From Vermamoeba vermiformis (lineage: Eukaryota), in the NCBI GenBank assembly GCA_045837725.1, contig JBEWZL010000179.1:434001-498000 (forward strand): a stretch of 64,000 bases of DNA. The letters run 5' to 3'. How positions within the stretch are numbered: position 1 is the stretch's first letter; each line of letters opens with the position of its first letter. The notes under the pieces are model-generated. The model was not told the DNA's origin, did no database searches, and worked only from the letters and a program-made list of their open reading frames with translations. The position numbers were made by a program, and so were the translations under genes. Shown in pieces: positions 1-64,000 of this stretch.

Positions 1-558
1 GACCAAAAGATGGCTGATCTACGTTGCGGGGCTCCCGGACCGAGGGCTGGAAAAAAAAACTGTAGTTCCATTCCAAACTACCAGATCCGGTTGAAATGAG
101 CGCTACGCTTGGTGGCAACTACTTAAATAAACAAATCTAGCAATGGGTTATTTAGCGTGCAAGCGTACCCGATCCGGAAAAAGAAATACTATGATGTAAG
201 CAAGTATTTAATTAATTCACATAACATTTAAATAATAGCGATTACCTTATTACTTGTTTGGCTGGCAATGACAATTTCGTGCGGCTTGACTTGGATTCTT
301 TCTGCAGATGGATCATAGTTAGATTGCTTCGAAGCAAAATTGAATTAAAATGAATAAGGAAAATAGGATAAAAATCGGCGTACGAAACTTCTTCATTTAA
401 ATAATACCAAACTTCTGCAACGGGCAATGACAGAAATCCCAATTAGAATTGCCGATCTTTTTTGTTCGCTCTCGTTATTATGCCAGGGCAGGAATAAAGA
501 TAAATAGCTGCGTAATTATTAAGTTAGCTAATATTAATCGCACAACAAAACTGAAAAG

Positions 559-2086
559 ATGTCAGATCAACAATTCCAAGGATACGCTGTTTTTGAACCA
601 AAGGGCCAATTGTCTAAGTGGTCTTATACTCCTCGCCCCCTCGGTGCTCGTGATGTCGAGATTGAAATTACTCACTGCGGCATGTGCGCAAGCGGTACGT
701 ACCAAAATACCTGAAAGTTTTTCTTCTGTACTAAATCCAGATTCAGACCTGCACCAGATCGACTCAGGCTGGGGTCCCTCTATCTATCCTATGATTCCTG
801 GTACGTACCATTATAAAATTGTCTTTGCCATGGACTAACCATTCCTAATAGGCCACGAAATCGTCGGTCACGTTACTAAGGTCGGATCTGACGTGACACG
901 CGTCAAAGTTGGTAAGCCACTAAACGCCCTACTACTACAATATTATATTAAAAGCCGGGACCTATTGCTCACCATCTAACTATAGGACAACGTGTCGGTG
1001 TTGGAGCTCAATGCCAGTCGTGTCATCAGTGCACTGAGTGCAAAGAGCACCTCGAGCCCTATTGCAAGAAGAGCGTCAACACGTACAACGGAAAGTTCGA
1101 GGACGGCACTCCCTCGTACGGAGGTTACGCCAAGTAAGTCCGCTTTGCAATAGCTATTTACGATTTGTTAGTAATTGCATTGCTCTAATTGGATCTGGTC
1201 GATCAAACAAAAATTTCGCATAGAATTCAATTTCGTACAGACTTGATGATATTTCCGTACTTACTTGCCTTTTTAGGAATGTTCGTGTCGACGAGCGCTT
1301 CACTTTTGTCGTGCCTGAGAACTTGAAGTCAGAGGTCAGCCCACGCAAGATCTCGGACTCCTTGAACTTACTCATACCTTTTCCTTACTAGGAAGTTGCT
1401 CCATTGTTCTGCGCAGGTGCCACTGTTTTCTCGCCACTGACTCACTTCGGAGCAGGCCCTGGCAAAAAGGTCGGAATTATTGGTATCGGAGGTCTGGGTC
1501 ATTTGGGTCTCAAGTTTGCACGAGCATTGGGTGCTGAAGTTTACGCCATTTCAACTTCTGCTTCGAAACAAGGAGAGGCCAAGAAACTTGGTGCGCATCA
1601 CTTCATTAACACCAAAGATAAGGACAGCCTTGCTAAGGTACGTTTAAGTTTTTGCTGATCGATCTTAAATCTAACGAATTAACACTCCGTAGTATCAAGA
1701 CCAACTCGACTTAATCGTCAGCACGTTGAACCACGACGTGGATTGGCAAATGTACTTCAGTTTAATGAAACGTGATGGAACTTTCGTTATTGTAGGCATC
1801 CCCGAAGAAAAACTCAAGATCCCTGCCTTCTCTATCATCGGAAAGTAAGTCAACAAGCTAAATACTATCGGATAGTAAATATACTTACGAAATATTTAGA
1901 CGATTGAAGTTTGCTGGTTCTTCCATCGGCAGTCCTAACGAGATCGAGCAAATGTTGAAGCTCGCTAGCAAGGATAATATCGTGGCTAATACTCAAGTAT
2001 GGCCGTTCGAGAAGGTAAATGAAGCTATTGCTGCCTTTAGAGAGGGTAAACCTCGATACCGTTACGTGTTGCAAATCAAGCAGTAG
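559..2086 (+). CDS. Zinc-dependent alcohol dehydrogenase (cinnamyl-ADH/YahK-like), multi-exon
   Basis: Spliced motifs HCGMCASDLH, PMIPGHEIVG, structural-Zn cysteines CQSCHQCTEC, GIGGLGHLG Rossmann motif and C-terminal KPRYRYVL; GT-AG introns. Confidence 0.9.
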
Positions 2087-2449
2087 ATTCTGTAGTGAAA
2101 TAATTAATAGGCCCTCGAGCGTATTAATTAAGAATAAAGCGAATTATATATGCTTTCAAATTAGCTGTGTAAGAAAATAATTTTGAATAATCAATTTAAT
2201 TTTGGGCGGGTCAAATCTGCTCGCGGGTCGTCTAGAAAGTTGAAAGGGCTTCTACAACGTGCACATTAAGGATGAATTAACATAGTGTGTCTTATTGTGA
2301 AGATATTTGTGAGGTCCGTGGTGTTGTCGTTGTTCGTTGTTCGAATTTTAGTTTGTTCACGAAAAGATCCTGAAAACCACCACTGGCGGTTTAAAAATTT
2401 ATTTAGCACTGTACAATACCTCATGACATATATTATTTAATACTCAACA

Positions 2450-5400
2450 ATGTGCCGCTGTTCGTGTAAATCATTCCTCAATATATTTTTTATGGCCTTG
2501 TTGACGGCTACCACTGCCACGACTATTGGTCTCGCGGTACAGTTTACTCTCAAGTAAGATAATTATAAATATTAATATAAAAATATACTCATAATTACAA
2601 TAAGAGAATGGACGTAGATCGGCTATTTTTATTTCTATTTAATTTTCATATTTCAATTAAATTGACGGTTTGTTACAGAGCACCTTTCTATGAATTATTT
2701 GCTGGTGCGTTAGCAATGTCAATTATAAGCATGGTTCTAGCTTGTAAGTAATTTCAGTTTTCAAGTAACGGATCTGAAAAACGCGAAATTTTGCGGGTAA
2801 TTTTTGAGCTATTCCTAACGCACAGTTCAAGCTCAATAACGCTAAAATTATTATATTTAACTCTCCGAAACAGGTTTCTCGTGCTATTACGCATCCAGAA
2901 CAAAAACCAAAGACGAAGAAATGCGCGCCAACTATAATTTAGAACTCGTTGAAAAAGATGCTCAAGGCGAGGGTGATGATGGCGAGAAAGACCCCGAGAC
3001 ACTGCGCATTAAACAAAAATTGGCTCGTAAAGCTGCTCGTACTGAGTACCGCAATAAGTGCATGGGTACGTAGATCCCGACAATTTTCAAACGAATTGTA
3101 GCAAAAATACAACATACGACCTTCTATTATATATTGAAGGCGGCAACTATATTAAGTATATGCTATTTATAGAGCGATTTGCGCGAAGACCAAATCAGAA
3201 ATGCCTCATCTTGTTGTACCTTTGCATCAGTTTTGTGTGGTTCGTCTGCGCCCTGTACTTTGCTTATCATTTGCGCACTGATCGATACGAGAATGTTACT
3301 GGCCATATTATTGGTGCTATTAACGATCACTCGGTCAAGTTGTGGTGGAGACGTCCAGATCACGAGACACTGGTAAGTGGTGGATCCACCTTAACTTTAG
3401 GAATTATACAAGTGACCTACTATACATATGGATAATAATAATCGACACCTAGTATCAGTATACAGTATTGTGCCTGATTACTAATGCTCTGTTTAGTACG
3501 TGGAATATCGCAAACCTGATGACCGAGAGGGATACTGGCGAACAAGTGCAATGGTGCGTAGTCAATAATACAGACAACTCTACGATAGACATATGTACAT
3601 ATTATGTCTTATTTGATATATCAATAATATGCGTTGTTCTAATCTAATTTCGTTCGCAGGTCAAGATAGATCCGAGCAACGACTACACGGCCGTTGTTAC
3701 ACTAACAGGATTGAATTCCGACACGTTGTACAGCTACAGACCAGTATGGGACGGTGATGAACAGAACACGAATCAAAACGAGACTATTGGTCGTGCTGTG
3801 GATCCTCATCAGTACACGATCACTACGATGGTACCTCCTCAAAGCAGCGTGGCAGATCTGGTCTTTGTATTTGGCTCTTGCACTCTGAGTAAGTACTAGC
3901 ACCACAAATACCTCAAAAAAATTATAAGATTCATGAAGTAGTACTACTACTAGCACTTGCTATGAAATTGTTTTTTACGGGCGTGGATCGAGATCGGATC
4001 TTCGCAGCAAAGCACAGGGAAGCAAATTCGTGATAGTATGGCAAGTAGTGACCCGAACACGATGTAGCATCGCGTCTCGGGCACGACCACACTAACAAGA
4101 ATGCACCGCTTCCCGTCCGATCAGCGAAGTTAAGCTTGTTCAGGCTTTCTTAGTACTGGGGTAGGAGACTACCTGGGAATCGGAGGTGTTGTGCTCTTTA
4201 CTTTTTGCTTTTTGACTCTTTGATCCTTCCTTCGCTGATACATTCAGTCCCTTATTTTTACGACAGCTTATTTTTGGATCGGATCGAAAAATTAACTGGA
4301 TCTTTTTTTTAGAACACTTAGGAGGAACTCTTGAAGGGTAGATAACCACTGATAGTACCGGTATTATTGGCCGTATATTAACGTAATTTTTAGCTTCAAG
4401 AAGATGGGAGAAAAGAACCCTCGGTTTGGATTGGTAAGAAAAAACACGCAGCGGATCTGCTGAGCGGCTACTAATTATTATTATGTTTTTAGCTCATTGG
4501 TGATCAAATCTACGCCGATTATCCTACCTATTTGGGTGCCTCTAAAGAAGACTACGAAGTCAAGTACCGCGAGGTGGTCGCAGATGAGCATTTCTCGACA
4601 TTTGCTTCTACGACCCCTATCTTCCAAATGTGTAAGTATAGTACTTATATAAGGCATATAGAGTATTTGCCTAAGACAAGACTAACGTAGTTATGCAGTT
4701 GATGACCATGAAATCATCAATGACTGGGACCAACAACAAGCAGATCCGTACCCAGCAGTAAGTCACCTATACGACTCTTAGTATTGTATTAGTATTAAGA
4801 CCGACCTCTTGTAGGCCATTGGTGCCTGGTACGAATACGCAGGCTCGCACAATCCAAGTCCCATTCGTGCCAAGTCGCACTATTACACGTTCGAATACGG
4901 CAATGTAAGTCACTTTTAATTACTATATTTGGAAGCTTAATTAATACTAATGTTCATTGTAGGTTCCTTTCTTCGTATTAGACACTCGTTCATACAGATC
5001 TAAGAACTCGATGGTAAGTCTCATGATGGACGAGATCTTACACGAGATCTGGCCTTGACTGATCATCTTTTTACAGCACGAGAGTCCTCGTAAGACGATG
5101 TTAGGCGCATTGCAATTGCAAGACTTGAAGAATTGGTTGTTGGCTAAGAACTCCACGACATTCAAGGTGAGTGACACTTTGACACTTCAATTTTTTCACG
5201 GTGTAAACTTTATCGAACTGATATTAACATGTAAATAACGTTTAGTTCATCGTGTCGAGTGTGCCTTTCACGTTGAATTCAAACTGGGGTGACAGCTGGT
5301 CAAGTTTTGAGACTGAACGAGAAGCCATTCTGCGCTTCATCTCTGACAACAAAATTAACGGCGTGTTGATTCTCAGCGGTGACACGCATTGGGGTGCTGC

Positions 5401-5711
5401 TTTCCGTCTCGCAAGAGGTACCTGTCGGCCGACACACTTGCCTAAAAAGGAAATATAGATCTAACACTTTACCTTTTGCAGGTGTTTACGAATTCGTGGC
5501 CTCACCGATCGATGCGTTTACTGTCACTAAGAGCACTACTGACGTGAGTGATTGGGAATTATTCTCAGATGACACGCAGCGACACTTTGGCTTGATCCGT
5601 GTCAACACTAAAGACACCTCGCCCTGGGTCCGATTTGAACTCTATGGCCAAAATTCTGATAAAGCTTTGCACGGTGTTTCACTGAAACCGAGCGATCTGA
5701 TCGTCAGTTAA
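2450..5711 (+). CDS. PhoD-family alkaline phosphatase with N-terminal hydrophobic segments, multi-exon
   Basis: Motifs FGSC, GDQIYAD, DDHEIINDW, LDTRSYR, ILSGDTHW, EFVASP; the start codon is tentative. Confidence 0.85.
4079..4197 (+). rRNA. 5S rRNA gene nested in a PhoD intron
   Basis: 119 nt; helix I GGGCACGAC/GTTGTGCTC; conserved CCGATC..CGAAGTTAAGC and TTAGTACTGG..GGAGAC..CTGGGAA; followed by T-runs (Pol III terminator). Confidence 0.95.
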
Positions 5712-5809
5712 AATTGAAACGCGACATCAAAAAAAAAAACTTTCCTTATTTGGTTATCGTTGTAAATAAAAGTTAAAATTATTCTAGAGGATGCAATAAT
5801 ATTACGCTA

Positions 5810-8800
5810 TTAATTTAGATATTTATCGATCGAGTCGTAAGTATCATCGTATCTGTGATCCAATAGCGTTGTGTTTTCAGTCACGTGTTCATAGTCCATG
5901 TTTCGCCGCTTGTATTTACGTTCTCGAATGATCTGCCAGTCTTCAGGCCTGAAATAAGTACGGACCCTGTCGGCCTATATTAAAAAGTGCTCTATAATAT
6001 GTAATTGACTTCTTACCATTTTATCACGAAGTACGGGAAGATAGCGATGGACACGAGGACAATAAATCCAAGCCACGTGATCGGACTCTGTGCGTTCATA
6101 AGTGCAAAGTAGTTAAGGAAAAATATACGAGGTGTTAGTGTATCGATATAATGCATAGTATAATATAAAAAGGATATACATAATCCAGTACATGTCCGGC
6201 TCTAGCCATTGCAAAAGACAATACGGGAAAAGTACTGCAAAGTCGCCAATCAGCGTCCAAAAGAAGCAAAAGTAGTGCATCCATGTCCAGTGGCTATTAT
6301 AATACATTATTAGCATTTAAGTTTAGAAGTTAGATCTCGGATCTTACTTAGTTTCGATGGCCATCTTGATGAGCACTATAGCGATGCAAATGCAGCACGC
6401 TAACATGCCAAAAGTATATAAATCAAAGGTTTGGCCGTTGTATAGGAAGACACCTGTGCCAAACGTCCACATAGTGCCGAAGAATACAACTAACGATGCC
6501 CAAACCGCATCCGCGATCCAAATTAGGAAAGTCTACGAATATTGTTATAAAGCGTTGTTATAGCATATTAGCTTACTTTAAAGTTATAATCCAGATTTCT
6601 CCTTGACCGCGAATAAAGTTGCGGAAATTTCATCAAACTATCGATATCCACGTCTTTGTTGAATATGGCGAACATTAAGATAGGCAAGCTAGTGAATATC
6701 ATATTATAGAACGTGATGATCCACGCGTCGTAAAGACTTTGGCCCGAAAATCCGTTGTAGAATGCAAAATAAAATTGCGGCAAAGTGAACGCAATCTGTG
6801 CTCAAACATCAATATTTTTGATCGATAAATTTAAGTTGATAGTACTTACATTCTTATAGAAGTAGTATTGAATGAGCTTAGTGATCCTAATATATGTATA
6901 TCTTCCATGCACGAACATTAGCTTCTTCAGGAATGTGCAGATCTAGAGTTAAAGAAGAAAACTTCGTACGAAAAAACTAGTTAATATTTGCAGCTCATAA
7001 AAAGGATATTTGAATCTCGCACAGGCAAAATCTGAAGCACGTGACGCTTGTGACCCTTCACGGCCCATCAGACCAACTCCGACATGTGCTTCCTGAAGGT
7101 CGAAAATTAACGACAATTTCCTTTTTTGGCAACTTGTTCTATGTACCTGGATCATAGCGACGTCATTGCCTCCGTCTCCAATTGCGAGAGTCACAGCACT
7201 GGGAACACCGTCTTTGACGAGTTTGACAACTTCAGCCTTCTGAATGGGCGACACTCGGCAACAAATCACGACATCGCAGTCGAGTGACAATTCCAAGAAA
7301 CGCAGCTGCCGGCAAGGTCAGTACGCTCATAAAATATAAGCCCAATTTGGAAAAATGTAAGCTTACTCTATGGCTTGCAAGTGCGTGGGTCAATGAGTCG
7401 CCGTCAATCACAAGCACGACGTGCTGTTCTTGTGCTTTGAAAGCTTTGGCTTGTTGATGAAAATCAACCATGCGCTCGTCGAATTGAGTCTCTTCCGGGT
7501 CTAAAAATGCAATGGGCTGGTTGTCTTTTCTCGTCCACACCTCGGGTGCCTTCAACACCAAGGTCTTCGTGTCGTCCATAATCAAATTGGCCGATCTTGC
7601 AACGCTAATTGCCGTCTCGACTTTGTCACCTGTCAAGACCCATACTCGGATGAACGCCTGCGTGTAAAGGTTTAGTTACCAAATAAGGAAAAATGTCCGA
7701 CGTACCTTGCTGAAATCTCGCAAAGCATCAGGAACGCCTTCTTGCAATCGATCTTCAATGACAGTAGCGCCAAGCAAGGTCAAATCCTTTTCAATCATCA
7801 TCGACACTTTTTCAACTTTTTTCTCGCGTTGATTGACAGATGTCAATGCGTCTTGATAACGTTGATTCCATTCATTGAAAGTCGCTTCATCGAGCACTTT
7901 GCATGCCACGCATAGCACTCTGAAGCCTCTGTTCGAGTACTCATCAATGTGCTGTCGTGTTGTCTCGGCCAGGTGATTCGCGTCACCGGCATTGAGAGCT
8001 TTGAAAATTTCACTGTCGGCACCTTTAGTATACAATTTTATCTCGCCTATAACATGACATTAGTATATAAATAACGTTGATATTATATCCTTACCTTCTG
8101 GGGTCTTGACAATGACGGACATGCGTTTTCTCGTGGACGAAAATTCGATCGTGGACAAGAGTTCGAACTTCTTTTTCTCGCCTCGTACTTCGATCTCAAC
8201 GGCGTCGTTTGATCTCTGAAGACTAGGTCAGACATACTATATGAAACAGCGAAGAACGTACCGATAGAAGTTTGTAGTCGTAAGCTTTAGCGGCCTTGAT
8301 GAGTGCCTCTTCATCGGGTGACGAAGACTGATATTCTTCCTCACGTAAGATAAGTTAAAGAAATTGATTAGACTAACAAGAGATAACTATATTAATATTA
8401 ATAAAGGATATCTTCTTCGTTGTGTTCTACGTAGATTGTATTTGCCAAACTTAATGCCAACAAAAATTCTTGAACTTTTTCGTTCTGAAGACTTTCTTCC
8501 TCAGCCAAATCAATCTCGTCGTGAGATACAATCAACATCTGCAAAGATTAGACTAATTGTCACGTGGGGTATTATTAGATGTCTTACTGATTTATCAGCC
8601 GCAACGCCCAAGTCATTTTCATCGACTTCGCGGCTCGTTTTGATTTCAGTTTTGTCGCTCGGCTCGGTCTCGTCAATATCAACCATGCGCGAGGAATAAT
8701 ACTTCTTGCCGTCCACTGAGCAATATTTAAATACCATCTTATTCTCGGTTAATGTTCCGGTTTTATCGGTAAACAAATGCGTTATCTAAAAAAGGAAATT

Positions 8801-10378
8801 AGTTTTCATGAAAATCGGATCTGATTCCGTACTTGTCCCAGTTCTTCTAGCATATTGATAGTTTTGACGGTCATTCTTTTTTCTGTTTTCTCGCAATAAA
8901 GGTCCAAATCATTTTGCATAAACGCAGCAATGGCAACTTTGCACATTTCAACGGAGACGTACAACGAGATCGGGATGAACACGTTCAAGAGCACAAAGAA
9001 CGTTAAGAACTCCATGGCGATATAAAATAACACGTTCTTAAGATCCACTTTAAGCATAAGATAATGTGCTTTCTTGCCGTCGTTGATCTGTCAAAGTGTC
9101 AAAAAAAGTGACACGTGTCAAATTTCTTATAGTACGTACCACCCAAAAATAGCTAAAGACAGCGCCAGTGAGACAAAGTGCCATTAACGCAATGAAAACA
9201 TAAAGGACGTATCTGTTCAATCGACTCTCGACGTGTGTCATTTTAGACGGCGCGTCTTTTTGATTCAATGCTAACTTAGTCTCAGGGCCAGTAAATAATA
9301 CTAATCCATGAACCACGTGCGTATTTTTCAACGTCGAGCCCTAAAAAATTGCCGGTTAAATCTTCCCGTGAAAAATGTACTAAGAAAGTTTTTCACGTAC
9401 TCTCAAAAGCAGATTTTTAGCTGATAGGGGGTGTGTCGTATTATCGTCTATTGATATGTATTTGCCGTTAAACGATTCGAGCATCGGATTTGCAGCGTCG
9501 CATGAGATCCGTGCTTTAATTCCTCGCAATTCTTCTTCGCTCATTAATTCCGATGTGGAAGGCACGCACATTTTGATCTTTCTCGTAGTCTCGCTATTTA
9601 AGAACATTAATTAGTACTCGTTTTTTGATTCATCGTATTACCATAAAAGGAAAAATTTGTATTATTTTTAACAGCAAAAAAAAAGTTGTTTGTTGTGGCT
9701 GAATTGCGTACCCGTCCAAATTAGACGTTTCTACGGAACAAATGCCGCCTTGATTGCTCGTTGACAAAGGTAAAATGTCCGCTGTAATTTCTTCTCCGTC
9801 TTTAATTTTGACTATATCACCGACGAGCAGCTCTTTCGTTGGTACTGTTTGAAATCCATCACTGCGCAATATTCTAACTGGTTTATTATTCGCTTCGTCG
9901 TCTTCTTTACGCCGGCGCTAAATATTTTTTGCCAAATTAAGAAAGAAAAATCCGAAAAAAATTCCAAAACGACTTACCCAATCTTCGATAGCGTCCTTAA
10001 GGGCTGTATATGACAAGTATTGTTAGATTGAAATAATAAACAAAAATTAATAATAGCGCAATACGAACCTGAAATGGAAATAACGATGACAAGAGGCAAA
10101 ATTGAAGTGATAGGTGTCAATGGCGATATCGGAGTGCTTTGAATTATGGCCACAATTAAGAAATAAAAATTGGCAAGTCTGTATACCAATTATGATAAGT
10201 ACTAGTTGCATAGAAAGGTAGATCTGATCGCGTACCTTCGAAATTGTTCAACCAAATTTTTGAAAATAAAGTTCCAAGGGGTGTAACGATGAGTTTTAGT
10301 GATACTAGGAGGATAGCCATATTCAGCATTTTTTTCTGGGTTATTTGTAAACACTGTTCGTTGTGTTTGCTCTTCCAT
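5810..10378 (-). CDS. P4-type ATPase (phospholipid flippase), about 20 introns
   Basis: [73 protein letters not shown]. Confidence 0.95.
6102..6177 (-). other. U12-type (minor spliceosome) AT-AC intron
   Basis: 5' ATATCCTTT, branch TTTTCCTTAAC, 3' GCAC; removal restores the frame YWIM-F-MNAQSP. Confidence 0.9.
6935..7009 (-). other. U12-type AT-AC intron
   Basis: 5' ATATCCTTTT, branch TTCTTTAAC, 3' GCAC; removal restores the conserved [13 protein letters not shown]. Confidence 0.92.
8345..8411 (-). other. U12-type AT-AC intron
   Basis: 5' ATATCCTTT, branch TTCTTTAAC, 3' TTAC; removal restores [20 protein letters not shown]. Confidence 0.9.
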
Positions 10379-11264
10379 AATTTGCTCGTCAGATCTGATT
10401 GTCAAAATAGCGCTGTTAATAAATACTGAATGTAAAGATAAATTCAGGACTATCTTTGCGCAAACAGATTAATTCAAATGTTTTTCTCTGTCGATCCAGA
10501 TTCAGTAATGTTGTCACGCGACGTACCTCTCAACGAGTATTGGCTTCTGTTTAGCAAATAGAATTACATAAACAAGGACAATAAATATCTGGCCTTTGTT
10601 GCAAATGTCTTTTGCGTGTTAGTGAAATGTTCATCGAAATTTAACCCAGATGTTCACCGCCACACCTCGCGGTGCAAATACATCCCAGCACATAACAAAG
10701 CAATATAATATGACCTAAAAATACGTAAGGTAAGGTTAATTATGACAATATTGTTCTCGCTCGAGGCGATCAGAATTACTTTTAATTTTTGTTTGATCAA
10801 CAAAATTGTTTTCGTAAAATAATTATTAATACGTATAATATTCATCTGCGATGACTTAATTGAATTACCCACGCATTTTAACTGTCGGTCGGTGACGGGC
10901 GTTCTACTAGCAATCACGAATTACGTTCCTTATTTTTTCAATCCGAGCCTTGACTATTATCCATCGAACAAATTATCATGATTAAGAAATAGTTTAGTGG
11001 GCGTAATTAAAATAGTACATACGGCAACAAATTTAAATCAGACTTTTGGCGCACTTTTTCTATTTCCCGCGATTTAGATTACGAGCCGGATATCTCATAT
11101 AACAATGCGAAAATTACCCTAAATAAGTTATTTTCACTTGAACAGCCCAAGTTCAACGGATGTGGCCAACTTTGGTTGTCGGCAAACCACGTGCTTGAGT
11201 AAAATTTAATCTCTGCAAAAAAGTTTATTTAGTAAACTTGCATCAATAGAGCAACAATATTAAT

Positions 11265-12903
11265 ATGGCCGAGAAGGTAAAAGCAATCATAATCAAATAC
11301 AATCTCGTAGTAAAAAAAAGTATACTAATCTGTCTGTTCGAACAGATCAAGCTTAATATTTTCGAGTCTCGAGAGGTAAGCAGCGGTTATATGGATGTTA
11401 CATATCGATATTAAATTAAAATAATTGGCCTATTCTGCCTTCTTTCTTGAAGTTGGTGAGAAGATGCCATTAAACTTATAAACTAAATTAAAAAAAAGCA
11501 TATCTTTCTTATTTAACGCGATTATTTATCATAATATAGGTCAATATCTTTATCGTTCAACGATTGAAGGACCCCAAACAGGGTGTCAAAGTCAAGGATC
11601 GGATCTACCACGGCAGAATTTACTCCAAGTGTTTTATCGGTACGTAAACAATTAATTTGATCATACATACTATAGTGCTAATAATTTTTATATTAGCTAC
11701 CGAAGCGATCCAATGGCTGATGGAACATACAACTGCCGAAACTAAAGAGGAAGCCATCTCGGTAAGTGATGACATTTTGCAGCGTAATTGGTTAGTTAAT
11801 ATGATTAAAAATATGACTATCTAACATATGATACGGTACAAACTTCAAAGTATTAAATTTTGTGTCAAACCTAATGAACGGACGAAAATTCGTTGGATCG
11901 CTCGCTACTTATTTCAGAAAATCTAAGCCATCGCGCCAATAGACATATTTTGCTATAGTATTGCATTAGTATAGCTAACTCTTGGATATTTAGTTTGGTA
12001 GACATTTGCAGCGCTGTGGAGTGTTTCATCATGTAACGAAGGATCATGAACTTAAAGACGAATATTTGTTCTTTAGATTCAACGTAAGTAATAGCATATA
12101 TAAGATAATTATAAGAAGATATTGTCGCACATGTGCTTAGTGGTTAGAAATTTCAATAGTTTTTTTCGCGATCGTTTCGATCTGACCGTCTTTTTCAAAA
12201 CAGAAAAAGTTTATGGATGAAATACCACCATATACATCTGATATGAAGAAATTCTACTTAATGGATCAAATTTTCGGCTTAGGCACGATAAGAATCCAAA
12301 GCAAGTCCAAATCCAAGCGCGGCTCCATTATTTTCAGAAAGAAGTCTCCAAGACAGACCGTTGTCCCTCAAACGCAATCAATGGACTTTGATCTCGTCAA
12401 AAAGACCGATAGCGCCTTATCTTTCAGCAGCAAAAGCAATGCTACGTCGACCGATCGTGAGTACATCTCTGGTGGAAGTGCCGCTCGTATTGAACGCGAA
12501 AGAGCTCGGTAAGTTATAATATTCCTCTTTATAATTCGTAGAAATTTCTTAGTATATTTTATTTTTATTTCGGCGTTGTACTGACCAGATCTAAATTTTT
12601 AGAACAACGGTGAGTTTTCGCGTAGAAACACCGCCACCAACATTAGCGGGAATCGAAGATGATAGTCAACGAGAGACTGAGAACCGTGCTGAGAGTAAGC
12701 ACGAACTCGATGGATTGAGCATGGCTTCTAGCAACAGCAGCTTGCCTCCCCCGTCACTCGTCGGATCTAGCCCTGTATCTCCCATAATCTCGCCCATCAA
12801 CTCGCCTGTCCCAACGCTCAATGGTACAAGAGGCCGATCACGAACAGCGAGTATTGCTTCGAGTTCATCGTATCGTGATAGACCAGTGTTTGAAGACGAG
12901 TAG
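11265..12903 (+). CDS. DEP-domain protein with Ser/Pro-rich tail (paralogue 1)
   Basis: Spliced GVKVKDRIYHGRIYSKCFIATEAIQWL...FGRHLQRCGVFHHVTKDHELKDEYLFFRF. Confidence 0.8.
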
Positions 12904-13145
12904 ATCTGCAGATTCAGGTCAGCAATTTTGCCTTTTTTAGTAATGTACATGATGTAAATAGTTTATTTATTGTTATTTGGCCAGCTTTTTAATGTGAATT
13001 ACTACTCAATGAATTTCCAATCTAAATTTTTAAATTATGAAACGCGGATTAATTGTCACGTGCCTGCTGAAAGATAAAACGTTTTTGGCACCAGTTTTAG
13101 AGCAATCACGAACAAGAATACAATCTACACCACAAATCAACCAGA

Positions 13146-14385
13146 ATGAGCTACAAATTCCTCAAAGTATGTAGGTCACTTTAGTTGAAACTCGATCTAA
13201 CGTCGTGTCATCTTTTAGTACCTCATCAGAATCGATATTAAAGAAGAGAAGCAAGTAAGTAACAGCTTATATCTACCGATCTTCATTTTGAATGCTTGAT
13301 CGATATTTTAATTCGTACGACGGAATTATTAACTAAACTTGGCAATTTGTTAACTAGGTCAATGTCTTCCTCGCCCAACGATTCCAAGACGCTGAGATAG
13401 GTGTTAAAATGAAGGATAGATACTACCACGGTCGAATCTACAAGAAATGCTTCGTTGGTAAGTTAATGTGGGCTTTCGGCCAGATCAGAATTTGACATTT
13501 TTTCGGTTAGGTTCCGATGCTATCGATTGGCTCGTAGAAAACACTACGGCGGAGACACGAGAGCAGGCCTTATCAGTAAGTTGTTGGACAATCAGTTTCA
13601 AATTTCATATTCGATAAGAGGCCTATTTTTAGACAAGTGCCGCCGCGAAACTAATTTTATTTCCTTTTTTAGTTCGGAATTCACTTGCAGAACTGTGGAT
13701 TCATCGTCCCTGTAAATCCGTGCTATGACTTGTCGAACGCTACGAAGTACTTCCGCTTTAACGTAAGCGGGCAATTACTATTAAATTTATCCAAATAAGG
13801 TGCTAATACTGAATTAATTATTAGAAACACTTTGACGGTGAAATTCCTTCGTACAATTACGGGACCGAAACAGCGAGACGACGCGAAATTGTCGCTGCTG
13901 AGCAAAATAGATGTCAATCGCCCATCAGAAACCTGATCAAGCGAGGTTCTGCTATCTTGAAGAAAATGAAGGTCACCAAGAGGCCCTCTGGTCAAGAAAC
14001 TCCTCGGGAACCAACATCCAACGAGAATCCGTTCTCGCCCAGAAAAGTCGTCTTCAGATTCCCTGAGACAGAGCCTACCCCTCCCGATACAGTCTACGAT
14101 ACACGTAGTCAAGTTATATCCTCAAGGAACTTTAATGAATCATACGATGACTGTCTTGCCGAGTCAGATGTCACCGGAGTCATGACTCCAGCCACTTCTG
14201 CTTCAAGTCTGTCACCTCCTTCAATAGTCATGATAAGAGATGGCGATGCTGATTCGATTCCAGCCCAGACGTTATTCTTATCTCCAAGTTCTCTGCAGCG
14301 TGTTTACAGCAACTTGCACGCGTTGCAACCGCCCTGCTCTTCGTTCCGCGATCTCTTCGCCTTCGACACGGAAATTCAAGTTTAA
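13146..14385 (+). CDS. DEP-domain protein (paralogue 2)
   Basis: GVKMKDRYYHGRIYKKCFVGSDAIDWL...FGIHLQNCGFI...KYFRF; introns at positions equivalent to paralogue 1. Confidence 0.8.
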
Positions 14386-14551
14386 TGGTTTCAGTTCGCC
14401 ATTTTATGTAAATAGTGTATCTTTAGTCCCCTTTTGCTGTATAAGTAAAGGATTTTATCTCATTTTATTTAGACATTACTTTTGTGTTGATGACACAACA
14501 TCAGGAGGACGGAAGAATCGAACGTATAATGCATTATTTCGCAAATAAATC

Positions 14552-16759
14552 ATGGAAGCAAAGCCAAGAACGGAAAACGCAGCAAGAACAACAGAGAGGT
14601 GAGATCCAATCCAGCCTCGTTCATTTTCAAATTAGAAATTAATATTTTATTTGATAGAAACTTCGAAGTACCGCAGTCAATCAGAGACGAGTTGTTCAAG
14701 CTAATCACGACCAGAGTAAAAGAGGAACAGATCTTGAATATTTATTTGTGGGGCTCCAGGTAACTTCAAAACCATTAAATATATTTTCTATTATTTTTAT
14801 CTGCATTAGACTATTTTTCGAGACCAGTAGATCTGTTAGCAAATCGGCGAAAAATTACAGAATTCAAAACTGTGTTTAAATTTCACTAACCGTTGGTTAT
14901 TATAGATTTTGGGGTACCCACAATGAAGCCTCCGATTGGGACTTTGTAACGATAGTTAAAGACTACGTCCAGCCGAAAAAAGATTCAACCGTTATCGGAA
15001 CGAACGTGGATGTGTCAATCTACGATGTTAAATACTTTGATAGTACGTTAAACTATTCATTTCAATTCTATTGATACTAATTTCTTCGAAGATTTAATCG
15101 TAGAACATGTCCCATGGGCGCTACAGTTGCTTTGGTGGCCTGAAAATGCGACGCTTCAAAAGCATTACGACATTAAATTTCACTGCTACAGAGTTCGTTT
15201 GCGACACGCGCTATTGATTAATTCGCAAGTCAATGGCCAGCAACTAAAGTCCTACTTCCTCAACAACGAGATCATGCCCGCCGTCAAACGCGCATACCAC
15301 GTGATTCAGATGGCCGTTCTGATGCAGCAAATTGCCATTCATGGAAAAATTGTCGATTACTTTGCTGCCACCGACTACCTTCAGCGATTCAAAGAAGTGA
15401 GCGGCGATTGGAAGACTTTTCATGAATACTGGAAGAAGACGTACTATCAAGTGGTCGACGTTGAATTTCTAAATATAGTAGACGCCTATTTGAAATTCGA
15501 AGCAGAAGTTACTGACACTAGACCACTCGCAAAAACGATTGCTTATATTAAGGAGTATGGCCTCAAAGCCTTGGACGTGGATCTGGCGATCATCGTAAGG
15601 AGATCCGAAAAATTTCCTAATTTGGTGCACTTCCATCACGAACGAGAGTATACACCTATGAACTCTTTGATTGGCGCAGAGTGCAACGGAATAATTCTCG
15701 ACGAGAGCAAGGATTGGTCCATTGTCTGCATGCCCTACATCCAGTTTTACTCGGAGTCAAACTTCTCCGGTCTTGTCGCTGAAATTGATTGGAACACGCC
15801 ACTACAAGTGACAGAGCAATTGGATGGCTACAAAGCGACTCTATATCGATACAACGATGAATGGCACGTCGCGACTGAACTCTCGCCTGACGGCAGTGAG
15901 GTCCTCGAGGATTACAATGGCGAGAAGGTCTTGTTTAGAGATTTGTTTTGGCGCTTGTTCAAGTCGAAAGGCTACGAGCTGCCTGATCCGAAGGAGAACT
16001 GCAACTATATGTTCGAACTGATTAGTGTCAACAATAGAGACATTGTCTGGTATGCTGAAGACTCTCTTACACTGCACGGTGTTAGAAAGCTCGAAGGAGA
16101 ATTCAAAGAATTCGATGCAAAGCCTGTCGCGGAGAAATACAAGTGGCAATTTGTGCGCGAGATCCATTTGCGGAAAGTGTCAAAAGATACAATCAACGCT
16201 GCTCTTCTGACGGAAAAGAATTGCTGTGGGTATATCATACGAGATCAGAACTTTGCCAGAATTATCTTCCGACATCCGTTGGTGAAGGGGTTGCTGAAGG
16301 TCAAATTTGGTCAACTCGTGTCTAAACAACGGCTCGAAATATTCAAGCTCCTCTGTGGATTTAGCGATCAAGAAACACTAATGACCTATCCGTACCCTGA
16401 AACACAAGAAATGTTCGACTACGCAAAGGACAAGTACGTGGATCTCTGCAACAAAGTCAATAAGACATACGGCGACTTGAAAGCTATCGCGGATATGAAG
16501 GTATTTTCAGCTGAAGCGAACAAATTCGGCGAATTGAAGCACTTCATATTCGCTATGAAAAACGCAAAGAGCGATGACGCAGGTCCTCTTTTCCGCAAAC
16601 AAGGTACGTTGCTAATTATTGTATTATAACCCCTCCTCGTGCTAACACTATTGCTTGGTAGTCTCTGCGAATGTGTACAAGTTCATGCAATTGGTAGTGA
16701 ACTATTGGATGAACGAGCACCCGCAAGATGACGAGGAAGAGAAGTTTTGTTTCAAATAA
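14552..16759 (+). CDS. Pol-beta-type nucleotidyltransferase fused to a T4 Rnl1-like RNA ligase domain (motif I Lys replaced by Gln)
   Basis: N-terminal IYLWGSRFWGTHNEASDWDF..NVDVSIY; C-terminal ECNGIILD..WSIVCMPYIQFY..IDW..EQLDGY..WHVAT..YMFELIS. Confidence 0.75.
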
Positions 16760-17120
16760 ACATGACCTTTGTGACCTTATTGTACGACGTCTAGCCTCTG
16801 TAGCACCATCAAATGAGCAGAATCAAATCTTGTTTTTCATATTAGGCCCTGACAGTACGTTAGGACGAATATTAAATTTCATTTGGCTGAACTTGTAAAC
16901 GAAACTGCCATTGCTCTTCCGCTCACAACTCGAATTTGTCAACCTACCTGACTCACCTACCATTCAACTCCTACCAGCTCAAATTAAATAGGGTTGATGA
17001 GGCAGAAGCAGTATTAAAAATAAAATTAATAAACGGAAACCTTTTTTTTCATGAACTCACTCGGTCGCATTATCTCGCGTTGCTTAACAACATTAACAAC
17101 AACTAAACAAATAATTAAAA

Positions 17121-18173
17121 ATGGCTCTCCGTTTGGCTCTTCGTAAGACCTTTGCTTCGGTAAGTAAACGAATGATCATCCGCGCGATGCAATCCGGATT
17201 GTCGATCTATCGGCGATTTCCAGCATACTAAACGAAGTCCTGTAAATGTAGATCAAGTCTGTTACCCGCCAAGAAGGCAGCTCTCAAGGTAAGTTTTCGG
17301 TGACTGACCAAATCTAATCCATTTTTTTATTGAAAATTGTAGAATGTAAATAATTGCATAATTAATATAGCCATTTGCCGAATTGATTTATTACCCGCGA
17401 ACTACGAATTTATCGTGCATTAGAAGCAAATATTAATTTTTTGTTAGGTGGTAACGTTCCTCGTGGTGGCTTCGGCGTTAACAAGGTTATCATCGTCGGC
17501 AACCTCGGTCGTGAACCCGAAATTAAGGTAGGCCTATTAATATGACAAAGTTCAAGTTAGAAATAAATCTCCGTGGATCGAGCAAATTACTAACGAATTA
17601 TTAGCAATTTGAAAACAACACTGTTGCCACTTTCCCTCTTGCCACCAACGAATATTGGACTGATAAGGATGGTAACCAAAAGACCAGGTACGTCCGAATC
17701 TAATCCCGTAATTTTCATGAATCCCACTAATTATCGTTGGACAGAACCGAATGGCACAGAGTCGTTCTCTACGGAGAAAAGTACGCTTCAGTTATCAAGG
17801 CCGCCCAAAAGGGGTACGCACGAAATTTTCTATCGCTAGCGCATCTCTGATCAATTTTTAGATCCAAGATCTACTTGGAAGGTTCTTTGAGAACTCGCAA
17901 ATACACTGACAAGAAGGAAATCCAACGAAGCGTTACTGAAGTTGTTCTTCAACCCAACAAGGGTGCGTAACCAGTTCACTCACGATCGAACACAAAAAAA
18001 TACCAAAAATCAGAAATAATTCTAAATAATACAAAATACATAAAATATCGTTATATGACGACTAATTACCCACAGGTTACATCAACATTGTTCTCAACGC
18101 CACCAGACCCGCTGAAGAAGGCGAGCACTCCGAACAACAACAACAACAAGAAACTCCCCAAGAGAGCCAGTAA
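17121..18173 (+). CDS. Mitochondrial single-stranded DNA-binding protein (bacterial SSB type)
   Basis: Presequence-like MALRLALRKTFAS; VNKVIIVGNLGREPE, ETEWHRVV, KGSKIYLEGSLRTRKYTDK. Confidence 0.9.
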
Positions 18174-18252
18174 ATTGTTAAATAATAATTGACAATCGAA
18201 ATAAATGTAGTCATGTCGATTTTGTGAATTTACTCGAGCGGTTGATTTCGTG

Positions 18253-18280
18253 CCCGCCAAAACCGAATTTCAAATTCAAA
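18253..18280. promoter_or_regulatory. Putative E2F-like site plus tandem CHR-like elements upstream of SKA2
   Basis: CCCGCCAAAA (reverse TTTTGGCGGG) followed by TTCAAA twice (reverse TTTGAA), about 75-105 bp before the ATG. Confidence 0.35.
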
Positions 18281-18355
18281 CGTCCTCACACAAGAGCAGA
18301 CTCGAGAACACTGTTAATTTATATTTATTGTAGTCGTGTATAATATATTTAAGAT

Positions 18356-19551
18356 ATGGAACCATCGGCAGTAATAGAAAGCGAAGTAAGAAAACAGATT
18401 TCGGGCACAGCAGATTCTAATTGGTTTTTAGTTTCAAAAAGCAGTATCAAATTTACAATATGTATCACATAAGTTAGAAATGCTAATGGGACAGCGATAT
18501 AATGGAAAAGGAGTAAGATTAGATCCAAAAATAATTCAATTAATATTCTTAATTGTTCAATATTAGATCGAACCTATTAAATTATTAGACCGAATCCAAA
18601 AACTCAAGGACCAAGTTCCGAAATATCAAAAGGAAGTCGAAAAGGCATCTGCTCTTGAACAGGTAAACTTAGACTCCTTCTGGCGTGCTACTAAGACTGA
18701 TATTTCTTTAGAGTCTCGCCGAGTTATGCGAGCGATTGATGGCTGATCGCAGGCGGATTGAAGGAATGTATCGTGGCTTCGGAATGCCACTCGATGAGAA
18801 TGATGCAACTAAGCACAATTTATATCAAACATATGAGAAGTACAGACCACAGCAAGAGGGTGAGGCATATATAGGCGGTACCTTCTATGAGTAGACTAAC
18901 TCTAGCATTTAGAAGTTGAAGAGGAACCTGAGAGCATAGCCCAAGAGTCACCTGTTAACACGAGACCAAATAACGGTAAGTTTGCTCGGAGCTGGCTAAA
19001 ATGAGCTTTTTCTAACGACTTTTGATAGCCCAAAAAGAGAATATTACGGCGTCTGAATTAAATTCGCTTTCTGCCGTTGATAATAGTAACGGCACGACAA
19101 AATCAAAACCTGCTGTTGCGGTCACCACCGCGACACAAAATACAGCAAAACAGACCGAAAAACGTACTGAAACAGCTGTTCCCGTCAAGAAGGTTGAGGA
19201 GTTCCCATTAATGTAAGTCCAGATCATCGTTAATTAACAAAGATGTGGTACGAACAAGCGGAATAACGTTATTTAATTTTTAGTACCGAAGAAAGCTTCT
19301 TGACTGTTTCGAGCATCGTACGTGGTCGGTGCAAACTAGAAGATGTTAATAATATTTGGAAGATTATTTGGGATAATCATAAGAAGAAAAAACCGAACTT
19401 GAAAATTACTAAGCTTGCCGAATCCGGGTATAAAGTTATCGGAGCAACAGGCGATAGTATTTTAGGCACATTGAAACATTTAAAGCTGATAACTGTAAAT
19501 AAGGAAGGTGAGATCGTGTATACAACCGCTACAAACACGAACCGACGGTAA
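18356..19551 (+). CDS. SKA2: Spindle and kinetochore-associated protein 2-like
   Basis: N-terminal EFQKAVSNLQYVSHKLE..EPIKLLDRI resembles SKA2 FQKAESDLDYIQYRLE..NPVTLL; C-terminal TEESFLTVSSIVRGRCKLEDVN resembles the Ska winged-helix domain. Confidence 0.7.
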
Positions 19552-19614
19552 TAAACTAATAATTCTTTTTGACGCAAGTATAAACAGGAGGTCTTTAATA
19601 TTAATCACATTATA

Positions 19615-20598
19615 TTATAACGCAACCATACTTAATAATAGAGTCAACGAAAAACATACAGGGACGAAGCTTCCGGCAGACAATCTTGATTTTGTTTCTT
19701 TGACAGGTGTAGTGACAGGTTGTGTAGAAGCGATGGGCTCGCTAGTAGGAGCATCAACGGGAGCGTCAACAGGTGCTGCAACAGGTGCATCAACAGGCGC
19801 TATTACAGGCACGGTGACAGGTGCCTCTATGGGAGCATCAACAGGAGCTGCAACGGGAGCGATCGGCACGGTGACAGGCACCATCACGGGAGCGGCAACA
19901 GGCGGACTAACGGGCACTGGTTGAACCGGACAAATTGCGTCTGCGTAGTAAGTTACTCCAAGCGTACATTGTCCGACGTTGCCGTCCCAATGGCGATCTA
20001 TCGTTTGGCATTTTCCGTTGATCTTGAATTGATAGACATCAACCACAGTTCTATTAGGACAGGCGTTCGTTGTAACGATAAAATACTGGAATAGGTCGTT
20101 GCCCAAGCATAGTCCCGTCGCGTTGGGAGTGGCTATTTCGAAATAACGTCAAAAATTGAAGACTTATAAAATAAAAGATCCGGCAAAAGGATAATAAAAT
20201 ATTGAAGATAATTATCTTACCTAAATACCGGGCTGATAAGGAAGTATTGCAATAGGGATCTCCTTCGTAAAGGGCGACACCGAGAGTTTGATCTGTTGGG
20301 TAATAGGACAAGTCAGCATTGCACTCAAGCGTTGCATAACGGCCGTCTAAGGAGGCGCAAGTGTAGGGGGTGCAACCTGGATCAGAGCTGACTACGACCT
20401 AGCATTAAATAAGGCAAAGTTTAGTGCGGTTTGGAGGAAGCTCGTAATATTCTAAATACTCACATTACTTTCTGCAAAGTATTTGGTGCACGAACTGTCT
20501 TCATAAATTCTCAAGCGTCTGCCGACGGGCGCTTGATCCGCTTCGGAAACAAAAACAAACAAAACTGTAAGTGCCAAAAGGTAGGATACGTATTTCAT
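19615..20598 (-). CDS. Secreted or GPI-anchored-like Cys-containing surface protein with PVAAP/PVDAP repeats
   Basis: Signal peptide MKYVSYLLALTVLFVFV, Cys-rich body, Pro/Ala/Val repeat linker, hydrophobic C-terminus. Confidence 0.7.
19745..19925 (-). repeat. Degenerate 12-bp coding tandem repeat (PVAA/PVDA/PVTV)
   Basis: Repeating ACAGGTGC/ACGGGAGC units with 12-nt period. Confidence 0.75.
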
Positions 20599-21316
20599 CT
20601 CGCTCATCGTGTTGAATTATAGTGTTGGCAAGTGTAAAGAACAATAAAAACAAACCAAAATGTTTTGTTTTATAAAAAAAAAGATTCTTAAGATCCAAGT
20701 ATCTATTAATATTAAAAGCGGTTTCGCTTACCACAACTGTTCAGTAATCGAACTAGTTGTTTACAATTAATTCGTAATCGCAACGAGCCAAGTATCGTTA
20801 TTGTTGTAGTGGGCGTATCCAGGTTGCTAAAAGGTAAGTGCAAATACTTGGTAATGGAGCTTAAAAATTAATTTAAAAATACGGTTAAATTGAATGACGT
20901 TGCGAAATACATGGCTTTGATTTCGGTTTGTATTTGTGCACTACTTGGCGGGTGGAAAATTAGTTTACGTAACAGTATAATTAGATCTTCCTCCGTTGTA
21001 GGAGCATTTATTCTCCTGTCATCAAATTAATTTAAACACAACGTTTGTACACGAATTTTTTTCAATAGAATTCACAAAAGATTTTCTCTGCTGGATCAAG
21101 AATTTTCGCCACGCAATGCCGCTTCCGCGGCATGCAGCCAGAATCGCGTAATATAACATAGATCTACTATAGTAGTACAATGCAATACAAGCATATATTT
21201 TATTAAATTAGTGGGTAAATAATGTCAACGTTGTCAAATATTGCGTAAAGCACATGTAAAATAAAATTTCTTTAGGCAGCATTCATTTGATCACAAATTA
21301 TAAACAGTTAACAATA

Positions 21317-24300
21317 ATGCAGCTAGACCGCTCATTGTCCAAGCAGTTCTTGCTTCTTTGCCTGATTGGGGCATTGGCTTTGACCGGATCTAACGCAATT
21401 GAAGTTACCACAGCCACAAGCTATGTACGTTCATGTTAACTATTTAATAACATATTAATTATAATTTGGCTCAAATAGGTTAAAAGTGGTAATATCCTAG
21501 ATACGCCCATTACACTGGTATGTAGAATCAAGATCCCACAAAGATTTTTGCCTCGGATCAAGAATCATCCCAGAAATGAATTGGTTATTAAAAATAAATT
21601 AATAGGGCATTATGGAGGTCGAGTTTAATGAAGACATTCGGTTGCTCCAGACTTATGGTAATATCGCGTATTTCAGCGCAACGAGCAACATTTGAAATCG
21701 TTGTCACATTGACATGACAAGAGACGCTTAATTAACGCTTTGAAACTTTTAATATATAGGCTATTGCTATAATAGAACGTGTCCTCCTGCACCGGCCTGT
21801 CCTCCTTGCGACTACACTGATCCCGCCATCTGTAACGGATCCCGCGTTAGTGACCCAACGTGTCCGTGTCCTTTGCAACCGCGCACATGCAAACTTGACG
21901 TAAGTACTATTCGTAGTATTAAATCAGCAACTGAATTGAAAAAATCGTTTAATTCCTTTTACACGTGCAATTTACTAATTTTGTTAATTGAACCTAGATC
22001 TTAGAATTTGATAAGCCAATCGATCATACTATTAAGTTTGACTCGAAGATATTGGAGTCTGATAGAAAAGATTTTAGAATTTACTTAGGTATTATTTCTA
22101 GCTGACATTTCGCTAACGGATCTTTCCAATCAATCGGAGAAGTAACTATTACGACGGAATTCGCGGTGGATCGTTACTAAATTTGGCTTAATGATATATA
22201 ATTTATTAATCAGTCGCTAATCTACTGTTGAAGACCCTCGTACAGCATCTGGATGCAGCTTCTTTCATTGGAAAGTTATTAGCAAGTACGGCAATCCCAA
22301 TATTTATATCGTAAGATCTGAGGATTGGGAATATACTGGTAAGTACTATAAGACCTCATTAATTCGATTAGCGGAGTTTTAAGTGTTCTTCAAGGTGGAT
22401 CCGGCATCCATTGGTGGTCGGAGCGCTATGCAGCTGAAGACATTGTAATTTGTCCTACTGACAATTGGTTTACTCCTGGAACATATATTGTCGAAATTCA
22501 ATGGTATCCTAATGTTTTGAACGACGCTGGAACCGGTACGAGCTACACTTTGACCGCAGATCGACATGGTAAGTTTAAATAGTAGAGGAAAACCTATAAA
22601 TAGCTATATAAGACCATAATTAAAGCTTTTCGCAATATTAGTAGCCATTTGAAAGATGATTGTATCTTTTGAATCACAAAAATTATCTGCGTGTCAAACA
22701 ATTTAACGAAGAATATTTCCTAATATAGAATTACCGGATTACGTCCCCGCAATAACTAACCCCCGAGCCTGCTTATCATCGCATCATTGTTTGGAGGACG
22801 ATCGAATGATGTTCCTCGAAAACGCCCAGCCCATTGAATACTTCGAATTTAGATTGCCCAAACAATGCCCGCAGAAGCTCAGCGTGCACTCGACTTATGC
22901 TGGAAATGACATGTAAGCTAAAAATAGCAAATTTATGCCGTGTTTACGTTGTTCAGATCTCGACAAAATCTAATGATTCATTTCAATTAAATAGTGCTGT
23001 ATCTATGACGAACAAGTTCCCTACTCCTGAACTTAACCACCCTGATAATCTCTTCGTTAGTCTTGAGCATAACCAAACTTTGGCATTTTCTGTGTGCACC
23101 GAGGTACGCGCCTGTTCGATCTAGAAAAAATTTTATCTTAAATTTAGCTCTAATTCTTCGATTATTAGAATACCGATGCTAGTTTATATATTGGTGTTCG
23201 TTTCAATCGTCGTCCTGGTCCTTTAGACTTGAAAATTGGCATTGCAGTCAGTTCAAATCCGGCTTGGCTGTACACGACTTCTTTGACCGAGCTTGGTGCT
23301 TATCAAGTGCAAACAGAGCTCTATGGTATGTTTCAAAAGCTGTCATATTTCAATATTCCGCAATAAGTAATTCTTATGTGTTGCTAGGTGCCGCTACGCT
23401 TGAATGCGGATCCAAACATTTCTCTTGCAATTCCAAAACTTCGGGCCGCGACTCCGATTGCAACCTGTTTTGGCCTTTATATCCTTATTTGGAAGCATAT
23501 CCCCTTCACCCTCGTCCTTCATTTACATTTGGCGGCAGCAGATACAACGAAATGATGTAAGCAACTCGATCTGATTTAAACTTCTAAGTGTGGCCAATCT
23601 AACCGACTAATAGGTTGCAAGACATCCCTACTGAATATAAGAGCAATAAGTTTTCAGCGGCTGTTATGCTTAAATACCGCGAACTTGATCCTTTGTTCCC
23701 CGTCAACCTGGATGTACTCTCCGCTGAGGAGTTTGCAACTTGCCAAGTCGTATTCAAAGGAAGAATTACTGATGCCACAGAGAACGTAAGTTTATTAATT
23801 ATATAGATAATAAAACTAATATTTTTTCAAGCCGATCTTCACCAGCACATCCTTCACCAAAAAAGAATTGACTTGCGATCACTCCTCATTCAGTGAAGTT
23901 CACCAAAAGATGCGCGCACTGCTCGAGGCTCAAGAAGGAAAGACCTCTTCATTCGAGATTCGCGACATTCAATACCAATTGGACGCTTATGCCATGTCGG
24001 ATGCGTTCTTTGCGTGCGAGGCTGAGTTGAGCGGACTGATCAAACTTCGTGTTGAAAATGTTCAGCTTGACACTAAGTCTTGTGTTACGTCATCAGTAAG
24101 TCTACTATAAGCTATATAACCAAAATCTAATTCATCGAACAGACCGATCCAGCCACCATGACAGATCCTTGTTGCAATGGGTACGACTCTTCCATATACA
24201 TTCATTAAACTTACTAACAATGATCTTTAGATACCTTTCTTGGAATTCATCGCAATGCGCCTCGCGTCAGGTCGAGACAGCTTTGTCAGTCTTCGACGGT

Positions 24301-27300
24301 GCTGCAGATCAGATCAACGACAGATGCGGTAGCCCTGCTTGCACCACCTTATTCTTGCAAGATTATATGACTGCTTTGGGAACTAAAGCTGATTCAATCG
24401 ATGCTTGCTCGACTCAAACAGCTGATGTAAGTCCAGATCAGGCAAGATCCAAAATTGAATTCTAATTTTTATTTTCCTGCAGTTCGTTCAATTCCAACAT
24501 CGATTGTTGCAACCTTACCATGCTTGCCAAGACCGATATTTGGGTGTTCGTCCTAAGGATGGTATTCCTTGTTACGCTGATTCTGAATGCGATTCTGGTC
24601 GCTGCAATCTTCTCGACAATGTTTGTGTCAATGAAGTTGAGACGCAAAAGCGAAGTTTCTTGCGCTGTGCCGTTGAAAATTTGGACAATTTCTTGGTCAC
24701 CTACATGGAGGACAAGTTGGCGATCACTTACAACGACCAAACTGAACGTCAACTTGCCTGGATCCGCAACATGTACCGAGTCAACGATTGTTCGGGTCCT
24801 TATTCTTTCCCTATGGGTAACACTAACCGATGGGTGCTCTGTAAGTGTTATTGTGCCTTTCTATAATATTGTTTACTAATGTGTCTATAGTCCCCGAAAG
24901 TAACTACAACACACTGCGTTGCAGTTACTGCGACGTTCAAAACTGCTTTGATAAGACCTGCACTTTGCCTCTCGAATGCAACATTCCTTATGATAGCATT
25001 TGCCCGAGAACTTGGGTATGTATTATAGGTCCCATTAACTATAACATATCTAATTCTCATCTTCGTAGCGCCTTTTCCAAGCGTCGCAAGCGAACTGCCG
25101 CAACACGGTCAACAATGAGTATTGCAATCGTTGCTACGGAGTTGCCGACAAAGCAGGCTGCTTAGCTGAGTGCAAAAACACGACTTCGACGTCATTTTGC
25201 GGTCTTTGCGAGAACCCCGAAGAGTGCTACAACGTGAGTAATTTAAGATTTGCTTTGTTTGCTGTGTTATTTTGTGATTCCACAAGCAAGCGGAGATTCC
25301 CTTCTTCTTCCGTCTTAATTAATTTAATTTATTGAATTAGATTGAAAGCATTACAGACCAGCCCACTTGCAGAGGCTCGCCGGTCTGCCTTCTTCACGAT
25401 CATGAAGTTGTTCCAAACTTGGCAGACTGTGGACAGACGTTCCGTTGTAACGCGACATGTTGGGACGGTGCCAATCAAGTTCCTTGCAACAACGAATCTG
25501 ATTGTCTGGCCACTGGTGTTTGCAGCGACTCGATTTTCTCTACTGGAAAGTGCGTTCTTCCCGCAAATTCGTTCCGTTTGCCCGATTGCCCGTTCTCAAC
25601 GGTCAACTTTAACCCTACTGTGCCCACTCCTGTAAGTCTTAATACAAAGTATAGAGTCCTTAACTGACTATTGGTCTCAGCTTGGTTGTGTTGATCATGC
25701 CGTCAATCAATCCTATTGTGGTACAATTGGAGGAACTTGGGTCAAAGCAGCTCACTCGAAACAAGAATGTGACGCGCATGGCTTTGGCTGCCTTGAGCCA
25801 GCTGATGATTTGAGACTTCAAAACACGCAACAGCTTACTTTGAAGAACTCTGATGAATGTCTTGCTGCCGGTGGCACTGTTGTTCCTTTGTACAAATGGC
25901 AACCCGTAAGTTCAACAAACGATGTTACGGTTGACATGTGTCATTAATATTTTTTGTCAGGCTACATGGCAAGGAGGTATTAACCGCACAGCCCAATGGC
26001 TCCCAACTGTTGTTGGCATTCGCTACACCTTGAAGGCCAATCAATTCGACTCGCTCGGTTTCTTCGACTTGATCACTGAAGCCATTCAAGCCAAGTACGG
26101 CTACGAGCTCAAGACTGAGACTAAGTGCCGATACAATCAACGTGTTGACATCTTGAACACATTGGTTTGCAGCTGTTCTCCTGACAACGCAGACACCGAA
26201 CAATGTTTCGCTTCGTACGATCCTCAGCTCTCTGTCGCGCTCAATGTGCTGTGCAAGAACTCGACGCTTAATGTTGCTGCCTCGGCCACGAACATCAATT
26301 TCTTTGGTGACTCACTGGTCCTAAAGGACGTCGGTAGTTGCACAACAATCTCGGTCTCTTCGATCAACGCCAATCAATTCAAGTTCCCTTCGAAGCCTGA
26401 CATTTCGACCTTCTTGATTGACACCAACAGCGACAAGAACTTTGCGTACCTGAACCAAAACAACGCTACCGTCGGCATTATTGTTGGTGATGGTGTTGCG
26501 TTCTATGTGAGTCAAATGATACTTCAAAAAATTACAGTGAAACTAATGTTCGTGAATAGTTCAACGGATCCAACACGATCAACAACGTTCAAATCTGCTT
26601 CCAACAACGCAATGACATTAGCTTTGCTGCTGAAGAGTACCCAGTCCCTGACATGCTCGAAGGGTGAGTCTATTACCTACTCTTATAGAATGGTACTAAT
26701 GGCTTGGCATAGTGATCTCAATGGCCAGCTGACACCCTCTGACGTCAGTGTCTCCGTCAATGGCGCGCAGATGTGCGTCACTTTGAACAGCATTCGTACG
26801 AGCACTGATAACTACACCTACGTCTACTTGCCGATTTACCGCACTGAAGACTGGGAGAATCAAGAGTTCACTTTGGTACGTCTAATAAAACCTCTATAGT
26901 CCCTCAGTAGCTAACATTAACACAGGGCTTCACGACTGGTGAAATAGCCGTCATGTCCATTATCACTGCACTCTACGGCGGTGTGTTCATATATTCCATT
27001 GTCAAGTTAGCGCTCGCTATCAAGTACAAGCTCGGTGACCAATTGAACTTCCATTTGTTCTGGCTCTTCGCGGTGCTCAGTGCGAGTAAGTCCCTGTCTA
27101 TTACCAAATTAGGAAATGACTCGCACTAACGCAAACATTGCAGTGCGTGCCATCTACTTCTTGCTTTTGTTGAACAATGTGATTGACTCGAGCACTCGTG
27201 GCATGTACGTGTTGGTTGAGTTGCCTGCATTCATCTACTTCACGGCACTCAGTCTCTTCGTGGTCACGTGGTTCTTGACGACACGTGTCTTGACTAAAGT

Positions 27301-28408
27301 CAGTCAAATCAATATTAAGAACTGGCGTAAGAAGCTGACAACCATGTGCTTGGCGATCAATTTGACAACCTACGCGATTTTCGTGCTGGTAATCATTTTG
27401 TACGAGACTTTGCCGCAACCGCCTGTTGTTACTTGCGCTGGAAGAATCACCGTATTTGACCTGACTACATCGTAAGTTTAATCATATTTAATAATATGTT
27501 ATTGAATTTAAGCAATGGTTACGCACGCTGTGTACAACATTTATGAGGAAATTTCGATCAAAGAATTAATGACAGGAGTCCACAAAAATTAATTTGTGAA
27601 AGAATCTTCGTAATTACATTATTTTTATCAATTAATGGACCCACATATATGAATTGATTTAATAACCGATTTTTCTCTGCTCCCAGGCAAACTCTTTCGC
27701 TCGTGTACCGCATCTACGTAACGGTTATTTCGTTCTTGTTGGGCTTTAGCTTTATGGTTTATGGCTTTAAAATTTATTGCCAGAGAACTTCATCAGCCAA
27801 GAACGCCGTTACAAAACGAAAAGTCTTTTGGACGACGTTGATCTGCTCAATCGGTGTCATCATCGAGTGCGCTTATTTGCTAGCCCTTATTATCAGCAGG
27901 CATAACGAGAATATTCTCTCCTTAGGTAAGTCATTGAACAATTGTCGACAGATTCGAGATCCTGATCTAACCCCATCCGTTCAGTTATTTTGGCGGTTGT
28001 CGAAGCAGTCCCTATTATCGTAGTTATGTCACTTATGAGCCATACTGGACGTACTATTACAAGCTCTACTGCTTCTAACTTCTCCACATCCACTCATTCG
28101 CGCAACCGCTCGGTACGTACTTTACGCAACTTTTCTCATAAACTACACTATACTAATACTTTTTATTATAGAACACTACATACAACTCGGGAGCTGCAAC
28201 ACCGCGTGGAGAACAGTTGTCCAGAAAATTATCTACTAGCAGTGCTATTGGCCTCGAAAGTAGCACTATCAGCCCGAGACAAAATTCGCATGTTTTGTCG
28301 CAAGTTGAGCGCGAGATCGACAAAGACGCAGACAGCACTCCTGGCGAGAACAATTTGATCGATCATACGCCTACCTCACCTGGGCACAACTCCGCATTAA
28401 AAGTGTAA
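21317..28408 (+). CDS. Large Cys-rich-ectodomain multipass membrane protein with a C-terminal 7TM-like (GPR137/TOM1-like) region
   Basis: Signal peptide in exon 1; many Cys-rich exons; hydrophobic helices VRAIYFLLL, VELPAFIYFTALSLFVVTW, FMVYGFKIY, VVEAVPII; Ser/Thr-rich tail; exon chain approximate. Confidence 0.65.
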
Positions 28409-28806
28409 ATAGTACTCGAATCCAATTCCACTAATCTATATAGATCGAGCTTGTAGCAATAGCAAACTATTTTGTAATAAAATTATTATTTATTTATTTA
28501 AGCATGATCTACGGCTTTCATTCTGGAAAATACAGAAACTGTGGAAGAACCGGATGGCTTGGGGTATTTAGCAGTATACGAAAAGGATTGCCTACCAATC
28601 ATATTAGATACGTTTCAGTGCTGATTCATAATCCATTGTTGATAAACTTACAATTCATTGGAAAAATTCATGCAGACTTCCTTTTTTTTTTTAAAAAATG
28701 ACACGTGTAAACGTAAGTTTGCAACAATTTGAATAACATGAAAGATTTATTGGCTTAAAGTCACCTTCTCTATAGTACTAGTCCTTAATTTGCGACTTCA
28801 AGGGCT

Positions 28807-31260
28807 TTACTTTTCAAGTTTGAGCTGCACAGCTTCTAATCTCTCGGCGGCTCGTTTGACAGCAGGATTGATCTCCAACACGAGCTTGTATTGTTCCGCT
28901 GCCGCCGTCAAATCTCCTTTGGCTTCTAAAGTCTCGCCAATCTCGAGGATATGGACGTAGCGGAAGATATCAAACGGCGCGTTGTTCATGATCTTCTCCA
29001 TCTGCACCAGCGCTTCATCATACTTGCCTAAAATGGTATAATAAGTTACCAATAATACTCTAAATAATTATTCATAATAATTTCAGACCTTCGAGGCGAT
29101 TAATCAGAGCATACACGAAAGATCCGATTCCATATTCTTGTTGAAGAAATTCAGCCATTTGCTTCGCTTCAATAATATTGCCAGTACGAACTAGTAATAT
29201 TCCTTTAGTCTTCATGGCCATTACGAACTCTCCTTTGTCTCCACTCTTCTGCGAGACTTGGATCGCGACGTCAACGGCTTTTAAGGCTTCATCGTACCTT
29301 TTCTATTCGTACCATTAGAACCATTTGAATATATAATGACATTAGGTACCATCGTTTCCAAGTATAAAGCCTCTTGAAGCCTGAATGCGGATTGATTTGG
29401 ATTTTCTTGGATGCGTTCCCTAACGAACGCCAAGCCTTCTTCAAAACGTTGGCTACAATAAATATAAATTAATATGCTGTTAATATATATGCTAGGCTTA
29501 CTCTGCAAAGTATAAATGATAAGCAAGAATTGGATTATCGGCCGTTAGGGTGTAGTATTTGTAACCAGCCAAAAACTCATCTCGGTATCGCTTCAATTTA
29601 ACGGAAATAATTGCTTTGAGATAATAAAGAGACGGATCGTTGCTATTTAACTCAATAGCCTTATCAATGGATTTCAAAGCCAGATCGTGTTGGTTCAGCT
29701 CATCTTCAAAAAAAATAAAATGGTTAATATGCAGGAAAAGTGAAAATAGTATCTTACAATAATTGTTTGCGAGCTTGTAATGCGCCTGGTATATATTAGG
29801 ATCCAATTCTATTGTTTTGAGAAGCATCGGAACTCCATCCGCCGGTGGCAAGATTATTCCCAAATTGAACCAGCCTGCAACAAGCTTCGGGTCAACTTCA
29901 AGTGCTAATTTGTAGCAATATGCAGCATTTTCGATGGCACCCTCGTTGCTGTAGATTCCTCCCATGTAGACCCAAGCAGCAACATTTCGAGGTAAATTGG
30001 TGAGCCAGATCTGCAATAATTGCTTCGCTGAATCGAAGTCATTCTATACGTAAATGGTAAGTACTTGTTATTAATAACGTCGTCGAGAATTAGCTACTTT
30101 AGATCCGGATGTCCCTGTTAAAATGCTTTTTGAATTAGGAACTTACTCTAGTGACAAAGAAGTTCACTATCTCGGACAAATCATTATCATATGAGGTACT
30201 ATGCTTTGGTAATAGTCTTAAAGCTTTTCCGAAATATTCTATGCCTTCCTTTGCTTTGTTTTCTTTTTCGGTCAAATGTCTGCCGTACAATACTAAAAAA
30301 AGATGATTCTCGGTAGCATCTGGGCACTCAAAAGCGGTTTTACGGAATTCATCTAAAAGAAAGTTAGATCGACTACTGAAATGTTCTAAAATCGCTTTAC
30401 CTGAACCGGTAACAATCCATAACGCTATCCATGCTGCACTTTTAGTTGGATCTATTTTAGTAGCTTGTTTAAGGTAAAATACGGCTTCATTCGCTTTTTT
30501 GTGTACGGACAAAGCCTGGCCATAACAATACGTAACGTAGTAATTGTTCGGAAAGGCTTTTGATGCCTCATCAAACAATTTATATATTGCAGCGAAATCT
30601 TCGGTCGATGTCAAGAGAGTATCCATAACACGTGTCAGCGCGGCCAGAAATTGTTCGGATGTAGGATCAAGACGCTTCAGTCCAGCAATAAAGTCATCCT
30701 GCCAAACTTCTCGTTGTAGGTATATATCTAAAACAGCTGTATCAAGCATTAATATTTGTATTGGTACTTCTGACGGTCTTACTCTTCGATGAAAGTGAGT
30801 TTAAGATCTCATCTGGCGTTACACTCTTTTCATAGGCTTTTGTTGCACAATCAAGAGCACTATTAAGATCGCCTTCTCTCCAAAGGTCTGACACGTGTTG
30901 CATTAATTCATCTGGAAGATCATTAGCGACAAAGACCGGATCTTATTTTATTGCCTTACCATAAGTTTCAGATTTATCATTATTAGATGTGCTGTAATAT
31001 TTTACAATGGATCCTGGCGACCGATGATCTATATTCGTGATACATTCTTTTAAAATATTTAATTAAAATCAAAAATAATTCTTTCAAATTGCTATCTCAC
31101 CAAATCCAGTCCTGGTCGTAGTCAATGAGATATTGGCGTAATTATTAGAATTTTTTGTTGTTCTTTTAACGCCGCCAAAGATTGACCGGTCGTTTAGCCT
31201 AGATGCCGCTCGAGCTGTTTGTCGGACGATAGATTGAAATCGCCCTATTATTCTGTGCAT
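28807..31260 (-). CDS. TPR-repeat protein with possible mitochondrial presequence
   Basis: Repeats such as AWVYMGGIY..AAYCYKLALEVDP, GWFNLG, ALKSIDKAIELNS; Arg-rich N-terminus MHRIIGRFQSIVRQTAR. Confidence 0.75.
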
Positions 31261-31393
31261 GTTCTTTGCTTGGAGGAACAAAGCAGAACTAAATTTTAAA
31301 TGAAAACGGAATTTACTGCAATGAACTCAGTGACGTAAAGACAGTTAGTTAACATTAGAGATGCTTGCTTAAAATCTTTTGTTTATTTAAAAA

Positions 31394-32788
31394 TTATTCG
31401 TCCTCATCTTCGGCCTCATCTTCATCATCTTCATTATCCTCGGAGCTCTTATTATCTTTTTCTTTCTTATCGTCCCCACTTTCATCGACTTTGATGAGTT
31501 TCTGTTCTTTAGCCCAAGCACCGATAGTTTGCGCGATCTGGTCGTTATCGAGGGTCACACCTAAGAAATCTTTGACTTTCTTCTTTGCGCCTTGATTAAA
31601 CAACGCGATCCAGCCATTAATACTATCAATTTTAGCACCAGTAATCTTCTGGATCTGTTGCGGAGTTTTGCCTTCGATATGCAACGCCAAGCACATGTGG
31701 ATCTTGCCCTTTTTAATCTTTGCAGGCAACGAGATGTATCGATAGGGCTTCATAACATATAAGGTCTGACTTTCTTCTTTTTTCTTCATGGCTAAACCGA
31801 CACGAGCGGATTTGACAATTTCTCTCTTCGGCAAATCTTCGTTAGGCTTGATATATAATTTGCTCTTATTAGTGGCGCTGAAATCGAAGCCCTTCACAAA
31901 GTCGGCAATGTTGTCGGTGCCGTTCAGTGAAAGAATGTGGTTTACACTCAAGCAAGGCCCGTCAATGATCTTGCCGTCCGTCAAGCTTTCAATGCCACGA
32001 ATCAAAATGCCGCCAAAACCCTCCTATAATAATACAATAGTATTAGCGCTGTTCACTGACAGTTAATCCGGATGTGTCAAATCCAGATTTCAATACTATG
32101 CTATTCCAGAGAGATAAAAAATAATCATATGATTGTCACTAACGTATGAAATACTATTAAGATGTTAATAGCTTACGTTCGCAATGCCAAATGTCACATC
32201 CAAGCCCTTGTAAGTTCCGCTGCGGTACTTGCCACCAGTCTTGTGGAAATACCACTGAGCGCATGTCTGTTGCATAGCATCGCAATGGCTGAAGGGATCC
32301 ATGTGATTATGACCCGTATAATAGAATTCAATTTCAACAAATCTGTGAGACCTGCCAAAAATACCGAAAAATTAGTTTACGGTCCTTACATATATAAATG
32401 ATAGTAATTTGTTGGTCGGAGTGCATAAAATGGAAAATAAAAATAAAGAATTAAAGCAGAAAATGCAACGGTAACTTTTTTTAAATATTGGTTGAACTTA
32501 CTTATTATTAACTTCGATTACGCATTTGTTCAATAATATATCAGCGATCTCGTCGAATTTTTTCTCGTATTCTTCGATGGTTTTCAAGGGCTTGGGATCC
32601 ATATTCAAAATATCTTTTAACTCAAATCTGTAAACCGCAACGATTTGTTAGCGCAAGAGATTATATTTACATAAAATATTAATCACGTACGAAGCTGTTT
32701 TCATTTTCTTGTTTGGGCTTGCATCAGCGGTATCTTCGGCTGTTTCTTCACGAGGGCGCTTAGGAGCAAAGAAGTTCTTAATAGACAT
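31394..32788 (-). CDS. 3-methyladenine (MPG/AAG)-like DNA glycosylase-fold protein with N-terminal PIP-like motif and acidic tail
   Basis: EIEFY..HMDPFSH..QWYFH..GTYKGLDVTFG, GGILIRGIE..IDGPC, SARVGL, PYRY. Confidence 0.55.
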
Positions 32789-33065
32789 GTGTGCTTTGGT
32801 GGTGGTGGTAACTGTATGTTTTAGTTATGGCGGTAGTGCGATCCAATTCCTTTTTTGCTTGTTTCGGGCGTTAATTTCCCGGCAAAAATGCGGGTGTTTT
32901 TCCCCGAAATTCAGGCTGGGATTTCGGGGAATAAAGGTTGGGCGTTGTACCGTGCCTTACCGCGGCATACCCGGACAGAGTAAGATTATCTAGATTTGGG
33001 AGAGCTAAGTGGATCCACTGTAATGACGTACGATTCAGCCTAACGACTATTTATTACTGAGTACT

Positions 33066-34387
33066 TTAGTGAATGGACACGATGATACCCTTGTCCTTGA
33101 TACCACAAACATTGTTGAAGCGACCAATGCGAATGAAACCATTCTCACCCCAAGTGGTGTCCCAGCTGTTGCGGATGTTCCAGTACTTGACTCCTTTGTC
33201 CGTCACTCCCCAGCCTTTAACAATACAAAGTAGCCGACGTTAGTAACATGTGGGTATAATATGATCAATGAGTGTTACCAGTGAGCAGCACGGCATGGTT
33301 GCGATGTCCAGTCCAGCAACCTCGTTCAATGACTCCTGAAAAAACAGGTAAGGAACATTGGCCGGAACATTCTAGAACAACAACCCAAGATTATGTGTAC
33401 CTTTCTTATAGGTCTTCCATCTACTGGCGTCAATAGCAATAGGCATTGGGCCGTACTTCTTCAAGACTTCCATGAAGTGAGTTTCAGAGGGACGAACTCC
33501 GTACCAGTCTCTGATCTTGCCAGGTCGATTAGCATTGACGTTATAATCGCATCTGCCAGTAACACCCTTGTAAGGATAGGTAGATTCGGCAACTAAGCCC
33601 TTTAATTTGACGTAAGTCAAAGCAAGACCGGGCAAACCTCCGTTGCAGCCTTGAAGGATCGGACTGAAAGTGGCGCAGTTAACGAGCTGTTGCACTGACA
33701 ACACGGGTGCTTGGCCTGTAGTGATGCCAATAACACATTCTACAGCCTCGACGGCGCTACAAAGATAATGTTACTCTAAATCTGAACACACGCACCTCAA
33801 CAACAAGAACAAATCTGATACTTACGCGTGAGCCCAGCAACTACCGCATTTACCTTGGTTCTTAACAGGAGAGCAATTAGTGCTGTTATACCTGGCAAAG
33901 ACCGAAATTAGGTTCGGAGATCAAAGGCACGGAAAAAGCTTACCATTCAAAATTATCCGGAAGTTGGTAGAATGACGCTAAGCTAGTATCATTGATATAA
34001 GTAACGTTGGTATTGTCGAAGTCTTCAGGAGTTCCCTGTAATTTGGCGAACTCGCCGTCTGTCAAATCCATAAACTGAGTAACGCCAAAGAGAGCATTGG
34101 GATTTTGCTTATTCATTTCCTCAGCCTGTTTCATATTTTCCTACGATGGAGGCGTCAATAAACTCGTTACTTGAGACCAAATCCGCTTCGAAAAATTAAT
34201 TAACCGAATAAATTACCTGAAATACGCCCAATCTATAGGCTTCTTCTTTTGGATCAGCATAGAACTTTCCGTGCTCAGCTTTGAATTGTTCGAAGAGTTG
34301 TTGGACGGCCAAGGAGTCACCAACAACGACCGGGATCGTTGCCAAGATTACAACCAAACTTGCGAGAAGCAATAATTTATGATTCAT
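33066..34387 (-). CDS. Papain-family (C1A) cysteine protease, copy 1
   Basis: Signal peptide, I29-like propeptide (FGVTQFMDLT), QGKCGSCW, NHAVLL, YWNIRNSW. Confidence 0.93.
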
Positions 34388-34542
34388 CGCGATATGAACC
34401 AAAAGCAATGTGGGTGCTGTTGTTGCTTGCAAAATGAAAATAAAATTGTTGTGCTTACGCAGAGACCTGTCAAATTTTTAGCCGGTCCTGTAAGCGGCTT
34501 AAAGTCCTGTTATCGACGTTGCGTTAATGCCGCACTAATCCT

Positions 34543-34700
34543 TGTTGCAGCCACTTGCGACTTTTCGACACACGGCCCGAGAACTCCCACCCAAGACCCC
34601 TCCCGACCCGTACCCCGTGCAACTCGTGGGTTAGGGTCCCCGGGTTAGGGTGGGGAGTTCCAAGGGGGTGTGCGTCGTAAAGTCGTAAGTGGCGGTTACA
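34543..34700. mobile_element. 158-bp fold-back MITE-like element with TGT..ACA termini and 5-bp TSD
   Basis: ATCCT at 34538-34542 and 34701-34705; terminal inverted repeats match at 25 of 31 positions; inner GAACTCCC/GGGAGTTC arms; GC-rich against an AT-rich background. Confidence 0.8.
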
Positions 34701-34990
34701 ATCCTGTACAAATCCTGCTCTAGCTTCGCACTTCCTTCAATTCTGAACTTCTTTGTCGCCCTTTAAAGCAAACTACCAAACCCGAACGTAGCCTTAACTA
34801 TGAGTATGGCCGAAGGGAGAAATCAGGGCTCGTATCGATCGAGATTTCGTTCGACGACGGCCACGTGGTTTCACTGAAATCGATCTTTTCCGGGAAATCC
34901 CGAACTTAAATAGAATGCACATTTTTTCTTTGGCTGCATATCTTTTTCGCCTGTCACCAGAAGCAACATCACTTTAATTTGGAATAACGC

Positions 34991-37807
34991 ATGGCTGAGC
35001 TGGCGAAAAAAAGAAAGCTCAGCGCAAGCGAAGTAAACGACGCTCCGCTTAAGAAAAGAAAGCTCGGGTACTGAATATAGATAAATAATGTTATTTTAAA
35101 CCGTTACTAATTTAACCAAATCCAGAGCTTCAGGAGATTCGCTAAGCCTAAGATCTTCGGGAACGATTATCAGTTTGGCTGACATCCAAAAGTAAGTCAT
35201 GCAATTACCAAACATCAAAAAATTATTTCAAAAATATTGGGTGGCAGCGATCTAATTTCTGCAGCCAATAAAATAAATTAACCGAATCTTCCTTCAGGTT
35301 GACAGTTGCTCGTTATTGCACGGTAAAACAAATAGAGAAATCCAACAATGCTTCGCCTATTATAAACGTGCAGTGGGACGCTTCAAAACTCCAATCCTGT
35401 CTTTCAACAGAGGAACTCGCAGATCAATTACTTTTAAGCAACATTATGACCGGCCATATCATCAATGGAAAGCTGTGGCCCATATTGTTGGATAATAGCC
35501 CTGACCCTCTCGTGCAAAAACGTACATTGGCCTTTATGGAGTCGCTAGCAAATGATTGGTCAATTCTCCAAACCCTCTCCGAACAAGAGCATCTTTTTTT
35601 GATGGTTGGAATCCGCGATCTTTGGCTGGCTGATTCACGTGGCTTATTAAATCAAAAAGAAAAGGCAATGCTAAACACGATCCTCGATCAACTCGAAGAT
35701 GATCTGGTCCCATCCGCCGAACATCAATCATTGACGTTCTCATTTTGCCCTACCAAGAACAGACGCGTGTTCAAATTGATCTCTCACCTCGAAGAGATGT
35801 CAGAAATCGATACATTGCTACTTCAATCCGTTGCTCAAATGAGGATCGAGTTGTACGAAGAAGATGGTGGCATTGATGAAGTTCTCTATGCTGTGTGGGT
35901 CGATCCACGTGACCTATCATATCACAATTTTGAATTTATACTGCCCTTGGATCGAGCTTTGAAACGCAAGACAAAGACCGAGAATGAAAGCCTGGACTTC
36001 AACGTGACAGGTGTCAAAAGCCTTGATGACACTATACAAATTGTGCGTGGCAAGCTTGAAGGCGCCGATACGGATCTCTTGCTTCAATTGGACAAACTAG
36101 GCTTGTATCAAAAGCCAGCCAACTCTAGCACCAGAGGCGGAGAACGATTTGTTTTCTCATCTTCGGCACTTTCAGACGGTCTTACGAAGGCAATCAAGGA
36201 GTCAAAACTTTTGAAAAAGCTTTGCCGAGGCGTCCACAAAAGCTTTCAGTTCGTGAACTATGTTTTCCGATGCAACAGATTCACCCCGAGCGACGCAAAG
36301 TTTGACATGCACCTTGACACGCCATACTACGATCCAGCTCGAAATCACATCTCGCTATATACAATGATTATATACCTCAGTAGCGGCTCTGACAAGTCAA
36401 TCTTGAAGGTCTTAGATAACAACAAAGAAAACAGAAAGAAAGTTTCAGTGAAAAAAGTTGACACGTTGGAATTCGTCATTTTTAACCAGCAATATGAACA
36501 CGAAGGCAGGCCATTCATCGATAACGACAAGATATTCTTAAGAACAGAGCTGATATTCTCGTACGATCCACAAAAACTCGTTCACAAACCAGAAGTCAGC
36601 AAAATTTTCAGTTCAGCGATCTACATGACACTCGAAAGCTCTTTTCAACCGGAGTTATCAAAGTACGCACATCAGCTATACGAAAAAGTCAACGCCGTAC
36701 ACTGGGCCCTCACTCAAGAATCGGATCCGCCTTTAGTTTTGCAAAAATGTTGGGCGGATCAGATCCCCTTCGCGACGAATGGATCTGACTACTGGTTCCC
36801 TCTCATTCAACAGAAGTCAAATGACGCTTCCAATTCCAGCAAGCTCTTATCTACGCCGCTTGGTTTCATCAAATTAGCTGCAATGATTGCTACTTTGGAC
36901 TACACGAACGCTAGTCTCAAGCGCGATAATGATGCGGAGAAATCCAAGAAAAAGAAAAAGAAGACGACGAATCCGCACGAACTATTCCAACACTTCCGAT
37001 CCAACTGCCAAGTAAAAGAAATTTCGCGGCCTTCAGACGAGCCTGAGAAAGTCAACTCCGACGACTGGATCTTGAAGCACTTATGGACGGCGGTTAACGA
37101 CAAGCGTACTATTAAACCTGAATGTGAAGCCAAACTTCCCATTGTGTTAACAAATGGTGACGAAGCCGTAGAAATCATGGACAAAGAACTCATAGACTAC
37201 AAAGATGACGACGATGAAGAAAAGTCCGAAGAAAACTCCAACAGTGAATCTTTCTGTTGTCCGTTTCATTGTAACGATGGAAACTTCGAGCCTCACAAGA
37301 ATGAAGATGTGCAAGAAGCGTACGACGAGATCATTGAATTTGGTAATGAAAGATTGTTCCGAGCCCCAGTGTTCATCTACAACCAGCAAATTCATTTGAA
37401 CCCGGAGAATATCACCGTTGAAAACGACAAAATCTTCGTTGGTTGTGGATCCAACTCGCTGCCCGCAGTCAACTTTGCGTGTAAGTAGCAACAAGTCGTT
37501 CGTATCAAATATCAATTTATACTAATGAATACATCTAGCCTGCTGGCCTGAACCTGCTTCCTCGTTTGTCGGCGTCAACCAAGAGATTCATGTGCCGCAA
37601 TTGCTCATGGCACCCATCAGCTTCATTTTGATCGCGGCGAATGACAAGACTGGCGCGGGTCCGGGAATCAGACTGATGATCGATTTGTTCAAGAACGATT
37701 GGATCATGCCTAACGACGCCGACCTTGAGAGAACTGTTAAAGTTCCAAATATGGAAGGTGGCCGTGGTGTCGACTGGCATGAGTACAATCCAGATATGGA
37801 AAATTAA
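34991..37807 (+). CDS. Hypothetical protein containing a 2OG-Fe(II) oxygenase (prolyl-hydroxylase-like) domain
   Basis: FRCNRF..FDMHLD (HxD)..YTMIIYL..VIFNQQYEHEG..KIFLRTELIF; N-terminal KKRKL twice (NLS-like). Confidence 0.65.
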
Positions 37808-38065
37808 AAGTTGCGTTTATTTTTGTTACACTGTAAGAACAAAGTTCTTGTTCAACGAGATGGTCATGATTACTGATTAGTTTTTGACCTTTCCGTGCTT
37901 TGATATGATGTTAATAGATCACTCGAAAACGGATCTGAGTTGTGGCTTGGTGAATACTTTAAGCGCATTAAGCATCTAGTACGTGCGTCTATAATACAAT
38001 TAATTAAAATTAGTATTTTGGGCTATTATTATTATTAATTATGACCGAACTTACAAAAGATCTGT

Positions 38066-38557
38066 TTACTGTTCCACGCCAACAGAATTATAAACTGCAT
38101 AAATGAACTCTGCCTTTAAAAATTCTTCGCCAGTTTCGTCGCTAATCTCGTGGACAAGAACAAGAGGGGCTTTCAATTTAGCGTAAGATGAATTAAATAT
38201 CTTCTCGCAGTCGTCGCTGAAATGTTGCGTAATATCGTCTATTGATGGAAGAGTAAAGCCATTAGGATAATCTGGAAACATAATCGTCCAAAATCCCGGT
38301 AGTATTGCGACGGATGCGGTCAATACCTGGAAAAAAAAAATACAAAAGCAATTCAGTATTTAAAATATACTTATAATAGAAAAATAATATAAAATTACCT
38401 CATTTTTAGCGAGTCCCTTTATTTTCATCATTTCCGTCATTTTTTTAACGAGCTGATCGACAAAAAACCTCCATAGATAGGCCTTTGGGAGAATCATATG
38501 GACATTGGGATCGAATACGAACTCTTTCGCAGGGGACGCGTTGTTATTGTTATTCAT
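38066..38557 (-). CDS. Small hypothetical protein (at least 2 exons; 3' end uncertain)
   Basis: Two ORFs joined in frame by a GT-AG intron; a further exon to about 37870 is possible. Confidence 0.45.
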
Positions 38558-39037
38558 TTGAACTAAATTGAAATATCCACGCGGGAAAAATTACACAAAA
38601 TCGCTCCCTCTATTTTCCGCATTATTGGATGGTAACCAGCACCCACACTCTATAATATAAGAATTTTTAATAAGATGCAAGTCGTGGTAGCCTTTATTGC
38701 GGAGAGTAAGGGCTAAGTACGGACTATCCTAAGGATAAACTCGCGTATTTATTAAAACACGAATAACAATAATACGAATTTATAATAATAAGAGTATTTG
38801 ATACTTAGCCAAGTAAGTATTACGCTCTACTAAAGCATACAACAATTTTTTTTTTAATTTGCACGAGATTTAATTTGCCGTCTACCGAAGCGGCTAAATA
38901 CATGCTAAATATTTTAGAAATTACTATAATAATTAATATCATATTTTATAGCTACAACAAGATTTTTGGATCTGTCCCGAAATCGGAATGACTGTCAATT
39001 TCAAAAGAACAGGTAAATGTTTATTAAAGAGATCAAT

Positions 39038-40373
39038 TTAATTAAGAGACACGATGATACCCTTGTCCTTGATACCACAAACATTGTTGAAGCGACCAAT
39101 GCGAATGAAACCGTTCTCGCCCCAAGTGGTGTCCCAGCTGTTGCGAATGTTCCAGTACTTGACACCTTTGTCTGTCACTCCCCAGCCTTTAGCAATACGA
39201 AGTAGCCGACGTTAGTAACATGTGGGTGTAATATGATCGATGAATGTTACCAGTGAGCAGCACGGCATGGTTGCGATGTCCAGTCCAGCAACCTCGTTCA
39301 ATGACTCCTGAAAAAAAAAAAAGGTAAGAATTTTGCAAATAGAAGCGTAATAGGACGTACCTTTCTTATAAGTCTTCCATTTAGTAGCGTCAATAGCTAT
39401 AGGCATAGGACCGTACTTTCTCAAGACTTCCATGAAGTGAGTTTCAGAGGGACGAACTCCGTACCAATGGCCGATCTTGCCAGGTCTGGCAGCAGTAGTG
39501 TCATAATCACATTTGCCAGTAATGCCTTGATAAGGGTACGTCGATTCTAGGACCAAACCCTTGGATTTGACGTAGTTGAGTGCCAGTCCGGGCAAACCTC
39601 CTTTACATCCAGCAAGATAAAGACCTTTGGCACAGCTAACGAGTTGCTGCACTGACAATATAGGCGCTTTACCAGTCGCAATACCAATAGCACATTCTAC
39701 GGCCTCGACAGCACTTTCAGTGATTCATTACTACATCCGTTCACAATGTTCCTTATGAAAGACAGTATTGCATATACTAGAACCTCAAACTTACGCGTGA
39801 GCCCAGCAGCTACCGCATTTGCCTTGCGCCTTCACAGGAGTACAATTAGTGCTATTATACCTGGCAAAGATAGAAATTAGAGTTACATCCGGATGCCAGT
39901 TGAATTTACAAGCGTTGGATCTTACCACTCAAAGTTATCAGGGAGCTGATAGAACGATGCAAAGCTAGTATCATTAACATAGGTGACGTTGGCGTTAGGA
40001 AAGTCTTCAGAAGTTCCTTGAAATGTTGCGAACTCGTCATCTGTCAAGTCCATAAACTGAGTCACGCCAAAGAGCGCATGCGGATTCAATTTATTCATTT
40101 GCTCGGCTTGTTTCATATTTTGCTGCAGTAGAGTATTAGATTTAAAACGTAACGGAAGTATTAGCGGAGCTCGATCGGATTCCGAAGGTAAAGCTAGCTT
40201 ACCTGAAATACGCCCAATCTATAAGCTTCTTCTTTTGGATCAGCATAAAACTTTCCGTGCTCTGCTTTGAATTGTTCGAAGAGTTGTTGGACGGCCAAAG
40301 AGTCACCAACAACGACTGGGATCGTTGCCAAGATTACAACCAAACTTGCGAGAAGCAATAATTTATGGTGCAT
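39038..40373 (-). CDS. Papain-family (C1A) cysteine protease, copy 2
   Basis: Same exon structure and catalytic motifs as copy 1. Confidence 0.93.
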
Positions 40374-40682
40374 TAGTAAAGCAAGTTGTTGTTGCAATCT
40401 GTATGCTTGGTTTGATTGATGAAAAAATTTATACGTTGGGTTTGTTCGCAAGATTTATAACGATGGAAAGGGAAATTTCAGTATGCTCATAATGCATCCC
40501 AATGCGCTCTAGAGAGGGCACACTAGTGAGACATAATTAATTTACCAAGGCAAGAGAGAAGATAATCTTTTACACGGACTGGATGCGACAAGTTAGAACT
40601 CTACGACAATCGGTTACAAGAATGTATGTCAGTTATATTTATTACATAATAGTCGTGATATTAATTATTGTTACTACTACAG

Positions 40683-41183
40683 CTATTCGCCAAAAGTCAA
40701 CTCCATTATAGCAGAAATGATTTCTCCGTCATGCTTTCGCAAAGCTTCGAACGCATTCCAGCGAGGCTTATTACCACTATGTTCGACTACTAGTTCAAGG
40801 TTCTCTGGCCATCTATGTTCTTTCAGACAGGAGGCAAAATTTTTGATCCTCTTTCGGATGTACCTCGTAGTTTTTCTTCTTCCAGCGTCACGCGCTACAA
40901 AGTAAGTCCAAATATCAAATTTATGTCGATTAGCTATCAAATATTTCAAATACGCAAGGTAGCCTCGGTGCGCCAACAAAATAGCCCAATCGCGTAAAGA
41001 GAATTTTGCTGGAAGATCTCTTATGCAAAGCGATGCTATCTGTTTCATACTCTTCGACACTTGCATCAAAACGCACTTTAATAATATTCGGTCCATAAGG
41101 GCGCTGTTTTCCACCAGATCAAGATCTGCGTCACATTGCGAAAAGATCTCGCGCCAAATGTCTGTGGGCAACTGATATAAATC
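40683..41183 (-). CDS. F-box-like protein, main exon (possible first exon 42826-42837 on the far side of the LTR element)
   Basis: DLYQLPTDIWREIF..VSKSMK F-box-like start and ankyrin-like LAHRGYLAYLKYL; AG acceptor at 41184-41185. Confidence 0.5.
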   Translation of the reverse strand, partial: DLYQLPTDIWREIFSQCDADLDLVENSALMDRILLKCVLMQVSKSMKQIASLCIRDLPAKFSLRDWAILLAHRGYLAYLKYLIANRHKFDIWTYFVARDAGRRKTTRYIRKRIKNFASCLKEHRWPENLELVVEHSGNKPRWNAFEALRKHDGEIISAIMELTFGE

Positions 41184-41269
41184 CTTTAAAACAATTCTAT
41201 TAATTATTTCTAATAGTTTCGTAATTGATTGATAAAGAATAGTTGATTTTCTAAAAGACTACGAGATCT

Positions 41270-41377
41270 TGTTATGACCTATTCTGTGGTCGTAGAGTGA
41301 AAGGTCATTTATTTATATAATACAAGGGTGCGACAGATATCGCTACAAGTAATCTCGCTAAAATCTCGTTCATAACA
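41270..41377 (-). repeat. 3' LTR
   Basis: TGTTATGA..TCATAACA inverted termini; preceded on the minus strand by the PPT at 41378-41389; contains TATATAAATAAA. Confidence 0.93.
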
Positions 41378-42699
41378 TTCCTCCCTTTCAGACTCTTGAC
41401 GTCCTCGGCAAGTAGATTTTGTTTCGTTCTTAAGACTTGGTATGCAATGTCTTGGCTTGCATCAATTCGTATGTAATTAAGTTTTATAATATTATTGGTT
41501 TACGTCTTTAATTTGACAATTGTATTGTTTGAAACGGCCTTTAGACAGGTGTTGACCATGGAGAACAAATGGCCATAATACACTACTGTCAAGATATTCA
41601 CTGTTGTTGACAAACCGACATAATTCTCTTTTGTAGTTGTAGAAGCAATATGCTTTTAATATTAGCTCTAATTTCGGCTAGGCTTGAAGGGACTATATGT
41701 ACACAGACATAAAGACACGCTCTGATACAATACTCATTACAAGAATCATATCAAAGAACCGGTGTCTCTACCAATTCTGCGTGACGATTGAATTCTATGA
41801 CTGAATCCTCTCGTCAGAGTCTAGTTGTCAAATAGACAAGCATAAACAAGTGAATTTCTCCACTCGTCAACCAACAAGTTTCGCTTAATTTTAGAGTGTT
41901 CTCGTATTATTAAATAGTCAACAATATGGATCGTAATAACAGCGAATAAATATTCCGCGTATTGGGGGTAAGACGCTATTAGTTGTGCACATTAAGAGAG
42001 TTAAGTAATAACGTGTTTGTGATAAGATGACGTCAATAAGCATTAGTGTATTATATAATTGCATAGCGTATTTAGGTAATTAGCGTTCTATTCTATAATT
42101 CTTTAGATGCGCGCGTGATAATTAAGTTATCGTTTATTCGTTTGTTAAATGAACCCCACTTATTTAATTATAATAAAGCGGAATAATACTAGAGGTAATA
42201 TTGCGTAACTGATAAAGTACCTCTGTTATAATGGATTGGCCGGATCAATATTTTAAATAAATAGATGTTCGTTGAATATACTATATATATGTAATCCGTA
42301 ATAAGGACATTACCAAATATGAATATTGTATATTTAATCGATGATAGTAGAGTAACGTTGTAGCGGATGGTGCGTTATCGATCCGTGGCTGCGTACCGAA
42401 TATCTGTAAAATAAAATATTATATTGTGAATATGTATTCAATATATATTGTAACTGTTGTTAATTTTTGCTTAAATGTCCGTATTTTAATTAAATTTTAA
42501 ATTTAATTCCAGATGCGAGTTAAATAGCTAATTGGAGTTTATAAGGTTAAAAGATATTATCTATATATATTAAATCAACTTAGCCTTATTTTTAATTTAA
42601 TATTCTTCGTGTCGATGTGAGATGAGGGTTGCATCTTGTTGATCCGTTAGGTCGTGCTGAGTGTCTTGTTGGGATGTGGAGAGCAGGTGGGAGCGCCAA

Positions 42700-42807
42700 T
42701 GTTATGACCTATTCTGTGGTCGTAGAGTGAAAGGTCATTTATTTATATAATACAAGGGTGCGACAGATATCGCTACAAGTAATCTCGCTAAAATCTCGTT
42801 CATAACA
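42700..42807 (-). repeat. 5' LTR
   Basis: Identical to 41270-41377; followed on the minus strand by a 1-nt spacer and the PBS (42683-42698). Confidence 0.93.
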
Positions 42808-42839
42808 ATCTAAATGCCTTTGTACCTCTTCATTCATTC

Positions 42840-45800
42840 TTAAACACTAATCCACGATTGCATACTATTGCTTATTTGTTTTGTATACTTGGACAAATGG
42901 TTTTGGTGCGACTGGAGCTCCATTCCTTTTATTTTAATTCTTTTGACAAAATTTCAGCCGATTCTTTGAATAGTTATTACCACTGTTTAATACAAGAATT
43001 GCGTTACTTCGTGCACAATCTTCTTAATATCCGATGACGCTACATTGCCTAACTTGAACAACGCATCCAAGAACAGATCTTGCTCGTTAGCGAATGGGAA
43101 CAGACTTGGTGCGTGAATGAGCGCATTCAATTGAATGTCTTCTGCCTTGTTACGAGATAGCATATTAACGTAATGATAGTCGATAATATCCGCTGCAGAT
43201 CTACAAAAATTAAATCGTTAATAAAATTGATAAAATTTAAGTTCGATGGATCTGACTTACTTTGGATTATCGTTAAGATATTTGATAATAAGCTTATACG
43301 CTGCTTGTCTAAAGAGGTCATTCGGGTCCTCAATCAGTGTTAAAACCTCCGAAATGACGGATCCAAGAAGGTTGGTCGGGTACTAAAAATTAATTAGAAT
43401 TGCTATTTATGGCAAACCTTGCCGTGATATATACTAACCTTGCCCAATTCTTCAATATCGCCTGATTGGTCAATTTCCATTTGATCGCCAGATCCAGATC
43501 TAACCAGGTTTTTCTCGGAATGATTGTATGAGGTCAGATCCGCTTTAAGCTTCTTAAAAGCATCGTTCTCGGTGTATGGCGAATTGAATTCTTCTTGCGA
43601 GACCTTATTGTCGAGAATATTCGCAAAGTATTCGATTTTTGTTAGATCCGGATAAGACTTGTACACGGCCCTAAAAACGAAGTTATTAACTATTACCAAA
43701 TAAGGAAATATCGCTAAAAACTTACATCAGGACGCCTTTTCGCAATTTGATCCATTCAAGTCGATTTTGTACGGCAGCAGATTTGTTTTCACTGAACACC
43801 AAGTGCGCTGCGTAGTGGCACATAAAATCAACCAGGGCTCGCAACAAACTCGTCAGTTGTTTGAATTGATTATCTTCTTTCAACTCGATATTGCCAAATA
43901 AGTCAAAGTAATGGTGCAAAATCGGATGAACTCCGTCAAACTGCAAAAAAAAATTCGTTAGTTGCAATTTCCTTTTAAGGAAATTATGTGTCCTACCTCG
44001 AAAATCATTGGTCTAAGTAAGTCAAATATGCCAAGAACGCTTTCGTAAAGCACGTGATACTTCTTTTCTAAAAATTGATCGAGAGGCATTGCGGATGTGC
44101 CTTCAAGCAACGACCCCAAATTAGGCAAGTACTTGAAGACTAAACTATGATGTTCCGATGCTATCTTTCGGCAAGTGAGATACGCAAAGTTTGATGCGGG
44201 GTCATTAGGCGATATTTTCTTGATAATTCGGTGCATCAAAACATCGAGCTGAAAAAAAAATAAATTATTTTAGCAAAAATTTAATTTTTCGGTAATTATT
44301 ACGTACCTCGCTAGTATTAGCCTTAAGCAAGGCTGATTTCAGTGGCAAATAAATATCTCGCTTCAGAACTTTGTACAATGAGATGGGACTAGCGATGTAA
44401 ATTGCCTGCAGCAATCGTTCAGCAGCGCTAGGGAACCCAAACAAATTTTTGCTTGAAATTTCGTTGCCCGTGCTGTCCAATGGCTCATCTAACAGCTCCG
44501 CCACGCGATACAGCTGACTAATGTTGATCTCGGGCTTGTTCGACAAGTAATTCAAAACGAATTGAATGTTGCCATCGGTCTGATTGGCACATGATACTAA
44601 CAACGATGCTCTAAAAATAGACCATATTAGATCATCTGCAAATATCACGCAAAACTTTGCCATAATTCTACGAAAACTTCTAAAACTTGCCTTTTTTGTA
44701 AAGTTGTGCTGGCGCGGTTCTTCTCTTCAACGTCATTATTCTTCACAGCTCGACGCTGCACGACTTCAGTCTCAAGGACAATCAAATCAGTCAATGTGAT
44801 CAGCTCTGCCGAGGAGAACTTATGCAAGCTGGGCACCGTCTGCGTGGTGATTTTGTACTCGAACAAGACCTCGTTGTCATTCGTGAATCCGGTCCATGAT
44901 TGAGGGTGATATAAATATGCTTCGATATAGTCCAACGTCGTGCTCGGATTCAATTCTTCGCAAGGACGGTCACGTGACATCAACCACGTGAAAATTTGCC
45001 TTTTTGCAGCCCATGAAGTTCTGTGAATTAACACTGAGAGCATCAACGAGTAGAATGGCGGCTGTGAAATCGATGCTAAGCCAATAGCAGTCATATCACG
45101 TGACTTTCTGAAGATCAAGTTGAACAGCTCTTCGTGCACCAGATCCGGGTTGAAAATCAAGATCCAGTCAAAAAGGCACCCGAAGTATCGTTGACCAACT
45201 TCCTTATTTAGTATCGTTGACTTTTGTTGACTGTGGAAGTAATGGCTCGATAGATCTCTGATCAGACCAATCAACACACGGGTCACTGAGTCCATTCGTG
45301 AAGCGTTGTGTTGCGACTGTTGTTCTATAAATGGCTTCAAAAATAGTTGCAATATCTTCTCTAAGTACGCAGAGCCATTTTCGATCAATTTGAAAACTAA
45401 CGTGCCAAACTTATGAGCGTCGAAGTTAGCGATACCAGCGATCTTCTTGTGAGATTTGAGATCTCGAACAATCTCCGCGTCGAACGCCGGTGACTTGCTA
45501 GCAATGTACTGGTCGAAGTTGAACTCTATGAACTGCAAATCTTGCGAAAGTGGCACGTGATTGGCTGATACGATGCCGTTCAGTGAATCAATTAGCGAGT
45601 TCTTAGGGAGATTATCCATGAGCGTCTTCGAAAAGTCGATGATCTTCGTTGCTGTGACGATGAACTGGTGCAAAGACTCGTTGGTTTGACTTTGTTTGAC
45701 CGAGCGATAAAGCAACTCGAACAACGGCAATGATCTCCAACTGTCGTGAACCAATTCCACGGCAAATTTGTGTTCGACATTGCCCACTGAAACTTTTGCA

Positions 45801-48800
45801 AAGATATGCTGGACTGACTTCAATATTTTCATAGTTTGTCCTTGTGATTGAGCCACGACGAGGTCAATTTCAACCATATTCAACAGTCGTTGATAAGCCA
45901 ATGAACTCAACGCAGGGTCAGTGCCTGAGAACGCCTTCGTTAACAACCACGTGATTCTTTCTTCCGCCGGTCTTGCGTTCAGTTCGGCATCGATCGACAC
46001 GAACTTGCTCTCTTTCAACTGCGCGAAGTCTTGTTGCGCGCTGAAATCAAACTCGACCTCGGTGTCCATGGAAGACAATGATCCGTTGCTAAAAAAATTG
46101 ATTAATTAACTGAATAATATTACCGGACCAATAGGACTTACGTGTTGTTGTAACTAAAAAGCTTCAATAACTTGTCACTGCCGATAATGTCCATAGAGTT
46201 GTAGATCATAACTATTTCCACGAACTGATCAACACTGATTCCATTCGTCTCCAATAAGTCCGTCAATTTCTTCACATAACTAGGGTCACTAGCCGCAGTT
46301 TCAAATAGATCAGACTTGTCTAGTCGACTTAAGATGGCCTTGGCAGCATCAAAGTTGAGTCCATAAGAGCCGATAACTACAATCAGATCTTCTTTGGATA
46401 AGAACGATATGACTGAAACGGCCAAAACTTCGTGTGGACTTCTCGCCAGTCTCATTGTCAGTGCTGAATCGGGTTGATAAGTGTCACTTGTTCTTTCTGA
46501 GAGGATCGCTGTCATATCGTCCACGAGGCCGTCCAATAGTTCTTTAGTCTCAGAGTCAATAGGGACATCACATCGATTGAAGTCTATGAAGAGATGTTAA
46601 TACAAAGAGTACCAATGTTACAGCGAGTAATGTTACCGAATATAAGCAATTCTAAAATAGCTTCAATCATTGTCTTTTTCATCGTGAGTTTTTTGCCCTT
46701 CAGAACAACTTCCGCTGTTGATGCATCGCTCTTGACCTCCTAAACATTATTAGTATAGCTACTAATAGCTTTGCTACTCTACGTACTTGTTTGTCGCTGG
46801 TCTTTATGTAGTTGTAGCCATCAAAGAGTATCTTCAAGAACAACGAGTACACGGTGGAATCATGGAACATGCGAGTGACTGCAAGTCTTCGAGAACGAAT
46901 CAGACCCGAAATTTCCTGTTATCGTATTAGCACCGTCAATCTAAGGATGACACGTGTCATACCATTGCCACTGGCAAGTGCTCTCCGTCTTTATGCTCGT
47001 AGATGAATAAAAGGTAGTTGAAAATGGTCTCAATGTCTGTTTCGTGGACTAAAGCAGCGAGTAATAAATCACTGACGATCTCTTTCGAAAGCTTGAACCA
47101 CTGCAACATGTCGAGCTTGTTGAGCCAATCCAACTTTGCAGTCGCTAGAGCTACTGCTATATTAGTAAGTACTCGGCAAGTGCTCAATATCGACATACCT
47201 CCGCTCATTAGAATCGGTGTTGTAGGCAAAGGAGACTGATTTGCACTCGTGTTGTTTGACGCGTTGTTAGTACTCGCTTCAATCGCACCACTGCTCTCAA
47301 TGACCTCTTCTTCGAAATCTTCCTCCATTTGCGAATTAGTCGAGTGTTGCTCAGGCGTCTTGGCGTTATAATGAATGCCCGAGAATATCAATGCGAGAGA
47401 CTTCTGTGCCATATCACGCTTCACGCGAGAACTGTCGCCCAATCTGCTAATAAAGAACTCTAATATTTCAATTGTCGGGGCACCAGAAGCAGCGCTGAAG
47501 TGACTTCTAATAATCGCCAACATGCGCGGAATTTTCTCCATTGGCACTGTCGTGTAATCGATCTCGTGTTCTGGCTGTTGAGTGCTGTATAGTAAGTAGC
47601 ACAAGCACTGCGTAGGCAAGATATCGAGCGTGTGCTCTTCTTTCTTAACAATAGGACCGAGCCAGCCTAACGAGTCTTTGGGGCCTTGTCTCTTCATAAT
47701 ATCCACCAAGAAATCTGAAAGTAAGTCCATTAGCGATTATTTTGACTCATCTAATTACAATAAAACGTACCCGGATCCCTGCTGGAGCATAACAAGTGAC
47801 CAATATGGAACTCTTTTTCAATGGTCTGTAATCGCTCGATGATATTTGGCGGTGGTCTGCGCGCTGGTTGCAAAGGAGAGTACATCATAAGCTGCTTCAT
47901 CATGACACTGTTTTCTGCGTCAATCTTTGTGACCTCACTGGGACTCTTGAAGACTACTCAAACCGTTAAATATCACTTAAGTTTTTTTGCATTGTTGAAT
48001 GTACTTACATCCCAACAGCTCATTCTCGAAGGACAGGATCTGATCGCCTTCATTTGCAAGGAACTTCTGCTCCTCGGCCGGCGATGGACAGTCCGAGAAT
48101 TGGAACGGCGGGAACTTCCAAGAACGCGTTGTGATCATCTCGATCAAGACTTTGATGGTCGGGAACTGCTGCCATACAGCACGACCAATCGTGGCAGGAT
48201 TGAACGCAGCACAAATCACTAAGATGATGCAGACTTGCCAGAACAGATCACGAATGGCGAATGAGTACTTGGCCTTTGTCTCGTCGCCCAGCTGCTCCAT
48301 GATTGTGTGCGTGAACATTGACAATCGGAACAACGCCTCGCTGAACTGTGGATTTGCCAATTGAATGGGATTGATTCCTTCGCTCGCCTGCAACCGAGTT
48401 ATAATAAGATGCAATTTGGTAGCGTAGAACTTACGTTGACCAATGAAATGGCACGGAGAATGAGCTGATCAATAATAACAAGTGCCTCGTTTTGCGCGAG
48501 TGGCATGTTCTTCAAGTGCATGACAACGATTGAAATGATTGTTTCTTCGAGCACTGGTACGTCTGACTGCACGAGGTTCATCAACAATCGCTCGTATTCA
48601 GGTGCCATCTGATCCTGCGTTAGTGCCTTGTCATTTGTCACCTATGATGACTTACATCGCCAGAAATGTAACTCGAGCTTGGCTCCAATAACAGTAGCTT
48701 TCTGATGACCTTCGCGAAGTAATGTTGCGTGGGCTGTTTGATCAACTCCAAGACAATAGTTTGACTCCACGTGATTGCCTCCAACTACAATCCGACAATT

Positions 48801-51119
48801 AGATGAGGTCATTTCAAATAACTAAGAGCATACCTGAAGCGCAGCGATTCGCTTCTTAGCATCAATGGCAAGCGCATCAAACTCGCGCGGACCGAGGTTC
48901 TGTGGTGATTCGTATAATACAGCAGGCACGCTCAGCAACATGGAGTAACAGATCAAGTCAATAATGTTCATCACCCATTGCTCGCGGGTGAAATCATCGC
49001 GTATTTTCATCGGTGCAAATTCTTGCATGAGACCAGAACACACGAGATCAAATCTGAATTGGTTCGCTACAATATTAATTAAGAAAAATACTGGTTATAA
49101 TAGTTGTTGAAAAGAGCAGGTTGGTGAAAAGGATACGAAAATTCTTGCTAATAGCCTTCAAGACAGGTCTCAAAAACATGCTGTAGGCCTTGCTCGCTGC
49201 CAATTCTTGCATGATCAAACTAACTTGTCGCTCGCTTTGCTCAATAGGGATAGCCGTGAATATTGTCGTCAACATCTTGGGATTGAATTTTGTGATATTG
49301 GGCGCCATATCATTGGCAATAAAGTCGCTCAGCGCTATCAAAAAAATGTCAGTCTCATGCAGCGGACCGTTACGCACAAAATCTTACCGATGAACGGGAA
49401 GTGAGGGTTATTGCCTAATAGTTTCGTCAACTTCTCAAAGTAAAACTGATTGACACTCGTATTAGCCTTAATCTTGATGCGCACGATAAGTCGCAATGCT
49501 TCCAAGTCTTCAACACTGCTTTGTGTACAATTCTCGATGATCCTCTCGAGCAGCTCTTTGCCATATCTCGTAGTGGTAGGATTGTTCAGCCAATCTTAAA
49601 CAACATCGTTAGTAACATTTAACGAACTGGAGATTGTATCTTACTGTCCAAATAATTGGCGCCAATCAATCTTATCGAGGGAAAACTGATGACAAGTGAC
49701 ATGACAGCGACAATGTTCTTGACGTTAGCGTCAGCTCGGTTCAATTGCGCAGTTATCATCTCGAATATCTTTGATCGGAACGCTTCCTTGAGCTGATCGT
49801 TGTATCTATTCTTCACCAAAGTAGTATTTACAGGCACGGCTGTATGAAGGTTACTATGTATCAATTACTACTTTATTGGTGTGCACTTACGTTTGCGGTC
49901 AGTTTCAGACACTATTTCTCCAGCCTCTTCAGCTTCATTCATCTTAACGTCCTCGTCGTTTTCGCTTTCATCGTGGCTGACTGGATCCCGTGACTTGGTC
50001 GGAGTGGATGTGCTTCCCTTCTGCATTTAAAGAGTTAATCAGGATTGCTATTAAAAGAGCATATGACTTGCCTGAGAGGGAAACATAGTCTTGATATTAT
50101 CCACAAATATCTGCGTGTGTTTGTCATCGACCCACAATCGGTCACCGAACGAGTCCTCCAAGAAAGCTTGTACAAACTCCAAAGGCCACTCATCGACGTC
50201 AGCGAATGCTTTCAGTAGTAAATTGCACGCGAGTACTGGTACGAGAGGTGTCTTTTTGTAATGGAACTCTGTTGAGCTCTTCAAAAAGCTTGCGAGGACC
50301 TGTCATACACGTGTCATTTCACCGTTCAATTTCTGTTGTGAACTTACATCCCAAACGCTACCGTTAGCGAATATCTTTGGCTTGACCTTGGCGCTGTAAA
50401 TAAGACTTAAATACAAATTCGGATCGGGATTCAATGGCGTGTTTTGTAGTCTTCGCATGGATGACTCGACAATCTGTCTAATTTGTCTGTAATCTCCTTC
50501 TTCATCACATTTCATGATCTGAGCCATCGTCTCGGAGCCTAATATCACCCTATGTAAGCACCGTGCGATCTTGTATTTACTAAGTACGTACCAGATTGCA
50601 TGTTTTCATCGATTGGAGCATTATCCAATTTCTGTCTCTTATTTGGATCGTTATCTGGATGAGTAGGGTGAGTCATGTATTATTGATAATTATTTTAAAT
50701 ACCTAATGTATTGATAGCCTCAGAAAAGTCTCGCTTGAGAGGTTGCTGCACGGTGTCAAAAAATTAGTAAAAGTTCGGGCAAAATCAAAAGTGAAAAATG
50801 TCGCGTACCTTCATGGTCGTAGTCTGAGTCTTAGAACGCCCTAAGTAGTTGAAATCGATTAGACCACTCGTTTGATTGTTGGAGTGATGACAGATCGAGT
50901 AAAGCTTACCAAGAGCAATTAGATCTTCTGGGGGTTGATTCGCTGCCAATAATATTTTTAAAATAATGTATATCGAGTATTAAATCATTATTTGCTCGAT
51001 AGGGTGATGAATTAAGCATTGGATTATTTCATTTTAATTTTTTCGTGCAGATCACGAATAAATTGTTCGTAATATGACTTACGTGGCCTTCCTTTGCCTT
51101 GCTTTGGTCTGTTCATCAT
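42840..51119 (-). CDS. INTS1: Integrator complex subunit 1
   Basis: N-terminal MMNRPK..QPPEDLIALG; VPVLACNLLLKAF..EWPLEFVQAFLEDSFGDRLWVD; WQVCIILVICAAFNPATIG..WQQFPTIKVLIEMITTRSWKFPP. Confidence 0.88.
49067..49136 (-). other. U12-type GT-AG intron in INTS1
   Basis: 5' GTATCCTTTT, branch-like TTTTCTTAAT about 10 nt from AG; removal gives ISKNF-P-NQFRFDLVCSGLMQE. Confidence 0.75.
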
Positions 51120-51444
51120 TATTTATATTTACTATTGCTTTAAAAATCAAAAATCATTCGAGTTTTGTGGCACTCCTCTTTCAAACCGAACCTCAAACAA
51201 GATCAGCCAAAAAATCGAACTTACCCAACCCCAACATAAAAACAGACTTTTCTCAACTTTAAACTAGCTTTACTTGCTATATAAAACGCTTATGTACAAC
51301 TAATAAAATAAAATTTGAAGTCAGATCGCACGGCTGGCAAATGTTACAATCGCACGCAACTACAACGTTAATAATCAATTACAATAATATGTACCGTGTG
51401 ACCTAAAGGTGGTACCATCTAATATTCACTCTGCGCTATTGTCT

Positions 51445-53561
<2,117 letters not shown>

Positions 53562-53967
53562 AGCTTTTTTCGTGTACGTTAAGGTGGATAAGACGTGTTC
53601 TTCTTCGGATCAGTTCTGTTCAAATTGAGAGCAAAGGAAAAATTGGATCTTCTTGCTTATTTTGGAAAATCAATGAAATATCGCCTTCTCGTCTTCGCAA
53701 TGATTCTATGGTTTAAATTATCGTGCCGTAGAGCACACCGATGCTCAGTGCTCCATCCTAAGACAATACTTAATGTTAATTAATGAATCTGCGTGCTTCA
53801 TCCGGACGGAGCGGATAAATTGTGAGACCGTTGTTACAGTTAGTACAAAGGTTTATTGCACAAAATTGAAACGCCATAAATACAAGTGTTAAGGTGATAT
53901 ATATTAAAAAGGGGTGAGAAATAAATAAAACATCGCCGATCTTTCGATCTTCTTTTGTTTGCTGTTT

Positions 53968-55540
53968 TTACTGCATCTTCTTGTTCATTTTTCTTTCTCT
54001 ATATTTTACATCTGTTCCGAAGACCCAGTCCCAAACAATAAATGATGAGGCATAGTTGCCACTCTAAAAATATCAATTAGTACCGGATCTATTTTGGCTT
54101 GTGAATTGACTTGGGACAGAACCCGAAGACTCAATATTATATATTATCGAATAATACTCCATATTGATGTTATTTTGATTGTCGGGTCGAGTGTCAAAGC
54201 ATTACTAGCGTGATACTTACGAAAGTCTCGTGATGATAATCATGAAACTCGGCGCCGCCCCAGAAGGGAATGAAGTGACGGGGACTCCAAGGGAAATCAT
54301 AGCCGCAGTGAGCTTCGACAGTTTGGAAAAGACGGACGATAAGCCAGACCAAGACGGTGAAATAGTGGCGGGTCAACAATAAGGGACCAATAACAGTTCC
54401 CACTCCCAAGACCATAGTCTCAATAGGATGAGCATATTCCGCGGCGAAGCCAAAAGGAGCTTAAGTGAATAAAAAGTTAATATCTGAAACAAATATCTTT
54501 GGCGGCGCTATTCGTCAATTCACCGATTAATTAATCCAGTGAAATATTATTAAATTTTAAGACCATATTATAAGGTTCGGAGATATAATGGCTGCGTTTC
54601 AGTATTATTTTTCGATTTTTGTGAAGCAAATTATGGTCTGAAAAAATTTTCCTGCTTGTGACATACGCTTCACGAAATAACTTACCTGCATAGTCGTGGT
54701 GCACCTTGTGAATATGTTTGTACAAAGCGGGGTGGTGCAAAAGACGGTGAACCCAGTAAAAATAAAAGTCTTCAATAATGAATGATAGGATGCAGACTGA
54801 GATGGTATGACCCCTAAAAGGATAAATTGTTAGCCAACCGACACGAAAAAAAGAATATCGTAAATCTCGATAAATATCATTAGCCGTAATTCAAAATGAT
54901 TCACTAAATATCTCCCCGATAACAACGGATCTGAGGGGAAACTTTAAATTTTCAGCATAATCACGTCCCGACACGCGACCACGGGTCCGAGACAACTTGA
55001 TATGCTAAATAATAGTTATGCCGCTATTCAGAACTGCGGAATAGGCAAATTTAATATTTGTGATCTTGATGGGCCAACCCGGAAACGGGTCAGAATTGCA
55101 CAATTAGAAAATCGCATACCATGATGGCAAGGGCAATGACACGCGCAAGCCAAGTTGCTTCATATAAACGTCGTGGAACATAAGCATCATTGGCAGTTGG
55201 ACAAGCAGATGCGTAATGAGAACCTTCTTATAGGCCCTCCAGGTGTATTGAGAAGTATTTACAACATTCTACAGCAAAAATAGAGGTTAAATAACGTCGT
55301 AAATGTATTTTCAGAACAGCATCTACGTACTTTTTGGAGTTTGTACTTTTGAAGGGATGGGATGAAGTCCACAAAGAAGAAAGGCACGAAAAACAATAAA
55401 TAAGCAAACTCGTGAATAAGAAAAGTTCCAACAGTTGTCAGGAGCCTCTCGCTGTAGTTGTCAAAGGTGTATCCCCAGTAGTACTCGATGGTGGACGTCG
55501 GGCTGGCCAGATCGTGCAAGGTATTGTTCGCGAACTCCAT
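53968..55540 (-). CDS. ERG25: Sterol C4-methyl oxidase (ERG25/SC4MOL family)
   Basis: His boxes YWVHRLLHH, HIHKVHH, EYAHPIE, EAHCGYDFPW, FHDYHH. Confidence 0.9.
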
Positions 55541-55755
55541 CGTACGATACAGGGACTTGTGGATCTGCTAAATAAGTGAACGGGCGATAAAACAATCTTT
55601 CGGGGAGGGAATAGTTTTGCGGCACTGCGCACAGTGTCACATGCTTCGCCGCCCGTTAATCTCTGATTGGTGGGTTCGGAGATCTCCCACAGATTGTCTT
55701 TTTGTGTTTATCTTCGTCCCGATAACTTTTTCGCTATTTGTCCATAACCCTCATA

Positions 55756-58700
55756 ATGATAGGAGCCATAGTCGATCAAGTCCTCGGTTTGGTCTTCCAA
55801 ATCCTCGGCATTGCCTTCGCGCATCCGATCTTGGTCTCCCTCGGCCTTCTTGGCTTATTTTTGTATAGTACTTCGGGCAAGTATTCTAACGCTATGTCAA
55901 CGCTGTATGATCGATTTCTGACCTTATCTGATATTAGGATACTATCGGGGACGCCGTCCAGGCATCAAGGTAGATCGCCCGATCAAGTTTTATGGTAACA
56001 AACAATTTTTAACTCATTGATTCTTAGATATCCTACGATAACTTCCCTCGAAAGGATGAATTCACTGTAAGTGGAATATTTCTGAATTTTTTCTGAGCCC
56101 AACGTCAAATCGGGATGTGGCGGGCATCTTTGAGCTTGACAACACGAGTTCTGACACTATTATTTTAGGGTCAATTAATTAACTGCGTATGCCCTGCCAC
56201 CGGTGAGAAGCTCGGTACTGAGCACGCTGCCTCTAAAGAAGAGGTAAAGAGTAATCCGAAGAGATGTCGATCAAATATTTATCGGTTAACTTAAAAAGGT
56301 TGAAGAATGCGTTCGCAAGGCTCAAATCGCCCAAGAGAAATGGGCTAAGGTTAGCTTTGAAGAACGTAAAGCCGTTCTTCGTGATATCATGGAGACCGTT
56401 TTGGTCAACAAAGACGACATTTGCCGTGCTTCCTCTTTGGATACCGGCAAGACCAGTAAGTTAAATATAGATATTTAACTTAGTTAAAGAGGTTTAGATA
56501 TTTTAGAATCTTCAGTTTAGCCGCGATCACCGAGCTAACTTTTGTTATTTAGTTTTTGAAGCTATGGTCGGTGAAGTAATGATCACTTGCGAAAAGATTC
56601 GTTATACTTGTAAATATGGTGAAAGTTACCTCTCTCCTGACTACCGCAAAGTCCCTCTTATGTTGGGATTCAAATCCGCCTCCGTCCAATACTACCCACT
56701 CGGCGTTATTGGCTGCATTGTGCCTTGGGTAAGCTATTAATATCAATACTACGTATATTTACATAATACTAACCCTTTGCCCGCAGAACTATCCTTTCCA
56801 CAACTGCACCTCTGCCGTCATTTCTTCTATTTTTGCTGGTAATGCTACTATCGTCAAGTTCTCCGAATTTGCCTCATGGTCTCGTGCTTACTACCAAGAG
56901 CTCGTTCAATCCGTCTTGAAGGCTCGCGGTCACGATCCTAATCTGGTTCAATTCTTGCCTGGCTACGGTGATACTGGTGCTGCTTTGGTTCAAGCCAAGG
57001 GCGTCAGCAAGATTCTTTTCATCGGCTCTCCTGGTGTCGGCCGCAAGGTCATGGAGACTGCTGCTAAGAACTTGACTCCTGTTATCTTGGAGCTTGGAGG
57101 CAAAGATCCGTAAGTTTGCACTCGATCTTGAATTTCAATTTTGAAAACAAAATTAGCAAATTATTATGAGATTATTGCCTTGAATTATTACCGAGGATTA
57201 CAAATTTACGACTGAGTGTATCATGATTACCTTTAATCACCAAGATCGCTGAGGCAATTTAATTAAAAGGCATAATCCCATACTTTTATCGAGACCTAAT
57301 AATTTCAATATTAATATAAGTCACCCATATTTGCTAATACTAACTTATTTCTGCTGCAGTCTCATCGTTTGCGAGGATGCTGACTTCGAGTTTGCAGTTG
57401 AAGCTGCTATTCGTGGCTCCTTCTTGAACTGCGGTCAGAACTGCATTGCTGCTGAGAGAATTTACGTCCATAAGTCTGTGTATGATAAGTAAGTGGAATA
57501 TAATGATTTACCAAGCAAAGACAATTTTTGAACGTCGTAACAAAAGTTAAACCGAGAGCTAAATTAAGCCCAGATACTTTGAATTGCTATCGAGGCCTCT
57601 TTGCTCAAATTTTAAAATCGTTTCAAAATCTATTGAGATTTCGCTTAATGCAAAATTGCAAGCTCGATCTGAGTCTAATTCGATGTTTATTTCAGGTTTG
57701 TTGCTCGTGTAACCGAGAGATTGAAGACTATTCCTCAAGGTTTCGATGCTGTTGACGGTCGCGTAAACTCTTTCGGTTCTATGACCATGCCTGCTCAAGT
57801 AAGTCAAAATTCAGATCGAGATCTTCAAACGAACCCAACATTCGTTCTTTTCAAGCCCTCGTTTAGTTACTTATTACCTTTATCTTTAGCTCGAAAAGGT
57901 TGAGGGTCTCGTCAATGACGCTGTTTCCAGAGGCGCCACAGTCGCTGCTGGTGGCAAGCGCAACACTAACTACAAGGGTGGTTTGTTCTACGAGCCTACC
58001 GTCTTGACCAACGTCAATCACGAAATGAAGGTCGTCGCCGACGAGTGCTTTGGCCCTGTCATGCCTATTATCCCTTGGGAGACTGAAGAACAGTTGCTCA
58101 AGTGGGTCAACGGCACTGAATACGGTCTTTGCGCTTCTATCTTCTCCAAGAACCTCGCTCGTGCCAACCGAATCGGCAAGGCTATCATCTCTGGCATGTG
58201 CGTTGTCAACGACTTCGGTTTGCCCTATTTGATTCAAGACTGCCCCTTCGGTGGATGCAAGGTAAGATTTTTGTTACGAGCTCGATCTGAAATTTTTGTT
58301 GCGTATTTTACGGTCGTAGATGATGTGAACACTTGGTATGACCAAAAGATTGATTACATCTCACAAGTTAACCCTCCTACTCTCTGAAACAACGACCATC
58401 AAATCTCAATTTATTTTTCGTTACGTTGGATCGGCATTCGTACTAACGCTTTTTTATCCGAAAAGGTTTCTGGTTTCGGTCGCTTCAACGGTCCTGAAGG
58501 TCTTAGAGGCTTTGCTCGTGAACAAACTGTTATTACTGAGAAGTTCTACGTTCCTCCTGCTTTGAAGGCTCCTCGTCTCGTCAGCTACCCTATTCCTACT
58601 ATCTCTCCTCCTGTTATTGGGTAAGATAGTCTTATTACGTTCATATCGGTCAGGTGCTAATAGTTTGAATTATTAGACGCGCTTTGGACATGTTCTACGC

Positions 58701-58785
58701 TTGGGGCTTAGGCGCCAAGGTCGAAGCTGTTAAAGGCATTGTGTCAGTTTTGTTAAAGGGAGGCGAGCAGAAAAAGACTAAATAA
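55756..58785 (+). CDS. Aldehyde dehydrogenase, ALDH22/Msc7-like with N-terminal membrane anchor
   Basis: PLGVIGCIVPWNYPFHN, FIGSPGVG, LELGGKD, NCGQNCIAAER, ECFGPV, PFGGCKVSGFGRF. Confidence 0.9.
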
Positions 58786-58965
58786 AGAGCGGAAACAGTG
58801 CGTATCCTTATTTATTTAACCCAGTCACTTGCTTCATAATTTTGACCTTGCTGTGGATTTGGTTGGTTTTCGAGAGAAAATCGGAAGAATAACAAAGTCG
58901 ATCGAGACATTTTGGTATTCAGATTCATAAGTTTGACGCTTTAACTAAGCACCATTTATTCTAAG

Positions 58966-60559
58966 ATGTCAAAGCGGGCTAAGAGAGGAAGTGCGGCGAG
59001 TACGTGGCATCCGTGTACATAAGTCCAAACTAAAGCTTTGTGTAGCAGGCTTAACAGGCAGCCGAAGGCTATTACGACAACGAGAGGGTTATGATCTTCG
59101 TGATGTACACCCGTATGTTGAAAGTCAAAACTCGGAAGAAGAGGTGATCGAGCAACCAAAACAACGAGGTAATGTCTTTTTTGCCAAGACAAATATTGTT
59201 TACTAACACAATAATTAGGACGAAAGAGAAAGGCGGAGCGTAAGTGAAAATAGAGTAAGAGGTTTGACTAATTTTGCGCGCAGCTGAGGTTTCTGAAGAT
59301 CTGCCAAAGAAGCGATCGAAGCGAGATGGTACGATAGATTGTATGTAACACTAGCTAATATAATGATAGAAAAACGAGAGCGTGAACGCGGTGAGGATAG
59401 CCGAGAAAGAGAGACACTTATCAAACGCGGACTCGAAGCCGATCGTACCAAAGGTGAAAAAGAGAAGCTGCCTGGATACTTACGCGACACCAAATTCAAA
59501 GGATCATACGCAGATCGCTTAAGACGAAGTAAACAGGCTGAAGAAGAAGAGCCGAGTACGATTTTGCAATATTATTCTATTTAAGGTTCGACGTACTAAA
59601 ACTCGTATTAGGACGTGGTAGAACACTTAGAAGAAAGAAGGTTCGTCGTGTCACTATTCCTAAGAGGCTAATTAAGGCTGGTAAGTGATATATTGGTGTT
59701 GTACTACCTTTTCTAACCAAGATCTAGCTCGTAAAAAGAGACAACTCAAGCCGATCGAAGAGCCAGCTTCAACTAATTCAAGCATGGAAGAACTCAGCGA
59801 TCGAGAGAAGCCGACGCCTCTACAAAGAGTATTCGCGGACTACAATAGAGAGTGGTGGCAAGAGAGTCACATCGATATTTACTATGACGATCCGGATGTG
59901 ATCGAGATCAAGGCCTACTACCCTGGCATTCCTCGAGAAGATCTTTCTATTGAGCTCGAGCCTCTTGCCGACAAGAAGATGCTGACACTCACTGCAGTCA
60001 AGATCCGTGACAAAGAGAAGATAGATCAGGGCGACGATGTGCCATACTACTTCGTCGAGCGAAGTTACGGCTCTTTCGTGCGCAGCATTCCTGTGCCCTT
60101 GCATGTAGAGGCATCGCAAATATCGGCTACTTACAACCTCAAAGAGGGCTACTTGCACGTCATCATTCCACGCCCGCGCGAAGTGTCCAGAAAAACGAAG
60201 GACAAAGTCGAGATTAAGGAGCGCGAGCACGAGCAACAGCCGTCCATTACTCGTACTGTTGACGAGGGATTGGTATCTGCCGCAAGCAAATTGCAAAGCA
60301 CTGGTTTTATGGCTGCGGCAAAAGCTGGTGCAGGTGAAGCAGGTGCTGGATCCACGTCCTCACAACCAGGCTCGGATACGGCCCCGTTTACAGGTAGGTC
60401 ATTAGCGATTGCATTGATTGTTATCGGGCTAACGAGGCTGATCTTGCAGGCGTTTCTACTGAGGGTACTTCTGCCTCCAAGGAACCCGAAAATGTTCGCA
60501 AAGCCAAGGAGTTGAGTGAAGCGCCCTTGGCTACGTCTGGCTTTGCGGAAGAAAGCTAA
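58966..60559 (+). CDS. Hsp20/alpha-crystallin domain protein with long charged N-terminus
   Basis: IDIY..IEIKAYYPGIPREDLSIEL..ERSYGSFVRSIPVP..ISATYN..GYLHVIIP; N-terminal exons approximate. Confidence 0.75.
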
Positions 60560-60839
60560 AATGTTCTTGCTTCTCACTACTGAGTGGGAGATTGTTTGTT
60601 TGGATAAATAAATCGGTTCAGTTTTCTCAAACGCAGAAAGTTATTCGAACTTGTGCACAAAAGCATGCCAAGTTTCTATTTTGCCGTGACGTAATAATAG
60701 TACGACATCATGTTGTGGATTGCATTCCAACTTTGAAAGGTCGAGTGGAGTTGTCTCACGATCTGGCGCTTACTTGGATAGCATGGCAAGTGAGAAACTA
60801 TTCTTGCAAAGCGCATTAAAATGTTAACACTGTTCATGA

Positions 60840-62824
60840 ACAGGAAGCAAATCCGGCAGCGTGCTTTTCAAGCTTGCCAAAAGAAATTAAGGAAATAATT
60901 TTTTCCTATTTTACGGACGTGAGGGAAGTAATCAGGTAAGGTATTTTGAGTCATAATTATTTTTCCTATTTTTTAAAAATACATCCAGAATTCAACCAAC
61001 ATGCAAAGAGTTTCGGGCTTATATGTGGCTGTCAATCACCTCTCTAGACTTCAAGCACGTGGTAGGCTCTCAGTATGGAGACCATTTCTAGGCCCGAAGA
61101 AGTTAAAATCTTCTAACTTCGTCTTTCTTTTTTTTTTTTTTTTTTTTTTTCAAATACCAACGTGAGGAAGTTGTCCTTTGATTACAATCCTACGGAAGCC
61201 ATTAACACAGAGGATATAAGTCTTTATATGACAAAATTGACGGAAATAATCGCAACTGGAGTGAAAATAACTTGGTGGGACTCTCAGTGCAACTTTTTTA
61301 ACAAGATCCCTTCGCATGTTCGAATACGCAACATTGTATCGGCATATCCCGAAGTGTTATACCAGCCAAACTATAATACTTATGCCACCGATTATGTGGT
61401 GATAAGCAAACAAGAGATGCACCGATTTCCTAATACAACGCAAGCTGTCAGTGGATTATCATACGCTGATAAACTTGTTATTGGAAATGAAGACGGATCG
61501 ATTTGCATATTCAAGTACGACAAAGAGGCGAATAAGTTAGTAGAAGTGGCGATGAACAATACCTTACACAGTGGAAGAATTAACGAGATCACGCAAGCAG
61601 ACAACAAGATTGTGATTTCATCTTCCGTAAGTATAACTATATACACACAAGCGATTCGCTAACGCTTAGTCGAATAGGACGGCAAAGTCTCAGTGTCAGA
61701 TCTGAACGACACAGGCTTGGTGCCCGTCGATGTTGTGACATTTCCCGAGCCTATATATTTCTGCCAATATATAAATGACGAAAAGAAAACGTATATAGCT
61801 GCCGGCAAGAGCACTGTATATGTATCTATTGACGGAGATACTATGAAGCAACAAGCATACGACAGTGACATTACAGGTTAGTCGCGCACCTCAAGTTTTA
61901 GTTCTATTTTTTACTAATGGTTCCCATGGAAGGAGTGTCTTATGTGTTAGGTAAAGGCTACGCTATTTCAACAAGAAACGCGTATTATTATAGCCCTGTA
62001 ACGTTATATTTGGAGCCCGAAGAAATTGACCAATTAGTTGTCGATTGGAAAGAAACCCCAAACATGTGCCTTAGTCCTGACGGAAGGTAAATAGAATTCA
62101 AAGAGTTATAATAATCTGGTGTAGATGATATACTAATGTTGGGTTCAAAGTTTGAGAGCCACTGCTAGACAAACTGAATTTGAGTTGTACGACTACGCAA
62201 AAAATGAAAGTCTTTATTCAATCCCTGGAACGTTTGAAGAGGCACCACATTTGCAGGCATACTGTCCTGTGGATTATTGGCTTACTTTCTCAACTGGTCA
62301 TTCGATGATAACTTTGGTACGGATGTTGAGCGGCGACCTAGATCTGTTAAAGTCCAAAAAACCCGTGTACGAAAAATGGACTGATCGTGCCGAAATTATT
62401 TTTGCCGACCAAATCGATTGGTAATACTGTATTAATCATTCCTGTACCATATGGAAGGATTTTAGTCAATATGAAGATCCGGCCCAAAATCGTTCACGCA
62501 TTTTTTGGATCTTAACATCTGTTACAATGCTAACTTTTTCTTCAATAGAACCTCGAAAATCAGGAATGCATTATGTACATTTCCCCTGAGATATCCGACG
62601 ATGATCTTCGTCAGGGAAACTTCCCTACGATTCGTGCATTGTGGTACGAAAAAGGCGCGGCGGCATTATTCGCTTTGCTATCCGATAACACATTGCGCTG
62701 GTGGAAGTTCATGTTTGGTCCTGAATCTAGTGTGAAGAAAGCTGAAACATACAGACAAGCACAGGCGACCTTAGATTCAGATCCGAACGCTGAATCTGTC
62801 CAGACTGATGATAACTGGGACTAA
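60840..62824 (+). CDS. F-box protein with WD40-like C-terminal region (5' end uncertain)
   Basis: FSSLPKEIKEIIFSYF F-box; LVIGNEDGSICIF, HSGRINEI, LSDNTLRWW. Confidence 0.55.
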
Positions 62825-63093
62825 TAAACGGTTTATCTCAAATAGGAGGATACAACAATATAACCAACGCGTACTTTTGTTGCAGAGCGATGCCATGAGC
62901 GCCCTTACTAGATCCTACATTGCTAGTGTTGGTTGAGTAGCGCAGTTTACTTTCATGCGAGACGATTTTTAAAGTTTATTTTTAGCTCTGATTCCTTTGT
63001 AGAAGTTTTTTTTGCGCTTCGGAGAGGTTCTTTGGAAAGATTTTCGCGTTTTGGCACTTTATTTTCATTCGAGCATAAAACTAACAGACAACA

Positions 63094-64000
63094 ATGGATG
63101 AACCATTATTTGGAGAGCAGAAGCAAAAGGTGATTGTTAAGACACGACGTTTGATTAGAAAGATCTGGAGTATTGAAATCCGGATGGACCTACATTAGTA
63201 TTGTGCATAAAAATTGTGGTTAAAATATAACAATAATATAGGGATTATTGTAGTATTCGTGAAGTTATTAGCGCAGTTTGCTGATTATTGTATTTATTAG
63301 ACAAAAGTTGCTATTTGGGTTATTGGTTTAATCCTTGCCGCAGCTTGCTTGGTAAGTATCATTAATTAATACGCGCGTTCCAATATTAATTATTAATATG
63401 GCAGTGGCTGATTTTTCGTATTTTCAATTCTATTTATTTATTTTCGTGATCCGTTGAACTAATTATTTTTGTAGTTCACCATTGCTATCTGTATTGTATT
63501 TGGTATCACTAGATCATTTTATCAACACTTCTTCTTTGGCATAGCTATTTTATTCTCTGGTCTTATTTTATTTATTTTGGTAAGCCCGAAGATTTTTTCA
63601 ATATTGGATCGGCTAGCATAAATTACTAGCTCAATTTTCAGCCCGAATTTATTAGCATTATCGTTAAATACATAGATTATGATAATAGTCGAATAATAAG
63701 AATTTTTTACGTATTTTCTAAAGTTCGATAGAAAATTCAAGACAGATCCAATCAGCACGATAAGCGCCCATTGACAATAATTGCTAAAATTAAAAGTATC
63801 TATATTAATTATAACGTATTTAGTTCCGTTGGTACCAACAAGGAGACTTGGATCCCAAGTTCAAATTTTTGATCGGCTGCTTGATCTTCTTGATTGTCAT
63901 TTTGTGCGGTGTTGCTAATTCTTACGTTTGGATCCCCGAGCACATTGATCCTTCGTCAACATGGTACGTAATCATTTACATGCATTTGTCCTATCAAGAC
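63094..64000 (+). CDS. TMEM243: Transmembrane protein 243 homologue (3' end outside the window)
   Basis: MDEPLFGE.., three hydrophobic segments and the signature WYQQGDLDPKFKFLI..LCGVANSY. Confidence 0.8.

What the first reader, a model, noticed from the sequence alone, without database searches (positions are those of the whole stretch)
6102..8411. Three U12-type AT-AC minor introns in one flippase gene
Seen: introns 6102-6177, 6935-7009 and 8345-8411 (minus strand) all begin ATATCCTTT, carry TTCYTTAAC close to the 3' end and finish in AC. Each removal restores the reading frame, including the conserved RFKFLKKL and SPDEEAL regions. Established: this is the minor-spliceosome (U11/U12) consensus. 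Minor introns are rare, usually one per host gene, and AT-AC is the less common subtype in animals and plants. Physarum is the known amoebozoan with a large expansion. Inference: this lineage keeps an active minor spliceosome and may be gaining U12 introns.
Basis: partly seen in the sequence, partly recalled or inferred. Interest (0 to 1): 0.8.

Follow-up and report, generated by a model that had tools for sequence, protein, structure and literature searches.

The report
Three minor introns in amoeba flippase
A lipid-flippase gene of an amoeba-like microbe really does carry three rare AT-AC introns of the kind removed by the cell's second, minor splicing machine, but the genome as a whole has an ordinary small number of such introns, so this is an unusually tight cluster of old introns and not a sign of a new expansion.

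Summary
Observation confirmed. Introns 8411-8345, 7009-6935 and 6177-6102 (minus strand) are U12-type AT-AC introns 9, 15 and 19 of a 20-intron P4-ATPase gene. Removing them gives a 1127-aa protein that aligns without a gap to a relative's intron-free protein. A spliced contig skips 6102-6177 exactly. A relative with only 48% identity at four-fold sites keeps all three as AT-AC. The genome holds U11, U12, U6atac and CENATAC; U4atac was not found. So an active minor spliceosome is supported. An expansion is not: patterns give roughly 110-120 short minor introns as a lower bound, about 0.1-0.2% of a rough 90,000. That is like Pelomyxa or Protostelium and far below Physarum, and the signals are canonical. 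Three AT-AC introns in one gene is far beyond chance, but clustering of minor introns is a published general rule. Whether these three were gained within amoebae or kept from an older ancestor is unresolved: two have no counterpart in the paralogues, and no human P4-ATPase is listed with a minor intron. The nearest named homologues are tubulinean amoebae, a group my searches did not find covered for minor introns.

The parts
5810..10378 (-). P4-ATPase (phospholipid flippase) gene, 21 coding exons, 20 introns, 1127 aa
   Evidence: Model; 1040 of 1127 residues identical and no gap against intron-free P0001; P0001 scores 1128 bits on TIGR01652, cut-off 431
8345..8411 (-). Intron 9, U12-type AT-AC, 67 nt, phase 1, after codon 486, nine codons before SPDE; branch motif TTCTTTAAC
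   Evidence: junction matches P0001, P0122, P0123, P0126; AT-AC at the same place in L058, L059, L060; not bridged by any listed RNA joint
6935..7009 (-). Intron 15, U12-type AT-AC, 75 nt, phase 2, in codon 846 of the RF-K-FL motif; branch motif TTCTTTAAC
   Evidence: spacing around this site equals the model in 71 of 71 aligned P4-ATPase rows; AT-AC in L058 and L059; not bridged by any listed RNA joint
6102..6177 (-). Intron 19, U12-type AT-AC, 76 nt, phase 1, after codon 1047; branch motif TTCCTTAAC
   Evidence: one spliced contig of run X1 skips exactly these 76 nt, 74 letters on the shorter side, no ambiguity; AT-AC, 93 nt, in L059

Best explanation
These are three genuine U12-type introns of the AT-AC subtype, removed by a conventional minor spliceosome in a probably tubulinean amoeba. 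U11 pairs with the ATATCCTTT donor, U12 pairs with the branch site and bulges the A, U6atac (of the known CC variant) with U12 forms the catalytic core, and CENATAC supports the AT-AC subtype. The introns are old and kept by selection on their signals. The genome has an ordinary, small minor-intron set (about 0.1-0.2% of introns), and this gene is an extreme case of the known tendency of minor introns to cluster in the same genes. Because retention of any one of the three breaks the protein, making this flippase depends three times on AT-AC splicing. Shown: signals, frame, one spliced junction, conservation in a relative, presence of three snRNAs and CENATAC, genome-wide order of magnitude. 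Inferred: that the minor and not the major spliceosome does the cutting, the pairings, the lineage, and the age beyond the one relative.
For: Signals and frame. Gap-free match to intron-free P0001 over all 20 junctions. Exact skip of 6102-6177, and 9 of 9 listed joints of X1 fall on modelled introns. L059: 20 of 20 intron positions and phases shared, three AT-AC kept, 182 of 378 four-fold sites identical, intron bodies unalignable. U6atac 54.8 bits, U12 69.8, U11 72.8; CCDC84 E 3.7e-28. Computed duplexes: U11-donor -6.5 to -8.0, U12-branch -8.7 to -10.0 kcal/mol. Genome-wide: 16 strict AT-AC rows (control 0), 26 strict GT-AG rows at 24 donors (control 2), 215 relaxed rows (control 54). Three of 12 tested host genes are human minor-intron genes. 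Clustering was found in all 21 genomes of PMC7367187.
Against: U4atac was not found. Only one of three junctions has direct spliced-contig support, from one contig of depth 3.3 in a run whose RNA nature is a guess and whose letters differ by 1-5%. P0001 is taken to be transcript-derived only because it is an unbroken 1127-aa frame on short contigs. U6atac pairs weakly with the donor (-2.0 to -2.8). Introns 15 and 19 have no counterpart in 8 and 7 paralogues, and no human P4-ATPase appears in two human minor-intron lists, so great age is not shown for these three. The phase-0 deficit of the genome's minor introns is not significant (14 of 44 against 45 of 93, p 0.096). Counts rest on patterns and one window's intron density, not on an annotation.
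Confidence: 0.75

Rival explanations
1. Local gain: the three AT-AC introns (at least 15 and 19) were inserted into this one flippase gene within amoebae, after it split from its paralogues, a gene that already needs the minor spliceosome being a permissive place for more. The genome-wide set is still small.
For: No intron at the positions of 15 and 19 in 8 and 7 own paralogues, while 6 of 17 major introns are shared exactly with at least one paralogue. No ATP8, ATP9, ATP10 or ATP11 gene in the human U12 table of PMC6800510, where UPF1 and TMEM30A were found. All three are the rarer subtype; chance of three among 20 introns about 7e-8 per gene for 40 AT-AC in 100,000.
Against: 11 of 17 major introns also lack an exact paralogue match, so 2 of 3 unmatched is not unusual. 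Three paralogues have a phase-1 GT-AG intron at or one codon from intron 9, as minor-to-major conversion of an old intron would leave (variable loop, so uncertain). The three bodies are not alike, and all predate the split from L059. PMC10639083 calls minor-intron gain extremely rare.
Confidence: 0.25
2. Genome-wide, Physarum-like expansion of minor introns, of which this gene is a sample.
For: Three in one gene plus a fourth candidate (GT-AG, 49136-49067) in the same 64 kb, about four where 0.2-0.3 would be expected. My patterns need a perfect RTATCCTT, a near-canonical branch site and a length of at most 86 nt, so they miss some (one search shows three donors with other eighth letters; L059's 93-nt intron would be missed).
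Against: Net about 160 relaxed rows, about 110-120 distinct donors, in 43.3 Mb against 3,648 perfect donors and over 20,000 minor introns in Physarum. No U12 donor among 118 modelled introns of 8 paralogues. U12 snRNA keeps the canonical branch-binding site, unlike Physarum.
Confidence: 0.05
3. The introns are mis-called: transcripts use nearby GT-AG or GC-AG sites, or the major spliceosome removes them as rare U2-type AT-AC introns.
For: In-frame GT-AG or GC-AG alternatives exist within 30 nt of each intron (4, 11 and 5 pairs). Two of three junctions lack direct RNA joints. U4atac not found.
Against: Every alternative adds or removes 1-15 residues, while P0001 and its cluster mates match the AT-AC model with no gap. 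X1 skips 6102-6177 exactly. Donor and branch motifs are minor-type and conserved in L059 while the bodies are not.
Confidence: 0.03

Closest known systems
U12-type (minor) introns, AT-AC subtype
   Same: ATATCCTTT donor, TTCCTTAAC-type branch site 9-12 nt from an AC end, phases 1 and 2, U11, U12, U6atac and CENATAC in the genome.
   Different: Short (67-76 nt, yet longer than this gene's major introns, median 54 nt); two of three branch sites read TTCTTTAAC, which needs a G-U pair with U12; all three in the gene are the AT-AC subtype.
Human genes with several U12 introns (about 50 with two, a few with three, mostly voltage-gated channels; PMC3584512, passages)
   Same: Several minor introns clustered in one large membrane-protein gene, beyond chance.
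   Different: Host is a P4-ATPase, a family absent from the two human minor-intron lists searched; the genome has several times fewer minor introns than human, so the cluster holds about 8% of the estimated AT-AC set.
Minor-intron sets of Protostelium aurantium (265), Pelomyxa schiedti (90) and Acanthamoeba (12) (PMC10639083, sections 24 and 25 passages)
   Same: Amoebozoan genome with tens to a few hundred minor introns, some host genes shared with human.
   Different: Probably a tubulinean; the word Tubulinea was not found in the main text of PMC10639083, in the supplement of PMC11347168, or with 'spliceosome' and 'U12' in the library.
Physarum polycephalum minor-intron expansion (10.1101/2020.10.12.336362, passages)
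   Same: Amoebozoan, AT-AC introns present, CC-variant U6atac.
   Different: Over a hundredfold fewer minor introns; canonical branch sites and canonical U12 snRNA, not the TTTGA/GCAAAGAA pair.
U6atac 'CC variant' ([GU]CCGA for AAGGA; PMC2396436, passages)
   Same: The single U6atac copy found reads GCCGA at this place and pairs poorly with the donor.
   Different: Nothing; already reported in Acanthamoeba, Physarum, oomycetes, cnidarians and moss, and left unexplained there.

Membership tests
U12-type intron | Extended donor RTATCCTT | tested here: met
   ATATCCTTT in 3 of 3; ATATCCT in 3 of 3 in L059, with ATATCCTAA in its intron 9
U12-type intron | TCCTTAAC-type branch site close to the 3' end, pairing with U12 snRNA | tested here: met
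   1 exact, 2 with one C-to-T change; computed duplex with the genome's own U12 -8.7 to -10.0 kcal/mol
U12-type intron | Spliced at the AT and AC ends in RNA | tested here: met
   Direct for intron 19 only (one contig); indirect for 9 and 15 through gap-free intron-free relatives
U12-type intron | U11, U12 and U6atac snRNA genes in the genome | tested here: met
   One copy each above Rfam cut-off
U12-type intron | U4atac snRNA gene in the genome | tested here: inconclusive
   No match; only 50 of 1827 candidates scored; 4 pattern hits, none U4atac by Rfam. Planoprotostelium also lists no U4atac coordinates in PMC11347168 Table S7
U12-type intron | Minor-spliceosome proteins | tested here: met
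   Only CENATAC/CCDC84 was searched: 102.6 bits, cut-off 25.3; 65K, 48K, 59K, ZCRB1 and TXNL4B not searched
U12-type intron | Splicing depends on the minor spliceosome (knock-down causes retention) | not testable with these tools
   Needs an experiment
Physarum-type expanded minor system | Thousands of minor introns | tested here: not met
   215 rows against 54 control rows genome-wide
Physarum-type expanded minor system | Changed branch motif with co-changed U12 snRNA | tested here: not met
   U12 reads GAGTAAGGAAAA, canonical
P4-ATPase | TIGR01652 over cut-off; DKTGT phosphorylation motif and PISL motif | tested here: met
   1128 bits for the 92%-identical P0001; motifs in the model translation
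ATP11 class of P4-ATPases | Closer to ATP11 than to ATP8 or Drs2 | tested here: inconclusive
   PDB scores ATP8A1 744, Drs2 739, ATP8B1 726, ATP11C 718 bits; no ATP11 row in the tree; motif likeness is recalled only

The most novel reading that the evidence does not exclude
The three AT-AC introns are gene-specific gains in tubulinean amoebae: a flippase with no minor-intron history elsewhere picked up three AT-AC introns while the rest of the genome kept an ordinary small set. That would be a rare, datable case of minor-intron gain outside Physarum, would suggest that clustering can arise by repeated gain in a gene already using the minor spliceosome, and would put this flippase under CENATAC-dependent control.
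Probability: 0.25. Interest if true: 0.6.

Novelty: new member of a known kind. Interest (0 to 1): 0.3.

Why it matters
It adds a probably unsurveyed amoebozoan branch (likely Tubulinea) to the lineages with a working minor spliceosome, including the AT-AC factor CENATAC and the unexplained CC-variant U6atac. The gene is a handy natural reporter: three short AT-AC introns, each of which breaks the protein if kept, among 17 major ones. It is also an annotation trap, since GT-AG-only gene finders will break this gene in three places. If orthologues outside the group lack introns at these sites, it becomes a test case for how minor introns are gained and why they cluster.

Tried and rejected
RNA search: no RNA holder was listed by index. 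Raw-read runs X6-X8 laid only 6, 3 and 9 reads, nearly all 90-95% alike, with no joints: uninformative. U4atac: Rfam search empty; a pattern built from the own U6atac gave 4 hits (control 1), none recognised by Rfam. A second U6atac with the AAGGA box: 1 exact hit, the same gene; the 12 one-mismatch hits are near the control level of 8. A second donor class matching the GCCGA box: not seen among 39 rows; the variant turned out to be published, so it was dropped as a novelty. Recent copying of one intron: bodies show no similarity. Two AT-AC introns 3.2 kb apart on C215 looked like a second cluster but seem to lie in different genes. More distant genomic orthologues: L061-L063 cover only the first 125 residues; a scan of viral contigs with P0128 found nothing. 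Lineage by DNA polymerase delta: best hits unnamed, then Copromyxa and many plants at similar identity, so weak. ATP11 class: not resolved. Supplements of PMC6865273 held no P4-ATPase names and one supplementary file of PMC6800510 was not searched. Earlier notes of this scan: nothing found. The first tree run did not finish and was redone with FastTree.

Full report
Observation. The window is G000:C179:434001-498000 of a 43.3-Mb, 309-contig genome. On the minus strand, 8411-8345 (67 nt), 7009-6935 (75 nt) and 6177-6102 (76 nt) begin ATATCCTTT and end in AC. Their branch motifs are TTCTTTAAC, TTCTTTAAC and TTCCTTAAC, 9-12 nt before the end. They are introns 9, 15 and 19 (phases 1, 2, 1) of a gene from 10378 to 5810 with 17 further GT-AG introns of 44-118 nt. 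The strict pattern was seen 0 times in 300 first-order simulations of the window.

Host gene. The model gives 1127 aa. An intron-free protein from unnamed JGI and Logan contigs, P0001, is also 1127 aa and aligns with 1040 identities and no gap, across all 20 junctions. Cluster mates agree at the junctions they cover: P0122 and P0126 at all three, P0123 at intron 9, P0121 at 15 and 19; P0124, P0125, P0002 and P0127 cover none. I take these to be transcript-derived because they are unbroken frames on short contigs; that is inference. P0001 scores 1128 bits on the P4-ATPase model TIGR01652. Its class is unresolved: ATP8A1, Drs2, ATP8B1 and ATP11C score within 26 bits of each other. In a FastTree of 47 rows it groups (support 98) with an unnamed 55% protein, a Balamuthia protein and P0130. 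P0130 is from Pyxidicula, and the best named hit for a DNA polymerase delta exon is from Copromyxa; both are Tubulinea. The organism is therefore probably a tubulinean amoeba, on best-hit evidence only; plant polymerases scored nearly as well.

Are they spliced as AT-AC? In-frame GT-AG or GC-AG alternatives lie within 30 nt of each intron (4, 11 and 5 pairs), but each changes the protein length by 1-15 residues, which P0001 does not show. Around intron 15 the spacing of the model is shared by 71 of 71 aligned P4-ATPase rows. Of four runs laid, only X1 was informative. Its contigs are 95-99% alike, 9 of 9 listed joints fall on modelled introns, and one skips exactly 6102-6177 (one contig, depth 3.3). 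Introns 9 and 15 were not bridged. X6-X8 gave 6, 3 and 9 reads and no joints.

Machinery. G000 holds U6atac (54.8 bits, cut-off 33), U12 (69.8, cut-off 53) and U11 (72.8, cut-off 39), one copy each, and a CENATAC/CCDC84 gene (E 3.7e-28). CENATAC promotes splicing of AT-AN minor introns in human cells (PMC8280824, abstract and passages). U4atac was not found: 50 of 1827 candidates were scored, and four pattern hits were not U4atac. This shows neither presence nor absence. Computed duplexes of the organism's own snRNAs with the three introns are -6.5 to -8.0 kcal/mol (U11-donor) and -8.7 to -10.0 (U12-branch), but only -2.0 to -2.8 for U6atac-donor (approximate). The weak value arises because this U6atac reads GCCGA where the consensus has AAGGA. 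No second copy stood out. This is the published 'CC variant' of Acanthamoeba, Physarum, oomycetes and others (PMC2396436, passages).

Age. A metagenome locus, L059, carries the orthologue with 20 of 20 introns at the same position and phase and 994 of 1124 residues identical. The three AT-AC introns are kept (70, 72 and 93 nt) with minor-type donors and branch sites. Only 182 of 378 four-fold sites are identical and the intron bodies do not align, so the signals are under selection and the introns predate this split. L058 and L060 appear to be the same species as L059 and are not independent. Eight paralogues in G000 were modelled with a spliced aligner of my own: none of 118 introns has a minor donor. 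None has an intron at the place of intron 15 (8 covered) or intron 19 (7 covered). Three have a phase-1 GT-AG intron at or one codon from intron 9, in a loop that aligns poorly. Six of the 17 major introns are shared exactly with a paralogue. No ATP8, ATP9, ATP10 or ATP11 gene is in the human U12 tables of PMC6800510 (3 of 4 supplementary files searched), and none of 13 recalled Ensembl ids of P4-ATPases is in Table S8 of PMC11347168. So these three cannot be shown to be ancient beyond amoebae. Gain in this gene lineage, and retention with loss elsewhere, both remain open.

Genome-wide count. Strict patterns gave 16 AT-AC rows (control 0), 3 of them in this gene, and 26 GT-AG rows at 24 donors (control 2). 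A relaxed pattern gave 215 rows against 54. By hand, the 100 rows listed hold 71 distinct donors, of which about 17 look like AT-AC and about 33 like GT-AG introns of 63-85 nt. Scaling gives about 110-120 net, a third of them AT-AC. This is a lower bound, since the pattern needs a perfect donor and at most 86 nt; a few are duplicates in near-identical regions. From the excess of strong donors in this one window (299 against about 200; 13 of 17 modelled donors are of these kinds) I estimate about 90,000 introns in all, a rough figure. Minor introns are then about 0.1-0.2%. Published figures are 90 for Pelomyxa, 265 for Protostelium and about 0.3% for vertebrates (PMC10639083, section 24), and over 20,000 for Physarum, with 3,648 perfect donors and a co-changed U12 (10.1101/2020.10.12.336362, passages). 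Here U12 is canonical. Of 12 host-gene names tested against the human U12 list, 3 were present (PPP2R2A, HSBP1, VPS11) and 9 were not. Eight identities rest on Pfam or homologue hits (HSBP1 below cut-off) and four on recalled peptide likeness, and positions were not compared. Inferred phases of 44 candidates were 14, 22 and 8 for phases 0, 1 and 2, against 45, 22 and 26 for 93 major introns of this gene and five paralogues (L097, L099 and L100 left out); p 0.096, so only suggestive.

The cluster. With 40 AT-AC introns in 100,000, three among 20 has a chance of about 7e-8 per gene and at most about 4e-4 per genome; across the range tried the genome-level figure was 1e-5 to 3e-3. The cluster is real. 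Clustering of minor introns was significant in all 21 genomes of PMC7367187 (section 15 read), and humans have a few genes with three (PMC3584512, passages). What is less usual is that all three are AT-AC, about 8% of the estimated AT-AC set, in a family not listed as a minor-intron host in humans.

How it most likely works. U11/U12 recognise donor and branch site across a 67-76-nt intron. U4atac/U6atac.U5, with CENATAC, replaces U11, and U6atac with U12 catalyses branching and ligation at the AC end (established pathway, recalled; not tested here). Retention of intron 9 or 19 shifts the frame, and retention of 15 gives a stop before the last six membrane helices, so output of this flippase needs three AT-AC events. 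Whether the cell uses this for regulation is unknown.

Novelty and verdict. I found no paper on minor introns in Tubulinea: 0 papers for 'Tubulinea', 'spliceosome', 'U12', 0 for 'Vermamoeba', 'minor introns', the word absent from the main text of PMC10639083 and from the supplement of PMC11347168. The species tables of PMC10639083 were not seen and the library lacks most subscription papers. Verdict: real U12-type AT-AC introns, a new member of a known kind; active minor spliceosome supported; expansion not supported; local gain open (0.25). Interest 0.3.

Noticed in passing
window 49136-49067 (-): A fourth candidate minor intron, GT-AG subtype (GTATCCTTTT donor, TTTTCTTAAT branch motif, 70 nt, phase 1), whose removal opens the frame in a gene with an INTS1 domain. 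INTS1 is not in the human U12 list searched.
   Followed up: partly
L001:1501-1608 (G000:C146:77204-77311): U6atac of the CC variant (GCCGA for AAGGA), with mismatches opposite donor positions +6 and +7; known but unexplained.
   Followed up: yes
window 4079-4197 (+): A lone 5S rRNA gene (102 bits) lying between exon-like stretches of a plus-strand protein gene, apparently inside an intron.
   Followed up: no
L004-L045, L103-L107: Candidate minor introns have a narrow length range (median 74 nt, nearly all 63-80), about 20 nt longer than the major introns of the flippase (median 54), which suggests a larger minimum size for the minor spliceosome here; the search pattern also bounds the length.
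   Followed up: partly
L043, L044, L045 (C306) and C30:420003-422948: A tandem family of membrane-protein genes in which each copy carries the same phase-1 GT-AG minor intron, so gene duplication has multiplied some minor introns.
   Followed up: partly
L095 and L097; L024 and L034: Near-identical gene copies on different contigs (C306 and C30; C80 and C156), either recent duplications or uncollapsed haplotypes, which slightly inflate the counts.
   Followed up: no
P0128 cluster (JGI and Logan): A 55%-identical orthologue occurs as an unbroken 1118-aa frame on contigs of up to 10-13 kb, which may be an intron-poor relative or a processed copy; no match in viral contigs.
   Followed up: partly
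PMC6800510 Table S3: The human flippase partner subunit TMEM30A (CDC50A) has a minor intron although the catalytic subunits are not listed; the CDC50 genes of G000 were not examined.
   Followed up: no
window 15052-16629 (+) and 35272-37488 (+): Two long intron-free frames (525 and 738 aa) with no NCBIfam match; by recalled motifs the first resembles T4-type RNA ligases and the second a 2-oxoglutarate/iron oxygenase.
   Followed up: no

Follow-up and report, generated by a model that had tools for sequence, protein, structure and literature searches.

RNA ligases and their partner nucleotidyltransferases (NTases) are known as the RNA-repair kits of phages and bacteria; to our knowledge, their eukaryotic roles beyond tRNA splicing have barely been explored. 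Rnl1 binds a broken stem-loop or a tRNA-like end. Among other NTases, HalB makes oligo-dA, and MntA and ANT nucleotidylate a protein or a small molecule. RlaP, as described in PMC12776372, is built of an NTase plus a C-terminal helical domain and extends RNA 3'-OH ends by one or two NMPs. In T4 Rnl1, the motif I lysine is the nucleophile, and R54 and K75, which contact the ATP gamma-phosphate, are each essential, according to PMC6379707.

The gene described here lies in a window of 64,000 nucleotides of Vermamoeba vermiformis DNA (contig JBEWZL010000179.1), this being the whole stretch that was analysed. It is a nuclear gene of a eukaryote, interrupted by introns, and encodes a protein of two modules that, on our best explanation, descends from RNA-repair enzymes. 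It occupies window positions 14552-16759 of the plus strand and comprises five exons and four introns, with a coding sequence of 1896 nt that translates into 631 residues (Table 1). All four introns have GT..AG ends, and the joined form of each is present in transcript-like contigs of run X5. RNA raw reads from X21 and X23, which carry the same species label yet are 90-95% alike to the window and have no depth over 15744-15911, also span spliced joints. A tail similar to that of exon 5, of the form W..EH, is found in P0028 and P0043.

Table 1. Features of the gene in window coordinates, with residue numbers where given (dead group, the ten aligned relatives that lack the motif I lysine)
Feature	Window positions	Residues	Strand	Remarks
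Start codon ATG	14552		+	stop codon TAA at 16757-16759
Exon 1	14552-14598		+	47 nt; start codon; N-terminal tail, poor conservation
Intron 1	14599-14657		+	joint in X5 contig; position kept in orthologue L027
Exon 2	14658-14759		+	NTase helix 1 to G48-S49, plus two bases of R50
WGSRFWG		47-53	+	NTase motif; spans intron 2; G48-S49 intact
Intron 2	14760-14905		+	146 nt; joined in 13 X21 and 35 X23 RNA raw reads and one X5 contig
Exon 3	14906-15042		+	NTase catalytic core: SDWDF and NVDVSIYD
SDWDF	14931-14945	59-63	+	catalytic D60 and D62 intact
NVDVSIYD	15003-15026	83-90	+	D85, the third acid, intact
Exon 4	15092-16603		+	1512 nt; NTase end, helical bundle, Rnl1-like domain and most of its C-terminal helical domain
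Helical bundle	about 15181-15513		+	within exon 4
Rnl1-like adenylyltransferase-fold domain	about 15520-16302		+	within exon 4
ECNGIILDE	15679-15705	N294	+	N in place of Arg (T4 Rnl1 R54); R in 135/147 relatives, 0/10 of the dead group
CAG codon	15742-15744	Q313	+	in I312-Q313-F-Y-S; family Lys of KFFN (T4 Rnl1 K75)
CAA codon	15817-15819	Q338	+	in E337-Q338-L-D-G-Y-K; for the motif I lysine nucleophile (T4 Rnl1 K99); K in 137/147 relatives
Degenerate motifs IV and V (presumed)	16222-16278	C474-G475, I487, R489	+	C-G for E-G; I and R for K-x-K; E in 135/147, K in 133/147 and K in 134/147 relatives
Intron 4	16604-16661		+	58 nt; joined in 9 X21 and 8 X23 RNA raw reads and one X5 contig
Exon 5	16662-16759		+	last helices, conserved NYWMNEHP...KFCFK tail, stop codon

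The second module, from about residue 239 to 631, has the Rnl1 fold. With the Pfam family PF09511, RNA_lig_T4_1, the exon 4 peptide (P0001) gives 34.5 bits (cut-off 28.3; E 2.4e-8); its orthologues P0002 and P0003 have no match to this family at E <= 1. The structural model used was the AF2 model of orthologue P0002 (pLDDT 89). Foldseek matches it to T4 Rnl1 (2c5u_A) at E 3.8e-13, and VIA-align superposes model residues 238-498 on T4 Rnl1 (9do4_B) with Z 20.7 and rmsd 2.8 over 235 residues; Trl1-LIG aligns at Z 17.5-18.3. The phage family phrog_562 (RnlA) matches residues 288-609 at 2.6e-9, from profile position 53 to 370 of 377. As to the Rnl1-type C-terminal domain, this match extends to position 370 of the profile, and the VIA alignment to T4 Rnl1 ends at model residue 498. 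In searches of PDB sequences, phmmer with P0001 and P0002 gave nothing meaningful, and profile A3 was the only query to reach T4 Rnl1; a search of the ESM Atlas gave no usable match. The original prediction, made from the letters and the reading frames, had placed an Rnl1-like domain within a single exon of about 1.5 kb, and both the length of exon 4 and the profile and structural matches to Rnl1 agree with it. The window domain thus shares its fold with T4 Rnl1, including the Rnl1-type N-terminal sub-domain. Unlike T4 Rnl1, it is fused behind an NTase in a spliced eukaryotic gene, and six of its catalytic residues are replaced.

On the residue map drawn from the profile, the counterparts of T4 Rnl1 R54, K75, K99, E227, K240 and K242 are N294, Q313, Q338, C474, I487 and R489, the last three of which we take to be the positions of the motif IV Glu and the motif V Lys-x-Lys. 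Motif I still has its D-G, and motif III its Glu. With lysine in 137 of the 147 aligned relatives, the Gln in motif I is a real departure. The prediction had read motif I as EQLDGY and the KFFN position as QFYS, exactly as we find them, and had proposed a pseudo-ligase on the strength of these two Lys-to-Gln changes; the four further replacements, at the counterparts of R54, E227, K240 and K242, strengthen that proposal. The module is predicted to be unable to form ligase-AMP, since it has lost the nucleophile as well as the residues holding ATP and the metal. It had also been considered that the downstream lysine of DGYK might take over as nucleophile and leave the ligase active. K343 is indeed kept in three close orthologues (as DGYK, DGWK or DGSK). 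However, the other eight members of the dead group have T, L, M, M, L, L, L and Q at the +5 position relative to the lost lysine, and six catalytic positions are lost rather than one, among them the counterparts of R54 and K75, for each of which PMC6379707 reports an essential role in T4 Rnl1. We consider an active ligase very unlikely.

The loss is shared with other proteins. In the alignment of 147 relatives (150 matches were listed, with roughly 1800 further), the motif I lysine is missing from 10 of the 147, among the matches listed, and all ten also lack the Arg. The alignment of each of the ten takes in the helical module that precedes the ligase. The catalytic core of the NTase can be seen in P0002 and P0018 only; each of the remaining eight has a truncated N-terminus or aligns with the helical bundle alone. 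A quick tree places the loss of the lysine as one change (SH-aLRT 71). Conservation of the Gln among homologues, the check that had been suggested, holds in close relatives: it is found in P0002 (85% identity), in P0003 and in L027, an orthologue on a metagenome contig (76% identity) that keeps the four intron positions. Comparison with L027 gives dN/dS values of 0.067 in the ligase core, 0.129 in the C-domain, 0.085 in the NTase, 0.060 in the helical part and about 0.09 overall; they are rough, since dS is 1.3-2.1, near saturation. Among the read differences listed, 29 of 40 are synonymous. A dN/dS of about 0.07 in a dead domain, together with the conserved Gln and gene structure, indicates a conserved pseudo-enzyme under purifying selection and not decay.

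A sequencing error at the CAA codon or a decaying gene would be another explanation, and the codon is indeed unseen in the RNA raw reads, which have no depth there. The codon rests on X1 DNA contigs, possibly from the source sample, with no difference among the matches listed, and on the orthologues. The presence of Gln in two diverged orthologues, an open frame of 631-632 codons, the conserved intron positions, the spliced transcripts and the overall dN/dS all stand against error and decay, which are exceedingly improbable; we reject both the pseudogene and the sequencing-error reading.

The first module, from about residue 18 to 236, is a Pol-beta-fold NTase with three catalytic carboxylates, followed by a helical bundle. 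An intact Pol-beta NTase motif with its third Asp in NVDV had been predicted, followed by a helical region, and both are present: G48-S49, D60/D62 and D85 are all in place, and the AF2 model of P0002 has helices at 128-233. The NTase motifs are kept in P0002, P0018, P0035 and P0045, and the third acid is Asn in P0039 and P0044. All nine fusion members share Lys160 in the helical domain. In Pfam, P0002 is above the gathering score of PF18765 (Polbeta, minimal NTase type; 29.3 against 26.9 bits, E 1e-6); the exon peptides of the window's own NTase, which is split by introns, have no Pfam match when taken singly. Word-indexed searches with the N-terminal half found two close orthologues only, and with profile A4 four proteins. 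The NTase is predicted to be the only catalytic centre of the protein. It might be thought that neither module is catalytic and that the protein serves as a scaffold, or as an RNA-binding factor, for partner enzymes such as the tRNA ligase of the cell. Pseudo-enzymes are frequently parts of complexes, and the Asn of P0039 and P0044, relatives with live ligases, indicates that a change in the triad is tolerated. However, the window protein and its orthologues retain the G-S, the D-x-D and the third Asp, the dN/dS of the NTase is low, and Lys160 does not vary. We regard such a scaffold as decidedly improbable.

Which kind of NTase this is can be judged from several comparisons. Among phage families it matches phrog_388, the family of T4 NrdC.11, at E 5.7e-11 over residues 1-117 only; as a control, T4 NrdC.11 itself matches phrog_388 at 2.2e-135 and PF10127 (RlaP) at 4.6e-12. 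Aligned with T4 NrdC.11 by hhalign, the NTase gives a probability of 78.9% and E 1.6e-5 over 77 columns, in which GS..G....SD.DF and the following ..P.AL.....P segment are aligned. With RlaP (T4 NrdC.11, PfRlaP) it has in common an NTase with three catalytic Asp, a C-terminal helical domain, a physical link to an RNA ligase and, for NrdC.11, a match to phrog_388. PF10127 is matched by none of the nine fusion members at E <= 10, so that the NTase is not a Pfam RlaP; Pfam files it as PF18765/PF01909, and its partner ligase, moreover, is fused and dead. The nearest solved folds of residues 16-220 by VIA-align are Hailong HalB (Z 9.8, 168 residues aligned) and ANT(3'')(9) (Z 8.5), and HalB and ANT/KNTase likewise have an NTase followed by a helical bundle. 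There is no match to them at the level of sequence families, and their partners and contexts differ. Sequence matches to MntA are weak (4e-4 in NCBIfam, below the cut-off; 0.0065 for an MNT antitoxin in the PDB). For the HalB family NF051895, with a cut-off of 190 bits, only P0044 matches (E 0.015, 14.9 bits) and P0002 is not listed; no match attains the NCBIfam cut-off of a HalB or MntA family.

The same NTase type recurs beside live ligases. Fusions of an exonuclease, an NTase and a ligase with a live motif I are P0039, P0045, P0044 and P0035, and further such fusions with a live ligase occur in a giant-virus MAG (L046) and, apparently, in a Myxococcota MAG (L026/L005). The exonuclease is of the RNase T type, by Pfam match in P0039 and P0045 and as read by eye in L026 and L046. 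These fusions and the window protein have the SDWDF type of NTase ahead of the ligase, in the same order; the fusions carry the exonuclease and keep the motif I lysine, whereas the window protein has no exonuclease and its ligase is dead. Two giant-virus BFVD models, from Terrestrivirus (A0A3G4ZN96) and Yasminevirus (A0A5K0U7I7), match near full length, over 647-655 columns, at E 3.6e-29 and 2.6e-32. A stand-alone NTase of 204 residues adjoins a PF09414 ligase. Searches for related loci found none with P0044 in prokaryote genomes and none with P0002 in metagenomes, and in a tblastn search of phages with P0002 the best 25 of 65 records cover the ligase part only.

HalB, ANT and the MntA type, the solved folds nearest to the NTase, take dNTPs alone, small molecules or proteins as substrates, and the fold therefore does not imply that the substrate is RNA. 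Like HalB, the NTase might instead make a nucleotide signal or, like MntA and ANT, nucleotidylate a small molecule or a protein, with the dead ligase as a sensor or regulatory domain for damaged RNA or a nucleotide. The Z scores and the weak MntA matches speak for this. On the other hand, the HalB and MntA cut-offs are unreached, the match is to the phage family of the RlaP-type NrdC.11, and this NTase type is repeatedly fused to, or adjoins, live RNA ligases and is joined to a 3'-5' exonuclease. We hold signalling or nucleotidylation to be unlikely, while allowing it a real chance.

These relatives also bear on the suggestion of a possible horizontal origin. Giant viruses and bacteria are indeed linked to the gene through related fusions with a live ligase; as it carries four conserved spliceosomal introns and has a host-like G+C content, any transfer is old. 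A recent transfer is rejected, given the four introns at positions shared with L027 and a G+C of 0.44 in the coding sequence against 0.405 in the window.

We infer that the NTase is active, that RNA is its substrate and that the dead domain binds this RNA. On this account, to which as a whole we give slightly better than an even chance, the protein is an RNA-repair-derived module in which the NTase would modify RNA 3' ends. The former RNA-sealing ligase domain is probably now only a binding module, as suggested by the loss of nearly all its catalytic residues together with its strong conservation: it would bind RNA, with a broken stem-loop or a tRNA-like end as the likeliest ligand, or otherwise position the substrate. 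The NTase, the candidate sole catalytic centre, would then add nucleotides to the 3'-OH of the bound RNA, and sealing, if any, would be left to another ligase. A broader proposal is possible though doubtful: a widespread old family, at least in eukaryotes (a label that here refers to the window and L027 only), may have turned an RNA-repair ligase into a non-catalytic reader of broken RNA ends that steers an RlaP-like NTase. By tailing 3' ends, such proteins might mark cleaved tRNAs or other RNAs, or mend them, for instance when a ribotoxin or a virus has attacked, and leave sealing or decay to other factors. If true, this would be a damage-sensing pseudo-ligase, a role described for no RNA ligase fold in the literature searched. 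A full-text search for descriptions of an NTase fused to an inactive RNA ligase or pseudo-ligase gave nothing relevant among the matches listed; the key survey, Burroughs and Aravind 2016, lay outside that search.

With its NTase intact and six ligase positions lost under strong purifying selection, the protein amounts to a natural experiment on what the Rnl1 fold does beyond chemistry, presumably the recognition of RNA ends. The giant-virus and bacterial fusions with live ligases are ready proteins for comparison, and the pseudo-ligase gene offers a testable entry into eukaryotic responses to RNA damage.

The NTase-ligase gene of the window is complete (table below). Its four introns (59, 146, 49 and 58 nt) are all GT..AG, and its five exons join into 1896 nt, or 631 codons plus TAA. 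Joined forms of all four introns are present in contigs from sequencing run X5, which are 95-99% identical to the window and for which RNA origin is an automatic guess only. Raw RNA reads carry the intron 2 joint (13 reads in run X21, 35 in X23) and the intron 4 joint (9 and 8 reads, respectively), with no depth across 15744-15911 in either run. Because these reads are 90-95% identical to window 14652-16835, with mostly synonymous differences, despite a species label shared with the best DNA holder, they point either to a diverged strain or cryptic species or to a second copy. In the spliced model, every motif of the original prediction was re-located where it had been placed: G48-S49-R50 (split by intron 2), S59-D60-W-D62-F and N83-V-D85-V in the NTase, and IQFYS and EQLDGYK in the ligase domain, where the CAA codon at 15817-15819 encodes Q338 and the second Gln is Q313.

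Coordinates of the features in the window and at loci of relatives on other contigs
Sequence	Feature	Coordinates	Strand	Match or content
Window	NTase-ligase gene	14552-16759	+	gene model
Window	its exons 1 to 5	14552-14598, 14658-14759, 14906-15042, 15092-16603, 16662-16759	+	gene model
Window	short-exon gene	17122-17545	+	
Window	exon of other gene	29498-32023	-	Cdc23/APC8-type TPRs
Window	exon of other gene	39212-39724	-	papain-family protease
Window	exon of other gene	40683-41258	-	F-box
Window	exon of other gene	46957-47736	-	Integrator subunit 1
Window	exon of other gene	59685-60515	+	Hsp20
L027	intron 4 of orthologue	4430-4486		GC-AG, donor GCAAGC
L004	bacterial ligase locus	1544-4660		two tandem Rnl1-like ligases, then PNKP kinase-phosphatase
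L007	bacterial ligase locus	3010-5517		ligase, then Macro and Thg1
L008	bacterial ligase locus	1943-4044		Rnl2-type ligase adjoining Rnl1-like ligase
L020	bacterial ligase locus			metallophosphoesterase neighbour of ligase
L026	Myxococcota ORF, open at contig end	2263-3720		exonuclease-like and NTase segments (by eye)
L005	Myxococcota ORF, open at contig start	2-1198		ligase

The window is eukaryotic nuclear DNA; ordinary genes of a eukaryotic nucleus code there for Cdc23/APC8, a papain-type protease, an F-box protein, Integrator subunit 1 and Hsp20. G+C is 0.405 for the window and 0.441 for the coding sequence of the NTase-ligase gene. Directly downstream of the latter lies a short-exon gene that begins with ATGGCTCTCCGT; in one frame, its stretch …VIIVGNLGREPEIK… resembles, by eye, a mitochondrial-type single-stranded-DNA-binding protein.

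The C-terminal half of the protein is an Rnl1-fold domain, as had been claimed. The exon 4 peptide matches PF09511 (RNA_lig_T4_1) above the cut-off (E 2.4e-8; 34.5 bits against 28.3), and a match to phrog_562 (RnlA) spans residues 288-609. The orthologue P0002 (85% identity) was modelled with AF2 (147 sequences in the alignment; pLDDT 89, pTM 0.87), and the model has T4 Rnl1 as its top Foldseek match (E 3.8e-13). In VIA-align, residues 238-498 of the model superpose on T4 Rnl1 with Z 20.7 (rmsd 2.8, 235 residues), and fungal Trl1-LIG gives Z 17.5-18.3. In Pfam, however, neither P0002 nor the second close orthologue, P0003, reaches PF09511 at E <= 1, and plain phmmer gave no match among PDB sequences. 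An exhaustive phmmer search returned 1954 relatives at E <= 1e-3, and the 150 listed are mostly stand-alone proteins of ~360 aa in which the two motifs read P[YF]xKFFN and EKLDGS.

The pseudo-ligase originally proposed from two K-to-Q changes is borne out, with further losses. In a profile alignment to T4 Rnl1, which places the columns nearly invariant in the family (147 relatives), the counterparts of K75 (KFFN motif) and K99 (motif I; K in 137/147) are Q313 and Q338. Moreover, N294 replaces R54 of the ECRG motif (R in 135), C474 replaces E227 of the EG motif (E in 135), and I487 and R489 replace K240 and K242 of motif V (K in 133 and 134, respectively). The motif I D-G, the motif III F-E, G475, D480 and R485 are retained. 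As described in PMC6379707, the nucleophile that becomes adenylylated is the lysine of motif I; R54 and K75, both essential, touch the ATP gamma phosphate, and tRNA-loop specificity comes from the C-domain of Rnl1. From its residues, the domain appears catalytically dead, with losses beyond the two changes.

Of the 147 aligned proteins, ten and no more lack the motif I lysine; it is present, by motif scan, in all five long multidomain matches outside that alignment (P0041, P0048, P0051, P0054 and P0120). Conservation of the Gln, the check originally proposed, is found in P0002, P0003 and the orthologue on metagenome contig L027; the other eight members of the lysine-less group carry Trp (P0018, P0071, P0076, P0107), Asn (P0028), Arg (P0033), His (P0043) or Leu (P0074). 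All ten lack the Arg of ECRG, and most also lack motif IV and V residues. The lysine of DGYK, raised earlier as a candidate substitute and thus a possible refutation, is retained in three close orthologues only. In all ten, the helical bundle and linker of the N-terminal half align ahead of the ligase (E 8.2e-35 to 6.7e-4, the weakest being P0071, over residues 197-273 only). Only in P0002 and P0018 can the NTase core with its catalytic residues be made out; eight members are N-terminally cut short or align only in the helical part. One change accounts for the group on a rapid ML tree (60 rows; SH-aLRT 71), a placement made insecure by flagged long branches.

The L027 orthologue corresponds to P0003 and has five exons, 632 aa and the same four intron positions as the window gene; its intron 4 is GC-AG where the window has GT. 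Its protein retains TEQLDGS, ECNG, IQFYS, CCGY and IFR. Nei-Gojobori dN/dS between the two genes, rough because dS is 1.3-2.1 and near saturation, is 0.090 for the whole gene, 0.085 for the NTase, 0.060 for the helical part, 0.067 for the dead ligase core and 0.129 for the C-terminal domain. Among the 40 read differences listed, beyond which there are 108 more, 29 are synonymous and 31 fall at third codon positions. Decay of the ligase domain is rejected by the core ratio and the mainly synonymous read differences, and the domain is instead being maintained.

The N-terminal half is assigned to a minimal NTase plus helical domain of the RlaP/ANT/HalB build on the basis of profile and model matches. 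P0002 matches PF18765 Polbeta above the cut-off (1e-6), PF01909 weakly, and phrog_388 over residues 1-117 (5.7e-11). The RlaP control, T4 NrdC.11, matches PF10127 RlaP (4.6e-12) and is a core phrog_388 member (2.2e-135). By hhalign, the fusion alignment matches NrdC.11 with 78.9% probability (E 1.6e-5) over 77 columns that span GS..G....SD.DF, the third Asp and a P.AL....P segment. In VIA-align, model residues 39-218 give Z 9.8 with HalB and residues 16-220 give Z 8.5 with ANT(3'')(9); bundle 127-226 gives Z ~7.5 with HEPN-like bundles, inside the noise range for helical bundles. The NTase thus appears related to RlaP, yet lies outside the Pfam RlaP family, PF10127 being matched by none of nine fusion members. 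RlaP, as described in PMC12776372 and PMC7824862, takes its name from an association with RNA ligases and adds one or two NMPs onto RNA 3'-OH ends.

NTase-ligase linkage as such is already known. The same NTase type is fused to a ligase whose motifs are intact in three proteins: P0044 has the order NTase-ligase, and P0039 and P0045 have RNase_T exonuclease-NTase-ligase. By alignment, P0035 is a further such case, without a Pfam match. The third NTase acid is Asn in the live-ligase fusions P0039 and P0044 (INAALYD and VNAAIYD; alignment A3), whereas dead-ligase proteins keep Asp, which hints that either catalytic centre may be dispensable, depending on lineage. In a Myxococcota MAG, the L026 ORF has no Pfam match at 1e-5 and its NTase part is 40% identical to P0044; with the L005 ORF, which likewise has bacterial neighbours, we infer that it is probably a single fused gene split by assembly. 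A giant-virus MAG encodes a 671-aa protein with exonuclease, NTase and ligase-like parts by eye and the motif I lysine kept, of which Pfam supports the NTase alone (PF18765, 1.2e-5). In BFVD, the top two matches come from giant viruses and cover nearly the whole model: a Yasminevirus protein of 1081 aa (E 2.6e-32, 655 columns) and a Terrestrivirus 'putative exonuclease' of 794 aa (E 3.6e-29, 647 columns). At one of four NTase-only viral loci examined, an NTase of this type that stands alone (204 aa) adjoins a PF09414 ligase. Neighbours of stand-alone bacterial ligases were scanned at 16 loci (67 ORFs from 17/24 loci); four of these loci have neighbours of RNA-repair type (L004, L007, L008 and L020), and none has a Pol-beta NTase of this type.

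Other domain combinations occur among the long matches. P0041 and P0054 (1244-1341 aa) join an AAA_33 kinase, a dual-specificity phosphatase, an AEP primase-polymerase domain and an Rnl1-like ligase. In P0051 (1012 aa), the ligase precedes a Cid1/MTPAP-type terminal nucleotidyltransferase, an independent fusion in reversed order. An intein with a LAGLIDADG endonuclease interrupts the ligase of P0048 and P0120 shortly past motif I.

In the literature searched, outside which lies the RNA-repair survey of Burroughs and Aravind 2016, we found no description of a conserved eukaryotic fusion between an NTase and a dead Rnl1 domain. Of the horizontal origin suggested earlier, a recent transfer is argued against by the host-like composition of the gene and by its four introns, which are conserved; an old transfer among bacteria, giant viruses and eukaryotes, in either direction, is plausible. 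The gene probably derives from a kit for healing and sealing RNA ends, made up of exonuclease, NTase and ligase; in the lineage of the window gene, the exonuclease is absent, the ligase has turned pseudo-enzyme and the NTase catalytic triad is retained. Since the nearest solved folds of the NTase act on substrates other than RNA, and presentation of RNA to it is itself conjectural, a role in signalling or AMPylation stays alive. The most economical mechanism, by analogy with Rnl1 and broken anticodon loops, would be RNA recognition by the dead ligase: the Rnl1-fold module would still recognise RNA and hand its 3' end to the NTase.
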